This document shows, one piece after another, positions 1-64,000 of a stretch of DNA of 64,000 nt. A model generated the notes under the pieces. It saw only the letters and a program-made list of their open reading frames with translations, was not told where the DNA came from and searched no databases. The stretch lies in contig CAWDSK010000001.1 in assembly GCA_963804995.1 (NCBI GenBank), positions 224,001-288,000 on the forward strand. The letters run 5' to 3'. Position 1 is the stretch's first letter; every line of letters begins with the position of its first letter. Made by a program: the position numbers and the translations under genes. The DNA comes from an uncultured Acidobacteriota bacterium. GTDB lineage: Bacteria; Acidobacteriota; Terriglobia; UBA7540.

Positions 1-1135
1 CCGGAAAAACTCCAAAGGCATCGCGCCATCCGATTTGCTGGCCAGGCAACCGCTGATTCGCTGAAGGAGCGTGGCATGGGCCAGGACGGCTTCCCGGAAG
101 AGGGTCTTTCGCGCCGAAATATCCGCGCCGGCGAACTCCCTTCCCTTGTCCGTGATTTCAACGTCCCCTTTTTCCGTCCGGGTAAAGGCCAGCAAGGTTG
201 CACCCTCAACGATGGGCAGCAGGTCATCAACCTCCATCAAGAGTTCTTCCGCGACGTGGTACAAGTCTTCCTTTCCTCCGTGATCGTTCAGCAGCTCAAG
301 CAATCCCCCGATGCCGCCCGGCCGCGCGTGGGGCAGCATCTGGTAGGGCGCTTTGGCCGCGCGCGCCGGGGTCGAGGGCGGTGTGGACTTCGAGTTCCGG
401 CTGGGTCATCAATTTGTAAATGTAGTCGACATAGACGAGGAATTCGGCGGAATGACGATCCCGGGGCTGGGGCAGGGGAATGCGGAAATCCGCCCGGATG
501 CTGGCGGGATTGCGTTTGAGGAGGATGATCCGGTCGGCCAGCAGGGCGGCCTCTTCGATGTTGTGCGTGACCAGAAAAATGGCGCGCGTGGGGATCTTTT
601 TGGCCAGCCACAGTTCCATCACTTCCCCGCGCAGGTTCTCCGCCGTCAGGACATCGAGAGCCGAAAACGGTTCGTCCATGAACAAAATCTCCGGCTCCAC
701 GGCCAGCGCCCGCGCAATGCCCACGCGCTGCTTCATGCCTCCCGAGAGCTCCTTGGGGTAGGCAGATTCAAAACCATGCAGCCCGACCGCGTTCAGGGCC
801 CGGAGCGCTCGCCGATGTCGTTCGAAGTGCTCCATGCCTCGCGCCAGCAAGGGGGTCTCCACATTGTCCAAAACCGTAAGCCACGGAAACAATGCGAAGC
901 TTTGAAACACAATGGCCAGGTTCGGCTTGCAATCTTGAAGGGGCGTCCCGTGCCAGAAGACCGTTCCCCGTGAGGGCTGCACAAGGCCGGTAAGCATTCG
1001 TAAGAGCGTTGACTTGCCGGAACCGGAAGGGCCGAGCAGAGCGGTGATGGTGTCGGGCTCGATCGACAGGTCAGTGGGGGCGATGACTTGGATTTGTCTG
1101 CCATCGGGCTGGAGGAAAGATTTCTCAATCTGCAA
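1..1135 (-). CDS. NitT/TauT-family ABC transporter ATP-binding protein with C-terminal AAA-associated domain (frameshift near 370; runs off window edge)
   Basis: Walker [17 protein letters not shown] signature, MDEPFSALD Walker B/D-loop; another frame below ~370 continues [20 protein letters not shown]... Confidence 0.85.
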
Positions 1136-1189
1136 AGCCTCAGCAATCGGCTCCAGGGCCTCCAGGGGCTTGGAAATGATCTTTCCCGG

Positions 1190-1588
1190 CTAGGCGGCCG
1201 CGCCTTCCTCGGGCTGGGCCGCGGGGGTGTACTCCCCCGAGAGTTCGTCCATCAAACGCTGCCAAGCTTCCCCCGGCAAATCGTCGAGAAACTGAATGCG
1301 ATCGCCGGGATTCATCTTGTTGACGATGGCGCGTAGACCCTCCGTCGAGCGCGTATGCAGCAAGACGTAGGCATGATAATAGGGAAAGTGACCGATCAGA
1401 GTGGCGGCGAAATCAACCGGCAAAACGCGAAACAGGACGCGCTGTTCTTCGAATGGGACACCCAGGAATAGATTCGCAGCGGCCGCCGGATCTAGCCTTT
1501 GCAGCAACCCGACCGCCTGGTCCCAGTGCCCCTGGGCCAGTACCTCTCGAAGCTTTTCCGCTGGCGGCTGGTCCATGAACGTATCCAA
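1190..1588 (-). CDS. MgtE intracellular N-terminal-like helical domain, in frame with the downstream ABC ATPase across one TAG
   Basis: Helical repeat pattern (LQRLDPAAAANLF...MNPGDRIQFLDDLPGE); 18 open codons link the TAG at 1190-1192 to the ATPase ORF. Confidence 0.6.
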   Translation of the reverse strand: MDTFMDQPPAEKLREVLAQGHWDQAVGLLQRLDPAAAANLFLGVPFEEQRVLFRVLPVDFAATLIGHFPYYHAYVLLHTRSTEGLRAIVNKMNPGDRIQFLDDLPGEAWQRLMDELSGEYTPAAQPEEGAAA

Positions 1589-1898
1589 TTGGAAAGTGGC
1601 TGTCCCTCAATTTCGAAGAACCGTCAGTGTACACCCGCCCACACGGTTCGTGGAAAATTGATGACAGGCGCCCATGTTCCTGCAACGCACCACTGACGAT
1701 CAAATTGCGCTTCTAGCGGCCGCTTGCAATTCATAATTTGGCAATGACCTTGCTTGCACCATCCCCGCTAGACCCGCATGAACACTGGGCTTGACAAGGG
1801 GTTTATCATTATGCTTCCGCGTGGGGGCTCGCGGAAAGAATTTCGCTGGCGCATCACCCTTTTTTCTGCTTAGAATTTCATATCGGTTTGCTGAGTGT

Positions 1899-2165
1899 AT
1901 GGAGACTGCGAATCCCAATTTCGCCGAGCCGCAGCACGAGGCTGCTTTTTTCTACGGCCTCTTCTTGCGCGGTCACCCGCTGCAAAAACTGCGCGAAGAT
2001 ATCAACGTCCCTCCGCACGTGCTGGCACGCTGGCAGCGCCTGGCCGAGCGCGATCCCATGTACCACGGCATGCTGGAACGCATGCTCACCTACCGCAAAC
2101 ACGTCCTGGCAATTTTCGATACCCTGGTCTTCAGAGAAATGCTTGTTCCCAACCGAATGCAGTGA
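1899..2165 (+). CDS. Small hypothetical protein (88 aa)
   Basis: METANPNFAEPQHEAAFFYGLFLRG...; host-like codon usage; convergent with the ubiA-like gene. Confidence 0.65.
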   Translation: METANPNFAEPQHEAAFFYGLFLRGHPLQKLREDINVPPHVLARWQRLAERDPMYHGMLERMLTYRKHVLAIFDTLVFREMLVPNRMQ

Positions 2166-2170
2166 ATCAA

Positions 2171-3085
2171 TCAATGCATCAATAGATCCGCTCCCCAGGT
2201 GAAGAAGAAGAGCAGGCTGATGTAGCCGTTGACGGTGAAGAACGCGGCGTTGAGGCGGGAAAGGTCGGAGGGCCTGACGATCCAATGCTCGTAAGTAAGA
2301 AGCGATGCCATCAGGGCAACCCCCGTCACCGCACTCCACCCCAGGTTTTCGAGTTTCACCACGCCGATGAGCAGGGCCACCATGGCGACGTGGCAGGCGA
2401 CCGATCCGTAAAGCGCCGCAGCAACTCCGAAGCGTTGCGGAATGGAATGGATTCCGACTTGACGGTCGAACTCCACGTCCTGGCAAGCGTAGATAAGGTC
2501 AAAGCCTCCCACCCAGAAGGCTACCGCGGCGCCCAGCAACAACACGCTTACACTGACGCTGTTGCGCAAGGCGATCCAGGCAGCGATGGGTGCGAGACCA
2601 TCCGCGATGCCCAATACCAGATGCGAGAGCAACGTGAAGCGCTTGGTGTAGGAATAGAGAAGCAGGACGGCAATCGCCAGGGGCGAAAGCTTGAAGGCGA
2701 GCGGGCTGAGTTCCCAGGCAGCAAGCGCCAGCAGCGCGCAGGAGAGGACTGTGAACCCCGCGGCGAACCGCAAGGTGAGGCGGCCCGAGGGTAGAGCGCG
2801 CTGCCGAGTGCGAGGGTTGAGGGCGTCGAATCGGCGGTCCGCAATCCGGTTGAACGTCATCGCCGCGCTGCGCGCCCCCACCATGGCCACAATCAGCCAG
2901 AAGACTTCGCGCCAGGTGGGCCAGCCTCGCACCGCCAGCATGGCTCCCACCAGGGCAAACGGCAGGGCAAAGATCGAGTGCTCGAACTTGATCATTTCGA
3001 GCGTCGTGCGGAGCTTCGCCGCAAGACCCGTAGCAACGCCCTGCGGGGCCGGTGGCAGCGATTCACTTTGGAGAGTTCCACCCAT
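2171..3085 (-). CDS. ubiA: UbiA-family prenyltransferase (4-hydroxybenzoate octaprenyltransferase/MqnP-like)
   Basis: IKFEHSIFALPFA, NRIADRRFDALNPRT and DLIYACQD motifs; multiple TM helices. Confidence 0.9.
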   Translation of the reverse strand: MGGTLQSESLPPAPQGVATGLAAKLRTTLEMIKFEHSIFALPFALVGAMLAVRGWPTWREVFWLIVAMVGARSAAMTFNRIADRRFDALNPRTRQRALPSGRLTLRFAAGFTVLSCALLALAAWELSPLAFKLSPLAIAVLLLYSYTKRFTLLSHLVLGIADGLAPIAAWIALRNSVSVSVLLLGAAVAFWVGGFDLIYACQDVEFDRQVGIHSIPQRFGVAAALYGSVACHVAMVALLIGVVKLENLGWSAVTGVALMASLLTYEHWIVRPSDLSRLNAAFFTVNGYISLLFFFTWGADLLMH

Positions 3086-3319
3086 GAGAGACATTCCATG
3101 ATGCCTGATCCCAGTTAACAAGTACAAGGGCGATTGCCAGATGCCAGCAGTGGCTTCAAAAAAAATGGCACCGGAATGCTCCGATGCCAATAGAATTCGT
3201 GTCAAACCTTGAAGATCTTCCTATTCCTTTACCTTGTTCCGGGGTTCTTGATAACCGCTACTGGGGGCAGGCTGTTCTGTTTTAGAAAGCAACGTTTGTG
3301 AGGCAGACCCTTCGATTTC

Positions 3320-3403
3320 TCAACTCCTCATCCATGCAGGCCAGTCCCTTACCTCACGCATTGCTTCTTCAAAAACCTGCTTTAGTGGTCCGTTCACTGA
3401 CAT
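3320..3403 (-). CDS. Putative 27-aa small protein (60 codons to 3221 if the TGA is an error or read through)
   Basis: Perfect SD GGAGGTG 4 nt before ATG, directly after the deaminase stop; MSVNGPLKQVFEEAMREVRDWPAWMRS. Confidence 0.45.
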   Translation of the reverse strand: MSVNGPLKQVFEEAMREVRDWPAWMRS

Positions 3404-3418
3404 AGTTCACCTCCGGAG

Positions 3419-4924
3419 TTATTCATTATTCTCTGTCATCTTTTCGCCGAAAATCAAGCTGGCTTCTTTTTCATTATGTATGTACGTTGGGGGAGACCCC
3501 TCAAGTCGGAGCCTCTTTTCCCACGCAACTGTGTTACCGTCGGGCCCCTTCCTTGTGACCATTGAAAAGAGCTTCATGTACAGACGGGGGGCAACTCCTA
3601 CGTATGGCGTAAACCGTACTTTATCATGTAGAGCTGCCTCATCAAAGGCAATTGCGTCCTGGTGGAATTCTTGAGCCAGACTTTTGGGATAAGGCTCAAT
3701 GTAAACAACCCGATCAATTCCCGCAGCGATGATATGCCGCGCGCAATCATGGCACGGGTAGGTGGTCGTGTATAAGGTACATCCCTTCGTTGGTACCCCT
3801 CGGCGCGCTGCGTCAAGTATGGCGGTCATTTCAGCGTGAACTGAGCGCCCGTATTCTATTGCCCGCATAATCTGTGCACCTGCCATCAGCAAGGCCGCTT
3901 CACTTCTTCGCTTATCCCGATCCATTTCGGTTTTGTCCTTCGTAAACCAAGTACTGCCGTCATTACAAAATCTTTCAAGAATTTCGGAAAGGGTCATGCT
4001 TTTCAGCTTGTCGCTAGTGTCATAACCGAGTTTGAAGTCCCGCATGTCCGGTTTATCATCGGGCCAATAAAGTCCTCCACCCGATTTAGGAACCTCATTA
4101 CAACCCATCGCAACAATTTCACCCTCAGGTGTCGAGATGGCTGCTCCAACTTGTCGGGCCAAAGAAGAAGAACGAAGGGCAGCACCTTGGGCGTGGAACA
4201 TCCCATACTCATCCTGCGTAGGGGTGTGGTAGGCATAACCGAAGAGGAGTTCCACAAACCTTCCAACTGACACCTGTAGTCCATCAGCATCACTCGCATT
4301 AACAAATACATCGGCGGCGGGGAAGGTATCTTTAACCTTTTGGCCAAATGGCAGCCCGCTCTCTTCCTCGTCACGATTTATCAACTTTTCAGCCTTATCC
4401 CGAAATCGACTAGAGTATGCTGAGTCTTCGGACTGAGCAATGTCAGCAGCAAGCTTCTTTACTCGGCTCTCACGGGGCGAATATGCTGAGACGAGAACGA
4501 AAGCCTCGCCGTACAACTTCCGGAATCGCTGGACTTCTTCGGGATGCTTTAGAGATCTAAATACGTACGCACAGTTCGGAATCAACTTATCGGCATTCTG
4601 TTCGGGATCCTGTTCCTTGCGAAACTGCCGAACCTGACCGACTGCAAAAAGGGCAAGCCCATCGCCTCCGACCTTTTCCCGGAACGAATCGCCTGCGTCC
4701 ATATGGGTCGCGTATCTCTCGAAAAGTGGCTGTTTAACCAATTTATTGCCCCATTTTGTGTTGCGCAGGAGTTCAATCAGGCGGATGGTACGGCATGAGT
4801 AATCGACTCCCAAAAGGGAATTTGCCAGGGTTTGCTCAACCCGGGTTAGGTCAGTGCCGACTGCACCCACGAGGCCGATAAATAGTTCTGCTCCATCAGC
4901 GGATATTTGACTGCCTGTTGACAT
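3419..4924 (-). CDS. Anti-phage dCTP deaminase (P-loop kinase-like N-domain + dCMP/dCTP deaminase; AvcD/Dcd-like)
   Basis: N-terminal ELFIGLVGAVGT, RSLKHPEEV, RQVGAAI, NEVP, zinc motifs VHAE and PCHDC, YIEPYPKS; visibly lower GC than flanks. Confidence 0.88.
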   Translation of the reverse strand: MSTGSQISADGAELFIGLVGAVGTDLTRVEQTLANSLLGVDYSCRTIRLIELLRNTKWGNKLVKQPLFERYATHMDAGDSFREKVGGDGLALFAVGQVRQFRKEQDPEQNADKLIPNCAYVFRSLKHPEEVQRFRKLYGEAFVLVSAYSPRESRVKKLAADIAQSEDSAYSSRFRDKAEKLINRDEEESGLPFGQKVKDTFPAADVFVNASDADGLQVSVGRFVELLFGYAYHTPTQDEYGMFHAQGAALRSSSLARQVGAAISTPEGEIVAMGCNEVPKSGGGLYWPDDKPDMRDFKLGYDTSDKLKSMTLSEILERFCNDGSTWFTKDKTEMDRDKRRSEAALLMAGAQIMRAIEYGRSVHAEMTAILDAARRGVPTKGCTLYTTTYPCHDCARHIIAAGIDRVVYIEPYPKSLAQEFHQDAIAFDEAALHDKVRFTPYVGVAPRLYMKLFSMVTRKGPDGNTVAWEKRLRLEGSPPTYIHNEKEASLIFGEKMTENNE

Positions 4925-4968
4925 TGGACAACCTCTAGTCGCCGGGTACGTTATTCAAACGCGGCCTT

Positions 4969-4998
4969 ACTCTAAATGTCACTTACTCGGTAGGTCAA
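4969..4998 (-). promoter_or_regulatory. Candidate sigma70 promoter of the dCTP deaminase gene
   Basis: TTGACC-18 nt-TAGAGT on the minus strand, ~45 nt upstream of the ATG. Confidence 0.3.
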
Positions 4999-5042
4999 GT
5001 AGTATATTTTGAGTAACAATTCTGGCCATCATCAAGATGCTT

Positions 5043-5717
5043 CTAATGAACAGTTGACTTCTCGCCTCTCGGATATCCCACCGTTTGTGATAGCAGGATT
5101 TTCTGCTCGGGACCGAGGTTCATCGCTTTGGCAAGCGCCGGACGATCAATGCTGCCGCGCACCACCACAGCGAGCCCTTCCGACGCGCAGAAGAGATAAA
5201 CGTTCTGAGCAATGAAACCCACATCCGCGCCGGTGTAGAAGCTTTTCTCCTCGGCGGAACTTTTCCCCGTCTTCGCGAGGTCCGCGACGTAAACAAGATC
5301 GACAGGCGCGTCCTTCACGAAGGGCTGCAACCCCGTCGCACCGCGCACGTCCTCCGCCACGACGGGGTCAAGCTGATTGGCTTTGGCGTTGTAAACGTAG
5401 AGCCCGTCAGCGGTGGCAACGTAAATGTCTATTTCCTGCCAGTTCATCGCTGAAGGCGCCGTGCGCTTGCCGGTGTCCGGCCGGTTGATGCCGAACGCCG
5501 CCCAAAGCAGATTTGAGAGAACCTGCGGCGCGAGTTTCTGGGAGCTGAATTCGCGCGTGGTGTGCCGATCCCTCAAAGCCTGCATGAGGGGCTTGCCACC
5601 TTCAGTCTGCGGTGCAGGAAGGTGAATCGGCTTTAACTCCTGTGCCAGGGAAAGTGTCGAGGTCAGGAGCAGCACGAAAAACAGCGTACAAATTGGTTTG
5701 GAGAATGAAGTCTTCAT
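5043..5717 (-). CDS. Nitroreductase / SagB-ThcOx family oxidoreductase with signal peptide
   Basis: LMQALRDRHTTREF, LSNLLWAAFG, RTAPSAMN, FIAQNVYLFCASEGL. Confidence 0.85.
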   Translation of the reverse strand: MKTSFSKPICTLFFVLLLTSTLSLAQELKPIHLPAPQTEGGKPLMQALRDRHTTREFSSQKLAPQVLSNLLWAAFGINRPDTGKRTAPSAMNWQEIDIYVATADGLYVYNAKANQLDPVVAEDVRGATGLQPFVKDAPVDLVYVADLAKTGKSSAEEKSFYTGADVGFIAQNVYLFCASEGLAVVVRGSIDRPALAKAMNLGPEQKILLSQTVGYPRGEKSTVH

Positions 5718-5828
5718 GAAAGCCCCCGGGAATGGGAATTTTGTGCGAGGACAGCGGGTCTCGGGCGATTGAAGTCGGGAGGGGTTCCTTCCAAGGGCCC
5801 AATCACCCAAACACAAATCACCAATCAC

Positions 5829-6464
5829 TCAATGCAATCTCTTCCCTTCCCCCTCCCAGCGATACTGCTCGGGCTGCGTGAGATCGAGCCGGGCCAGCAC
5901 ACGGCAGCAGTACTGGGTAACGAGGTCATCGAGAGTCCTGGGGCGGTGGTAGAACGCCGGGATAATGGGGAAAATCACCGCACCTGCGGCCTGGGCGCGC
6001 AGCATGTTCTCAAGATGGATGCGGTTGAAGGGCGCATCCCGCACCGCGAGGATGACCTTGCGTCCCTCCTTCAGGCAAACATCGGCAGCGCGCTCAATCA
6101 GTGTGTCGGATATTCCCGCCGCAATCTGAGCAAGGCAGCCGGTCGTACAAGGAATGATCACCATGCCGGCCACATCGTATGACCCACTCGCAATCGAGGC
6201 GCCGATGTCGGAATCGAACAGGTACTGAGTTTTGCGGGTCGGGTGGGCGGCGAGCGCGGCGGGAATTGCCGTGGAGGTTCGAACCTCCAGATCGAGTTCG
6301 TCGCGCAGCAGCTTGAGGCCGCTGCCGGAAATCACCAGGTGAATCTTTTCGACCCGCCTGTCGGCTTCGAGCATCTGCAAAGTGCGACGCGCGAAGATTG
6401 CGCCACTCGCGCCCGTAACGCCCAGAATGATCCGTCTCTTGTCCGCAGTTTTCAAGGCAGCCAT
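5829..6464 (-). CDS. ubiX: Flavin prenyltransferase UbiX
   Basis: GVTGASGA, IASGS, LIERAADVCLKEGR, PAFYHRP. Confidence 0.92.
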   Translation of the reverse strand: MAALKTADKRRIILGVTGASGAIFARRTLQMLEADRRVEKIHLVISGSGLKLLRDELDLEVRTSTAIPAALAAHPTRKTQYLFDSDIGASIASGSYDVAGMVIIPCTTGCLAQIAAGISDTLIERAADVCLKEGRKVILAVRDAPFNRIHLENMLRAQAAGAVIFPIIPAFYHRPRTLDDLVTQYCCRVLARLDLTQPEQYRWEGEGKRLH

Positions 6465-6697
6465 CGGCCCGGATGTTAGTCGGCGAGGGGAGCGAAGTCA
6501 AGGAAGTGTGAATCGTGGCGGGGGCTGGTATACTCGAATTGTCAGTTGTCCGTTGTCCGTGGCAGGTCTTCAGTCATCAGTCCCAAGTTGCCAGCAATGC
6601 CCGCGTAGGTTGCTCTGACAGTTCATACTAAAGGCTGAGAACTGACAACTGATCACTGGCGACGGACCACGGACAACATCCGGACTGTGAGGTTGAC

Positions 6698-7444
6698 TTG
6701 ACCCCTGAAGAAATTACCGCCATGTTGAAGAAGGTGCGGGCCGGCAAGCTTTCCGTAGAAGACGCCGTCGACCACCTGCGCAATCTGCCCTACGAAGATC
6801 TGGGCTACGCCAAGATCGATCATCACCGCTCGCTGCGGCAGGGTTTTCCCGAAGTGGTCTTTGCGCGTGGCAAGGACCCGGCGCAGGTGGAAGGCATTGT
6901 CAGCCGCATGCTGCGCAACCGTCACAACATCCTGGTGACGCGCGGCGACCGCGGACTTTACGAGTTGCTGCGGCCGCTCCACCCCAAGGTGGAATTCTAT
7001 GCGCTTTCGGGCGCCATCAGCATTCGCCGCGAGCGCAAAATTCGCGGCCGGGGGAAGGTCCTGGTGGTGTGCGCGGGGACATCGGATATTCCTGTAGCGG
7101 AAGAAGCTCTGGTAACGGCGGATATTATGGGGAACCGCGCGGAGGCGCTTTACGACGTGGGCGTGGCGGGCATCCATCGACTGCTCGGCGAGAGCCACCA
7201 CCTGCGTGAAGCGCGCGTGATCATCTGTGTGGCGGGCATGGAAGGCGCGCTGCCTAGCGTGGTGGCAGGCATGGTGGCGTGTCCCGTCATCGCCGTGCCT
7301 TCAAGCGTCGGCTACGGCGCCAGTTTCCGCGGTCTCGCCGCGCTCCTCGGCATGTTGAACAGTTGCTCGCCGAACGTCTGCGTGGTCAATATCGACAACG
7401 GCTTCGGCGCCGGGTATCTGGCCAGTGTGATGAATCGTTTGTAA
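6698..7444 (+). CDS. larB: Nickel-pincer cofactor biosynthesis protein LarB (AIR-carboxylase-like)
   Basis: [54 protein letters not shown]. Confidence 0.9.
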
Positions 7445-7665
7445 AAACTCGTTTGATTTCGTCTTGTTTCCAGGCGTAGGATTAGCTTGGACGCGGGCGA
7501 GCCCGCCCTAAAGTAGCTGGGTATGGGATGAGAGCCCGGCCGCGCGGTAAGTGTCCTCCGGGGCACAATAAATGTCGCTTCCCAATTGAGCCCCCGCGTC
7601 CATTTTCCTTGCCCCGACCGATGGACCGCCGTTCAACACGGCGGGAGTGCGGTTCGCAAATCACC

Positions 7666-8962
7666 CTACTTCCCAAACACCCGCTCGAAAATCTCATCGA
7701 CGTGCGTCAAGTAACGCTCCACCTTGAACACTTCGGCAATTTCGGAAGGCTTCAGATACTGGCGGATGTCGGGGTCGCGCTGCACCAGGGTGCGATAATC
7801 CTCGCGAGTCTCCCAAACTTGCATGGCGTTGCGCTGCACCCAGCGATAGGCATCTTCCCGCAGCGCGCCCTTCTCAACCAAATCCAATAATAACTGTCCA
7901 GAAAAAATCAGCCCCTTTAACAGGTCGAGGTTTTCGCGCATGCGCTCCGGATAGACGAACATGGTCTCGACGAGCTGCGCCGTCTTGGCCAGCAGGTAGT
8001 CAAGCAGAATGGTGGAGTCGGCCAGGATCACGCGCTCGAACGGAAGAGTGGGAGATGTCGCGTTCGTGCCAGAGCGCCACGTTTTCAAGTGCCGCCTGGG
8101 CGTTCGACCGCACCACGCGCGCCAGCCCGCAAATCTGCTCCGCCGTAATGGGGTTGCGCTTGTGGGGCATGGCGGAGGAGCCTTTTTGCTGGGGCGAGAA
8201 ATACTCTTCCACCTCGCGGACTTCGGTGCGCTGCAAGCCGCGAACCTCTAGCGCAATTTTCTCAAGCGAAGCAGCCGCGACGGCGAGCGTCGAAAGGTAA
8301 AACGCGTGCCGGTCGCGCTGGATGACCTGCGATGAAACGGGCGCCGCCTCCAGCCCCAACCTTGCGCAGATTTTCTTTTCGATGGAGGGCGGCAGGTGCG
8401 TGTAACTGCCCACGGCGCCCGAAATCTTGCCGACGCGCATCTGCTCCGCGGCGTAAGCGAGGCGTTCGGTATTGCGCTGATTTTCCGCGTACCAGATGGC
8501 GAGCTTGCAGCCGAAGGTGATGGGCTCCGCATGGATGCCGTGGGTGCGGCCGATCATGGGAGTGTGCTGAAACTCGAAGGCGCGCTTTTTCAGAACTTGG
8601 CCCAAGCGGTTCAGGCCAGCGATCAGCAGGCTGGAGGCTTCGCGCACCAGCAGCGCCTGCGCCGTGTCCACCACGTCGTTGGAAGTGAGCCCGTAGTGCA
8701 GATAGCGGCCCTCGCGGCCCACGTGCTCCGCCACGTTGGTGGTGAAGGCAATGACGTCGTGCTTCACCTGGCGCTCGATCTCCAGAATGCGCTCCACCTC
8801 AAACCGCGCTTTCTTGCGGATAGCGCGCGCCGCGGCCTTGGGAATCAACCCGGCTTCGGCTTCGACCTCCGCCGTGGCGATCTCAATGTCCAGCCATTTC
8901 TGAAACTTGTTTTCGTCCGTCCAGATGCGGCCCATTTCCGGGCGCGTGTAGCGGGGAATCAT
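7666..8962 (-). CDS. purB: Adenylosuccinate lyase (single-base frameshift near 8039, probably a sequencing error)
   Basis: [41 protein letters not shown]-terminus continues in ORF 7666-8088. Confidence 0.92.
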
Positions 8963-9092
8963 AGGTTTTTCGATTTGCGATTTTGAATTTGCGATTTCGC
9001 CGGAACCAAGCGGCGAACCGCAGACGAAATCCTACCACAAGAGGAGCGAGTTGGGACAAGTCAGGTGTGAGTAGTGAAAAGCTGGCGTAGCG

Positions 9093-11005
9093 GTTGCGGT
9101 AGGGATACCGGTTACCCGGTACCCCCCGCACGGATCCGTACGTGCGCTGGTTAGCGCATACGGCTCTTATCTCGGATGTGTGGCGGCGAACCGTTGGGAT
9201 GGCCAAGGATGCACAACGTGCGGAGCAGGCAACCAGCAGGCCGCAAGCTTCCCCAGTCGGTCCCAGTTGAGGCGGTGGCGTTGACTGCGTTGACGCAGTT
9301 GTGTTCGCCACAGTCGGGTCAACCGTTCCCGAAAGATTCGCAGGCGGTCGAGGTTTCCCGGTACCGCGTGATAGTTGAAGTAGCCTTGCACGACCGACCG
9401 GAGCCATTTACCCGTATCCGCGATGGGATCGTGCCGACGCTGCCGGAGTTGTTGCTTGAGTTCCTGCAACTTCCCCCGCAGGCGCTTGCTGATCGTCTTC
9501 CGCTTCACGGTAAATTGCCCCCTCCGGTTCTTCCCGCTGATATGCGTGAAGCCCAGAAAGTCGAACGTCTCCGGCTTACCTTCTCCTCTCCGTTTCCGGT
9601 AAAGTTCGGCAAACGGCCCGAACTCGATCCGGCGCGTTTTGTCAGGATGCAGTTCCAATCCAAACTTCCCCACCCGCTCCCGGAAATCCTCCAGAAAGCG
9701 GTCGGCTTCCGTCTGCGATTGGAATCCAAGGACCGTATCGTCGGCATACCGCACCACGACCACGTCTCCCCGGGCGTGCTTCTTGCGCCACGCCTGCACC
9801 CACAGGTCAAAGACGTAGTGCAGATAGATATTCGCCAGCAGGGGCGAGACCACCGCCCCTTGTGGCGTACCCATCTCCGTCTCCGACCATTCGCCTTCCT
9901 CCCTCACCCCGGCTTTCAGCCATTTCTGGATGAGCCGGAGAATCCGGGGGTCGGCGACGCGATGCTGCACGAACTTGAGCATCCATTCGTGGGATATCGA
10001 ATCGAAAAATCCACGAATGTCCGCGTCAAGAACGTAGTTCACGTGCTTCACCGTGAGCGCGTACGAGAGCGCGTCCAGCGCTTGATGCTGGCTGCATCCC
10101 GGTCGAAAGCCATACGAGAAGCCCAGAAAGTCTTCCTCGTAAATCGCCTTGAGGATGGTGACCACGGCCTGTTGGACGATCTTGTCCTCCAGTGCCGCAA
10201 CCCCCAACGGACGTTGCCGCCCGTCGCCTTTCGGGATATACGCCCTTCGCGAGGGCTTCGCTCGGAATGCTCCGCGGTGGACCCGGCTGTGCAGATCGAC
10301 GAGTCGACCTTCCAGCCCGCTTTCATACTCCTGCCACGTCATGCCGTCTACTCCCGGTGCAGCTTTTCGCTTCAAGGCGTAAAAGCTTTCCCGCAGCAGA
10401 TCGACCGTTAAGTGGTGGAGCAAGGCCGTGAACTTCATCTCCCTGTGTTCCTTCGCGGCTTTCCGCACACCCGCGAGTCCCTGGGACACGCGTGCCCCGC
10501 TCTGTGTCGGGTGCGTGTTAGGCCAACGGGTGTTCTCCTTGATCAGCGGCCTTCCCTCTTCATTCTCCGCCAACGGCTTCCCGTCTTTGTTCAAATGATT
10601 CATCGGTACTGTTCCACTGTCCGACTCCTCGAGAGCGTGCAGGCGGGCTGTACGGCCATCGCCTTTTCCCGCCGTCCGGCCACGATCTACGGCGGCCGGC
10701 GCCTCCGAGGTCTCCCGGTTCTCGTGCAGAAAGTGTCTAGGCGTGTCTGGGGTCTACGACTACGCAGGACTGTGCCGGAACTCGCGTTGGCGTCCCGGCC
10801 TCATGTTGCCTTCCGTTTAGTCTGAAAACGTCGGCGTCCTGATTGGACATTTTCGAAGCTCAATACCCAGCCCACCTATTCCCCTGTTTACGCTTCACCG
10901 TGCGCCTCACGACGCCCAGCGCAAAACTCGGGGCCGAGTGGATCGCTGCTCCTTCCTCGTGAGAAATTTTCATTCTCTGCTTTCTGCCGGTTTATCCCGG
11001 CGCAC
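9093..11005 (-). mobile_element. Complete group II intron (1913 nt)
   Basis: 5' end GTGCG at 11005; domain V GAGCCGTATGCGCTAACCAGCGCACGTACGGATC at ~9133-9166; domain VI ending ...CCTACCGCAAC at 9093; encloses the RT ORF. Confidence 0.92.
9167..10603 (-). CDS. ltrA: Group II intron reverse transcriptase/maturase, no endonuclease domain
   Basis: AAPGVDG, RPLGV, FSYGFRPG, DADIRGFFD, GTPQGAVVSPLLANIYLH, YADD, FDFLGF; true start may lie downstream of 10603. Confidence 0.95.
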   Translation of the reverse strand: MNHLNKDGKPLAENEEGRPLIKENTRWPNTHPTQSGARVSQGLAGVRKAAKEHREMKFTALLHHLTVDLLRESFYALKRKAAPGVDGMTWQEYESGLEGRLVDLHSRVHRGAFRAKPSRRAYIPKGDGRQRPLGVAALEDKIVQQAVVTILKAIYEEDFLGFSYGFRPGCSQHQALDALSYALTVKHVNYVLDADIRGFFDSISHEWMLKFVQHRVADPRILRLIQKWLKAGVREEGEWSETEMGTPQGAVVSPLLANIYLHYVFDLWVQAWRKKHARGDVVVVRYADDTVLGFQSQTEADRFLEDFRERVGKFGLELHPDKTRRIEFGPFAELYRKRRGEGKPETFDFLGFTHISGKNRRGQFTVKRKTISKRLRGKLQELKQQLRQRRHDPIADTGKWLRSVVQGYFNYHAVPGNLDRLRIFRERLTRLWRTQLRQRSQRHRLNWDRLGKLAACWLPAPHVVHPWPSQRFAATHPR

Positions 11006-11117
11006 CAGACCTCCGTCGTTGAGGTCTGCGGTTCTTCCTCAGATTCTAGAACCGAACCCTTTCCGCGGGATCACCCGTAAAGACGCAGACCTCAAGGGCG
11101 GAGGTCTGATGCGCTAC
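11006..11117. repeat. GTAG-type REP/REPIN-like palindromic element interrupted by the intron (its first 6 nt, GTAGCG, lie at 9087-9092)
   Basis: GTAGCG|CAGACCTCC...GAGGTCTGCG...CGCAGACCTC...GGAGGTCTGATGCGCTAC; intact relative at 12250-12388. Confidence 0.8.
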
Positions 11118-11122
11118 GCTTC

Positions 11123-11905
11123 CTAACCGAAATGGAAAACCTGGGTAGGGATGGATTGGCTGGCAAGATGCAGCGCGGTGCGCTCACCGCCGGTACGTTG
11201 GGCCAGCGCCTGCTCCACGGTAAGGCGGGCGATTTCAGGATGGTTATTGGTTTCGCTCAGGTGTGCGAGGACCAGCACCTGGGCCGCGCCGTCAAAATCC
11301 TCTGTGAGAAAGCTTGCGGTCGCGAGGTTTGAGAGGTGGCCGGTGCGGCTCATCACCCGCTGCTTGATGTGCCAGGGGTACGGCCCGACCTTCAGCATGT
11401 CGAGATCGTGATTCGATTCGAAGACAAGGCAGTTGCAGCCCTTCACTCTCTCTTTAACAACCGCGTGGACGTAACCGAGGTCAGTGACTACAGCAACCTT
11501 GATGCCCTGTGATTCCAGTGTGAAGCCCACGGGATCGATGGCATCGTGCGGGATGGAAAAAGACGTAACTTCAATATCGCCCACGGAGAATTTCTGCCCG
11601 GGAGTGATGTGCTCAAAGATTTCGAGCTTGGGGGCCCACGCAATCACCTCACGCGTGCGCGGGGTGGCAAACACCGGAACTTTAAGTTCGGAGGAGAGAA
11701 AACGCAGACCGTTGATATGGTCAGTGTGCTCGTGGCTGATCAGGATTCCGTCGAAGCCGTCGGTGCGTTCGCCCACCGTGGTGAGGCGCGCGTACGTCTC
11801 ACGTCGGCTCAGACCTGCGTCAACCAGCAAGCGGGTCTTTTCCGTGGCCACCAGCGTTGAGTTGCCTTTGCTGCCACTGGCCAGGACGCAGACGCGCAGG
11901 CTCAC
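11123..11905 (-). CDS. MBL-fold metallo-hydrolase (YycJ/WalJ-like)
   Basis: LASGSKGN, SHEHTDH, TDLG, ESNHD, GHLSN, HLSETNN; GGAGG SD before GTG. Confidence 0.88.
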   Translation of the reverse strand: MSLRVCVLASGSKGNSTLVATEKTRLLVDAGLSRRETYARLTTVGERTDGFDGILISHEHTDHINGLRFLSSELKVPVFATPRTREVIAWAPKLEIFEHITPGQKFSVGDIEVTSFSIPHDAIDPVGFTLESQGIKVAVVTDLGYVHAVVKERVKGCNCLVFESNHDLDMLKVGPYPWHIKQRVMSRTGHLSNLATASFLTEDFDGAAQVLVLAHLSETNNHPEIARLTVEQALAQRTGGERTALHLASQSIPTQVFHFG

Positions 11906-12249
11906 GGCACCTCCCGGCGAATGCGGTTGCAGGTGGCAGGCGACGGGAAACAATGAAAAGTCGAGGACAAAATCCTCGCTTTTAAATTCCCTTCCCTTGC
12001 CGCCTTGCTCGTTTGTTTCAAGTCTTAGACCTCACCCGCAAAAGCTAAGGACGATTATAGGATGGTTTGGGAGAAATCTGATAAGCAAATGGGGCCAAAG
12101 GAAGTCGTGCAGTTTGTCGCCGTAGCGGCGAGTTTACTTCGCCATAGGGCCGCGCGGCGGAGCCGCAAGGGCAAGGCAAAAGGCAAATTGCAAAAGGCAA
12201 AAGGCAAAAGTGAAAAGCCCTGCTGACGGCAGACTGGCACAGAGCGAGC

Positions 12250-12388
12250 GTAGCGCGGACCTCCGTTTTTGAGGTCCGCGGCTCTTCATGCAAAAAAACT
12301 CAGATCTCGATGATGGGGGCTGCCCTCGGATTCGGTGGCGTGAATCTAAGGAAGAACCGCAGACCTCAAAATCGGAGGTCTGCGCTAC
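12250..12388. repeat. Intact REP/REPIN-like double-hairpin element
   Basis: GTAGCGCGGACCTCC...GGAGGTCTGCGCTAC inverted ends. Confidence 0.8.
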
Positions 12389-12758
12389 CCGGGCTGGCGT
12401 GAGCAAGGACTTTTTCATTTTGCATTTTGCCTTTTGCCTTGCTTTTGCGGCTCCGCCCCGCTGCGCAACCCCCTCAAGGCTCAGGACTCGTGAACCAACT
12501 AGTGCCAAACCCGCAAATCCCTAACCCCGAACCCCTAATCCCTGCCCCCTGGCACTTATCTTATGATCGCCTGCCCCTGCGCTCCATCATGGTCCCGCCC
12601 GCAAGCCGTCACAGCCAATATGACCGTGCCCCACAAAATGAGTCACTCTCCACCATGTCCTGCATTGTCGCTGCCTGAAAACCTATGCTAGGATGGCAGA
12701 TTGCTTCGAGCGCAGCCGTGCCATTCTACTCTTAGCCTCATGGTTTGAAGGAGCTCTG

Positions 12759-14859
12759 GTGAAAATCTACGAAGGCGAAAACATTCGTAATGTGGCACTG
12801 GTTGGCCACGGGGATACAGGAAAAACGCAGCTCGTTTCGGCCCTGCTCTTCACCGCGGGCATGGTGAACCGTCTGGGCAAGGTGGACGAAGGCACGTCCG
12901 TCACGGACTACGACGAGGAAGAAATCCAGCGCAAGTTTTCCATCAGCGCCTCGCTGGCTTACGCCGAGTGGGGGAAGACGAAAATCAATTTCATCGATAC
13001 GCCCGGCTACAACATCTTCATGCACGAGACGGAAGCTGCGCTGGTGGCCGCTGATTCCGCCCTGCTGCTGGTGCACGGCGTGGCCGGCATCGAAGTGCAG
13101 ACGGAAAAGGTTTGGGGATTCTGCGAAAAGTACGGTCTGCCGCGCGCCCTGGTGATCAACCAGTTGGATCGCGACCGCGCCAGTTTTGAGCGCGCGCTCG
13201 AAGCCCTGCGCGGCGCTTACGGACGGGCCGTGATTCCCGTGCAACTGCCCATTGGCGAGGAGAAGAATTTCCGCGGCGTCGGTGGACCTGGTCGCGGATG
13301 AAGGCTTATCTTTACGAACCCAACGGCTCCGGCAAGGCCAAGGAAGCGGAAATCCCCGCCGACCTCCAGGACGCCGCCACCAAGGCCCACGAAGCGCTGG
13401 TGGAAATGGTGGCGGAAGGCAACGACAAGCTGATGGAGGAGTTCTTCGAAAAGGGCACGATCCCCGTGGAGGACCTGGTGCCGGGCCTGAAGCAGGCCAT
13501 CGGTGAAAGGCGGATCTATCCCCGTGGTGGTTGCCGCCGGACTGCTCAACATCGGCAGCGAGACCTTGCTGAATTTCCTGGTGGATTACCTGCCGTCGCC
13601 GCTGGAGCGAGGCGAAGTTGAGGGCCTGGACCACGAGGGCGGCCAGCCCGTCAAGCGCAAGATCGCGGACGACCAGCCCGTCTCCGCCTACGTCTTCAAG
13701 ACGGTCGCCGATCCCTTCGCCGGCCGCGTCAGCTACTTCAAAGTGATGTCCGGCGTCCTCAAGAACGAAGCCAACCTGACCAATTTCAATCGCGGCTCCT
13801 CGGAGCGCCTCTCCCACATCAGCGTGGTGCAGGGGAAGACCCAGAGCGCCGTGGCCGAACTCCACGCGGGGGACATCGGCGCGGTGGCCAAACTGAAAGA
13901 TACGCTGACCGGCGACACGCTGGGCGACAAGTCCGCGCCCATCGTTTACCCCAAGGTCAAAGCTCGCCGAGCCCGCCATTTCCTTCGCCATCGAGCCCAA
14001 GTCGCGCGGCGACGAGGACAAGCTTTCCACCGCCATCCACCGGATGCTGGAAGAAGACCTGCTGCTGCGCTTCTCCCGCGACCCGCAGACCAAGGAATTC
14101 CTGCTCTCCGGCGCGGGCCAGCAGCACGTGGAAGTGGCGGTCTCGAAACTCAAGCGGCGCTTCAACATTGAGGTCTCGCTCAAAGCGCCCAAGATTCCCT
14201 ACCGGGAGACGATTCGCGCCAAGGCCGATGCGCAGGGCAAACACAAGAAGCAGACCGGCGGCCATGGCCAGTACGGCGACTGCTGGATCAAGTTGGAACC
14301 CCTGGCGCACGGGGGCGGTTTCGAGTTTGTGAACGACATCTTCGGCGGCGCCATTCCGCGCAACTTCATTCCCGCCGTCGAAAAGGGCATCATCGAGGCG
14401 GCGGCGAGAGGCTATCTGGCCGGTTACCCGGTGGTGGATTTCCGGGTCATCCTCTACGACGGCTCCTACCACGACGTCGATTCCTCGGAAATGGCCTTCA
14501 AGCTGGCGGGCTCCAAGGGCTTCAAGAAGTGCATGGAGCAGGCCAAGCCCTGCCTGCTCGAGCCCATCATGAACGTGGAGATTACCGTTCCGGAAAATTA
14601 TTCCGGAGACATCATGGGCAACCTGAATGGCCGCCGGGGCCGCATCCAGGGCATGGAGCCGAAGGGCGGCTCAACCGTCGTCAAGGCCCAGGTGCCGCTG
14701 GCGGAAATGCTCACTTACGCCTCCGACCTCACCTCCATGACCCAGGGCCGCGGGACGTACTCCATGGAAATGTCGCACTACGACATTGTTCCGCAGATGA
14801 TCGCTGACAAGATCGTCGCCGCGCACAAGCCCTCTGCCACCGAAGAAGAGGAAGAGTAG
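12759..14859 (+). CDS. fusA: Elongation factor G (EF-G2-type paralogue), split by several frameshifts (~13280-13295, ~13510, ~13960)
   Basis: IRNVALVGHGDTGKT, DTPG, KKQTGGHGQYG, DGSYHDVDSSEMAF, LTSMTQGRG across successive frames. Confidence 0.9.
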
Positions 14860-14934
14860 GGGCGGGAGGGGTTCGAGACCAGCCTCAATACTGTTCACTT
14901 AGGGGGGTTGTTACTTCAGGATTTATTCCTGGCC

Positions 14935-15076
14935 GACCCCCTCACCCCCCGGCCCCTCTCCCCCAAGGGGGCGAGGGGAGAGTTAATTTGAATCTCTAGC
15001 CCTCGGTCGCCGCGGCGACAGAGGGTGGACCGCTGCCGGCGTTTTCATCAGCCGGAGCGGGACGGGTGAGGGGGTC
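14935..15076. repeat. CCCTCACCC/CCCTCTCCC palindromic repeat family (related copies ~28083-28224, 33418-33637, 60185-60261; variants ~18915-19215)
   Basis: Near-identical blocks ACCCCCTCACCCCCCGGCCCCTCTCCCCC...GCCGGCGTTTTCATCAGCCGG...GGGACGGGTGAGGGGGT. Confidence 0.85.
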
Positions 15077-15223
15077 ATAGCATCGAACCGGATACAATCC
15101 ACCTAAAAGAGCGTAAGTAAACAGCATTGCGTCTAGTCATCCCCCGCAGGGGACACCCTTCCGCGCGCCGAGAGCCAGGGTGGCAACTCGCTTTCCCGCC
15201 CGGGCGTCGACGAGGAGCGCCAC

Positions 15224-16213
15224 ATGTTCATTCCGCAGGTTTACTCCGTTGCATTCGCCATGATGATTCTCAGCATGATTTGCTGGGGAAGTTGGGCCAA
15301 TACGCAAAAGGCCACAGGAAGCTGGCGGTTCGAGCTCTTTTACTGGGACTACGTTTGGGGCATTTTGCTGTGCACGCTGGTGGTTGGCTTCACGCTGGGC
15401 CGTACGGATCCCGCCAGCCCCGACAGCTTCCTCACCAACCTTGCCGCCGCCGATGCCCAACATCTGCTGCTGGGCTTTGCCGGAGGGTTGGTCTTCAACG
15501 TTGGCAACATCCTGCTGGTGGGAGCGATTGCCATGGCAGGGTTGGCGGTGGCGTTTCCCATCGGCATCGGCCTGGCGCTGGTCATTGGCGCCACGCTCAA
15601 TTACCTCATCGCGCCCAAAGGCAATCCACTGCTGCTCTTCGGCGGGATCGCACTGGTCGTGGTGGCCATCGTGCTGGATGCGCTGGCCTACCGGCAACTT
15701 TCTTCTGACCGCAAGGTGACCACCAAGGGAATTGTGGCAAGCCTGATTGCAGGTGCGCTCATTGGCGCCTTCTATCCGCTGATTGCCAAGGCGCTACAAG
15801 GCGAGCATCACCTGGTGCCTTATTCCGTGATGTTGATGTTCGCGCTGGGAATCGTGGCCTGCACGATCCCGGTGAATTATATCTTCATGCGACGCCCCGT
15901 TTCCGGCCCGCCCGTGAGCATGGCGGATTACTGGGCGGGCGCCGGCCGCCTGCATTTATGGGGAATCCTGGGCGGCGCGTTCTGGTGTGTGGGCACGATA
16001 GCGAATTTCGTCGCCTCTTACGCGCAGATGGTGGGGCCCGCCACTTCTTACGCGCTGGGCCAGGGCGCTACAATGGTCTCCGCCATCTGGGGAGTGTTCG
16101 TGTGGAAAGAGTTTCGCGGCGCAGGTCCGACGGCGAAACGCCTGCTGGTCCTGATGTTTGTCTTTTTCATTTTCGGATTGGCTTGCGTGGCGCTGGCGCC
16201 GGTGGTGAAGTGA
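15224..16213 (+). CDS. DMT-superfamily transporter (GRP/ureide-permease-like; possibly nucleoside/ribose uptake)
   Basis: CWGSWANTQK, WRFELFYWDY, ~10 TM helices, GQGATMVSAIWGVFVWKEF. Confidence 0.8.
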   Translation: MFIPQVYSVAFAMMILSMICWGSWANTQKATGSWRFELFYWDYVWGILLCTLVVGFTLGRTDPASPDSFLTNLAAADAQHLLLGFAGGLVFNVGNILLVGAIAMAGLAVAFPIGIGLALVIGATLNYLIAPKGNPLLLFGGIALVVVAIVLDALAYRQLSSDRKVTTKGIVASLIAGALIGAFYPLIAKALQGEHHLVPYSVMLMFALGIVACTIPVNYIFMRRPVSGPPVSMADYWAGAGRLHLWGILGGAFWCVGTIANFVASYAQMVGPATSYALGQGATMVSAIWGVFVWKEFRGAGPTAKRLLVLMFVFFIFGLACVALAPVVK

Positions 16214-16417
16214 GGGAACAGGTTGAAGGTTGAAAGTTGAAGGTCTAAAGTTGAAACTTTATTGCCTGAGGGTGTCAGCATGGGAAGAGTATCAGCAGCG
16301 TTCAGCCCAGATTTTAGACTCCCCCGGCCTGCCACGGCCAAGGTGTAACCCGGCACGAGTTTTGACACAAAGTGCATACCATTCGGAGCGGTGATGTTTC
16401 ACGCGAATTGTGGCGGC

Positions 16418-18052
16418 TTACCGGCTGGGCGCAAGGGAGGCGGATTCCCGGCGTTTTGCAGTGAAATCCAACGCGAAAGCCGGGTTGGAAGATGTGCCGG
16501 TAATGGAGAAGGGAACCACGGTAACGGACTTCTGTTTCAGGAGCGGACCGACTGCCTTCAATACCAGTGCTTTGAATCCCGACGTGGTATCGGATAACTT
16601 TCCCTCCGTGTGCAGAATTCCATGGAGATCAACTTTCTGGTCCAGCAAGTTGTAAGTGCCTTGAAGCTGTGCGCGCGTGCCTGGAGCGCTGAAGGAGACG
16701 TTGGACAGGGTTGCGACTCCATTTTTCACTGAGACCTGCCCGCTAAGCTGAGAGAGCATCGTTTCCGGGTCTTCGGCTTGATGCTCCTTGTTCTCACCGC
16801 GCGCACTCTCGGCTAACGCATTTACCGGCTGCTGGAGGGCTGGGTTTTCGAAATGTCCGCTGCCAATGCCGCAGGTTCCGGCAAGATCGAGCTTCCTCAA
16901 GAATCCCGGCGGCCCCGGCGGCACTTGTACTTTCGCACGCAGGCTGATGCTGCCGGTCATCGATGGGCGCTTCTCATCCGTAACGAGGGACAATAGATCC
17001 TCAATGCGGCCTCCCTTCACGGCCATTTCCAGGTTAACTGTTTTTCCGTGCTGGCCGGGGTGTCCGGCGACGCTGCCATTCACCGTCACCGTGGTTCGCT
17101 GAAAGTGCGTGTCCACTCTCTGAAGATCGGTGTCTCCATTCGTTCCGTCTACAAACGCCTGGAATTGCGAAATCAGGTGGACGGTGTGGCTGCTTCCGGA
17201 TACGCGAAAGTCGGGCACGTCGGCTTCGCCATTCGCCTCGATATGGCCGATGGTACCGCTGAACTTGCCTTGGGACGATAGGGTACCTGAGATACCCTCG
17301 AACCTTGCCAGGTTCGCGTGTTCATAAGTAAAGGAACCCGTCACCGGAGTACTGCCCGGGTCGTCCTCATTCCAGGGGCCGACCTTCCCTTCCGACCTGA
17401 TTTCCCCGGGCGGCTCGGGATTGTACAACGCTGCATGGTAGGGGATGATCCCTTTCTCACCGACCTCGTACAAGGTCAACCGATGAACCTGCAGCTTGAA
17501 GGGTTCCTGGCCCCGCTGCCGGGGCATGAACTCCAACAGAGCGCCATCCGTGGTGATCTCGCCAATCATGACCGTAGCGCCCGTGGTGCTGGACGTCAAC
17601 GGCATCACACTCGACGGCTGTGCCCTCGGGCCCGGCGGCGGTATCAAAACGTGCAAACCCTTCACCTGAACCGCATCCACACGCTTGTGAATCCGCAAAA
17701 GGCCATTGTAGCTTCCTTGAATTATCAGCGTCTGGACCGTGATCAATGGTGGCAGGTCAGTGCGTTTCCGGTGCAGGAAACTGACCCCTTCAGCCACGCA
17801 CCCCGGTGGAAAGTAAGTTTTGCGGAAGCTGCGGATTTGGACGGTTCGGGTGAATCGGTCCTGCAGCGCCTTGGTGACAGCCTGTTGCGTGAATGGCCAG
17901 TTCCAGGCCAACACGATCAGCATGATGCCCATGATGACTATGAGCGACGCTCCTATGATCAGCCACCAGCGTCCAGGCACCCACCGCTGCCCCGGTGCGT
18001 GGGCCTCCCTCGTGCCGTCGCGTATGGAAATCGCGGAAGACTCTCTGATCAT
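16418..18052 (-). CDS. AsmA-like C-terminal region protein
   Basis: N-terminal TM anchor, beta-rich body, GTYNLLDQKVDLHG...VPFSITGTSSNPAF C-terminus. Confidence 0.7.
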   Translation of the reverse strand: MIRESSAISIRDGTREAHAPGQRWVPGRWWLIIGASLIVIMGIMLIVLAWNWPFTQQAVTKALQDRFTRTVQIRSFRKTYFPPGCVAEGVSFLHRKRTDLPPLITVQTLIIQGSYNGLLRIHKRVDAVQVKGLHVLIPPPGPRAQPSSVMPLTSSTTGATVMIGEITTDGALLEFMPRQRGQEPFKLQVHRLTLYEVGEKGIIPYHAALYNPEPPGEIRSEGKVGPWNEDDPGSTPVTGSFTYEHANLARFEGISGTLSSQGKFSGTIGHIEANGEADVPDFRVSGSSHTVHLISQFQAFVDGTNGDTDLQRVDTHFQRTTVTVNGSVAGHPGQHGKTVNLEMAVKGGRIEDLLSLVTDEKRPSMTGSISLRAKVQVPPGPPGFLRKLDLAGTCGIGSGHFENPALQQPVNALAESARGENKEHQAEDPETMLSQLSGQVSVKNGVATLSNVSFSAPGTRAQLQGTYNLLDQKVDLHGILHTEGKLSDTTSGFKALVLKAVGPLLKQKSVTVVPFSITGTSSNPAFALDFTAKRRESASLAPSR

Positions 18053-18504
18053 TTATGTACTGCTCCAACGTGTTCAGACTTGTATGGACACCCCCTCATA
18101 ATACGTGGCACAGCCGCACCATCATTACGACGAATGGGTCTCTTCGTTTCCTCCGCCAGTGGCCGGGCTAACCTCCCCAGGAGAGAGAAACTCTAAGCCC
18201 TCCTGTCCTTATATCCTATGGGGAGTAAACGTGTCAGCCCAGTATTGCTCATATGTTTGGTCAAAATTGCTCGTTCTATTTGTACGAGGGGGAAAATGCA
18301 GTGAAGGCCTAACCAGAATTTCCGATTTAGGTCTCCCTGCTTGTTCCTGCCAACAATTCAACCAAGTTGTATTGTCCGTTGGGTCACAACGCACCCTGTA
18401 GGGCGTCGAACCAATCGCTGCAGTAAAAGGATTACGTGCGAGATTGCTTCCGTCGTTGCCTCTAAGCAGCCTTGAGCTCAGCGTGGCAAAACAGAATCTG
18501 AAAG

Positions 18505-18705
18505 GTGAATGGGCCAAACCCAGCGATCGGGTGCCTGCGCGTCACGGACCTGCCGCAGGTGGCGGGCTTACTCTCTCCAGCCGAGCTGGTGTTCATGGGC
18601 GAGTACCCCTCGGCGTATGATTGGGCCCAAGACCTCTATCGAAGGCTGGGAGCCGCGGAGCGGTTCCGGCGCGTCAGTAAGCTGGAGGATTGGCGGCCAA
18701 GCTGA
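18505..18705 (+). pseudogene. C-terminal remnant of a probable alpha/beta hydrolase
   Basis: IGCLRVTDLPQVAGLLSPAELVF...AQDLYRRLGA; no 5' part visible. Confidence 0.35.
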
Positions 18706-18817
18706 GGAAGGGCAGGGCCTTCCAACGAATTATCCAGGTTGAAAAACTCCTGTAGGCCGGCGTGTTGGTTCAGCCTGAAATGGAGAGAAGGCGCTCTCCG
18801 TTAGTGAATATTCAGCC

Positions 18818-18892
18818 CACCCCTCGAAACTCAGCCTTACCGGCTTTTGGAGTGCGGCCGCGAAGCTGCCGCTTTGCCTTTCGCCAGCTTGC
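18818..18892. repeat. ~75-bp direct repeat with REP-like TTTTGGAGTGCGGCCGCGAAGCTGCCGCTTT (second copy ~20330-20405)
   Basis: Identical block CCACCCCTCGAAACTCAGCCTTACCGGCTTTTGGAGTGCGG...CGCCAGCTTGC. Confidence 0.8.
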
Positions 18893-19615
18893 AGGCGCCT
18901 AAAAACTGTGTTTTCCTTCTCCCGAAGGTGGACCGCGAACGGCGTTCTCACCAGCCGTCGCGGGCCGGACCTACGTCCGCCGAAGGGTTTCCACGCCGGT
19001 AGTCACTATGGACTTCGGCCCGCAGGCGGACCTACGTCCGCCGCAGGGTCATCACGCGTCTAGACCCTTTAGACTTCAGCCCGCAGGAGGGGGCCCCTCG
19101 TTCTGCTTGATGTGGGGATGAGGGGTTGCTTACTGCCCCCGAGCGCCCGATGAAGATGCTTTTCCTTCTCCCAGGGGAGAAGGTGGCGGAGGGACGATGC
19201 CGGATGAGGGGTCTCTTCCGCACGCCACCCCTAAAATCCTCATCTCCTCCCCAAAAACCGCCGATAAACGAAGCGGGGGAGTGTCGGGGGCACTGCGAGG
19301 GGGCCAAGGACGGAAAACGGAACTCGGGACTCAGCCTGTCGACTCGTCACTCGTCACTCCACTTCCCGAGCCCTGGATTTGCTCCCGTATCCCGAATCCC
19401 ATGCCCCGTACCCCGGTTCTCCCGTCACTGTACTTCCCGTGCCTTGGATTTGCTCCCGTATCCCGTATCCCGAGTCCCGTACCCCGGTTCTCCAGCCACT
19501 TGTCACTGTCTCTTCGCGTCCGGCTGCTGGTTCGCGCGAGCGCGCGGGGAAGAGCCGCATAGGAATCCGTCGGCCGCGAGAACCGGCCACTGACGGGCTG
19601 ACGGATAATTGTGAG

Positions 19616-19846
19616 CTATCTTGTCTGGCGTTGTTCGCGGAGCACAGGGGCGAGCGCACGAAGCGCCTGGTTTACACGCCGGCCATCGGGGAAAACGTCC
19701 AGCACCGATGGGTCGATGACCACAATGTTGGCACCCTCCCGGTATCTTGCCGCGGTGGCGCCTCGCACCGCTCGGCTGAAATCATATTCCGGCCGCATCG
19801 TGTCGCGATCGCGATCCCGACTTCGCCGGCTAGGTTTCTTCTTCAT
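19616..19846 (-). CDS. BrnA-like antitoxin
   Basis: MRPEYDFSRAVRG...VVIDPSVLDVFPDGRRVNQALRAL. Confidence 0.75.
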   Translation of the reverse strand: MKKKPSRRSRDRDRDTMRPEYDFSRAVRGATAARYREGANIVVIDPSVLDVFPDGRRVNQALRALAPVLREQRQTR

Positions 19847-19950
19847 ATCGCTTCCTTTCGGCCCGCGTTGCCCGCCGTGCAGAAATCAGCCGGGTGTTCG
19901 GCGGCCGCTCTGCGAAGGCTACCACCAGGAGCTTTGATCGTACAACAGAG
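19830..19950 (-). pseudogene. BrnT toxin, C-terminal remnant only
   Basis: LLVVAFAER...RLISARRATRAERKRYEE overlapping the antitoxin start; N-terminal half absent. Confidence 0.7.
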
Positions 19951-20483
19951 AGCCTTGGCGACGAGCCATTTCGTTGTGTGGTGACCTTAGGCCGTACTAC
20001 GCGTTGGCGCGTGGCGGATGTGTCAAACGTCAATAGTATCTGTCGGAATGGGAAAAGCTGACCCAGGCCAACGGCCGGGTTTAGATTATCCGCCGATTTT
20101 TCCCCCAGCCCTGAAAGGGCGGGATACTGCTGGACGCGCACGGAATTGCCTACGAAGAGCGGTACGTGTGGGATTGAAGAGGATTGTTCCGCCCCCTTCG
20201 CTCAGCTCAGAGCTTGCCCTGAGCGCAGCGAATGGGGCAGGCTCTTCAGGGCTCGGGTATCGGTTTGGGTCCCGTTGACCCAGGCCGTTGGCCGGGCTTC
20301 GTTATTTCGCCCCTTTGGGGCTCACCCGACCACCCCTCGAAACTCAGCCTTACCGGCTTTTGGAGTGCGGCCGCGAAGCTGCCGCTTTGCCTTTCGCCAG
20401 CTTGCTGGCACGGCTGACGCCAATCGCTCGGAAAAGACCCATGACAGTTTGTTTACGCCTCGCACAGCAGATATACTGGCGCC

Positions 20484-20714
20484 ATGGGATCACGGGTCGT
20501 AGAGGCTGAATACGAGAAGGGCATGCTCAAGCCGAGCACGCCGTTGACGCTTCGTCCTGGAGAGCGTGTCCGTCTGATCGTGATGCGGCAGCCGGATCCG
20601 AAGCGATGGGACCTGTCCCGTCTGGCGCAGAGCCCCGCGGCCGATGAAGCGGTACTCGCCGAGCAGGACTTGGAGGGCTGGGCGGCGAACCTCGATGCAG
20701 AGGATCGCCGGTGA
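20484..20714 (+). CDS. DUF104/AF2212-like antitoxin
   Basis: VEAEYEKGMLKPSTPLTLRPGERVRLIV; GTGA overlap with the toxin. Confidence 0.75.
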   Translation: MGSRVVEAEYEKGMLKPSTPLTLRPGERVRLIVMRQPDPKRWDLSRLAQSPAADEAVLAEQDLEGWAANLDAEDRR

Positions 20715-21064
20715 AGCGAGGCGAAATCTGGTGGGCCGAGCTTGGCCCCTACCGCCCGCGCGAGCAGACGGGGCGCCGACCTGTTGTGGTCTGGTAAAGC
20801 AATGCTCTGACGGGAGTGCTCCAATCCGTTCTGGTGGTACCTCTAACCACCAACATCGAACGGGCAAATCTCGCTGGCACTGCCCTGATTAACGCCTCGC
20901 CAGACGGGCCTCGCGACAGCTCCGTGGCCCTGGCATTTCAGTTACGTGCAATTCCCCAGTCGGCTCTCCAGAAAAAAATCCGGGACTTAACCGAAGAGGA
21001 AACGACTGAACTCGAACTGGCTACCGACGAGGCTCTCGGTAGGGTCGAGCCACAGCCCAAGTAG
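20711..21064 (+). pseudogene. mazF: PemK/MazF toxin with in-frame TAA at 20795-20797
   Basis: VKRGEIWWAEL...EQTGRRPVVVW*SNALTGVLQSVLVVPLTTN...DSSVALAFQLRAI. Confidence 0.8.
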
Positions 21065-21200
21065 CAGCACCTAAACCCCGGGGGGAAGAGAAAGGGTACC
21101 TGACCGTTCTGACCTGACACCGTTTCCCCCCTCTTTTTGCGACGAACTTCTTAAAGACATTTGGGAAACACTGAACCCACTTGGTTCCGATGGAGTCTTC

Positions 21201-22004
21201 GTGATTTTGCGCGGATTCATAGACGAGAGCTACGATCAGAAAATCTTTGTACTATCGGCTTTGGTAGCGGTCGGAACTGAGTGGCGCTGGCTCTCGCGGG
21301 ACTGGTTAGCCTGCATAGACAAACGCAACAAACTCCTTCTCGCACAGGGCAGAAATCCGATTACACGCTTTCATGCGGCAGAATGTAACAGCCAAGACAA
21401 CGAATATGAGGGATGGTCAAGAGAAGAGCAAAAAGAGTTCATGTCGGAACTGATTAAGGTTCTCGGAAAGTCAGAACTTCACAGCATTGCGTGGGCTCTT
21501 GATATCGAAGATTTTGACAAGGTTTTCCCTGATGTTCGCCGCGCCCAAAAACCCGACTTCTATAGTCAACTCTATGGGATTATGACTAAGTTTATGGTCT
21601 ATAGGCTTGCTCCGCCCTTTGTTGCAGCAGACCCGAGCATCAGGATAACCCTGGTACATGATCGTTGCACATATGACGGGGCGATAGCGGACGCATTCAG
21701 GAAGGCCGTAGAAGACCCTGGATTTAAGGAACGAGGTTGCTATACATCCATTACTCCCGCATCTTCGGTAGATGTCATCCCCCTACAGATGGCTGATCTA
21801 CTGTCGCACGAAAACTTTAAGGAAACTAAAAGGCGATACAAGTCTGGCAAGAAGGAATTGTCCAAGCGAAGGACTTCCCTCAAGGTTCTTATCAAGCAGG
21901 GGAATATCGGTGGAGGCGTCGAATATATTCAAATAAATGCGCTTCGCTCTCTGGCGCATTACATAGCTAAACACAAGTCGAATTCAATTACCCCGCTTTC
22001 CTGA
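21201..22004 (+). CDS. DUF3800-domain protein (RNase H-like fold)
   Basis: N-terminal FIDES, FHAAEC, C-terminal PLQMADLL; low GC. Confidence 0.75.
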   Translation: MILRGFIDESYDQKIFVLSALVAVGTEWRWLSRDWLACIDKRNKLLLAQGRNPITRFHAAECNSQDNEYEGWSREEQKEFMSELIKVLGKSELHSIAWALDIEDFDKVFPDVRRAQKPDFYSQLYGIMTKFMVYRLAPPFVAADPSIRITLVHDRCTYDGAIADAFRKAVEDPGFKERGCYTSITPASSVDVIPLQMADLLSHENFKETKRRYKSGKKELSKRRTSLKVLIKQGNIGGGVEYIQINALRSLAHYIAKHKSNSITPLS

Positions 22005-22525
22005 TTGCTTTTTCGGCTCCGGCTTCGCCTTCGCAATCGCCTTCACCGCATCCTCAAACTTCATCGGGTATAGGCTGAGTTTCGGTTCATAGCAGGTAGC
22101 GGAGAGTCTCGCCTGCCAGAGACTCTGCGGCTTTTCCACGATTCAACATCAAGCGGGGTAGCGCAGAGGTAAGCGTAGTTTGCTTTCCTCTGCGGCTCGT
22201 GATATCGGAATCTCAACTTATTCGTTGCCAAGCAATGAGAAAGCACCGCGGAGGAATTCGGCTCGGAGCCAAATACCTCCGCGCTACCAGCTCTAGGTCA
22301 AACTGAATGCGAGGCTTAAACTGAGTGGTGTAGAGAAACCACCATCCGCTAGCCGCTATCGCCAATGCCTCAAGTACGTGGACTGCGAACTCAGCCGAGG
22401 TTTTGAGATCGCAAATTCCCATAGTAAACACATCCTTGCGACCGTACTGGCAGGAGAATACAATGTGCCACAACTCTGCACCGCCCATGAGGGAAGGCGG
22501 GTGGCGCTGGAAACCGGGGACAGGG

Positions 22526-23227
22526 TCACTCGTCGTCAAATGCACCGTTTGCGGTCATCCATGCCTCTGCTTCCTCTTCTGAAACGAACGGACCCTCAAG
22601 AGTGAGCGGCTGTGATTTCCAGTGCCACACGCGATCGAGCCATTCCATAGCCTTCTTCGGAGCCATCGAATCGACCTCCTCGTCTGATGTTGTGTTGGCG
22701 TCACCAATTTCCAGTAAATAAATTCGGCGACCCTTACTGTCTGTCAAATAGGACAGGTCTGCCCATTTGAGGTCTTGCTCCGACCGCAATCGCTCTTCAG
22801 CAGTCCGATAGCCATATTTTTGACGAGCAATCGCCAAGCGGTACGCTTTTTTCTCTTTAACCGTCAGGCAACTACCCTCCGTGATTTTCTTGAGCCTGCT
22901 CGACTGCTTGATGACCAGCCGTAGCAAGCGGCGGTTGAGCCTTTTCCAGTTGATCTTGATCGAATCAGGATCGCACTCATGATTCCATGTGAACGCATAT
23001 TCGTAATTGGCGCTACAATTGGGCTTCATGGCGTGTGCGAATTGATTGACCAATCCAATACAATCAATTAGTCGTCCATACCCTTGGTGGACAATCTCCA
23101 CCACAGCGTCAAGCACCTGTTGTTGCTGTTTCTTAATCAAAACCTCATTCCTTTTCTGTAGTGAATCGAAATCGAACCAATGTACTCGCATACTCTCGTG
23201 TGCTATTGGCGCAATGAACCAGCGCAA
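22526..23227 (-). CDS. Hypothetical protein
   Basis: 233-aa lower-GC ORF, no recognisable motif. Confidence 0.5.
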   Translation of the reverse strand: MRWFIAPIAHESMRVHWFDFDSLQKRNEVLIKKQQQQVLDAVVEIVHQGYGRLIDCIGLVNQFAHAMKPNCSANYEYAFTWNHECDPDSIKINWKRLNRRLLRLVIKQSSRLKKITEGSCLTVKEKKAYRLAIARQKYGYRTAEERLRSEQDLKWADLSYLTDSKGRRIYLLEIGDANTTSDEEVDSMAPKKAMEWLDRVWHWKSQPLTLEGPFVSEEEAEAWMTANGAFDDE

Positions 23228-23262
23228 TGGTTGATTTATGAACGGCGCAGCGGCGTCGGGCG

Positions 23263-23712
23263 TTACGTTATGCCGAACTTTGACAATTTGATATCGAAGT
23301 ATGGCCTCAGGATATGTTCCTCAAAAAGTGGCAGTTCGTCATCTGGAACAGGCGTAAACGTCGAATCATGGTTCGGTGCCCACCATTTGTCTGGTCCGCA
23401 GTAAGCGTCGCGCGAAATAGTAGACTTGATGGGACGATACGGTCGGTTGAGCCAGCCATCGCCCATCTTGGAGAAGAAGTTTGCCGGCCCGGATAACTGC
23501 CCGAGAACGTAAATGCCCTTGTTACCGTGGGTCAGATAAAAATAATCACCAATTGGTGCGAGCACGAAGTCTTCGCCCTGAGCATGCTGCGCATTGCCCT
23601 TGGCCGGGGTATCCTTATGGACGTATACGAGCCGCTCACTCAACCCCTCCAGAACTTGTCCGTAGCTGAATATTAAGGCTCCGTGGGACAGCTTCCAGAA
23701 TTTTGGTCGCAT
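23263..23712 (-). CDS. Hypothetical protein (aromatic-rich ~149-aa domain)
   Basis: MRPKFWKLSHG...IGDYFYLTHGN...KWWAPNHDSTF. Confidence 0.55.
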   Translation of the reverse strand: MRPKFWKLSHGALIFSYGQVLEGLSERLVYVHKDTPAKGNAQHAQGEDFVLAPIGDYFYLTHGNKGIYVLGQLSGPANFFSKMGDGWLNRPYRPIKSTISRDAYCGPDKWWAPNHDSTFTPVPDDELPLFEEHILRPYFDIKLSKFGIT

Positions 23713-23946
23713 AATTTTTCGGGCGAACGCATAACATCGCCCGCCTCCTATTTGGAATGACCCTTGCGCGAAATCGGCCTCATCTCTAAGACATATGATT
23801 GGGCGGCGGCCCGGGGCGGCAACTGGGGTCATTATAATCACTCGCCATTTGCCGGACAAGCGCTCGCCCAGACTGGCTTCACTTCGGGTGCCCCCCGGAC
23901 AACCAAGGCAAGCCAAACCCTCACACCTTCAAGGAAACCGCGACAG

Positions 23947-25715
23947 GAACGTGTGAAGAAATTAGCCTGAAAACCAACAAGAATGCCTAGGTGGAAAGTG
24001 GTAGGTCGGGTACACTGCGGGCATGACGACCAAGCCTCCGGTTACTCGACCTCGTTTGACTGCGGTGAATCGGTGCCAGATGGTGATGCGGGCGATTGAT
24101 GTGGAGCGACTGATTGAGGAAGATCACCCCGCGCGCTCGATTTGGGAGTTGGTAGGGCGGCTGGATCTGAGTCGGTATTATGCCGGCATCGCCGCCGTGG
24201 AGGGGCGGGCGGGGAGGGAGCACACCGATCCGCAGGTTTTGATCAGTCTCTGGCTGTATGCCTACAGCCGCGGGATCAGTTCGGCGCGCGAGATGGCGCG
24301 GCGGTGCGAATATGAACCGGCCTTTCAGTGGCTGTGCGGGCTGGAGCCGATCAGTCACCGCACGCTGTCCGGGTTTCGTTCCAGTCAAAAGGCGGCGCTG
24401 GACGATCTCTTCGTGCAGGTGCTGGGGATGCTGAGCGCCGAGGGTCTGATCACTCTGGAGCGCGTGACGCTGGACGGCACGAAGATCAAGGCCAATGCCG
24501 GCGGCAATACGTTCCGGCGCCAGCCGACGCTCGAAGCTCACCTGCAATTGGCCCGCGAACAAGTGCGGCTGATGGAGGAACAAGCGGCGGAAGAAGAGCA
24601 GATGGCCAGGCGGCAGGTGGCGGCGCGGCAGCGGGCCGCACGGCAACGCCGGAGCCGTTTGGAGGCTGCCGTACGCGAGGTCGAGCGCTTACAGCGCGAG
24701 AAAAAGGACGATCGCGACAGTTTTGTGGCCCGCGCCTCCAGCACCGACCCGGAAGCCCACGTCATGAGAAATGGCGAGGGCGGCACGGTTCCGAGCTACA
24801 ACGTGCAACTGCTGACGGACACCACGCACGGGCTGATCGTGAATGTGGAGGCGACCACCGATGCCATCGATCATCGCCAACTGGAACCGGCCCTCGACCG
24901 CTGCGCGCAAACGCTGGGACGCCATCCCCGGCAGATCGTTGCCGATGGCGACTACACCAATCACGCCTCGGTCGCGGCGGCGGCGAACTGCGGAGTGGAT
25001 TTTTATGGATCGTGGCAGGCGAGTTGGAAGCCCGGCGAACGCGACGCCCAAGGCCGCCGCGCCGCGTTTCTGGCCAGCGCCTTCCACTATCGTGCCGAGC
25101 ACGACAGCTTCACTTGCCCGGCGGGAGAAATCCTGACTCACCGTGCGATACAGAATCGCGGGCACGGGGTCCGCGTCCACGTCTATCGCGCGCCGCGGGA
25201 GGCTTGTCGTACGTGTACGTTACGCAGCCAGTGCGCCCCGCAAAAAGCGCGCTCCCAATGGGTCCGATCGATTACGCGCCTGGAGGAACCCGCGGCGACC
25301 CTGGCCTTCAAGGCCAAGATGGCCACGGAAGAAGCGCAGCGGATTTACGGTCAACGGTCGCGTATCGCCGAGTTCCCCCACGCCTGGATTAAAGAACGCT
25401 GCGGCCTGCGCCAGTTCCGCTGTCGCGGCCGCCTGAAAGCAACCCTGGAGGCAACGTGGGCGGCGCTGAGTTATAACCTGACCCGATGGTTCGCCCTGCA
25501 GCGACGGCCCACCCTGACCGATGCCGCCCTGGCGCCGGCGTAAGTGAAGAGCGCCAAAGCGCCACACGAGGATGAGGAAGAAATCATGCTGCCGCCGGTG
25601 CTCACCTGGCAACCTCACCCCCAGCCGCGATTACCCGCACCACGAAAGTGAAATCATCGTGCATCCCGACTTATCCCTATCCCGCGATTCTCAAAACACA
25701 TTTCTTCACACGTTC
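23947..25715 (+). mobile_element. IS1182-family insertion sequence
   Basis: Perfect IRs GAACGTGTGAAGAAA / TTTCTTCACACGTTC flanked by a CAG duplication. Confidence 0.88.
24023..25543 (+). CDS. IS1182-family transposase
   Basis: LIEEDHPAR, LWLYAYSRGISSAR, LDGTKIKANA, STDPEA, YNVQ, ADGDY, CPAG, RSRIAEFP. Confidence 0.92.
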   Translation: MTTKPPVTRPRLTAVNRCQMVMRAIDVERLIEEDHPARSIWELVGRLDLSRYYAGIAAVEGRAGREHTDPQVLISLWLYAYSRGISSAREMARRCEYEPAFQWLCGLEPISHRTLSGFRSSQKAALDDLFVQVLGMLSAEGLITLERVTLDGTKIKANAGGNTFRRQPTLEAHLQLAREQVRLMEEQAAEEEQMARRQVAARQRAARQRRSRLEAAVREVERLQREKKDDRDSFVARASSTDPEAHVMRNGEGGTVPSYNVQLLTDTTHGLIVNVEATTDAIDHRQLEPALDRCAQTLGRHPRQIVADGDYTNHASVAAAANCGVDFYGSWQASWKPGERDAQGRRAAFLASAFHYRAEHDSFTCPAGEILTHRAIQNRGHGVRVHVYRAPREACRTCTLRSQCAPQKARSQWVRSITRLEEPAATLAFKAKMATEEAQRIYGQRSRIAEFPHAWIKERCGLRQFRCRGRLKATLEATWAALSYNLTRWFALQRRPTLTDAALAPA

Positions 25716-25978
25716 CAGGCACCATATTTCCGATTTGCCGACATCATAGCTTCTGCCGCCTCCCACTAGGGATTAGGGATTGGGAATTGGGATCCTGTAA
25801 CCACCCCCGGCGCGAAGGCGCCGTCCCCCTTCCTTCACTGCGTTCAGAGCTTGCCCTGAACGAAGTGAAGGGACAAGCTCTGAATCAGGAGGGGGAGTCC
25901 GTCCGCCCTGGCAGCCTGTGGGGCGGAGCATCCGCCGGTTTTCCTCCGGGGAAAAGTGTCAGTGGGGAAAAGGGTCAG

Positions 25979-26107
25979 GAACGTGTGAAAAAATCGTCTA
26001 GAACCTTCTTACCGCGGAGACGCCGAGGCGCAGAGGGTAGAAAATAAAGGTCTTTTTCTCTGCGCCTCAGTGCCTCTGCGGTAAAATTGCTATTTCTTCA
26101 CAGCTTC
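25979..26107. mobile_element. MITE with IS1182-type ends
   Basis: GAACGTGTGAAAAAA...TTTCTTCACAGCTTC, CAG duplication, internal CGCAGAG hairpin. Confidence 0.8.
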
Positions 26108-26200
26108 CAGGTCCCTTTTTCCCCTGACACCTTTTTCCACCCCTCTCCCGTCATTTGGGGATTGCTCCCCGTATCCTTTTCGGGTACGATTGACCCCAGA

Positions 26201-26797
26201 ATGGGTACAGCTAGTACGCTTTCGGACACGCTTTTTGGGCGCACGCGTGGTGCGGTGTTGGCGGTTCTGTTTGGTCACGTCGGCGAGTCCTACTATTTAA
26301 GGCAACTTGCTCGTATGACAGGGATTGCGCTGGGGCCCGTGCAGCGGGAGTTGCGCCAGTTGGTCGACGCCGACCTGGTGATTAGAAAGACTTTGGGAAC
26401 GCACACCCTCTATAGCGCCAACCAGGCCAGTCCGGTCTATGCCGAGATGCGGAGCCTGGTGGCGAAGACGGTTGGGATCCACGACGTTCTCCTGGCGGCG
26501 CTCCAGCCCCTCGAAAGAAAAATCAACCTCGCTTTTGTGTACGGTTCAGTGGCGCGTTCCCGTGAGAGCCATCAAAGCGACGTCGATTTGATGATTGTGG
26601 GCAGGGTGCACTTCGCGGATGTGGTCGAGCGAATCGCAGAGGCGCAGAAAACGCTGAACCGAGAGATCAACCCTACGGTCTATACAGTCAAGGAATTCAC
26701 AAGCAGGGTACGCGGGAACTTCCTAAAGACTGTACTCGGCGAAAAAAAGCTCTTTCTCATCGGAGATGAGAATGTCCTTAGAGAACTGGGCCATTAA
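26201..26797 (+). CDS. HTH + minimal nucleotidyltransferase (MNT) antitoxin
   Basis: N-terminal wHTH (YYLRQLARMTG), YGSVAR...SDVDLMIVG, REINPTVY. Confidence 0.85.
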   Translation: MGTASTLSDTLFGRTRGAVLAVLFGHVGESYYLRQLARMTGIALGPVQRELRQLVDADLVIRKTLGTHTLYSANQASPVYAEMRSLVAKTVGIHDVLLAALQPLERKINLAFVYGSVARSRESHQSDVDLMIVGRVHFADVVERIAEAQKTLNREINPTVYTVKEFTSRVRGNFLKTVLGEKKLFLIGDENVLRELGH

Positions 26798-27054
26798 TAA
26801 ATGGCTTGAGAGGCTTGAGTCCGATCGTGAGGAGATCGAGCGCCTGCTTGCGAATGCCGATGGGCATCTCGCCGACTATGTAAAAGCTAATCCCTAAGCT
26901 CGATGCTTTACGCCGAAAGCGAAACACGGGCGCCTACGACGACTACGGGCTGGTGGCTCAGGGTGAGGCCGATCTGGCGGGCAAACTAGCGGTGCAAGTT
27001 CGCAAAGAGGTTGAGGACTGGATCCGCAAGAACCACGCTGACAAGATTACATGA
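26772..27054 (+). pseudogene. HEPN-like toxin partner with internal deletion/frameshift
   Basis: MSLENWAINKWL...EIERLLANAD, then shifted LDALRRKRNTGAYDDYG...VEDWIRKNH; middle missing. Confidence 0.65.
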
Positions 27055-27179
27055 TCGCTTCCAGGGCGCCTCACGCTTGTGGGCTGGCAACCTGTGGCTC
27101 GGAGCATCCGCCGGTTTCCCTCTGTATCACTAACCCGCGAATCTTCGCGGTGCGGCAAGATTTTGTGCCACGGGCATCT

Positions 27180-27328
27180 GAAGGTGTGAAGAAATAGACA
27201 ATCTCGCGCAGAGCCGCTGAGGCGCAGAGATTTTAAGCAAATAACTGGTTTGTTTTCTTTGCAGCCTCTGCGCCTCTGCGTCTCTGCGCGAGATGCTTTT
27301 GCTCGTTTAGGGATTTCTTCACAGCTTC
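27180..27328. mobile_element. Second MITE with IS1182-type ends
   Basis: GAAGGTGTGAAGAAA...TTTCTTCACAGCTTC, TCT duplication; empty site is the palindrome CACGGGCATCTTGCCCGTG. Confidence 0.8.
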
Positions 27329-27659
27329 TCTTGCCCGTGCTCGGGCATGGCCAGGACCCCGATGTATCGGGGCGGGTCGGCCATGGCACAGCTTTGGTTG
27401 CGGCTCTGCCGCGCTGTGCCTCCGTGGTGAAGGTTGGTTTGGGGGATTGGCCGCCCCTTCAGGGCTCGGGGTTGATGGGGGTTCCGTTGACCCAGGCCTT
27501 CGGCCGGGCTTTGTTAGGTCGCCCCCTTCGCTTTGCTCAGAGCTTGCCCCTTCGCTTTGCTCAGAGCTTGCCCTGAGCGCAGCGAATGGGGCAGGCTCTT
27601 TGGGGCTCAAAGACCGCTCGGGCAACTGCCACAGAGGTTGAAGTATTCCTTTCGCTTGC

Positions 27660-27880
27660 ATTTTGCCCGCAGCCTTAAGATCATGAAGGAGCAGTACACA
27701 CCCAGTCGTGAGTTAGGCGATACGAAAGACTTCCCGAAATTTGGACTAGCTGGCACGGCAATTTTGCTCGCGGCAAGAGGGCGCTATCTCGTTCTCACTG
27801 ACGATTTCCCTTTGGCCCAATACCTTGAAACCCAGGAAATAGATGTCATCAACTTCAACCCTCTGCGCACATTTAGCTGA
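27660..27880 (+). pseudogene. PIN-domain protein, C-terminal remnant
   Basis: FPKFGL...YLVLTDDFPLAQYL...IDVINFN. Confidence 0.5.
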
Positions 27881-28301
27881 TCGCTACGTGGCCGGCTGCA
27901 AAACGCCTGCTGGTCCTGATGTTTGTCCTCTTTATTATGGGCCTGGCTTGCGTGGCGCTTGCGCCCGTGGTGAAGTGAGATGTTGGAAATGAGCGAAACT
28001 CGAAAATCGAAATTCGAAAATCGCGGGCGTGGCGTCGAATTCCGAGTTTCGACTTCATCAGCTTCGCGGAATTGGGTGACATGACCCCCTCACCCCCCGG
28101 CCCCTCTCCCCCAAAGGGGCGAGGGGAGAGTTAATCTGAATTTGTCGCCCTCGGTCGCCGTGGCGACAGAGGGTGGACCGCCGCCGGCGTTTTTATCAGC
28201 CGGGGCGGGACGGGTGAGGGGGTTCTCTGATAATCAGCGAATTTCTGACTCTGGACACTAGCGAGTTTCGAATTTCGATTTTCGCTTAAGGAGGTGTTGG
28301 C

Positions 28302-29234
28302 GTGGGGAAATTTCTGGCATTATTCGCAATGCTCCTTCTTGTCTCCTGTCTTTCGAATGCGGCCGATGTGCCTCCAAAGATCCCCGTCATCCTCGACACG
28401 GACATCGGAACCGATATCGACGATGCCTTTGCCCTGGCGCTGATCATGAACAGCCCGGAGCTGCAATTGCTGGGCGTGACCACGGTTTCCGGCGATACCG
28501 CGGCGCGAGCGCGCCTGGCGGCCAGGTTCATGTGGGAGGCGGGCGGAAAATGGCGGCAGGTGCCGGTCGCTGCCGGCCGGCCGGGAACCGCGCAGCCCAT
28601 CGAGCAAACGCGTTGGGCCGATGGCTTCGTTAGCCCGCAAATCCTGAAGGAAAGCGCCGTGGATTTTCTGCGCGGCCAGTTCCACCACCGCCCGGGGGAA
28701 ATCACCCTGATCGCCATCGGGGAGCTCAGCAACGTGGCCGCGCTGCTCAAGGCTGACCCCGTGGTGGCAAAGAAAATCAAGCGCATCGTGTTGATGGGGG
28801 GGGCCATCGCGCGCGGGTACGAGGCAGGGTCCAAGCCTGACCCCGAATGGAACATCAAGTCGAATCCCGCCGCGGCGCAAGCGGTTTTCTCCTCCGGCAT
28901 CCCGATTGTCATGGCGCCGCTCGACGTAACCGCCATGCTGGGGCTGGACGCGGCAGCACGCAGCCGCATTTTCCAGCACGGCACGCCGATAACAAGCACC
29001 TTGGCCGCACTCTATCGTCTCTGGAACAAAGAAACGCCTATTCTCTTTGATCCCATGGCCGTGGCCCTGGTGATTGACCCAACGCTTTGCCAGACGAAAG
29101 ACCTGGCCATCGAAGTGGATGACCAGGGATTCACGCGCGTCGCGGAAGGCAAGCCTGCCAACGCCGCGGCCGGCATCGAAACCGATCCCGCCAAGTTTTT
29201 CGAGTTTTATTTGGGCCGGGTAGCGGGAAGGTAG
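28302..29234 (+). CDS. Nucleoside hydrolase (IUNH family) with signal peptide
   Basis: ILDTDIGTDIDDAFAL, IGELSNVA, LMGG, EWNIKSNP, LFDP. Confidence 0.9.
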   Translation: MGKFLALFAMLLLVSCLSNAADVPPKIPVILDTDIGTDIDDAFALALIMNSPELQLLGVTTVSGDTAARARLAARFMWEAGGKWRQVPVAAGRPGTAQPIEQTRWADGFVSPQILKESAVDFLRGQFHHRPGEITLIAIGELSNVAALLKADPVVAKKIKRIVLMGGAIARGYEAGSKPDPEWNIKSNPAAAQAVFSSGIPIVMAPLDVTAMLGLDAAARSRIFQHGTPITSTLAALYRLWNKETPILFDPMAVALVIDPTLCQTKDLAIEVDDQGFTRVAEGKPANAAAGIETDPAKFFEFYLGRVAGR

Positions 29235-29820
29235 GTTACAGGTTACAGGGGACAGGGAATAGGGAACAGGTTACAGGGGAGAGGGAACAGGGGACAGGGG
29301 ACAGGTTATAGAGAGCTATATCCCTCTGATTTGGCAGCTTCCTTCAAGCGGTTCCGAAGCGCCGTCAGCATCTTGCTGTTCTCTGTAATCAGGCCCGAGG
29401 CCACTGAAGCCTCACCTTCGGTAACGTAGCTGAGTCGAATAGCTAACATCAAGAAGGTTTCCGTTTCCATCAATGAGCCTTTAGCGATCGCAACGAAGTT
29501 TGCAAAATCCTTTCTTGTTGCGCGGGCGTGACCTTCCGCAATATTGGCGGGAACTGAGGCCGCGGCGCGGGTAATCTGGGCCACGAGCCGATAGGTCTCA
29601 GAGTGGGGAAGCTTTGCGGCGAGCTTGTAAATTTCTACGGCCAGATCCATTGCCTTTTGCCATACTGTCAAGTCACGATGTGATTGAACTGATTTTTCCA
29701 TGATTATTCCGTCCCGCTGGATAAGCGGCCCCCAACATTCTGGAACCTGTCCCCTGTAACCTGTTCCCTATCCCCTGTTCCCTATTCCCTGTTCCCTGTA
29801 ACCTGTCCCCTGTAACCTAC
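29231..29820. mobile_element. Four-helix-bundle gene cassette bracketed by inverted heptamer arrays
   Basis: Left array of GGTTACA/GGGGACA/GGGAACA/GGGAATA units, reverse-complement array on the right; ends GTAGGTTACAGG / CCTGTAACCTAC. Confidence 0.65.
29306..29701 (-). CDS. Four helix bundle protein (23S rRNA IVP / bAvd-like family)
   Basis: SHRDLTVWQKAMDL, E.Y.L..QI.RAAASVPANIAEG..R, IAKGSLMETET. Confidence 0.92.
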   Translation of the reverse strand: MEKSVQSHRDLTVWQKAMDLAVEIYKLAAKLPHSETYRLVAQITRAAASVPANIAEGHARATRKDFANFVAIAKGSLMETETFLMLAIRLSYVTEGEASVASGLITENSKMLTALRNRLKEAAKSEGYSSL

Positions 29821-31215
29821 TTGCAGCTTCGCATCGATCCGGTCGTGAATCCAATGCGGGTCCCACCATTCGACGGGGTTCACGGGAATACCATCGAGCA
29901 GCATGGTGAAGTGCAGGTGGTCGCCCGCGGCGAGTCCGGTCTGACCGCTGCGGCCGATCTCCTGCTCGCGTTTCACCTGATCGCCCTCTTTAACGCCGAT
30001 GAAACTCAAGTGGCCGTACAGACTCTGAAGGCCGCAGCCGTGATCGATGACCACCGCGTTTCCGAAAATCCCAAAGAATCCCGCAAACACGATGGTGCCG
30101 TCATTGGCCGCGCGCACGGGCATATGCTCCAGGCCTGCGAGGTCAAAGCCCAGGTGCGTCTGATGATCCACAGGCTGGCCGTCGTAAACATAAGTGCGGT
30201 AGTCAGCAAAGCTGGCTTCGGTTTTGGCGGCCAGGCGGAGGAAAGGCCCCTTCCACAAGAATCTTGGCGCCGTGCGTTGGGAGAAGGCCACAAGCTTGTG
30301 CGCGTCCTCCTGCCGAAGCGAGCCGTTGATGAGCAGGAAATTCTTGATCAAGCTTCCCTGGTCGCGAAGTTCGGGCGTCTGGCTCATGATGGGAGGGACA
30401 ACGTTCTCCAGAAATTTTCCGCCCTGGATCTTTCCCAGGTCGAGCGTGTCAGAGTGGAATTTCTTGGGAAAGACCTTGTAGTTGAAGTTGGCCACGGTTT
30501 CGTTGCCGGCATCGTCGCGAGCCACGACGCGCGCGGTGGTCGAAGGGTCAACGTTATAGGCGTAAGCAAAAAGGCACAGGCGTATTTCCGGCTGGGAAGC
30601 TTTCACAGGCCAACTGGGAAAAAAGGAGTCACCCACTTGCACGCCGGACTCCGCGGTTCCTGATGAGACTTTAAAAACCACCATATCGCAGCCGCCCTGG
30701 TTGATGTAGTGCAGCGTGGTCAGCACCTCAACTGCCGGCGGAGCAAATCGCACGGGCAGGTCCAACACTACTTCGCCACGCCCGCCACGAAAGAAGCGTC
30801 CCCAGGAATCATTGAGGGCGGTGATGCGCACCGTGGCACGGCCCTCTTTCAGTTCGGGAGCCACTTCGTGGCCCACTGGGATGGTCAGGGCAGCGGAACT
30901 CACCGGGCCGCCCGGCCAGAATCTCCACCAGGGATGCGGGCGGGCGGAAAAGGCCATGTTGGCTTGATGCACCACCTGGCCATTCTGCACCACCTCAACG
31001 GTCAGAGCCTTGAGGTTATGCTTCGCGTCCCGCGCTTCGAGGGTGAGGTCGGTGCGTTGCCCCAGGCCCTTGGGAGCTTTTTGGACGACTATCAGCGGCC
31101 CCTGGCGGCTTGCGACTTTCAAGATCAGGGCAAGAAGAACAACGCCCAGTACGACCACGAAAAAGACCACGGCCGCTCCGATCCCTCTTTCTGATTTGGC
31201 ACGAAGGTTAAGCAA
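29782..31215 (-). CDS. M23-family metallopeptidase
   Basis: HLGFDLA, GNAVVIDHG, SLYGHLS, GDHLHF; N-terminal TM. Confidence 0.9.
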   Translation of the reverse strand: MLNLRAKSERGIGAAVVFFVVVLGVVLLALILKVASRQGPLIVVQKAPKGLGQRTDLTLEARDAKHNLKALTVEVVQNGQVVHQANMAFSARPHPWWRFWPGGPVSSAALTIPVGHEVAPELKEGRATVRITALNDSWGRFFRGGRGEVVLDLPVRFAPPAVEVLTTLHYINQGGCDMVVFKVSSGTAESGVQVGDSFFPSWPVKASQPEIRLCLFAYAYNVDPSTTARVVARDDAGNETVANFNYKVFPKKFHSDTLDLGKIQGGKFLENVVPPIMSQTPELRDQGSLIKNFLLINGSLRQEDAHKLVAFSQRTAPRFLWKGPFLRLAAKTEASFADYRTYVYDGQPVDHQTHLGFDLAGLEHMPVRAANDGTIVFAGFFGIFGNAVVIDHGCGLQSLYGHLSFIGVKEGDQVKREQEIGRSGQTGLAAGDHLHFTMLLDGIPVNPVEWWDPHWIHDRIDAKLQVGYRGQVTGNRE

Positions 31216-31298
31216 TGAGTTCCTCCCTAAGAAGCGAAATTCGAAACTTGCCCCGAGTTTCGAGCTGCCATTTTCAAGTTGCGTCGTGCGGAATTGGC

Positions 31299-31940
31299 TC
31301 AGTCTGCGGGTTTCAGGACCTGAATGCGGAGGTTGCGAAAGTCCACGCGATTTGTGTGACTGGCAAGCCCGATGTAACCTTCGTTCGGAACCCTGCTGAG
31401 AGGACGTTGCTCGGCGAAGACAAACGCCGGGTCATTAAAGTCGATCTTATGAATCCGATTTCGATTCAGATAGACCGTCAGGCGGCGGCCGACGCAGGTT
31501 ATCTCGATTTCATTCCATTCGCCGGCTTTTCGGCCTACGCTATAAAGGGGGATGATGGCGCCGTAAACCGCTCCGGTGCTGTGCAGGTCCGTGGGCTGAC
31601 CTTCGTCATCAAGAACTGGTATTTCGAACCCGGTGAACGCGGGGTTTCCCTGTTCCGCAGCGCGCAGGAAGATCCCGCTGGCTGCGCCTTTGGTGAGCCG
31701 ATACTCAAGCCGCAAGACAAAGTCGGTGTAACGCCGGTCGGTCCGCAACCAGCCGCCCTTGCCCTCCGTCCACAGGAGATTGTTTTCGGCGTGCCAATCC
31801 GCCTCTCCCATGACGTGCCAACCAGCCAGACTCAAGCCGTCGAAGAGCGGGGCGAACCCCGGGTCATCAAGATCTTCGGCCGTTGAGGCGAACGCGAAAG
31901 CCAGAAACAGTATCAAGAAACAGCCGAGCTTCCTTAACAT
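31299..31940 (-). CDS. DUF1080 / 3-keto-disaccharide hydrolase family protein
   Basis: LFDGLSLAGW, DFVLRLEY, SGIFLR, GEWNEIEI, GYIGL, VDFRNLRI. Confidence 0.85.
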   Translation of the reverse strand: MLRKLGCFLILFLAFAFASTAEDLDDPGFAPLFDGLSLAGWHVMGEADWHAENNLLWTEGKGGWLRTDRRYTDFVLRLEYRLTKGAASGIFLRAAEQGNPAFTGFEIPVLDDEGQPTDLHSTGAVYGAIIPLYSVGRKAGEWNEIEITCVGRRLTVYLNRNRIHKIDFNDPAFVFAEQRPLSRVPNEGYIGLASHTNRVDFRNLRIQVLKPAD

Positions 31941-32050
31941 CCCGGGTGACACTCCCCACAAGATGGCCCTAACCCCCGAGCCTATGTTACAAGATACAAG
32001 ATACAAGAAACGGGCGCGAATTCCCAATTCGAAATAAAACAGGTGAAATA

Positions 32051-32683
32051 ATGGAAAAACTCACCGTGCATCTTCTCCACCCCACCCGGCGGCGGGAACT
32101 GGATGAATACCTCCGCCTCTACTGCCGCAGCTTCAACCCGGACGAGCGCGTCAGCCCCCGCGTGCTGCGGCGGGTGATGGTGCCCTCGCCGGCTCGCGTT
32201 AATCCCGTTCACCTTTTTGCCGCCTCCCTCGATGGCCGACTCGTAGGAGGCGCCTGCACGCTGGTCCTTCCAGCCTTCCGCGTCGTGTTCGGCAGTTACA
32301 TCTTTGTCGATCCCGCCCTTCGCGGCCGCGGCTTGGGCGCGCGCATTCTCCGTCAGGTTCTTCGCCAGGAGCGCCATGGGCCCCACGGCTGGAATTTTCG
32401 TCTATACGCTGAAGTCACCGCGTCTTCCGGCAACCATTGGCACACACTTTTGGCCAAAGTTGGTTTCCGATTCTTCCCCGCCCTCTGGCCGCTCGTCTCC
32501 TATCATAACCCACGCAAAATCGTAGCAGGAAGGCTCTGCTACTTCCCCTATCGCAGGAACCCGCCCCCGCGATTCTCCCAACCTGCTCTACTGATGTACA
32601 TCCACGCGTTATTTTATGGGCCAGAGGCCACGCACCGTCATCTGGTGCCGCGGCTCAAGGATTTCGTTCCCTTGGAAGCATAA
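32051..32683 (+). CDS. GNAT-family N-acetyltransferase
   Basis: YIFVDPALRGRGLGARIL acetyl-CoA motif A. Confidence 0.7.
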   Translation: MEKLTVHLLHPTRRRELDEYLRLYCRSFNPDERVSPRVLRRVMVPSPARVNPVHLFAASLDGRLVGGACTLVLPAFRVVFGSYIFVDPALRGRGLGARILRQVLRQERHGPHGWNFRLYAEVTASSGNHWHTLLAKVGFRFFPALWPLVSYHNPRKIVAGRLCYFPYRRNPPPRFSQPALLMYIHALFYGPEATHRHLVPRLKDFVPLEA

Positions 32684-32782
32684 TAGATTCAAAACGGATG
32701 TCTGGCAAAAAGGATAATTGACCAATCCCTCCGTTCACGGCAGAATAGGACAACAAGTCGCACACATCCAGGGAGGTTCCTC

Positions 32783-33304
32783 ATGGCTTCGGCTAGTTTG
32801 CAGACCTCCGGAGGAGAGGTCTCACCTCAACAGATGTTGGAGGTCACTTGGGGATTTGCCGCTACTCACATCATGACCACTGCGCTCGAGTTGGATATGT
32901 TCACGTGCATCGACAGAGGTCACGCGACGGTCGAGGATCTGGCGGGCGAAACGGGCAGTTCCTTTCGCGGTCTCCGCATCCTGCTTGACGCGCTGGTGGG
33001 AATGAAGTAGCTGGAGAAGGCGGACGGCCGTTACCTGCTGGCTCCCGTGGCGCGGGCCTACCTTTCCCAGAAAAGCCCATCCTACCTGGGAGGCATCGTC
33101 CTGCACACCCGGCAGCTCCAGGCAAACTGGGCGCGACTGACCGGGGTGGTGCGCACAGGCCGGGCGCCTCAGGCGGTGGAGTCCGAGGAAGGCGACACCT
33201 TCACATTGGCGGAGTACTGCGCCTGGCTCCTGGCCGCGGGCTTTGACCGGGTACGAACACTGCAGGCGCCCTCGTCGTCGCCGTTGATCCTGGCCAGCCG
33301 GTAG
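32783..33304 (+). pseudogene. O-methyltransferase remnant (dimerisation domain, in-frame TAG at 33008-33010, catalytic core deleted)
   Basis: ALELDMFT...RGLRILLDALVGMK*LEK...; jumps to the C-terminal EGDTFTLAEYCAWL..AGF. Confidence 0.75.
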
Positions 33305-33752
33305 CGCCACGGCGCGTCGGGGCAGTCCATCTTCTATTGACATCAAATGTTTTGATCGCTTGGTTATGGTTCCATCGTGCGGCGCTATGCTGCGTGCTCA
33401 TCAATTGGTTCCTGGGCGACCCCCTCACCCGTCCCGCCCCGGCTGATGAAAACGCCGGCTGCGGTCCACCCTCTCCCCCAAAGGGGCGAGGGCTATGAGT
33501 TCAATTCAACGTCCCTCTCTCGTCCGCGTAAATTCAATTTAACTCCCCCCTCGGTAGCCGCGGCGACAGAGGGCTAGAGATTCAAATTAACTCTCCCCTC
33601 GCCCCTTTGGGGGAGAGGTGCCGGGGGGTGAGGGGGTTGTAGGATGCAACGGAAAGCCACGGCTTGCTGAGGCTTTTTTACTTTTGACTTTTGCCCTTTG
33701 CCTTTTGGATTTCTTTTGCAGCCCACCGCGCCGCGTTACGCCGGTTCAGCCT

Positions 33753-34787
33753 CTACCCCGCGCGATGCGGAACTTTACTCCCAGCCGCTTCGCGCGCTTT
33801 CCAGGCATTCTCAACCTCACCCATAACGACCAGCACGTCGCCGCCTGCCAGCGCCACGTCGTGGCGGGGATTGAACTTCAATTCACCATCCGGTTTGCGC
33901 ACCGCCAACGCCAGCAGATCGAAGCGCCGGTGCAGGTCCATCTCCTTAAGATTCTTCCCTATCCAGGGGGAGTCTTCGCCCACCGCAATCTCCTCCACGC
34001 GGATTGTCCTGGTCGCGTCTCTGAGCATCAAGTTGAGGAAGGTGACGACGGAGGGTCGAATCAGTTCCGAGGCCAGGCGCATGCCACCAATCTGGTTGGG
34101 AGAAATCGCGGCATTGGCCCCGGCACGCAGAAGCTTATCGACCATCTTAACTTCCGCGCAGCGCGCCACGATGCGCAAGGCAGGATTCAGTTGCCGCGCT
34201 GTCACCGTGGCCATCAGGTTATCTCTGTCTTCGGGGAGAACAATCGCCAGGCCGCGCGCCTGTTGGATGCGCGCCGTGGTCAGGATTTCCTCATCCGTGC
34301 CATCCCCTTTCAGCGTGGGGAAGTCGCCGCGCTGGCTGATTCTCGCCAGGCGCTCCTCGTCGTGGTCAATCACCACGAACAGATTGCCGGTCTTCAGCAG
34401 CTCCTGCACCAGATAGTTGCCGGTCTCACCCGCACCGCAGACGATCAGGTGGTCCTGCATGTCCTGTAATTGTTTCAGCATCTTGCGTCTCCGAAAAATG
34501 TCCTGGAGTTCACCCTGCACGATAAAAGCAGTTGAGACCGAGAAAACATAAAGCATGATGCCGATGCCGAACAGGATGTAAATAATGTTGAATACGCGCA
34601 ACCCGGGGTGTGCCGCCGTATTCACGATTTCGGTGTAGCCCACGGTTGAGATCGTAATGACCGCCATGTAAAAGGCATCGAGCAGCGTGACTTCACGCCC
34701 CCCGAAGTTCATGTAAACAGAAACTGCGGACAGCACCACGATGACGAGCAGCAACACGGAGATGACGAGTTGTCGGCGCAGATTCAC
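33753..34787 (-). CDS. Potassium channel protein (2TM pore + RCK/TrkA-N and TrkA-C)
   Basis: TISTVGY filter, IVCGAGETG Rossmann motif, TrkA-C tail. Confidence 0.9.
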   Translation of the reverse strand: MNLRRQLVISVLLLVIVVLSAVSVYMNFGGREVTLLDAFYMAVITISTVGYTEIVNTAAHPGLRVFNIIYILFGIGIMLYVFSVSTAFIVQGELQDIFRRRKMLKQLQDMQDHLIVCGAGETGNYLVQELLKTGNLFVVIDHDEERLARISQRGDFPTLKGDGTDEEILTTARIQQARGLAIVLPEDRDNLMATVTARQLNPALRIVARCAEVKMVDKLLRAGANAAISPNQIGGMRLASELIRPSVVTFLNLMLRDATRTIRVEEIAVGEDSPWIGKNLKEMDLHRRFDLLALAVRKPDGELKFNPRHDVALAGGDVLVVMGEVENAWKAREAAGSKVPHRAG

Positions 34788-34894
34788 AACGTCCCCTTCG
34801 TCTTGGCCTGGACCGCCTCAGCCCGGAATTGAGATTGGTGGCGATATCTTAGCATAGGCAAGCGTCCGCACAGGTCGCCCCGCGAACCGCAGGC

Positions 34895-36031
34895 TCAATG
34901 GCCCAGCCGCCTTTCGTACTGCTCGAGCAGATAGTTGTCGGTCATACCCGCGATGTAGTCGCACACGATGCGGTAGACGGGTTCCTTCTGCGCTTGGGCG
35001 AAATAGAAGCTGGGAAGGCCGCGCGGGCGTTTGACGTAATACTCAAAGAGCCTGCGAATCGAGCTCACCAGTTTCTGGCGCTCGGTATTTACATTCCGAT
35101 GCGAATAGAGGCGCCTATGAAGGAACTGCTTGAGCCGCGCATTCTCGCGCGCCAGGCGCGGTCCGAACGACACCAGGCGCCGGCGCTGGGCGCGCACCTC
35201 GGCCAGCGTGCGGATGCCCTGTTTCTGTAGTCGACCCTTGGTCGATTCGATCACGTCGGTCGCGAGCCGGTCGAACAGCCGCTTCAGGGCTTCGTTGAAC
35301 TTAAGCTTTTCCGGCGCGGCGGGATACTTCCGTTCGATGCCTCGATAGAGCCGGTCAAAGAGCGGCACTCCGGCGCGAATCAAGGGCAAAGTCAGGAGTT
35401 TGGCTTCGTAGCCGTCATCAAGGTCGGCGCAGTTGTAGGCAATCTCGTCTGCGACGTCGATGAGCTGGGCTTCAAGCGGGGGGCGCTGGTCCAAACGGTA
35501 CTCAGCCAGTTCAGGGTAGCGGGCGGGATCGTAATCGCGCGAATGCTTGATGATTCCTTCGCGCACCTCAAAGGTCAGATTGAGGCCGGGGAATTCCACA
35601 TACTTCTGCTCGAAATGCTCGACGATGCGCAGCGCATGCAGATTGTGATCGAAGACGTCGTGGCGCTGCCGCATCAGACGGTTGAGTTCGGCTTCGCCCG
35701 CGTGGCCGAAAGGCGGATGCCCCACGTCGTGGACCAGCGCCAGCGCTTCCGTCAGGTCGGTGTTCAGCCCTAGCGCCTTCGCCACCGTGCGAGCCGTCTG
35801 CGCCACCTCCAGCGTGTGGGTCAGCCGGTTGCGGAAGTGGTCGGAATAGCGGCGCGTGAAGACCTGCGTCTTGTTCTCCAGGCGGCGGAAGGCGCGGGAG
35901 TGGATGATGCGGTCGCGATCGCGCTCATAGTCGTTGCGGTAGGGGTGCGCGGGCTCAGGGTAGCGCCGGCCCTGCGATTCCTCGACGCGCATGGCGTAGG
36001 ATGCGAGCTGGCCATCGTCTGGGTGACACAT
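34895..36031 (-). CDS. dgt: Deoxyguanosinetriphosphate triphosphohydrolase
   Basis: RDRDRIIHSRAFRRLENKTQV, RLTHTLEV, HDVGHPPFGH, DYIAGMTD. Confidence 0.92.
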   Translation of the reverse strand: MCHPDDGQLASYAMRVEESQGRRYPEPAHPYRNDYERDRDRIIHSRAFRRLENKTQVFTRRYSDHFRNRLTHTLEVAQTARTVAKALGLNTDLTEALALVHDVGHPPFGHAGEAELNRLMRQRHDVFDHNLHALRIVEHFEQKYVEFPGLNLTFEVREGIIKHSRDYDPARYPELAEYRLDQRPPLEAQLIDVADEIAYNCADLDDGYEAKLLTLPLIRAGVPLFDRLYRGIERKYPAAPEKLKFNEALKRLFDRLATDVIESTKGRLQKQGIRTLAEVRAQRRRLVSFGPRLARENARLKQFLHRRLYSHRNVNTERQKLVSSIRRLFEYYVKRPRGLPSFYFAQAQKEPVYRIVCDYIAGMTDNYLLEQYERRLGH

Positions 36032-36497
36032 CGTGGCTGGCGACCCTCCCTCCCCAGCGAATATAGCATAGCGATGAGGCGGAACGGGGGGAGAGGGATT
36101 TTGGATTCTAGATTTTGAATTTGCGATTGGTGATTTTCGATTGACGATTGGCGGTTTTCGATTCAGGGTTCGGTTTTCGGAATTTTGAATTTGTGATTTG
36201 CGATTTAGGGTTCGGAATTCGGGGTTAGGGATTAGGGACTCGGGGGCAGGTGTAGGGCCGAACGGCGTTCGGCCTCGTGCTTACGCTCCCCTCCTTAGTT
36301 AAGGAGGGGTGGCACCCCGGGCGACGGGGTGGTCTGGCAATTTTAGATTTGTGAATTTCGATGTTGGGTTGGCTTGACGGTCTCAGGTTCGGCCTTTCCA
36401 GCGGATGGGATCGCGCCGTCCGTGCATGCACGCTATAACGATTAGAGATACGCCGCCTCAATATCAGCCGCGGCTGCGGTCCGGACAAGAAGTTGCA

Positions 36498-36713
36498 TCA
36501 CGGGGTGCGACCCCGAATCCCACGATGCACCTCTTCCCAAGGAATGCCGAGGGGGCCCTCGCGATCCAGTTCATCCAGCCGCCGGTCCAACTCCTCGCGC
36601 TGGGCGTTGGTCAGGGGGAGCGCCTCCGGCGTTCGGGTCAGGCTCTCCCAGAGCTCCTCCAAGAGTCGCAGCCGTTCTTCAAGGCTAAGACTTGCAATAT
36701 CGATCGTGGCCAT
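36498..36713 (-). CDS. Addiction-module antitoxin component (TIGR02574-like), no adjacent toxin
   Basis: LSLEERLRLLEELWESL...QREELDRRL...GIPWEEV. Confidence 0.8.
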   Translation of the reverse strand: MATIDIASLSLEERLRLLEELWESLTRTPEALPLTNAQREELDRRLDELDREGPLGIPWEEVHRGIRGRTP

Positions 36714-37112
36714 ACCCCCAGTATACCGCACCTTTCCAGGCCCCCGGGGTTCGGGATTCGGGGTTAGGGGTTAGGGACTCGGGATACAGGGGGCTTGCTC
36801 GTCACATGTCACTAAGCCTGCCCTGAGCCCGTCGAAGGGTCACTTGTCACTGCCCTTGGCACTTGTCACTCGCCACTCGTCACTGCCCTTAGCACTTGCC
36901 ACTAGCCACTGCTCTTAAAGAAACCGACGCCGCAAAAGTGCCACGGGCAGCCTGCCCCGATGCATCGGGGCAGGTCGGCCGTGGCACAAGCTGCGCGCGA
37001 TGGCGTGCGGAGGCAATGTTGAACCGAGGAGGCGAGCGTTTGCGCGCCTGGCACCGCGGACAATGTATGGCAACACATCAAGCGAGGCGGCTCGGCGGGG
37101 TGTTGGTGTCAG

Positions 37113-38148
37113 TCAGTGTCGAGAAGAAACCGGACGGGGGAATTCGAGTGAGGCAGCCTTAGCAATTACCTTTGCCAGGTTTTTGAATTCGTTGGCACAG
37201 GTCTGCACAAGCTGCGCGTGGCTGCCTATGGCGCCATCGGCGTAAGTGAGGTCGAACATGGGCTTCCGTGCGTCTTGCGACATCGGCATGAGACTTCGGT
37301 AATTCCTCAATGTCGCAAGACAGTGCGGATCATCCCCTTGGTCGATTTGGCCAGAAGGCTTTTCGCCAAGGACGGCTTCCCTGTAAACGGCCGGAATGCG
37401 ATCTAACCACTTGGCATAAGCTTGAGTCGGCCGGTCTAGGCGGACCGCGTGCTGTAGCACAACATACCCCGCTGGTGCCATAAGACCGGCAGGCAATTCA
37501 AAATCTACCCCGACCAGCTTTTGAATCTGCTTCCATTGGCGTCGCCAGTCTCTGATGGTCGGGCCGAGGTTTCTGAGCCCTTGAAGTGAGAACAGATCGG
37601 CTGCCAAGGGAATCACGAGATGGTCAGCGGCAAGGAGTGCCGCCCGGTTTATGGCGCCAAGATTCGGCCCGACGTTCGACTAGGGCCACCACCGCTCCGA
37701 CCTCGTTTCCAGCCGCTTGCATTATTCGATAAAACGCGGATGTGGCACGCAAGGCCGCCGGGTCATTGCTGTATCCACCGGGCCAGCTTGAGGACAGCTT
37801 GTCCTCAAAGCGGGACAACCCAAGGTCGCCGGCGATGAGCCACAAGCTTTCCCCGGTTAGAAGCGGAGGAGGCGGCTGAACGCCTACAATTGGTAACGGA
37901 ACTGGCGGCTGAATGTCACCAACCCCCTGTAGAATCGGGTTTACGCAGGCTAGAACCGTTGATACTTCTATATCCCAGAGTGCTTCCAGCGTGGTCTCGT
38001 CAAAGAACGCGGATGTTAGGTTAGCCTGGGGATCCAAGTCGACCGCCAGAGTGGGATAGCCAAGACGCGAGAGCATGTGCGCAACGTGGTACACCAGCGT
38101 CGTTTTCCCGACCCCGCCTTTGTTATTGAAGAAAGCGATGGTCTTCAA
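37113..38148 (-). CDS. ParA/MinD-family ATPase (frameshift near 37678)
   Basis: FFNNKGGVGKTT, DLDPQANLT; continues DVGPNLGAINRAAL...IPLAADLFSLQGL; TTGA overlap with the upstream gene. Confidence 0.85.
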
Positions 38149-39332
38149 GCAGGCCTCCGAATCGTGACCAGAACATGAGTGGCTTCAAAGGTGAATTCTG
38201 CCGGAGGATTATTATTGGCTTTTAGCGCAGCATTGGCGCGCGTTATACCCGTACCAAACCTTTCGACGTATCCCAAGGCCTTCAATACTTCCGCAATGAC
38301 GGGATTCCTATAATCGCTGACTCTCTCGTAATTCTCAGGGGTTACCTGACCGTATAAGCCACCCGGATTCTGGATTTCAATTCGGTCCCCAAACCAGCTA
38401 ATTCGGACGGGAGCATTGGTGGCCTCGAACGCTCGGTGCATGATTGCGTTCAAGGTGAATTCGCGGACAGCTACCAAAGGGTAGTCAGGGACTTCCTCGT
38501 GTCGCAGGCCACCAGCGGAGACGCGAGCCGTGCGGATTTGGAGCGGCAAGAGGTTGTCAATCTGGAGTAATTGCGTTAGGAGGTTGCCTGAAATCGACTT
38601 TTCATCCTGTACCGAATCAGCGAGTGTCATTCCATCAAACCGGACGAATTGGATAAAGGCACCGGGCATGAAGTTCAGCGGGTCTTTTCCGAACACCAAC
38701 ACCCCGGCGTAAGTGGGGGTATGCTTTCTAAGGTCAAAGAATCGCAGTGAGGCCAACTGTTCCTCGACTGACCGATTATTCTGGGCAATTACATCTGCTT
38801 CGACAACCCTAGGAAGATATTCCGAACGGAATGATTCGACGAGGAGGTCATCAAGCGTAGCGTTGAGGCACGGACGGTGGTCGAAGGTGCGAGATCCTGC
38901 TATTTGACGTTCTGTCAGTACCCTCTCCTCTTGGCGAGTAGCAATCGCGCGTCGGGGGCCGACGCGAATCCAGACTTGACCTCTCAGCCTGACCGGGGGC
39001 ATATCGGATGGGTGAACCTCAACGACCGCGACCGGAATTCCGTTGAGGGTTACTTTTTCCACAGTCATGAACGGTAACGGAAGTATGTTCCCATCGGACC
39101 GCATATCCGACAGCGTCAGCAACAATTGATCAGTTATGGGTAAAGAAACAGGATTGCCCGCGTTGTTGACGCCCACAAAGATGTATCCTGGAGCTCGATG
39201 GTCAGGCAGATCGTTCGCATACGCGCAAATCGCCTGCCGTATCTTTTCGCGGTCATTGATCGATTCCTTACGCTCGACCCGATCCGATTCGACGTCGGAC
39301 ATCAGCCTTTCGAGTTCTTGAGTTTCTAGCAT
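38145..39332 (-). CDS. Schlafen/AlbA_2 domain + HATPase_c_4 (RecG C-terminal-like) protein
   Basis: ESDRVERKES, ICAYAN, GYIFVGV, YP..AVRE...NAIMHR, IQNPGGL, YRNPVIAE, VERFGTGI. Confidence 0.85.
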   Translation of the reverse strand: MLETQELERLMSDVESDRVERKESINDREKIRQAICAYANDLPDHRAPGYIFVGVNNAGNPVSLPITDQLLLTLSDMRSDGNILPLPFMTVEKVTLNGIPVAVVEVHPSDMPPVRLRGQVWIRVGPRRAIATRQEERVLTERQIAGSRTFDHRPCLNATLDDLLVESFRSEYLPRVVEADVIAQNNRSVEEQLASLRFFDLRKHTPTYAGVLVFGKDPLNFMPGAFIQFVRFDGMTLADSVQDEKSISGNLLTQLLQIDNLLPLQIRTARVSAGGLRHEEVPDYPLVAVREFTLNAIMHRAFEATNAPVRISWFGDRIEIQNPGGLYGQVTPENYERVSDYRNPVIAEVLKALGYVERFGTGITRANAALKANNNPPAEFTFEATHVLVTIRRPA

Positions 39333-39852
39333 CCGCTGCCTTAGAGGAGAATAGCCATCTTTGAATCCCGAACAGACCAAAGTATACGCCACATAGCTTC
39401 GCGGGGGAATGTTCTCTCACAGGTTCGAGCCTCCCACGCAATCTGTCGTAACCGGCTAAAGTACGCACCCCTCAAGGTGCCCCCCTGCGGAATGACGTAA
39501 GGAGCGTGAACTTTGGATTTTACATAAAGCATATGTTGAGGAGTAGAACCACGGTGAGCGTAGTTCTGTCGTGGCTTTTCTCATGCCCGGTGCCCCAGCG
39601 GTAAACGCAGGTTGTCAATCGGGATGGGGCCGAGGGCGATCTCAAATTCAAAATTGCAGATTCAAGATCCGTGAGGGCGCGAGGCTGATATCAAATTCAA
39701 GTGGCAGATTCAAAATAGGATAGGGCAGCATGCAAAGGTCTTAAAGCAAATTTCGGAGATCGTGCAAGGCAAATCGTAATCGCAGCGACGAGTAACAAGT
39801 GGCAAGTGACCTGTGATTGATTAGAGCCTGTGAGAAGGCATAACGACTAAAC

Positions 39853-40065
39853 ATGCACAAGTATGAAATCATCATCTATTGGAGCAACGAGGACCAAGTC
39901 TTTGTTGCCGAAGTCCCGGAATTGCCGGGTTGCATGGCCCATGGCAACACTCAGGAAGCGGCGCTCGCACACGCCCACGAAGCCATGCAATTGTGGATCG
40001 ACACCGCCCGGGAATTCGGGGATCCCATTCCGGAACCAAAGGGTGAACGCCTCATGTTGGCCTAG
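39853..40065 (+). CDS. hicB: HicB-family antitoxin (no hicA seen)
   Basis: YEIIIYWSNEDQVFVAEVPELPGCMAHGNTQEAAL...IPEPKG. Confidence 0.88.
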   Translation: MHKYEIIIYWSNEDQVFVAEVPELPGCMAHGNTQEAALAHAHEAMQLWIDTAREFGDPIPEPKGERLMLA

Positions 40066-40570
40066 CGGGCAGCCAGGGCGTCGCCGGGGCTGAAAGTCCA
40101 CCGATCCTAATGGTGGACGACCCATCCGCACCGGGGCGTTTTCTGCTGCCCGATGCCCCAGAGGCAAACGCAGGAACCAGCTAACAACATGCAGCTCACA
40201 GCCGACAGCCGACAGCTTACAGTCAGTTCCGAGTCCCGATTCCCGATTCCAGATTCGGGATCGCCGAACCCCGAGCCCCGTGTCCCGAACCCCTAATCCC
40301 CAAACCCTAATCCCTAGCCCCCAGTCCCTAGCCTCCGGCCCCCATCTCCAATTCCTAATCCCCAGTTCCGAACCCCAAAACCCCTCCCACCTCACCACAG
40401 AGACACGGAGGCACAGAGGCTCGAAACAAATAGCTTTTCTCTGTGCCTCTGCGCCTCAGCGGTGAACCTGGCAATTCTTCCACTTCGCGGGCGAAGGGCG
40501 ACGGATGAGCGTATACTGAACCGCGCCCCGGGAGTCCAAAATCAAAACCCTGGGCGAGAGGCGCATCAAC

Positions 40571-41506
40571 ATGAAACGCGGATTAGTATTAACCATAGCT
40601 ATTTTCACGTGTGGACTTCTATTACGCAGTAACGCTCAACAGCCTTCCGCACCCAAGACCGCTGCGGCCGCAAGCCACTGGACGCTCGGCATCTACAGGG
40701 GGCCTTCCCCGTTGCACCTTTCACCTCCGGCAAAGGTCAGGAACCCGGTGTTAACGGGCGCGGATGTCACTGACCTGAAGGTCGATACCCTTGCCCACCC
40801 CTTCATGGTTGTGGAGGGCTCGCGCTATTACCTGTTCTTTACCGCCAAGGACCTGAAGGCTGACCAGGGCGGAATCGGAATGGCGGAAAGCCGCAACGGC
40901 CTGGAGTGGCACTACAAGCACATTGTTGTCCATGAGCCTTTCGTCCTCGCTCATCCCTTTGTGTTCAAGTGGCAGAACGACTACTACATGATTCCGGAAG
41001 CCCATACCGAGACTTCCGTCCGGCTGTACAAAGCGACCGCCTTCCCCGACAAGTGGGAATATCAGAAAGACCTGCTCACGGGCGATCATTTCATCAGCCC
41101 GACTTTGGTCCGGTACAAGGACATGTGGTGGATGTTCATCTGCGTCGAAGGAAATAAAACCTTGCGCCTGTTCTATGCGGAGGATTTCAAGGGGCCATGG
41201 ACCGAACACCCTCTCAGCCCCGTGATTAAGGATGACCTGCACACCGCGCGGCCCGCCGGTAGGCCATTCTTACTCAATGGAAAGCTGTATCGGTTAGGTC
41301 AGGACTGCCTCCCGGTATATGGATACCAGGTGCATGCCTTCGAGATTACGGACCTCAGCACCACGACCTACGCAGAGAAGATGGTCGACGCTCCCGTGGT
41401 GAAAGCCTCCTCGCAAGGCTGGAATGCCGAGGCCATGCACCACGTCGACGCTCACGAGATTAGCGGGAACAAGTGGATTGCGGCCGTCGATGCGCTCGGC
41501 AACTAA
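40571..41506 (+). CDS. Secreted five-bladed beta-propeller glycoside-hydrolase-like protein (GINT1-N/GH43-like)
   Basis: Signal peptide; AHPF repeats, YMIPE, GPWTEHPLSP, ARPAG, HHVD. Confidence 0.7.
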   Translation: MKRGLVLTIAIFTCGLLLRSNAQQPSAPKTAAAASHWTLGIYRGPSPLHLSPPAKVRNPVLTGADVTDLKVDTLAHPFMVVEGSRYYLFFTAKDLKADQGGIGMAESRNGLEWHYKHIVVHEPFVLAHPFVFKWQNDYYMIPEAHTETSVRLYKATAFPDKWEYQKDLLTGDHFISPTLVRYKDMWWMFICVEGNKTLRLFYAEDFKGPWTEHPLSPVIKDDLHTARPAGRPFLLNGKLYRLGQDCLPVYGYQVHAFEITDLSTTTYAEKMVDAPVVKASSQGWNAEAMHHVDAHEISGNKWIAAVDALGN

Positions 41507-41686
41507 ATCCCTGCGCGAGGAAGAAATCTGAAGAAAAGATAACTCGCGCAGAGACGCTGAGACGCAGAGAAGACATAAGCAATAAAGAAGAGCCTTGGAT
41601 CCAGCCGAGTACTGGTGCAGAATCCCTTCTCTTTCTTTTGTCCTTCCTTCTCAGCGTCTCTGCGGCTCTGCGCGAGGAAAGGTTCT

Positions 41687-42088
41687 ATGACCGAAAACGA
41701 GATCGGCACAATCATTGTCGGCACCGCGATCGAAATTCATCGCGATCTGGGACCAGGGCTCCTCGAATCGGTCTATGAGGTGGTTCTAGCACATGAATTG
41801 AGCCGGCGGGGATTGGAGGTCAAGCGCCAGATTCCTATTTCAATTGTCTACAAAGGCTTTGAATTTGAAGAAGCGTTTCGTGCCGACCTGCTGGTCGCCG
41901 GCAAGGTCATTGTCGAACTAAAGTCGGTGGAACAGGTCAATAAGTCACACCGCAAACAGATACAAACCTACTTGCGCCTCACGGGCTTGAAACTCGGATA
42001 CGTCCTCAACTTCGGAGCTGGGCTGATGAAGGAAGGAATTGTCAGGGCCGTAAATGGCCTGGAAGAGGAAAGTGGTGACTCGCGCTGA
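41687..42088 (+). CDS. GxxExxY protein (PD-(D/E)XK-like)
   Basis: LGPGLLESVYE, FRADLLV, IVELKSVE, QIQTYLRLTG..LGYVLNFG. Confidence 0.92.
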   Translation: MTENEIGTIIVGTAIEIHRDLGPGLLESVYEVVLAHELSRRGLEVKRQIPISIVYKGFEFEEAFRADLLVAGKVIVELKSVEQVNKSHRKQIQTYLRLTGLKLGYVLNFGAGLMKEGIVRAVNGLEEESGDSR

Positions 42089-42113
42089 GACGCTTTCGGC
42101 AGAACCAGTTACT

Positions 42114-42575
42114 CGCGCAGAGACGCTGAGGCGCAGAGAAGAAATGAACAATGAAGAAGGAAGAGCCGGGAAACTAGCCAGGGGGTTCGCCAGGATTTTT
42201 TCTCTTTCTTTTGTCTTTTCCTTCTCAGCGCCTCTGCGTCTCTGCGCGAGAAAAGCTCTGAGGAAAAGATAAATCGCGCAGAGACGCTGAGGCGCAGAGA
42301 AAAGATGAACAATGAAGAAGGAAGAGCTGGGAAACTAGCCAGGGGGTTCGCCAGGATTTTTTCTCTTTCTTTTGTCTTTTCCTTCTCAGCGCCTCTGCGG
42401 CTCTGCGCGAGAAAAGCTCTGAGGAAAAGATGACTCGCGCAGAGACGCTGAGGCGCAGAGAAAAGATGAACAATGAAGAAGGAAGAGCTGGGAAACTAGC
42501 CAGGGGGTTCGCCAGGATTTTTTCTCTTTCTTTTGTCTTTCCTTCTCAGCGCCTCTGCGGCTCTGCGCGAGAAAA
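42114..42575. repeat. Three tandem ~161-bp hairpin units; related hairpin upstream at 41545-41675
   Basis: Units start at 42114, 42275 and 42436: CGCGCAGAGACGCTGAGGCGCAGAG...CTCAGCGCCTCTGCG(T/G)CTCTGCGCG. Confidence 0.9.
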
Positions 42576-42703
42576 GGTTTTTATGGTGGAAACCTCTCGA
42601 TTGCTTAGTCATAATCATCTCGAAATGGCGGTACGCGCGTGGCCTCCGATACTTACCCGCAGGTCTTCAGTTGTCTTTTAGATTCCTTACCGGGAGGCAA
42701 TTT

Positions 42704-44187
42704 ATGAAAACCTCTTCGATTGAACCCATCCGGTACTTAAGCCGTGAAGAGATGGATGCGATCCATCAGTCCGCGTTGCGGATTCTCGAGGGCACGGGAA
42801 TGTGGATCGATCACCTCAAGGCGTTGGAATATCTCCGGGAGGCAGGCTGCCGTGTGGACATGGACCGGCGGACCGTGAAGTTCCCGCCTGAAGTCGTGGA
42901 AGCCGCCCTCGCCCGAATGCGCCGCAACTTTCAGGACCCCCACCGCTGGCCCAAGCGGATGCCAGTTCGGTATTCGCAGGTGCGATTTGATGCGCAGCCC
43001 TTTCGGGTGCATGAAGATTTCACGGTCAATGCGGGTGGATTCTCCTGCTTCATCTGGGACATGGACGGCCAACGACGCTACGCCACGCTCGAGGACGTCC
43101 GGCAGTCGCTGAAGCTGGCCGACCAGCTTGACCAGATTGCCTACACCGGTCTGCCCTGTTCCGCCCAGGATGTGCCCGCGCACCTTCGCCCCGTGGTGAT
43201 GGCGGCGGAATTGGTCAAGGCCACGCGGAAATACGGCGGGATCGAGACTTTCAAGCGGCAGGATGTGGCATATGTTGCGCGCATTGGCGAGGTCGTCGCC
43301 GGGAGCCGCGAGGCGCACCGGCGCAATCCGATCCTGGTGGGTTATGCCGAGGCGCGGTCACCCTTGTGCCTGGATGCGGCCATGGCTGACGTGATGCTGG
43401 CCCATCTCGAACTCGGCCTGCCCCAGAGTCTGGACACGATGCCGAATGGCGGGGCCACGGCGCCGATGAGCGCCGCAGGGGTTCTCTCGCGTCGGCCTGG
43501 CGGAAAGCCTGGGAGGTCTGGTGCTGGGATATGCGGTCGATCCTGACGCCACGATGACGATTGACCTGACGCCCGGCTACTGCGACATGCGCTCGATGCA
43601 TTTCGGCTATGCGGGCCCGGAGCGCATGCCGCTGCTTGCGGCACGCGTGCAGCTCATCTCGGAGTATTACGGATGTCCCTCCGGCATCCATGGCGGCAAG
43701 ACAGACGCGTGCGTGCCGGGAATTCAGGTGGGGGTTGAGAAGGCGATCTCGATGTACGTTACGGTGATGGCGGGCGCGATTGGGTTTGGCACCGTCGGCC
43801 ACCTGGAAAACGCCGTCACGTTCTCGCCACTGCAGCTCGTGATCGATAATGAAATCGCCCGCTATGTGCGCCATGCCGTCCGAGGTTTCGAGGTGAACGA
43901 GGAAACACTCGCGCTGAACGTCATCGAGGAGGTGGGTCCGAATGGCCACACCTATGACCACGACCACACCGTTCAGAACTTTCGCAACGTGGAGTTGCTC
44001 TCACCCTTCTTCGACTCCTGGACGTGGGGAGTGGGCGACAGCCTGGATCGGGAACGTTTCGAGAAGCGGGCCGCGGCGAAAGTGCGGCAGTTGCTCGCAC
44101 GCGGAAAGTTCGCCCGTGCTGAGCTCCGAACAGGAGGCCGCGATTGATGAGATTGTGAAGGAAGCCACCATGGACCTGAAGGCCTAA
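42704..44187 (+). CDS. Trimethylamine methyltransferase (MttB) superfamily protein, frameshifts near 43490 and 44100
   Basis: IHQSALRILEGTG, SPLCLD, GATAPMSAAG, GKTDACVPGIQVGVEK, QLVIDNEI, EVNEETLALNVIEEVGPNG. Confidence 0.82.
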
Positions 44188-44406
44188 GGGTAGGGTCACG
44201 GAGTGGCGCGATGACCCGTAAGCGGGCCCCGATTGCCCCAGCCCGAGGTGGGACATCACGCGAGCGCTGCACGGGTGCTTCCGCGCGCGTTGTCCCACAT
44301 AACTAGCGCCCTCCTGCCGAATGCCCGCGGGCGATTTCAGACTTCAAAACTGCCTTGACCTCGCCACCCTCGTCAGCGAAAATCAGCCGTAAGAAAGGAT
44401 TCCACA

Positions 44407-44622
44407 ATGCCTATATGCACCCACTGTGGAGCCAATTGGTCAAAAGGCGAGGTAGGGAAGGACTGTCTCCAATGCGGGGGATATGCTATGGAAGCGCCTT
44501 GCCTCATGTGCGGCGGAAAATGCGGAAGCAAGTGGCAACGCTCGATCCATGACTCACAGGACTCGAACCTTGCACACTGGCATGGGCTCTGCCGGTATGT
44601 GGCGAAAGAGGCGGGCCGTTAA
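44407..44622 (+). CDS. Small Cys-rich putative zinc-binding protein (71 aa)
   Basis: AAGGA SD; CxxC-CxxC-CxxCxxxC...C (8 Cys). Confidence 0.65.
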   Translation: MPICTHCGANWSKGEVGKDCLQCGGYAMEAPCLMCGGKCGSKWQRSIHDSQDSNLAHWHGLCRYVAKEAGR

Positions 44623-44911
44623 TCGAGAAGCGGAAAGGCGGCGCCTGCCTGCATATTAACGGGGAGCAAGAGATGACACCCCGCAAATGCCGGCCAATTC
44701 GCCGGGCTCGAGGCCAATTCTGAGAGTCGGCGCACCGCTTGCTGGCCGACGGGCTCAGCACGCCAGGAGTCACCGTCATCACGGCAGCCTCTCCGCCCGA
44801 TAGAGAGCGCAGGTGTTGCGGACGGCTGAGACCACAAGCGTCGACGCCAAGCCGGCAATCGCCACCACGCCGCCGACATCGAACAATCTAAACACCCCCA
44901 GATAGCTTTAA

Positions 44912-47900
44912 TTGAGTGCTAAACGTCATTTCTGCCTCAAGAAACCACCCAAGTTCGCCGATATAACGGATGTGCCAATCTGCAGTCCTAACGCGAAATC
45001 GCCCTTCGTGGTTCTCCTGGCTTGCCTCGCGCTTGCCGCGCCGGTGAAGGCTCAGCAGTACAGTTTTCGCTACTACGGAAACGAGGAAGGTCTCACCAAC
45101 CTGGCCGTGAAAGTCCTCTTTCAAGATCGCACGGGCTTTCTGTGGGTGGGAACTGAAAACGGTCTGTTCCGGTTTGACGGGCAGTCGTTTCAGCGTTACG
45201 GAGACGACGACGGTCTTTCCCGAGATACTGTCTTGAGCCTGGGCGAAGCGCCGGACGGCAGTGTGCTGGCGGGGTACCGCGGAGGTGTCTATCAACAGAA
45301 GGGAGAGCGCTTCGAAAAGGTTCTGTTGCCGGACGCCCGCGGCGTTGATGGTTACAGCTCGATTCTTTTTGATGGCACAGTCCGTACCCTCATCGCCACG
45401 GAGCGTGGCCTGGTTGAAGCCACCAGCCCGGGAGGAGGTGGACTCGCTCTTCGCATGCTCGCCACTCCCCCTGGAGCTGGCGGACCTCGCACTCACGGGA
45501 TTTTTCTGGAACGCGGGAAAGTGTGGTTCGGATGCGGCACCAGCCTGTGCCGGATAAGCGGCACAACAGTCGACGTTTTCGGCAAACCCGCAGGTTTGCC
45601 GGAGGGAAACTGGACGAGCATCCGCCGGGATGGCAGCGGCGATTTGTGGATGCATGACGGGCGGAAGTTCGCGGTCCTGCGGCATGAGAACACGCACTTT
45701 GATGTCTCGAATCCAGGGTTCCCGCAAACGGGCGGCGCAGGCCAGATGGAAGTGGATGGTAGGGGCCGATTGCTGGTTCCCACCATCGAAGGCCTGACCA
45801 TTAACCAAGGGCGGCACTTCCGAACCGTGGGCGGCCGCGAGGGGCTACGCGGTCCAGTCTATTCCGTGCTGCGCGACCGGGAGGGCTCCCTCTGGCTGGG
45901 CATGGCCGGCCATGGATTAGCAAGGTGGAGAGGTTACGATGAGTGGGAAGCTTTCACTTCCGAAAGCGGTCTGGCGAGCGAGCTGGTCTACCAGATCCTG
46001 CCTCTGAGCGATGGCACGGTTCTCGTCGGTACGGAGGATGGTTTGTTTGCCGGACGGAAGAGCGGAGAAAGATGGACCTGGCAAAGGGACTCCCGGGTGG
46101 GGAGAACCCCGATCCACACGCTGCAACTGGAACAGGACAGAAGCATCTGGCTGGGCACCGAGCGTAATGGCGCGGCCCGCATCGACTCGCGCACCGGGAG
46201 AATCGAGTGGTTCCGGCAGGATCAAGGGCTGGCAGGGTTGCTGCCTTTCGCTCTGGCGCTCGACCGGTCACATCGAGTCTGGGCCGCAACGGAAAAGGGT
46301 CTGTTCGTAGCACAGCTCTCCGAAAAACACTTCCGGCGCGTGGAGGAGGTTCCAGCGGCTCGTTGCTATGCCGTAATCGAGGGACCCGAGGGGGAGATAC
46401 TGGTCGGCTCGGCCTTGGGGGTCTTCCGTTTGGCAGGAGGCCGCTGGCGCCAGATTACGACCGCAGACGGGCTGCGCCACGACGTGGTTCTGACTCTAGC
46501 CGCATCCCGCCCCAACGAATTCTGGGTGGGCTATTGGTACTCCGGCAGCGTGACCCGGGTTCGGGTGGAGGGTGAACGCCTGTCCATGACGCACTATGGC
46601 AGCGAACTGGGTCTGCGGGGGGAAATGACTTACTTCCTCGGCTTCGATGCGCACGGCCAATTGTGGGCAGGAACCGATCAAGGGGTGCGAGTCCTCACTG
46701 GAGACCACTGGGATCAATACGATCACAATGAGGGTTTGATCTGGGATGATTGCGATCACAACGGTTTTGGGGCAGAGCCTGATGGCACGGTGTGGATCGG
46801 CACTAGCGCCGGCTTGGCCCATTTCACCCCCAGGCCACAGACGCGCCAAGTGTCGCCTCCCTCCGTAGCCTTCACTCAACTGACTTTTGGCAGGACCCGA
46901 GTCGACAAAGCGAGCCAGATTTCCGTGGATTACGCTTCGAACTCCCTGGTGGCGCGCTATTCGTCGCTCACGTTCGCCCGCGAAAGTTCCATCCTCTTCC
47001 GCTATCGGCTCCAGCCTCTCTTCAGCGACTGGCGGGAGACTTCGCTGCGGGAGCTGCAGTTTCCGGGCCTGCCGGCCCATGACTACCGGCTGGAGGTCGA
47101 AGCCCGCGACGGTTGGGGCCCATGGAGCAGACAGCCCGCCGTCCTCAGCTTTAAAATCCGGCCGCCCTTGTGGCGCGACTGGCCGATCCTCGGGCTGCTG
47201 TGTTTGATGCTTCCGGCGATTGTGCTCTTTATGCTCGGCCACCGTGAGAAGCGGCAAAAGCAGATCCAGCGGGCACTCAAGGAGGCGGTCGAGGTGCGCA
47301 CGCAGGAACTCGCCCAGGAAAAAACCCGCGCAGATCAGGAGAAAGCCCGCGCCGAGCAGGAAAAGGTGCGTGCTGAAGCCGCCAATCAGCTCAAAAGCGA
47401 ATTCGTGGCCAACATGAGCCACGAGATTCGCACTCCCATGAACGGTGTCCTGGGTATGACCGAACTCCTGCTGGATACGGAACTGAATCCCGAGCAGCGC
47501 GAGTACGTGGACATGGTGCGGGCCTCCGGTGAAGCACTCCTCGCCATCATCAATGACATCCTGGACTTCTCCAAAATCGAGGCCGGCAAGATCGAGTTGG
47601 AATCGATCGATTTCAAGCTGCGCGGCAGCGTCGAGCCCACCCTCAAGACGTTAGCCTTGCGTGCGCATCAGAAAGGCCTGGAGCTGAACTATGTTGTCGA
47701 GCCTTTCGTCCCCGAAGGTCTGCTGGGTGATCCTGGCCGCTTGCGCCAAGTCTTGATCAATCTCATCGGCAACGCCTTGAAATTCACCGAAAAGGGTGAG
47801 GTCAATCTGATTGTCCAGCGGGAGTCCGTGGACCGGGACTCTGTGTGCCTTCACTTTCTCGTACAGGACACCGGCATCGGCATCCCAGCGGAGAAACAGC

Positions 47901-48928
47901 AAGCCGTCTTCGAAGCCTTTCAGCAAGCTGACGGTTCTACCGCCCGCCGCTTCGGGGGCACGGGTTTGGGGCTGACGATCTGCCGCCGGCTCGTAGAGAT
48001 CATGGGGGGGCGCATCTGGGTGGAGAGCACCCCCGGCCACGGCAGCACTTTCCACTTTACCGCCCGCTTCAGGATCTCCACCGCCTCGGATTCCTTCGAG
48101 CCGGCGGAGAAGATCCGGCTGCTGGGCACACGGGTGTTGGTGGTGGACAACAACTATACCAACCGCCGTATTCTGGGGAGCATGCTTACGAATTGGGGCA
48201 TGCGGCCCACCTTAGAAAAAGATGGCAGGGCGGCGCTCGCAGCCTTGGAGCGGGCGCTGGAAGTGCGCGAGCCCTTCTCCCTGATTCTTACCGACTGTCA
48301 TATGCCAGAAATGGATGGGTTCGAGCTGGCCAAGGCGGTTGGAAATGACCCGGCACTGGCCGGCCCCACCGTCATCATGCTGACCTCAGCGGGGCAGCGG
48401 GGTGACGCGGCACGTTGCCGCGAACTTGGATTGGCGGGTTATCTCACCAAGCCCGTTGGCCAAGCGGAACTGCTGGAAGCTATCCTGTGCGCGCTGCGCT
48501 CAAGGCACCCTGACGCAAAGCTGGATTTGGTAACTCAGCACTCGTTGCGCGAGGAGAAGAGACACTTGCACATCCTGCTGGCAGAAGACAATCCGGTAAA
48601 TCAAACGATGACCGTGCGCCTGCTCGAAAAACACGGCCACCAAGTGGTCGTAGCCGCCAATGGGCGTGAAGCGGTCGACCGGCACGAAAAGGAAGACTTC
48701 GACTTGATCCTGATGGACGTACAAATGCCGGGCATGGATGGGTTCGAAGCCACGGCCACCATTCGCGAGCAGGAGAAAATCAGCTCCCGCCATATACCCA
48801 TCATCGCCATGACCGCTCATGCCATGCACGGCGACCGCGAACGCTGTCTGGCTGCGGGCATGGACGGCTATCTCTCCAAACCCGTTAATTTGAAGGATCT
48901 TTTCGCAGCGGTTGAGGGAGCGGTGTAA
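44912..48928 (+). CDS. Hybrid sensor histidine kinase (beta-propeller/Y_Y_Y sensor, HisKA, HATPase, two REC domains)
   Basis: [15 protein letters not shown] repeats, [25 protein letters not shown], two receiver domains; start approximate. Confidence 0.93.
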
Positions 48929-49232
48929 AGCTCCCCGGTGCGCGGTGCGAACACCGGATCCACCCACCGGTAATCGGCAGGAGTTGGCAAGCCTCTTCTC
49001 CCTCGTAAAGGGTCGATTCTCCTCCCCGCAAATGTCGGCTGCGGTTTTTTGCATATTTCGGGTTTGTTACAGCGAATCCACAATCGACGCACGTCCTTCA
49101 CGCCCATATCATTCCCGGTGACCCTCCGCCGCTTCACGATGATTTCCTATTTCTAGGGCGGTTCATTCAAAACGGGTATAATCCGCCGGCAAAGCGGTGT
49201 CGCAACTCCGCCGAGCGAAGGAGAAACCCACG

Positions 49233-50567
49233 ATGAATCGACGTAGCGCCCTCGGAGCTCTTGGGGTGAGTACGACTCTACTGGGAGGCATGGGACCCCT
49301 CACTCTCGCACGCGCGGCAGCAGCGCGCGGTGTGCCTTCCCCCAAAATCGCGGACGTGAAGGTGATACTCACCCAGCCCGACGGAGATCACTTGGTGATC
49401 GTCAAAGTTCTGACCAGCGAGCCGGGGCTGTACGGAATTGGGTGCGCGACACACCGAGAGCGACCCCTGGCCGTTGCCGCCGCCGTCGACCAGTATCTGA
49501 AGCCCCTGGTGGTGGGAAGGCACTGCGACGAAATCGAGGACATCTGGCAATCCGCGTATGTCTCCTCCTATTTCCGCAGCGGGGTCACACTCAACAATGC
49601 TTTGAGTGGGATCGACGGCGCGCTTTGGGACATCCTGGGGAAACGTGCCGGGCTACCACTCTACGCGTTGCTGGGTGGAAAATCTCGGACGGCGGTTCCA
49701 CTCTATAGCCACGCAAGCGCCCTGGAGTTGGCCGACCTTGAGGACCAAGTGCGCAAGTGGATGGCCCAGGGGTATCGCCACGTGCGCGTGCAGCTTGCCG
49801 TTCCCGGGTACTCGGGGTACGGAGTGGCGGGTGCAGCGACTGCGGAGTCCGTCGAGAAGATGCGGCCTGAGGGTGTCGCGCCCTCGCCGGTCTTTGAACC
49901 CACGCCTTATGTGAACAACACCATCCGCATGTTTGAGTACTTGCGCAGCAAGCTGGGGTTTGAGGTGGAATTGCTGCACGATGTGCATGAGCGGGTTCCC
50001 CCCGTGCAGGCGCTCCAACTCGCGAAGACGCTTGAACCCTACCGGTTGTTCTGGCTTGAAGACCCGCTGGCTCCCGAGGATGTGGAGTGGTTCCAGATCT
50101 TGCGCCAGCAAACCAGCACGCCTCTGGCGATGGGGGAACTCTTCGTGAACCGGCACGAGTGGCTGCCGCTGGTGACCAATCGCTGGATCGATTTCATCCG
50201 CATTCACATCTCTGCGGTCGGCGGACTCAACATGGCGCGCAAGGTGGCCGCTTGCTGTGAGTTCTTCAATGTCCGCACCGGCTGGCATGGACCTGGCAAT
50301 GTCTCTCCCGTTGGTCATGCCATAAACATGCATCTGGATCTGGCCTGCTACAACTTTGGAATCCAGGAGCAGAATGTGTTCTCACCAACGGTCCGCGAAG
50401 TTTTCCCGGGCGCGCCTGAAATCCGGGGCGGCTACATGTATGCGAATGACCAGCCAGGATTGGGAATCGATATCGACGAGAAAGTCGCGGCAAGGTTTCC
50501 CTACAAGACTCCCGGTGGCAGTCGGGGTAACGATCGTAGACTGGATGGGACAATTGTGCGGCCATAG
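49233..50567 (+). CDS. Enolase/mandelate-racemase family dehydratase (RspA/ManD-like) with twin-arginine leader
   Basis: MNRRSALG; IEDIWQ, ALWDILGK, LLHDVHER, LEDP, MGELF, WHGP. Confidence 0.85.
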   Translation: MNRRSALGALGVSTTLLGGMGPLTLARAAAARGVPSPKIADVKVILTQPDGDHLVIVKVLTSEPGLYGIGCATHRERPLAVAAAVDQYLKPLVVGRHCDEIEDIWQSAYVSSYFRSGVTLNNALSGIDGALWDILGKRAGLPLYALLGGKSRTAVPLYSHASALELADLEDQVRKWMAQGYRHVRVQLAVPGYSGYGVAGAATAESVEKMRPEGVAPSPVFEPTPYVNNTIRMFEYLRSKLGFEVELLHDVHERVPPVQALQLAKTLEPYRLFWLEDPLAPEDVEWFQILRQQTSTPLAMGELFVNRHEWLPLVTNRWIDFIRIHISAVGGLNMARKVAACCEFFNVRTGWHGPGNVSPVGHAINMHLDLACYNFGIQEQNVFSPTVREVFPGAPEIRGGYMYANDQPGLGIDIDEKVAARFPYKTPGGSRGNDRRLDGTIVRP

Positions 50568-50662
50568 TCCCAGCACCGCAGGTTTTGGTGGGACCTGGAG
50601 CGCTATGGTGCTCTAAGGCGCACTTCTGGGACAAATTGATAGGGACAATTTGACGCTGCCCT

Positions 50663-50832
50663 GTGGCGAAGTTAACTCGCCGCTACATCGCGTAGAGGCG
50701 GCTTTACGCCGCCATGTCCTCAACGTGACCCGCGCCTCTGGCCAGGTGGTGTCGTAGTTTGCCTTTGAGGCGGCGGGATTCACCCCGATTTTAACGAGAC
50801 GCCGCCACGTGGCGAAGTTAACTCGCCGCTAC
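50663..50832. repeat. GTAG-family REP repeats GTGGCGAAGTTAACTCGCCGCTAC (relatives at ~12122-12145 and ~52603-52648)
   Basis: Two direct copies at 50663 and 50809; palindromic, ending in CTAC. Confidence 0.75.
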
Positions 50833-50990
50833 GTCCTTGAATTACCTCTCTCGCCTGCCCCCTTACCAGAGAGAGTTCTTTGCGCGCCTTGCCTCTGCTA
50901 TAATTATCTTTTAAGCCCTCTTACAGGATTGGTCTCTCCGCCGCACGTTGTGGCAGCACTTGAATCAACTGACGGGAGGACGCTCAAACC

Positions 50991-52220
50991 ATGGTCCGCG
51001 ACACCCTCGTTTGTCTTCTAGCCGGTGGTGAAGGTGAGCGCCTATTCCCTCTGACCCGCGACCGCGCCAAGCCCGCCGTTCCTTTCGGCGGCATCTACCG
51101 GATCATTGACGTCACGCTATCCAACTGCATTAATTCCGATCTCCGCCGCATATATGTTTTGACGCAGTACAAGGCACTTTCTCTGAATCGCCACTTGCGG
51201 GAAGGCTGGAGCATCCTGGGGCACGAGATCGGTGAATTCATAACCGTGTTGCCGCCCATGAAGCGCGTAGGCGAGCACTGGTACCAGGGCACCGCGGACG
51301 CCATCTATCAGAACCTCTACTCGATCGGCAGCGAGCCCTGCAAATACGTCCTGATTCTCTCCGGCGACCACGTTTACAAGATGAACTATCAACCGATGCT
51401 CAGGCAGCACCTGGACGCGGGTGCGGGCGTGACCGTGGGCACGATTGAATTCGACCGCAAGGAAGCTTCGCGCTTCGGGGTGTGTGATGTGGATGCCTCG
51501 GGACGCATCGTCGCCTGGCAGGAGAAGCCCGCCGTCCCGAAGCCCACCGCGCATGATCCCACCAAGTGCCACGTCTCGATGGGCATTTACTGCTTCAATC
51601 GCGACCTTTTGATTGAAACCCTGCTGGCGGACGCTGACAACCCCACCTCGCATCACGACTTCGGGAAGGATATTATCCCCAAGCTGATCGAGCAGGGCCG
51701 TGTTTATTCCTTCAACTTCATCGACGAGAACAAACAGCAAGCGCTCTACTGGCGGGACATTGGAACGATTGAGGCCTACTACGAGGCCAACATGGACCTG
51801 GTCTCGGTTTCGCCGGTCTTCAATCTGTACGACTCCGTGTGGCCCATCCGCGGCTACCAGCGGCAATACCCGCCCGCCAAATTCGTTTTCGCGCAGGAAG
51901 GCCGCCGCATGGGAATCGCCGTGGACTCCATTGTCTCCATGGGCTCCATCATCTCCGGCGGACGCGTCACCAATTCCGTGGTTTCGCCCGACGTGCGCGT
52001 CAACAGCTACACGGAAATCGAAAGCTCCATCCTTTTCTCCCACGTCAATATCGGCCGCTATTCGCGCATCCGGCGCGCCATCCTCGACCGCCACATGCAC
52101 ATTCCTGAACATACCGAAATCGGTTACGACCTCGAAGAAGACCGCGAGAAATATCACGTCACCGAAACCGGAATTGTCGTTGTCGTCCCTGAACAGAGAA
52201 TGTTTGAAGAGCCGGAGTAG
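50991..52220 (+). CDS. glgC: Glucose-1-phosphate adenylyltransferase
   Basis: LAGGEGERLFPLTRDRAKPAVPFGG, WYQGTADAIYQN, SMGIY, DFGKDIIP, YWRDIGT. Confidence 0.95.
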   Translation: MVRDTLVCLLAGGEGERLFPLTRDRAKPAVPFGGIYRIIDVTLSNCINSDLRRIYVLTQYKALSLNRHLREGWSILGHEIGEFITVLPPMKRVGEHWYQGTADAIYQNLYSIGSEPCKYVLILSGDHVYKMNYQPMLRQHLDAGAGVTVGTIEFDRKEASRFGVCDVDASGRIVAWQEKPAVPKPTAHDPTKCHVSMGIYCFNRDLLIETLLADADNPTSHHDFGKDIIPKLIEQGRVYSFNFIDENKQQALYWRDIGTIEAYYEANMDLVSVSPVFNLYDSVWPIRGYQRQYPPAKFVFAQEGRRMGIAVDSIVSMGSIISGGRVTNSVVSPDVRVNSYTEIESSILFSHVNIGRYSRIRRAILDRHMHIPEHTEIGYDLEEDREKYHVTETGIVVVVPEQRMFEEPE

Positions 52221-52976
52221 GACAGTAGGCACCGATTTCTTTCCACCACCAAGACACAAAGACACCAAGAAAACTGGGGATTGAATCGCACACTCCCGGT
52301 TAACAGTCCTGGCTTGACAACTTCTCAGCACCACCCCGGCGCTCGGAGCGCCGGGGTGGTTACAGTGGGGCCTGGTTCAAGGCGGCGCGGGACTCTTCTC
52401 TTCCAGCTATTCCTTTGTGGCTTGGTGTCTTGGTGGTAAAACCTTGCGGTCTTCCTCGCCGAGTCCGCCAATCAGGATGGCGGACGGTGGGCAACCGTCC
52501 GGTGGCGCTGTAAAGGGTCCTGAACCGTTGCCTTTTCCTGTCACTCGCCCCTCGTCACTTGTCACTGCCTTGGATGACCCCGAGTTCCTGCTGCGCCTCT
52601 GCGTAGCGGCGAGTTTACCTCGCCATGGCGGGATAAACCCGCCGCTACGAGTTCAAATTGACCCGCTACCCAACGTCGTTACGAATCCTGCCAGGCCGAA
52701 GACGGCACGCCGATGCCTCGGGGTGCCCCACAAACCCGGGCAACACTTCTGTCACCGCATCCAATCCGTGGCCGGTTCCGGCTTCGGTAGCACAGGCACT
52801 CTTGCCTGTGGCTAGGGCTGATGCATTCCATGCATAGGACACAGGCAGGAGTGCCTGTGCTACCATCTCACGGCTTGTTCATGAGGGCTCTTTCCACCGC
52901 TTCCGGGTTTCTCGCGTCAAGTAGGCGCGCCCCGCGCTTTCCGGACGCCTGCGCCACCCACGAAACGACAAGCCTC

Positions 52977-53249
52977 TCACTCACTTTCAGTGATGATTGT
53001 CAGCCCGGGTATGCCGTGAAAATCCTTGGAGTTGTGAGTTACAAGCGGGCAGGCGTATTCGATGGCGGTAGCAGCAATCCAGGCATCCTCGGCGGAGATC
53101 GGTTGCCGCCTCCGCCAGAACCGAACTTCGCCCCATCGTGAGCATAGCTTCCTGTCTGACGGAATCACCACGAACAGGCCTTGAATCTCGTCGAGATAGC
53201 GGCGCTTCTCAGCACCCCAGTTGCCGCGCGAGGCCCCTTCGTATAGTTC
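52977..53249 (-). pseudogene. VapC/PIN toxin truncated by the adjacent IS
   Basis: ELYEGA...DAWIAATAIEYACPLVTHNSKDF; 5' part replaced by the IS end. Confidence 0.8.
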
Positions 53250-55012
53250 CTGGACTTTGGCCTTTAACTAGATAAAGGCTGTCGGAAAGTATTTACTTGC
53301 AGAAAAGCCAGTCTTCTGATATCTAGTTATATGACTAGATATTCCTCAAGGAGGCTTTTCTCATGGGGTTCCCTACCAAAGTACAGCTTATCAAACGCCA
53401 GGCGAGCGAGCAGTGGTACATCAACTTTCCTTCCGCCCTCGCCCAAGCCATGGAGTTTGCGCGCGGCGAATCGGTCGAATGGTTCGTCGAAAACAAAGGT
53501 CTGCTGGCCCTGCGACGAGCCTCGCCGCCGCCTTCCGTGCTAAAAAAAACTCTACCGGCGTCCTCGCCGAACTCGAACAACTCTGGAGCCAATGTTTCCC
53601 GGGCTTCCGCCAGCGCCGCGTTGCCGCGCACGCCCAAGCCCTCGCGCTGAGCACCTTGCTTTGTCTGGGACGCCATACCGTGACCGGTCTGCTCACCACT
53701 TGCGGCCTGCAGTTCCGTGACTGGACCTCCAGTTACCGGCTCTTCTCCCAGCACCGTCTGCGGGTTGAGGCGCTCTTCTCCGTGGTGCGCCGCGCGGTGG
53801 TGAGCGAACTCGCACCCGGCGCTCCCGTCTGCGCCCTCCTCGATGACTCGCTGTTGCGTCGTTCCGGTCGGCGCACTCCCGGGGTGGCTTGGCGCCGCGA
53901 CCCGCTGGGCCCGCGCTTTCAAACCAACTTCGTGCGCGCCCAGCGTTTTCTTCAAACCTCCCTCGCGCTCCCCACTCCCGACGGCTCCTGCCGCTTGCTC
54001 CCCATTGCTTTCCGCCATGCCCCCACGCCCCGCAAGCCTTCCCGGCAGGCCCCCGCCGCCGAGCAGCAGCAGTACCGCACCCAAGCGCGCGCTGCCCGCC
54101 TCGGTCAACGCGCCAGCGAACAAATCCACGATCTGCGTGCGGCCCTTGACTCCGATCCCGCCTCCGCTTCGCGCCTTCTCCTCGTCGCCTTCGATGGCGG
54201 ATACACCAACCGCACCGTCCTCAAACGCCTTCCTCCCCATACCACCGCCATCGGCCGGCTCCGCAAAGATGCTCAGTTGCTGTTCCGGCCCAATCCCCAA
54301 ACCCAAAAGGCGCGCGGTCGCCGTCTCTGCTACGGGCCTCCCGCTCCCACTCCCGAGCAGGTCCGCACCGACGATGCTCCCTGGCAGACCTTGACCTTTA
54401 CCCATCACGGCATTCCCCATCAACTCCGCTTCAAGCGCCGCACCGGCCTCCTGTGGCGTGCCGCCGGCGCCCACCAATTCCTGCAACTTGTCGTCATCGC
54501 GCCGCTCGCCTATCGTCTGCGCCAAGGTTCCAAGCTGCTCTATCGCCAACCCGCCTTCCTCCTCTGCACCGACGAAAACCTCGACCCCCAACTCCTCATC
54601 ACAACTTACTTCCAACGCTGGGACATTGAAGTTAATTTCCGCGATGAAAAAACTCTGCTGGGAGTGGGCCAAGCCCAGGTCCGCTCCCCCCATTCGGTTG
54701 AGTCTGCCCCCGCCTTCACCGTGGCCGCCTATGCCCTCTTGCTCCTCGCTACCCATCGCGCCTTCGCCCGTACCCGCCACGGCCTGCTGCCGCGCCCCAA
54801 GTGGATCCACGCTGCCCCCACTGCCCGCATCTCCACCCAACACGCCATCCATCAACTGCGCGCCGAGGTCTGGGGCCGGGGACTGGGTCTCGATCATTTC
54901 TCCGGCTTCGCGCCTCCCCAACCCTCTACAACGAAGCCCCAGAATTGTACCTTCCCCCTCGCCTCCGCCCTCTGCTACGCCAATGCTTGAACTGCAAAAG
55001 GCCAAAGGCCAG
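53250..55012 (+). mobile_element. IS4/IS701-like insertion sequence (small ORF + DDE transposase)
   Basis: IRs CTGGACTTTGGCCTTT / AAAGGCCAAAGGCCAG; DDE motifs LDDSLLRRSG, FDGGYTN, RWDIEVNFRDEK. Confidence 0.78.
53363..54990 (+). CDS. Transposase: AbrB-like small ORF followed by a DDE ORF in the -1 frame, A8C slippery run at 53542-53550
   Basis: ORF 53363 (QWYINFPSALAQAMEFARGESVEW) and ORF 53413-54990 overlap in the -1 frame. Confidence 0.7.
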
Positions 55013-55199
55013 TCGGCGGTCGGAGACCGCCGCCACAAAAAGCAGACTGCGCCACTTCCCACCATGGGGGTGACGTAAGTCTTGGTGTGTAGATGGGGGG
55101 AGAGAGTAAGCCAAAAGGTGTCGAACGTAGGGGCAGGGATTGCTGTCCTGCCCCCGTCCATTATTCATTAAACGCCGCACGCCGTTGCCGTTTGGACGA

Positions 55200-55715
55200 T
55201 CAGGCGCTGACCGACAGCCCACTGGACGTGGACTGTGCCGACGTGGTGTTTGGACTATTGCCCTGCATAAGTTGCTGCAACGAACTGAAGGCTTGCTGAG
55301 CACCTGTGAGGTCGCCGGATTGTAATGCTTGTCCCAACTGTTGGAACATTTGGGAAACCTGGCCCTCCTGACCTCCATCAGAGTGGTGATGATGATGGTG
55401 CCCTTGTGAAGCCTGGCTTTGGAAGTCCTGCAGAATGGTTGAGAAGTCCTGCTGGGCACCCGAAAGATTGCCAGACTGCAAATCACTCGACAGTTGTTGA
55501 AAGGCCTGGGCAATCGGGCTTTGGCTTTGCGAAGTAGACGACGTGGAACTGAGTTGCGGTGCATCCTTCTGTAGCGTCACAAAATCGGACTGCGCTGCAG
55601 AAAGATTGCCAGACTTCAGATCCTGTCCGAGCTGCTTAAAATCCTGCTGGATTTGTTGGAATTGATTCTGGATACCGGAACTGTACATGCCACTGGAAAT
55701 GCCGAATGTTGACAT
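55200..55715 (-). CDS. Q/S-rich protein with three L(Q/K)SG(N/D)L..AQ repeats and a His tract
   Basis: AGGAG SD; repeats LKSGNLSAAQ, LQSGNLSGAQ, LQSGDLTGAQ; HHHHHH. Confidence 0.75.
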   Translation of the reverse strand: MSTFGISSGMYSSGIQNQFQQIQQDFKQLGQDLKSGNLSAAQSDFVTLQKDAPQLSSTSSTSQSQSPIAQAFQQLSSDLQSGNLSGAQQDFSTILQDFQSQASQGHHHHHHSDGGQEGQVSQMFQQLGQALQSGDLTGAQQAFSSLQQLMQGNSPNTTSAQSTSSGLSVSA

Positions 55716-56089
55716 TCTTAGTCTCCTTGTGAACTCTCCACCCTCTCTCTAAAGCCCCATCGACAATTCGCGCTAAAACTTTAATCGTGCTCAACTCTGA
55801 GATAAACTCCGCTTATGAACAAGGTTAGCCCCGTGCCAGCCCCTGCGCGATCAAGGTGGCATCAATCTTCCGCATATGATGAGATTTCCTTAACAGGTCC
55901 CAAAGTGGAGCGCCATGGAAGCGCCCGTCGATTAGGCGACAAACGCCCATGACAGCCTTCGTAAAACTTGCCTATGGCGCGAATTGGATAGGACGGTTCC
56001 AAGGACCTACTGAAAGGTAGGATAACCACTTTTCTACACGCCGGTAGCAGGCATTTGATAGAATGTTCTGTTTCCTCTGACTGAAGACA

Positions 56090-57007
56090 ATGGACTATGA
56101 CCAACTAGGTAGTTTCTTGGAGGTTGCGAAGCTGCAAAGTTTCTCCCGCGCCGCGGAGAAGCTGTTTCGCACTCAGCCGGCGATCAGTGCGCAGGTGCGC
56201 CTTCTTGAGGAGGAGTGTGGTGAAAAGCTTTTTGACCGCAGCGGGAAGAAAGTTCTGATGACCCCCGCCGGCGAGATTCTTCACCGTTATGCGGAAAAGC
56301 TGCTGGCGATGCACAAAGAAGCTCTGCAGGCGATCGCTGAGCTGAATCAAACGCCGCGCGGGAAGCTGTACATCGGCGCCAACGAAGCGACCTGCCTGTA
56401 TGTCTTGCCAAAAACCTTTGCGCGCTTCAAGGGCCTGTACCCGCTGGTGCAGATCAGCATCTACCGGAATTTCAGCCACAAGATTTTGCAGAAGGTCCAG
56501 GAGGGCGCGGTCGACTTGGGCATTGTCACGTTGCCCATGACCGCGAACAACATGGAAGTGATTCCGGTCTTCCGCGACGAAGTCCAGGTGGTGATGCCCA
56601 AGGGTCATCCGCTCGCCAAAAACAAGAGTGTGACCGTGGAAGAGCTGGCTAATCATCCGCTGATCCTGCCCAAGACGGGGCACACACGCGTGGTGATTGA
56701 CCGCTTGCTGCGCGCGCATCGTGATCATTTGCAGATTTCCATGGAAATGGCCAGCGTTGAGACCATCAAGAAATTTGTGGGCGCGGGCCTGGGGATTTCC
56801 CTGATCAGCCGAACCTATGCCCAACCGGAAGTTGCGGCGGGCTTGCTGAAGCTGATCCCGCTGGACGGTCAGAAGCTTTACCGCGAGTTGGGTCTGGTCT
56901 ATCGCCGGGACCGCTATTTATCTCTTCCCGCCAAGATTTTTATTGAAGTTGTTCGCGAGTCGACAAAGACGGCGGCGGCTGGCGCTCCCTCCACGACGAA
57001 AACCTAG
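56090..57007 (+). CDS. LysR-family transcriptional regulator
   Basis: SFSRAAEKLFRTQPAISAQV HTH; substrate-binding domain. Confidence 0.93.
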   Translation: MDYDQLGSFLEVAKLQSFSRAAEKLFRTQPAISAQVRLLEEECGEKLFDRSGKKVLMTPAGEILHRYAEKLLAMHKEALQAIAELNQTPRGKLYIGANEATCLYVLPKTFARFKGLYPLVQISIYRNFSHKILQKVQEGAVDLGIVTLPMTANNMEVIPVFRDEVQVVMPKGHPLAKNKSVTVEELANHPLILPKTGHTRVVIDRLLRAHRDHLQISMEMASVETIKKFVGAGLGISLISRTYAQPEVAAGLLKLIPLDGQKLYRELGLVYRRDRYLSLPAKIFIEVVRESTKTAAAGAPSTTKT

Positions 57008-57092
57008 CGGTCAGCGATCAGCTTTCAGCCACCCCCTTGGCTGTTTGCTCAAAGCCGATAGCTGACGGCTGATAGCTGACAACTTAAAAACT

Positions 57093-58526
57093 ATGGTGAA
57101 AGAAAATCCCGTTCCGAGTAAGAGCAAGAAACCGCTGATCGTGATGAAATTTGGCGGGACTTCCGTCGGCACCGCCGAGCGCATGAAGGCCGTGGCGGAG
57201 ATTGTGGCTGAGCACGCGAAAAGCGCGGAAGTGATGGTGGTGGTCTCCGCCATGGGAGGCGTCACCGACATGCTTATCCGCGCCGCCAAGGAAGCCAGCC
57301 AGGGCGATCGCGAGCACTGGAAGAGTGTGCGTCGCGAGCTTGCCCACCGGCACCGCGAGGTCGCAGACGAACTCTTGAAAGCTGCCGAGCAGGCTACGGT
57401 TCTGCCTCGGCTCGCGGATGCCGTAACCAACTTTGAAAACCTTTGTTCCGGATTTTCCCTGGTGCGCGAAGTAACCCCGCGGGCCATGGACACGCTCTCC
57501 AGCCTGGGCGAGTTGATGTCCGCGAACCTGATGGCAGCCATTTTCCGGGCGTGCGGCACCCCGGCGGAAGCCGTGGACGCCATGGAACTGATCGTCACCG
57601 ACGACAACTTCGGCAACGCCACCCCGCTCTTCGAAGAGACCACCGCCAAGACCCGTCAACGCCTGGCTGGATTGCGGCGGCGCGGTGTGCTGCCGGTCAT
57701 CACCGGATTCCGTGGCGCGACCCGGGAGGGCGCCTGCACCACGCTCGGCCGGGGCGGATCAGATTACAGCGGCACTATTGTGGGTGCGGCGGTGGATGCC
57801 GACGAAGTTTGGATTTGGACTGACGTGGACGGCGTGATGACGGCTGACCCGCGCCTGGTCCCGGAAGCGCGCATTCTGCCGGAAATCTCATATCGCGAAG
57901 CCATCGAACTTTCTTTCTTCGGCGCCAAGGTTCTTCACCCCAAGACGATTCAACCCGTCATGAAGAAGAAGATCCCGGTTTGGATCAAGAACAGTTTCAA
58001 CCCCTCGTGCCCCGGGACGTGCATCGTGCACTCCACCACGAACACGCAGCACGGGATCAAGGCTTTCACCTCGGTCAGTAAGGCCGATATCATTACGGTC
58101 ACCGGCCGCGACGCGCTCAGCTTCTCCCGCCTGGCCGCCCGCGTCTTTAGTTCCCTCAGCGCCGAAGACATTCCCACGCTGATGGTCACGCAATCGTCGG
58201 CAGATAATGTGCTCTGCCTGGCTGTGCACGATGCCGACCTGAAGCATGTGAAAGCGAGTATAGAAAAAACGTTCGAACTCGAAATTCTGCATGATCACAT
58301 GGCGTCGCTTGAGGTCCTGCCCCACGTGGCGATTGTGGTGGCGATTGGCGAGAACATGAAGGGCACCCCGGGTATCGCCGGTCGCGCCTTTGGCGCCCTG
58401 GGACGGCGCGGCATTAACGTGATCGCCATCGCGCAGGGTTCGTCGGAACTGAGTATTTCCTTTGCCGTAAAGTCCTCCGACGTGAAAGAGGCCGTGAAGG
58501 CCGTGCACGAGGAGTTTAAGCTCTAA
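57093..58526 (+). CDS. lysC: Aspartate kinase (two ACT domains)
   Basis: VMKFGGTSVG, VVVSAMGGVTD, TLGRGGSDYS, WTDVDG, GAKVLHP, IAQGSSE. Confidence 0.92.
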   Translation: MVKENPVPSKSKKPLIVMKFGGTSVGTAERMKAVAEIVAEHAKSAEVMVVVSAMGGVTDMLIRAAKEASQGDREHWKSVRRELAHRHREVADELLKAAEQATVLPRLADAVTNFENLCSGFSLVREVTPRAMDTLSSLGELMSANLMAAIFRACGTPAEAVDAMELIVTDDNFGNATPLFEETTAKTRQRLAGLRRRGVLPVITGFRGATREGACTTLGRGGSDYSGTIVGAAVDADEVWIWTDVDGVMTADPRLVPEARILPEISYREAIELSFFGAKVLHPKTIQPVMKKKIPVWIKNSFNPSCPGTCIVHSTTNTQHGIKAFTSVSKADIITVTGRDALSFSRLAARVFSSLSAEDIPTLMVTQSSADNVLCLAVHDADLKHVKASIEKTFELEILHDHMASLEVLPHVAIVVAIGENMKGTPGIAGRAFGALGRRGINVIAIAQGSSELSISFAVKSSDVKEAVKAVHEEFKL

Positions 58527-58674
58527 GGGCGGGTGTCAGGTGTCAGGTAAGGACGAAACTCGAAAATCGAAATTCGAAACTCGGGAGCTATCCGGCGAAT
58601 TTCGAGTTTCGAATTTCGAGTTTCGACTGTCGCACCTGACACCTGACACCTGATACCTGGCACCTGCGAATCCC

Positions 58675-59983
58675 ATGTCCTCCGCCTACCTCCAATGTAT
58701 CGATGCAGCTTGCGGACGCCGGCAAGATCCGAAGAAGGATTCGCACTCCTGCGCGTTTTGTGGCGGCCTGCTGGACGTGAAGTACGAGTTCGATCCCATG
58801 GACCCCGGGCAATTCCGGCACACCTGGCACCAGCGCCGGTTGAGTGGTGAGCCGATTGACCGCAGCGGCGTGTGGCGTTTCCGCGAGCTGATCCCGTTTG
58901 TGGGCCCCGACGCGCGCATCATTTCGCTTTCCGAAGGCTCGACCCCGCTGGTGGGGACGAGGCGCACGGGCTGGTGGGCCGGCCCTGTGCATCTGACCAT
59001 CAAGCATCAGGGCAACAATCCCACGGGCTCCTTCAAGGATCTGGGCATGACGGCCTGCATCACGCGTGCTGAGGCGCGGGGTGTGCGGATGGTCGCCTGC
59101 GCCTCAACCGGTAACACTTCGTCTTCGATGGCTGCTTACGCCGCGCGCGCCGGCATGAAGGCTCTGGTGTTTGTCCCCTACCGGCAGATTTCCGCCGCCA
59201 AGCTGGCCCAGGCGCTCGATTTCGGCGCGATCGTGGTGGAAGTGGGCGACACGTTCGATGCGGCTTTTCGCCTGCTGCGGGAAATCGCTCCGGAGCTCGG
59301 GCTGTATCTGGTGAATTCCATCAATCCCTTCCGCATTGAAGGGCAGAAGACCATTGTTCCCGAGTTGCTCGAGCAGCGCGCCTGGCGTCCGCCGGATTAC
59401 ATCGTGGTTCCTGGCGGCAATTTGGGAAACTCCTCCGCCATTGGTAAGGGATTGCGGGAGCTGAAAGAGTTGGGTTTCATAGAGAAGGTGCCCCGCGTCG
59501 TCGTGGTCCAGGCGGCCGGCGCGAACCCGTTCTACCAAACGCTTCAGGCGCGCTCCCCGGAATTGATCGCCGTCGAGCATCCCAACACGGAGGCGACCGC
59601 GATTCGCATTGGACGTTCCGGCCAATTGGAAGAAGGCGCAACGTGTGCTCGAATGGACGGGGGGTTTCTGCGAGTCGGTGACGGATGCGGAAATCTTCGA
59701 AGCCAAGGCGGTCCTGGCCGAAGACGGGGTGGCTTGTGAGCCCGCCTCCGCCTCCACGATTGCCGGGGTGCGCAAGTTGGTGAGGGCAGGCAAAATCGAA
59801 AAACACGCGGACATCGTCTGCATTCTGACCGGCAACCAATTGAAAGACACGGATTACATCATGCGGCATCGCTCGGAAGACCAGGAAAGCCGCCAGCGAC
59901 TGCAAGTCGAACCGAACCTCGACTCGCTCCGCCGGGCGCTGGAAGGGGTCTTGGCCGCGCCGGTGGAAAACAGTAGGCATTAG
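58675..59983 (+). CDS. thrC: Threonine synthase (frameshift near 59615)
   Basis: NPTGSFKDLG, CASTGNTS, NSINPFRIEGQKT, PGGNLGN; continues EPASA...ILTGNQLKD. Confidence 0.92.
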
Positions 59984-60423
59984 GCAGCGAGCGTTTTGCA
60001 CGAGTCCCGGCAGAGTCGGGATAGGCAGAACGCAGTAGGCAGCGAGCACTCTGTGCAAGTCCCGACAGAGTCGGGATAGGCACTAGGCAGCGGGCACTAG
60101 GCAACAAAAGTGGCATTAATTTGAATAAACCGCCCTCACCCCTTTCAGCAAGGGATACTGACGTTCTGAAAACTGGAGACCTATAGCCCTCGCCCCCTTG
60201 GGGGAGAGGGTGGACCGCTGCCGGCGTTTTCATCAGCCGGGGCGGGACGGGTGAGGGGGTCACACAGGAACAAATTGACGAGCAGGTGGCAAGCGTACTG
60301 TGTCGATGCGTTGGGGCGGTTCATCCGTGATTGACAACAGAAAGCCGCAGACCTCAACAACAGGCGCTACACTGGCTGACTCCTAGCTTCTGGCTTCTGA
60401 CTCCTGGCTCCTGATTTCTAGTT

Positions 60424-63132
60424 ATGAACGAACAATTACGCCAAGAGGTGCGCTTCCTCACCACGCGGCTGGGCTCGATCGTCCGCGAGCAGTCGGGCCC
60501 CGAAGTGTTCTCCGCCATCGAAGTCCTGCGCAAAGTCGCGAAGCAGCTTCGCCAGAGCTCGAATCCCACTTTCCTCGAGGCCAAGGAGCGCGAGGTTAAT
60601 CAGCTCTCGGTGGAAGCTGCCACGGCGGTGTCCCACGCGTTCAGCCTCTTCTTCCATCTCGTCAATCTTTGCGAGGAACGCGAGCGCATCCGCCGCCTGC
60701 GCGCCCACGACCGGCTGGAGGCAGGCGCCCCCATGTCGCTGCGCCACACCTTCAATGAGCTGCACCGTCAGGGTGTGCCCGCTGCGGCCATCGAACGCCT
60801 GCTCAAGTCCATGCATATTGAGCCGGTCCTGACCGCTCATCCCACCGAAGCCAAGCGCCGCAGCGTTCTGAACCACATCCTGCGCCTGGCGCGAACGCTT
60901 GATTCAGCCTGTGGTGACTTAAGCCCCGCAACCGAGCGCGACATCGACTCCTGGATCGAAGCCTTGTGGCTCACCGATGAGGTTCGTGAGGGTGTGGTCA
61001 CGCCCGCGATGGAAAGTGAGAACGCCCGCTTTTTTCTCGAACGAACCATCTACGACCTGGCGGGAAGTTTTTGGGATAAGTTTTGCGCGGAAATGGCCCG
61101 GCGGTATCCCGGCCTAACGGAGCCTCCTCCCTTCTTGAGCTTTGGGTCCTGGGTGGGCACGGATCGCGACGGCAATCCTTTCGTGACGCCGGAAACGAGT
61201 CTCGAGGCCGCGGAGCAGGTTCGCCTGAGCATTCTCGGTTACTACCGCGAAGCTTGCCGCCGCTTGCTGGGCCTGGCTTCCTTTTCCTGCCAGGGCCTGC
61301 CGGTGGAAGCAGCGCTGCGCCGTGAAATCAATCGAGACATGCGCCGGTATCCCGCCACACGCGCCTTCCAGTCCGTCGACCAGCCGAGCGAACTGTATCG
61401 CCGCAAGGTACGCATCATGATGTGGCGCCTGGAGCGCACGGCGGAGCGGACACGCGGCGCTTACGTTTCGCCTGAAGAATTCACCCGCGAACTGCGCACC
61501 TTTGAGTGCCGCTTGGCCGCGCATCCCAGCCCCAGGATCGCCCGCTGGAGCCCCGGCCGGCTGCGCGTAGCGTCAGAAGTCTTCGGATTCCACGGCGCCA
61601 GCCTGGATTTCCGCACCCACGCTTACGCCACGCGCGCCGCGGTTGATGAGCTACTCAATAAAGCGCACTTGCCCACCCAGCCACGCGAAGCGCGCCGCCA
61701 GTCCATCCAACGCCTGCTCTTTCGCCCCGCCGTACGCCCGCCTTTTTCGGCAGCGACGCGTCGCGTGCTGGAGGAATTCCGCGCCCTCCGGCTGATCCAG
61801 GTCCGCAATGGCGAAGCCGCCGCGCATCGCTACGTTCTAAGCATGACATCGAGTGCCGTGGATGTATGGGACGTGTTGCTTCTGGCGCGGCAAGCGGATC
61901 TGGTCCGGACGCCCGGCCGGCGCTTGGAATCCTCGCTCGATGTCATTCCGCTCTTTGAGACTCTCGACGATCTCGCCGCCGGCCCCGCAATCATGCAGGA
62001 GCTTTTCGCCGATCCTCTTTATCGCCGCATCCTTCGCGCGCGAAAAGATTTTCAGGAAGTGATGCTGGGTTATTCGGATTCCGTCAAAGACGGTGGCTAC
62101 GTGGCCGCCAACTGGGCGCTCTTTCATGCGCAAAAGCGCCTGGCCCTGGTGGCGAAAAAATATGGCGTGCGCTTTTCGCTCTTCCACGGTAAAGGCGGAA
62201 CCATTGACCGCGGCGGCGGCCAGTCGCACAGCAGCGTCCAGGCGCAACCTTTTGCGGCCCCGGGCGGCCGAATGCGAATCACCGAGCAGGGTGAAGTCGT
62301 GTCGCTCAAGTACTCGAATCCCGCCATCGCTGAGAGGAATCTCGAGCAGTTGGTGACTTCGGTGCTGGACGCCCACCTGCTACACTTCCGTCGCGTGGAA
62401 GCTCGAAACATCCCCGAATGGGAGGGGTATGCCACCGAACTCGCCGCGAGCAGCCGCGACTTCTACCGCCAGCTCGTTTACGAGACGCCTGATTTTGTCG
62501 AGTATTTCCGGCAAGCCACGCCCATCGACCTGATTGAGCGCATCCGCTTCGGGTCACGTCCCAGCCGCCGCTTGGGGGCGCGCGACCTGCGCGACCTGCG
62601 GGCGATCCCCTGGGTATTTGCCTGGACGCAGTCCCGGCACTTGCTTCCCGCCTGGTTTGGCCTGGGCCACTCGCTTGAGAAGTTTCAACTCAACCATGCG
62701 CCGCGCGGTGGTAAGTTGTTAAAGCGCATGGTTCAGGGCTGGCCTTTTTTCTACAATCTGATCAACAATGCCGCGCTTTCGCTCGCCAAGACTGACCTCT
62801 ATATCGCCAGCTCGTACGCCGCACTGGTTCGCCCCCGCCCGCTCGGGCAGAGGATTTTCCGGCGCATCGAAGAGGAGTATCAACGCAGCGTTCGCGAGGT
62901 CCTGGAGCTTTCCGGCTCCGCGACGCTGCTCCATGGCCAACCGGTGCTGGCGGAATCCATCCGCCTCCGCAATCCCTACGTCGATCCCCTCAACTTTCTG
63001 CAAACCCGCTTCCTCGAGCGTTGGCGCCGCCTGCATCGATCGAAACGGCAACCGCAGGCCGAAGCCGCGCTATTTCATCTACTGCAAATTACGGTAAGTG
63101 GTATTGCCTTCGGCATGAAGAGCACGGGCTAG
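60424..63132 (+). CDS. ppc: Phosphoenolpyruvate carboxylase
   Basis: VLTAHPTE, SWVGTDRDGNP, EVMLGYSDS, FHGKGG, TEQGE, LRAIPWVFAWTQ, MKSTG end. Confidence 0.95.
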   Translation: MNEQLRQEVRFLTTRLGSIVREQSGPEVFSAIEVLRKVAKQLRQSSNPTFLEAKEREVNQLSVEAATAVSHAFSLFFHLVNLCEERERIRRLRAHDRLEAGAPMSLRHTFNELHRQGVPAAAIERLLKSMHIEPVLTAHPTEAKRRSVLNHILRLARTLDSACGDLSPATERDIDSWIEALWLTDEVREGVVTPAMESENARFFLERTIYDLAGSFWDKFCAEMARRYPGLTEPPPFLSFGSWVGTDRDGNPFVTPETSLEAAEQVRLSILGYYREACRRLLGLASFSCQGLPVEAALRREINRDMRRYPATRAFQSVDQPSELYRRKVRIMMWRLERTAERTRGAYVSPEEFTRELRTFECRLAAHPSPRIARWSPGRLRVASEVFGFHGASLDFRTHAYATRAAVDELLNKAHLPTQPREARRQSIQRLLFRPAVRPPFSAATRRVLEEFRALRLIQVRNGEAAAHRYVLSMTSSAVDVWDVLLLARQADLVRTPGRRLESSLDVIPLFETLDDLAAGPAIMQELFADPLYRRILRARKDFQEVMLGYSDSVKDGGYVAANWALFHAQKRLALVAKKYGVRFSLFHGKGGTIDRGGGQSHSSVQAQPFAAPGGRMRITEQGEVVSLKYSNPAIAERNLEQLVTSVLDAHLLHFRRVEARNIPEWEGYATELAASSRDFYRQLVYETPDFVEYFRQATPIDLIERIRFGSRPSRRLGARDLRDLRAIPWVFAWTQSRHLLPAWFGLGHSLEKFQLNHAPRGGKLLKRMVQGWPFFYNLINNAALSLAKTDLYIASSYAALVRPRPLGQRIFRRIEEEYQRSVREVLELSGSATLLHGQPVLAESIRLRNPYVDPLNFLQTRFLERWRRLHRSKRQPQAEAALFHLLQITVSGIAFGMKSTG

Positions 63133-63250
63133 TGTAGTGTCCGGTAATTAACTGGACATCGTGGTGCCGCCATCTTGGCGGCATTTGCCGGCAGGATGCC
63201 GGCGCTACGGCCAACACATTTGTCCAGCCATTTCGTGGACACTACACTAG
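63129..63250. mobile_element. MITE with perfect 14-bp IRs including a CTAG duplication
   Basis: CTAGTGTAGTGTCC ... GGACACTACACTAG; internal REP-like hairpin GCCGGCAGGATGCCGGCGCTAC. Confidence 0.75.
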
Positions 63251-63798
63251 AACAACGATTCCGGCGAAGGAATGTACCGCACGTCGGGGAGGTTGCGGAA
63301 TTTCTGGTCGAAATCCAGGCCATAGCCCACTACGAAGACATCGGGGATTGTGAACCCCACATAGTCGGGCTGAACCGGCATCATGCGGCGTGAGGTCTTG
63401 TCAAGCAGGGCGACGAGTTTCAGGCTGGCCGGGTCGTGCGCCCCCAGCACTTCCTGGAGGTAAGTAAAGGTGCGCCCGGTGTCGAGGATATCTTCGACCA
63501 CCAGCACATGGCGGCCCTCGATGCTGACGTCAAGGTCCTTGGTGATCTTCACTTCGCCGGATGAGACAGTACCCCCGCCGTAACTCTGGATGCTCAGAAA
63601 ATCCACCGTGCAGGGGATGGAAAGGCAGCGGATGAGGTCCGCCATGAACACCCAGGCGCCTTTTAGAACCCCTACGAGGTGGGGCGTGCGCCCGTCGTAG
63701 TCGCGGGAGATCTCGGCCGCCAGCTCGCCGACGCGAGCATTAATCTTGGCGGCGTCCAACAGAATGGGGAGGTCGGACCCCAGGGCGGCAGTGCTCAT
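63247..63798 (-). CDS. hpt: Hypoxanthine phosphoribosyltransferase
   Basis: VLKGA, VLVVEDILDTG, FVVGYGLD...RNLP. Confidence 0.95.
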   Translation of the reverse strand: MSTAALGSDLPILLDAAKINARVGELAAEISRDYDGRTPHLVGVLKGAWVFMADLIRCLSIPCTVDFLSIQSYGGGTVSSGEVKITKDLDVSIEGRHVLVVEDILDTGRTFTYLQEVLGAHDPASLKLVALLDKTSRRMMPVQPDYVGFTIPDVFVVGYGLDFDQKFRNLPDVRYIPSPESLF

Positions 63799-63873
63799 AA
63801 TGCGTTCACCGTTGACGCTTTGGGCGGCTATCTGCTAGATTGAAGAATTGCATTCTGCACAAAAGGAGTTCCT

Positions 63874-64000
63874 GTGGCAAGTCACAAATCTGCATTGAAG
63901 CGTATTAAGCAAACCGACCAGCGCACCGAACAGAACACCATGCACGTCACGCGGCTGCGTCACCAGATGCGCAAGTTCCGCGCCGCCCTGAAAGCTAAGG
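63874..64000 (+). CDS. rpsT: 30S ribosomal protein S20 (partial)
   Basis: AAGGAG SD, GTG start, ASHKSALKRIKQT. Confidence 0.88.
   Translation, partial: MASHKSALKRIKQTDQRTEQNTMHVTRLRHQMRKFRAALKAK

Follow-up and report, generated by a model that had tools for sequence, protein, structure and literature searches.

The window analysed here, a stretch of 64,000 nucleotides from an uncultured Acidobacteriota bacterium, carries a group II intron on its minus strand, flanked by a metallo-beta-lactamase-fold gene and by purB, both of them also on the minus strand. The intron begins with GTGCG at 11005 and ends with CGCAAC (terminal AAC) at 9093, and it shows the hallmarks of group II, namely a GUGYG 5′ end, an AY 3′ end, and domains V and VI with a bulged A. 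Its parts, each with the evidence behind it, are the following:

9093–11005, minus strand: group II intron of class E, 1913 nt (Rfam, ends, BLAST copies, protein tree)
9096–9129, minus strand: domain VI, with the bulged A at 9100 as predicted branch point (fold)
9133–9166, minus strand: domain V, the catalytic hairpin with its AGC triad (fold)
9167–10603, minus strand: intron-encoded reverse transcriptase/maturase of 478 aa, with YADD at residue 286 and without endonuclease domain (open reading frame, profile searches)
10757, minus strand: EBS3, G, intron nt 249, pairing with the +1 C (covariation)
10814–10830, minus strand: Id3 stem-loop CGTTT-TCAGACT-AAACG, 5-bp stem and 7-nt loop (fold, covariation)
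10819–10824, minus strand: EBS1, CAGACU, intron nt 182–187 (covariation)
10846–10849, minus strand: likely EBS2, UGUC, intron nt 157–160, pairing with exon −9 to −12 (weaker covariation, with a register that varies among relatives)

Domain V, with its AGC triad, is the catalytic motif of group II introns. Domain I matches the Rfam model RF02005 at 10750–10970 with 170 bits, and the stem-loop sits at the Id3 position of this model. The reverse transcriptase matches TIGR04416 with 342.5 bits (cut-off 300), and a Pfam scan of the protein returned RVT_1 alone; since only 37 aa remain beyond the TIGR04416 match and the protein has no CxxC, it lacks an endonuclease domain. Excision of the intron leaves GTAGCG|CAGACCTCC on the plus strand, which is the end of an intact repeat lying at 12250–12388. 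The original prediction, drawn from the letters of this DNA, had proposed the intron at 9093–11005, the restoration of a repeat end upon its removal, a reverse transcriptase without endonuclease domain, and a 5′ exon ending in GGTCTG that pairs with the CAGACU of the loop through one U-G pair; ends, excision, profile searches and fold bear out these points and all the coordinates given with them. The first base of the loop, the U at 10825, is the presumed δ nucleotide; a partner for it was sought among the relatives and none was found, as that U is invariant. As to the other contents of the window, purB and an EF-G-like gene (7666–8962 and 12693–14859) are frameshifted and split over several frames, probably through long-read indel errors, and positions 3419–4924 (minus strand) encode a 501-aa protein that fits the PADLOC dCTPase model (anti-phage dCTP deaminase, E 1e-156).

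The repeat interrupted by the intron and those next to it are:

9087–9092, plus strand: REP foot GTAGCG, the 3′ exon CGCTAC on the intron strand, whose first base C is IBS3 (sequence, invariance at 37/37 sites)
11006–11030, minus strand: remainder of the interrupted REP hairpin (sequence, fold)
11084–11117, plus strand: the other REP of the inverted doublet, longer by three bases (11109–11111) exactly at the would-be insertion position of the intron (sequence)
12250–12388, no strand: REP doublet, intact and without intron, from the family of the occupied one (sequence, fold)

In the interrupted hairpin, IBS1 (GGTCTG, 11006–11011) belongs to the 3′ arm, the 5′ arm occupies 11021–11030, and IBS2 (GACG, 11014–11017) falls inside the 7-nt loop. 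The intact doublet folds as one long palindrome (z = −6.9, with 0/200 shuffles as good). The 16-base REP arm has 185 matches in the genome at two mismatches or fewer, arranged in doublets and tandem arrays, and a genome census counted 579 perfect-stem REP hairpins bearing the two feet. Two REP families are occupied by the intron, a CTAC-ending one (GTAG on the other strand) with 23 sites and a mostly CCAGC-ending one with 14 sites. There are 14 Y1 transposase matches in the genome, two of which, at C5:58461 and C6:722534 (contig and position), were covered by a scan with the RAYT model NF047646 (cut-off 80) and gave 111.9 and 117 bits, respectively. Both of these RAYT genes are flanked, in inverted arrangement, by the two families, and the intron fills one flanking REP at each; further Y1 genes have flanking REPs that share the foot and differ in the stem. 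As far as sequence can identify them, the repeats hit by the intron are RAYT-associated REPs: short palindromes with a conserved unpaired foot, present in many extragenic copies, in doublets and arrays, and at the flanks of RAYT genes. They are like the GTAG-type REPs with RAYT/TnpA(REP) of PMC8266576 and PMC3733652, in the available text of both papers, in their GTAG foot, palindrome, inverted doublets, tandem arrays and flanking RAYT genes, whereas the second family described here ends in GCTGG. In PMC8266576, the available part describes in vitro assays of binding and cleavage of single-stranded REP DNA by RAYT.

A BLAST search of the whole genome recovered 40 copies of the intron, all more than 99% identical, 38 of them complete and two cut by contig ends. 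Ends of contigs C2, C6, C7 and C9 fall in or beside intron copies, and the real number of copies may therefore be other than 40. Of the copies, 37 have 1913 nt and carry a mean of 3.4 differences, which indicates a recent burst, although consensus noise may account for some of these differences. The 5′ flank is readable at 38 copies and always ends in RGTCYG, the 3′ flank at 39 and always begins with CGCYA; where both flanks are readable (37 sites), positions −5, −4, −3, −1, +1, +2, +3 and +5 are invariant (+1 C, +2 G, +3 C, +5 A), and every one of these sites lies in a REP-type hairpin, one of which has two stem mismatches. The insertion point is in the 3′ arm, two base pairs above the foot, and a register common to 40 copies is not the product of chance. 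The idea that the intron exploits a multicopy, abundant repeat as its homing site thus held in the flank table, where the 40 copies share one register in two RAYT-associated REP families and none lies at an unrelated site. As to the safety of the site, which the original prediction had also supposed, the position of the junctions agrees with it in that 32/40 fall outside a crude ORF mask. The upstream gene has the same orientation as the intron in 21 cases and the opposite one in 14 (five not scored), without a clear rule. From these sequences, a real natural case of group II intron homing into REPs is well supported. That a mis-assembly multiplied one repeat-flanked intron seems to us extremely improbable, in spite of the four copies at or near contig ends, the frameshifted purB and EF-G genes, which are a sign of long-read errors, and nine shared variants that assort freely among copies (27/36 pairs are four-gamete incompatible), as consensus noise or gene conversion could cause: the copies are dispersed, differ in their 3′ flanks and are oriented in relation to the fork (see below), and in sister genomes, whose EBS1 is different, the choice of site is the same.

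The guide sequences were located by covariation in 98 distinct domain I sequences of relatives, which are not independent of one another and hold many different EBS1 sequences. Positions 182–187 pair with exon −1 to −6 in 82–93% of cases, against an expected 26–46%, which places EBS1 exactly in the stem-loop where the original prediction had put it, and position 249 pairs with +1 in 93% (70% expected). EBS1 and EBS3 match the site in the window and covary with the exons of the relatives. An EBS2 signal directly after CGAAA reached a score of 2.97 against 2.23 ± 0.07 in shuffled sets (0/500), with 77/98 relatives parsed. Occupancy points the same way, as the EBS2 core is present at 31/36 occupied and 145/252 empty hairpin sites (p = 8e-4), and a T at −2, which pairs with EBS1, is favoured over C (19/116 vs 4/105 filled, p = 0.003). 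In the perfect-stem census, 34/240 REPs with RGTCYG stems are filled and 0/339 of the same-foot REPs with other stems; the opposite arm of the same palindrome, where CGG comes next, is used at 0/345 sites. A matrix built from −12 to +5 finds 205 hairpin sites and 12 others genome-wide, so that this 17-base target is nearly confined to REPs and reading of the sequence would suffice.

By its sequence, the intron is a member of class E, without endonuclease (En-minus). Two introns that the supplement of PMC8919778 assigns to class E have proteins 58% and 53% identical to the one in the window, and its identity to the class C, D, F and CL1A references is at most 35%. In a FastTree phylogeny with one or two references per class, the kind of check that the original prediction had suggested for assigning the class, it forms a clade with both class E references (support 0.91). 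The grouping of the protein, the missing endonuclease domain and a strong EBS1 and weaker EBS2 that pair with the 5′ exon are features of class E; an extra Id3 bulge and a 5-nt domain V loop are named as further traits of the class in the available part of PMC3753933. Membership of class C (IIC) was discarded, with 31–35% identity to two class C references, which fall in a separate clade, and with six covarying EBS1 positions plus the EBS2 signal contradicting a short EBS1 and no EBS2. The analogy first drawn with introns that target terminators or attC sites therefore stands for the strategy and fails for class C membership; a need for the folded hairpin would be a possible further parallel.

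The orientation of the copies follows replication. Raw GC skew was too weak for calling replichores (26/40 copies), so gene-balanced third-position skew and dnaA were used instead. On contig C2, the two copies to the left of dnaA are on the minus strand and the three to its right on the plus strand; on contig C6, 15/15 copies are minus, although the plus strand has more of the empty sites (45 vs 21). Within segments whose skew exceeds 2 SE, the sense strand of the intron coincides with the G-rich, leading strand in 19/20 copies, C3:231098 being the lone disagreement. The full strand table gives 36/145 against 1/166 filled REPs, and it includes C1, C7, C9 and half of C5, where the skew is within 2 SE and strands were set after the intron strands had been seen, so that 19/20 is the independent figure. 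On the leading-strand-sense strand, 18/48 and 13/26 EBS1-perfect sites are filled. The lagging-strand template is the preferred target of En-minus introns of the RmInt1 type, according to the available text of PMC4615759, and an orientation that is linked to the fork and flips at dnaA fits reverse splicing into that template.

This strand bias also bears on whether the intron landed only once in a REP and was then copied, together with the repeat, by RAYT transposases or recombination. Three copies do adjoin a RAYT gene or a fragment of one, some copies share their flank (29 different flanks among 38), and one of nine intron variants is nominally linked to REP family (p = 0.023, uncorrected). 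However, the other eight variants show no link to family, the same intron occupies two REP families whose cognate RAYTs differ and whose loops vary, occupancy follows the EBS1 match, and the REPs are about evenly divided between strands while the introns are not (36 to 1), which makes such passenger spread very improbable.

The most plausible explanation, and one that we hold with reasonable confidence, is ordinary retrohoming by conventional sequence recognition at the fork, the hairpin being a by-product of the target and not a required signal. EBS1 (6 nt) and EBS3 (1 nt) would match the REP site, EBS2 (about 4 nt) would likely add pairing at −9 to −12, and the protein would read the invariant GC-A at +2 to +5, as RmInt1-type proteins read distal exons. 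Judging from the orientation, the intron RNA would reverse-splice into the single-stranded lagging-strand template, and the nascent lagging strand would prime the cDNA, as for other En-minus introns. The RAYT-associated families would supply about 300 mostly intergenic targets, allowing a recent burst that would have filled about 40% of the best sites.

A rather unlikely alternative is that the intron particle recognises the folded, single-stranded REP itself, with EBS2 taking a toehold on the loop and EBS1, a copy of the 5′ arm, then displacing that arm, in a hairpin-reading mode outside class C. The location of IBS2 in the 7-nt loop and of IBS1 in the stem agrees with it, as does the lagging-template bias, this being where single-stranded hairpins can form. 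Moreover, the core motif GTCYG|CGCYA is used at 36/288 hairpin sites and 1/161 others (p = 1e-6), and even that exception sits in the two-mismatch hairpin. Non-hairpin sites that pass a −12 to +1 matrix are used in 0/218 cases, so RNA pairing alone fails to explain the choice and a sequence model needs a protein-read 3′ exon; on the other hand, 155/218 of these look-alikes lie in ORFs, where selection would purge insertions. The non-hairpin sites passing the full −12 to +5 matrix are only 12, all of them empty, with about two occupied expected and a chance of none of about 0.11 by hand calculation. Also contrary to recognition of a folded target are the near REP-specificity of the sequence alone and the lack of insertions in the other arm of the palindrome. 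A preference for weaker hairpins found no support in the source genome, nor is stem stability a predictor of occupancy, as occupied and empty sites do not differ in energy (p = 0.32).

Sister introns at stem-broken or hairpin-free sites argue in the same direction. In G018, the closest sister, 90% identical and present in six copies, has the EBS1 CGGACU and resides in a GG(T/G/C)CCG (GGTCCG-type) REP; five of its six sites are changed at −4, breaking both the stem and an EBS1 pair, while 31 perfect sites are empty, and the filled fractions of 4/9 and 1/32 (p = 0.006, two of those sites sharing a 5′ flank) suggest a preference for weaker hairpins in that genome. The three copies of the sister in G021 are placed differently: one is in a REP, another has just the 5′ half of a REP, and the third has no hairpin. 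For the favoured explanation, the hairpin poses a difficulty in splicing, since the precursor RNA is predicted to form the exon hairpin (−12.2 kcal/mol) in preference to the EBS1-IBS1 pairing (−6.3 kcal/mol), hiding IBS1 from EBS1. Public runs yielded contigs of relatives, none of which bridged the intron; as a spliced junction and an empty REP read alike, contigs assembled from RNA cannot reveal splicing.

A wider survey of 184 distinct insertion sites, from relatives and in a few cases from the source genome, gives 29 with IBS1 in a hairpin stem against 4.2 expected by chance, and 27 of the 29 fall in two lineages. Loci of the unpublished genomes L118, L126 and L127 were left out. That the whole family homes to REPs was discarded, as hairpins are absent from the large clusters, which comprise 45 and 17 sites. 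The second of the two lineages, also of class E, has a 5′ start GATAGCG and mostly the EBS1 CAGAGC, and it is found at 12/12 loci, in 10 genomes, at the 3′ arm of GCTGG-type (REP-type) hairpins, one of these loci being a 5′ remnant in the source genome (C1:441118). Its stem and EBS1 change together (CAGAGC/GCTCTG, CATAGC/GCTATG), and it lies mostly on the strand opposite to that used by the intron of the window. In quick trees, with the hairpin group named after the first tree had been seen, the hairpin label needs four changes, and a single clade of six proteins is rejected (p-AU 4e-46); these sequences are compatible with repeated gains and also with a single gain followed by many losses. 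The recurrence of hairpin-arm sites in separate class E lineages with different stems is what a structural preference would give likewise and counts against recognition by sequence; the second lineage, the excess of hairpin sites over chance and the rejected single origin speak for reading of the hairpin. In its widest form, which appears doubtful to us, class E introns would have repeatedly evolved a fourth target mode, reading folded REP hairpins at the fork with EBS2 as loop toehold and EBS1 as copy of the 5′ arm, so that each lineage would track the stem variant of one RAYT family and introns and RAYT-REP systems would co-diversify; the bacterial group II target specificities listed in the available text of PMC4424553 are three, homing sites, terminators and attC. 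Many non-REP relatives also have 3′ exons that start with C(G/T)C, and a preference inherited for such exons may pre-adapt the group to the REP foot.

Other introns turned up in the same searches. Class E relatives with extended, non-canonical 5′ ends (GAAAGCG, GTAAGCG, GATAGCG) occur at L002, L012, L087–L093, L110, L112, L131, L132, L169 and L235–L247, where EBS1 pairing puts the splice site two bases further out than in the GTGCG types. A sister lineage (L003, L004, L011, L018, L106, L136) inserts after a non-hairpin motif like GAAAACAAAGGxAGTT, seemingly another dispersed repeat, and is represented in the source genome by 5′ remnants only (C1:206552, C2:652257, C6:158095, C7:25746). The source genome also has a class F-like family of six copies, two of them head to tail (C6:293857–296970, C1:25397, C4:160586, C5:1086931, C5:1126081), at sites mostly ending in TTTGGCGAAGGAG, which are not REPs, and a third intron family, whose three copies follow GCAATTCTCA-like sites. 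Class E introns without an ORF, about 650 nt long, intact at their ends and presumably mobilised in trans, are found at L004:809, L063:3100, L093, L094, L216–L218 and L283, some of them in REPs. Finally, the relatives L030, L174, L176, L054 and L067 are 5′-truncated by a seemingly identical element inserted at an identical point.

With known class E introns, the element shares protein identity, the lack of endonuclease and the layout of EBS1, EBS2 and EBS3, and it departs from them in targeting a dispersed REP family and in reaching 40 copies in one genome. RmInt1 and RmInt2, class D introns that enter insertion sequences (available part of PMC4615759), are likewise En-minus, biased to the lagging template, and dependent on three RNA guides plus a distal exon read by the protein, as would also be the case here; RmInt2 multiplies its sites through IS inverted repeats (same source). 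Unlike them, the present intron is of class E (34% identity), and in place of an IS it targets a short, non-autonomous palindrome that is present hundreds of times. The class C introns at terminators and attC sites, as far as covered in the available text of PMC4424553, are also En-minus and also use multicopy, mostly intergenic, hairpin-forming targets, whereas here EBS2 is present, IBS1 lies inside the stem and not after it, and the target sequence is fixed. The insertion sequences ISPpu9, ISPpu10 and ISPa11 (available part of PMC1525189) provide another example of one mobile element inserting specifically into REPs, by means of DNA transposases and not of an RNA-guided retroelement. In the mostly open-access literature, in its accessible portions, we found homing of group II introns into REPs described only in a table row of PMC1525189, the sole ‘intron’ of its main text, with a Pseudomonas putida KT2440 group II intron that is 2/9 REP-associated. 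The accessible portions of PMC2936281 and 10.64898/2026.09.22.753630 yielded no link between introns and REPs, and in the available text of PMC7923331 the hairpins that precede truncated class E introns at attC-like sites are a matter of speculation.

The case described here indicates how the dispersed repeats of another element, when taken as target, let a strict homing intron multiply to 40 copies. With about 300 near-identical targets in one genome, 37 of them scored as filled, it amounts to a natural selection experiment that separates the effects of EBS1, EBS2 and strand. Whether an intron outside class C needs, tolerates or suffers from a DNA hairpin is directly testable in this system, and so is splicing when the exon-binding site is locked in an exon hairpin. 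For the genome that harbours them, forty 1.9-kb repeats inside REPs would seed rearrangements, and they may knock out substrates of the RAYTs.
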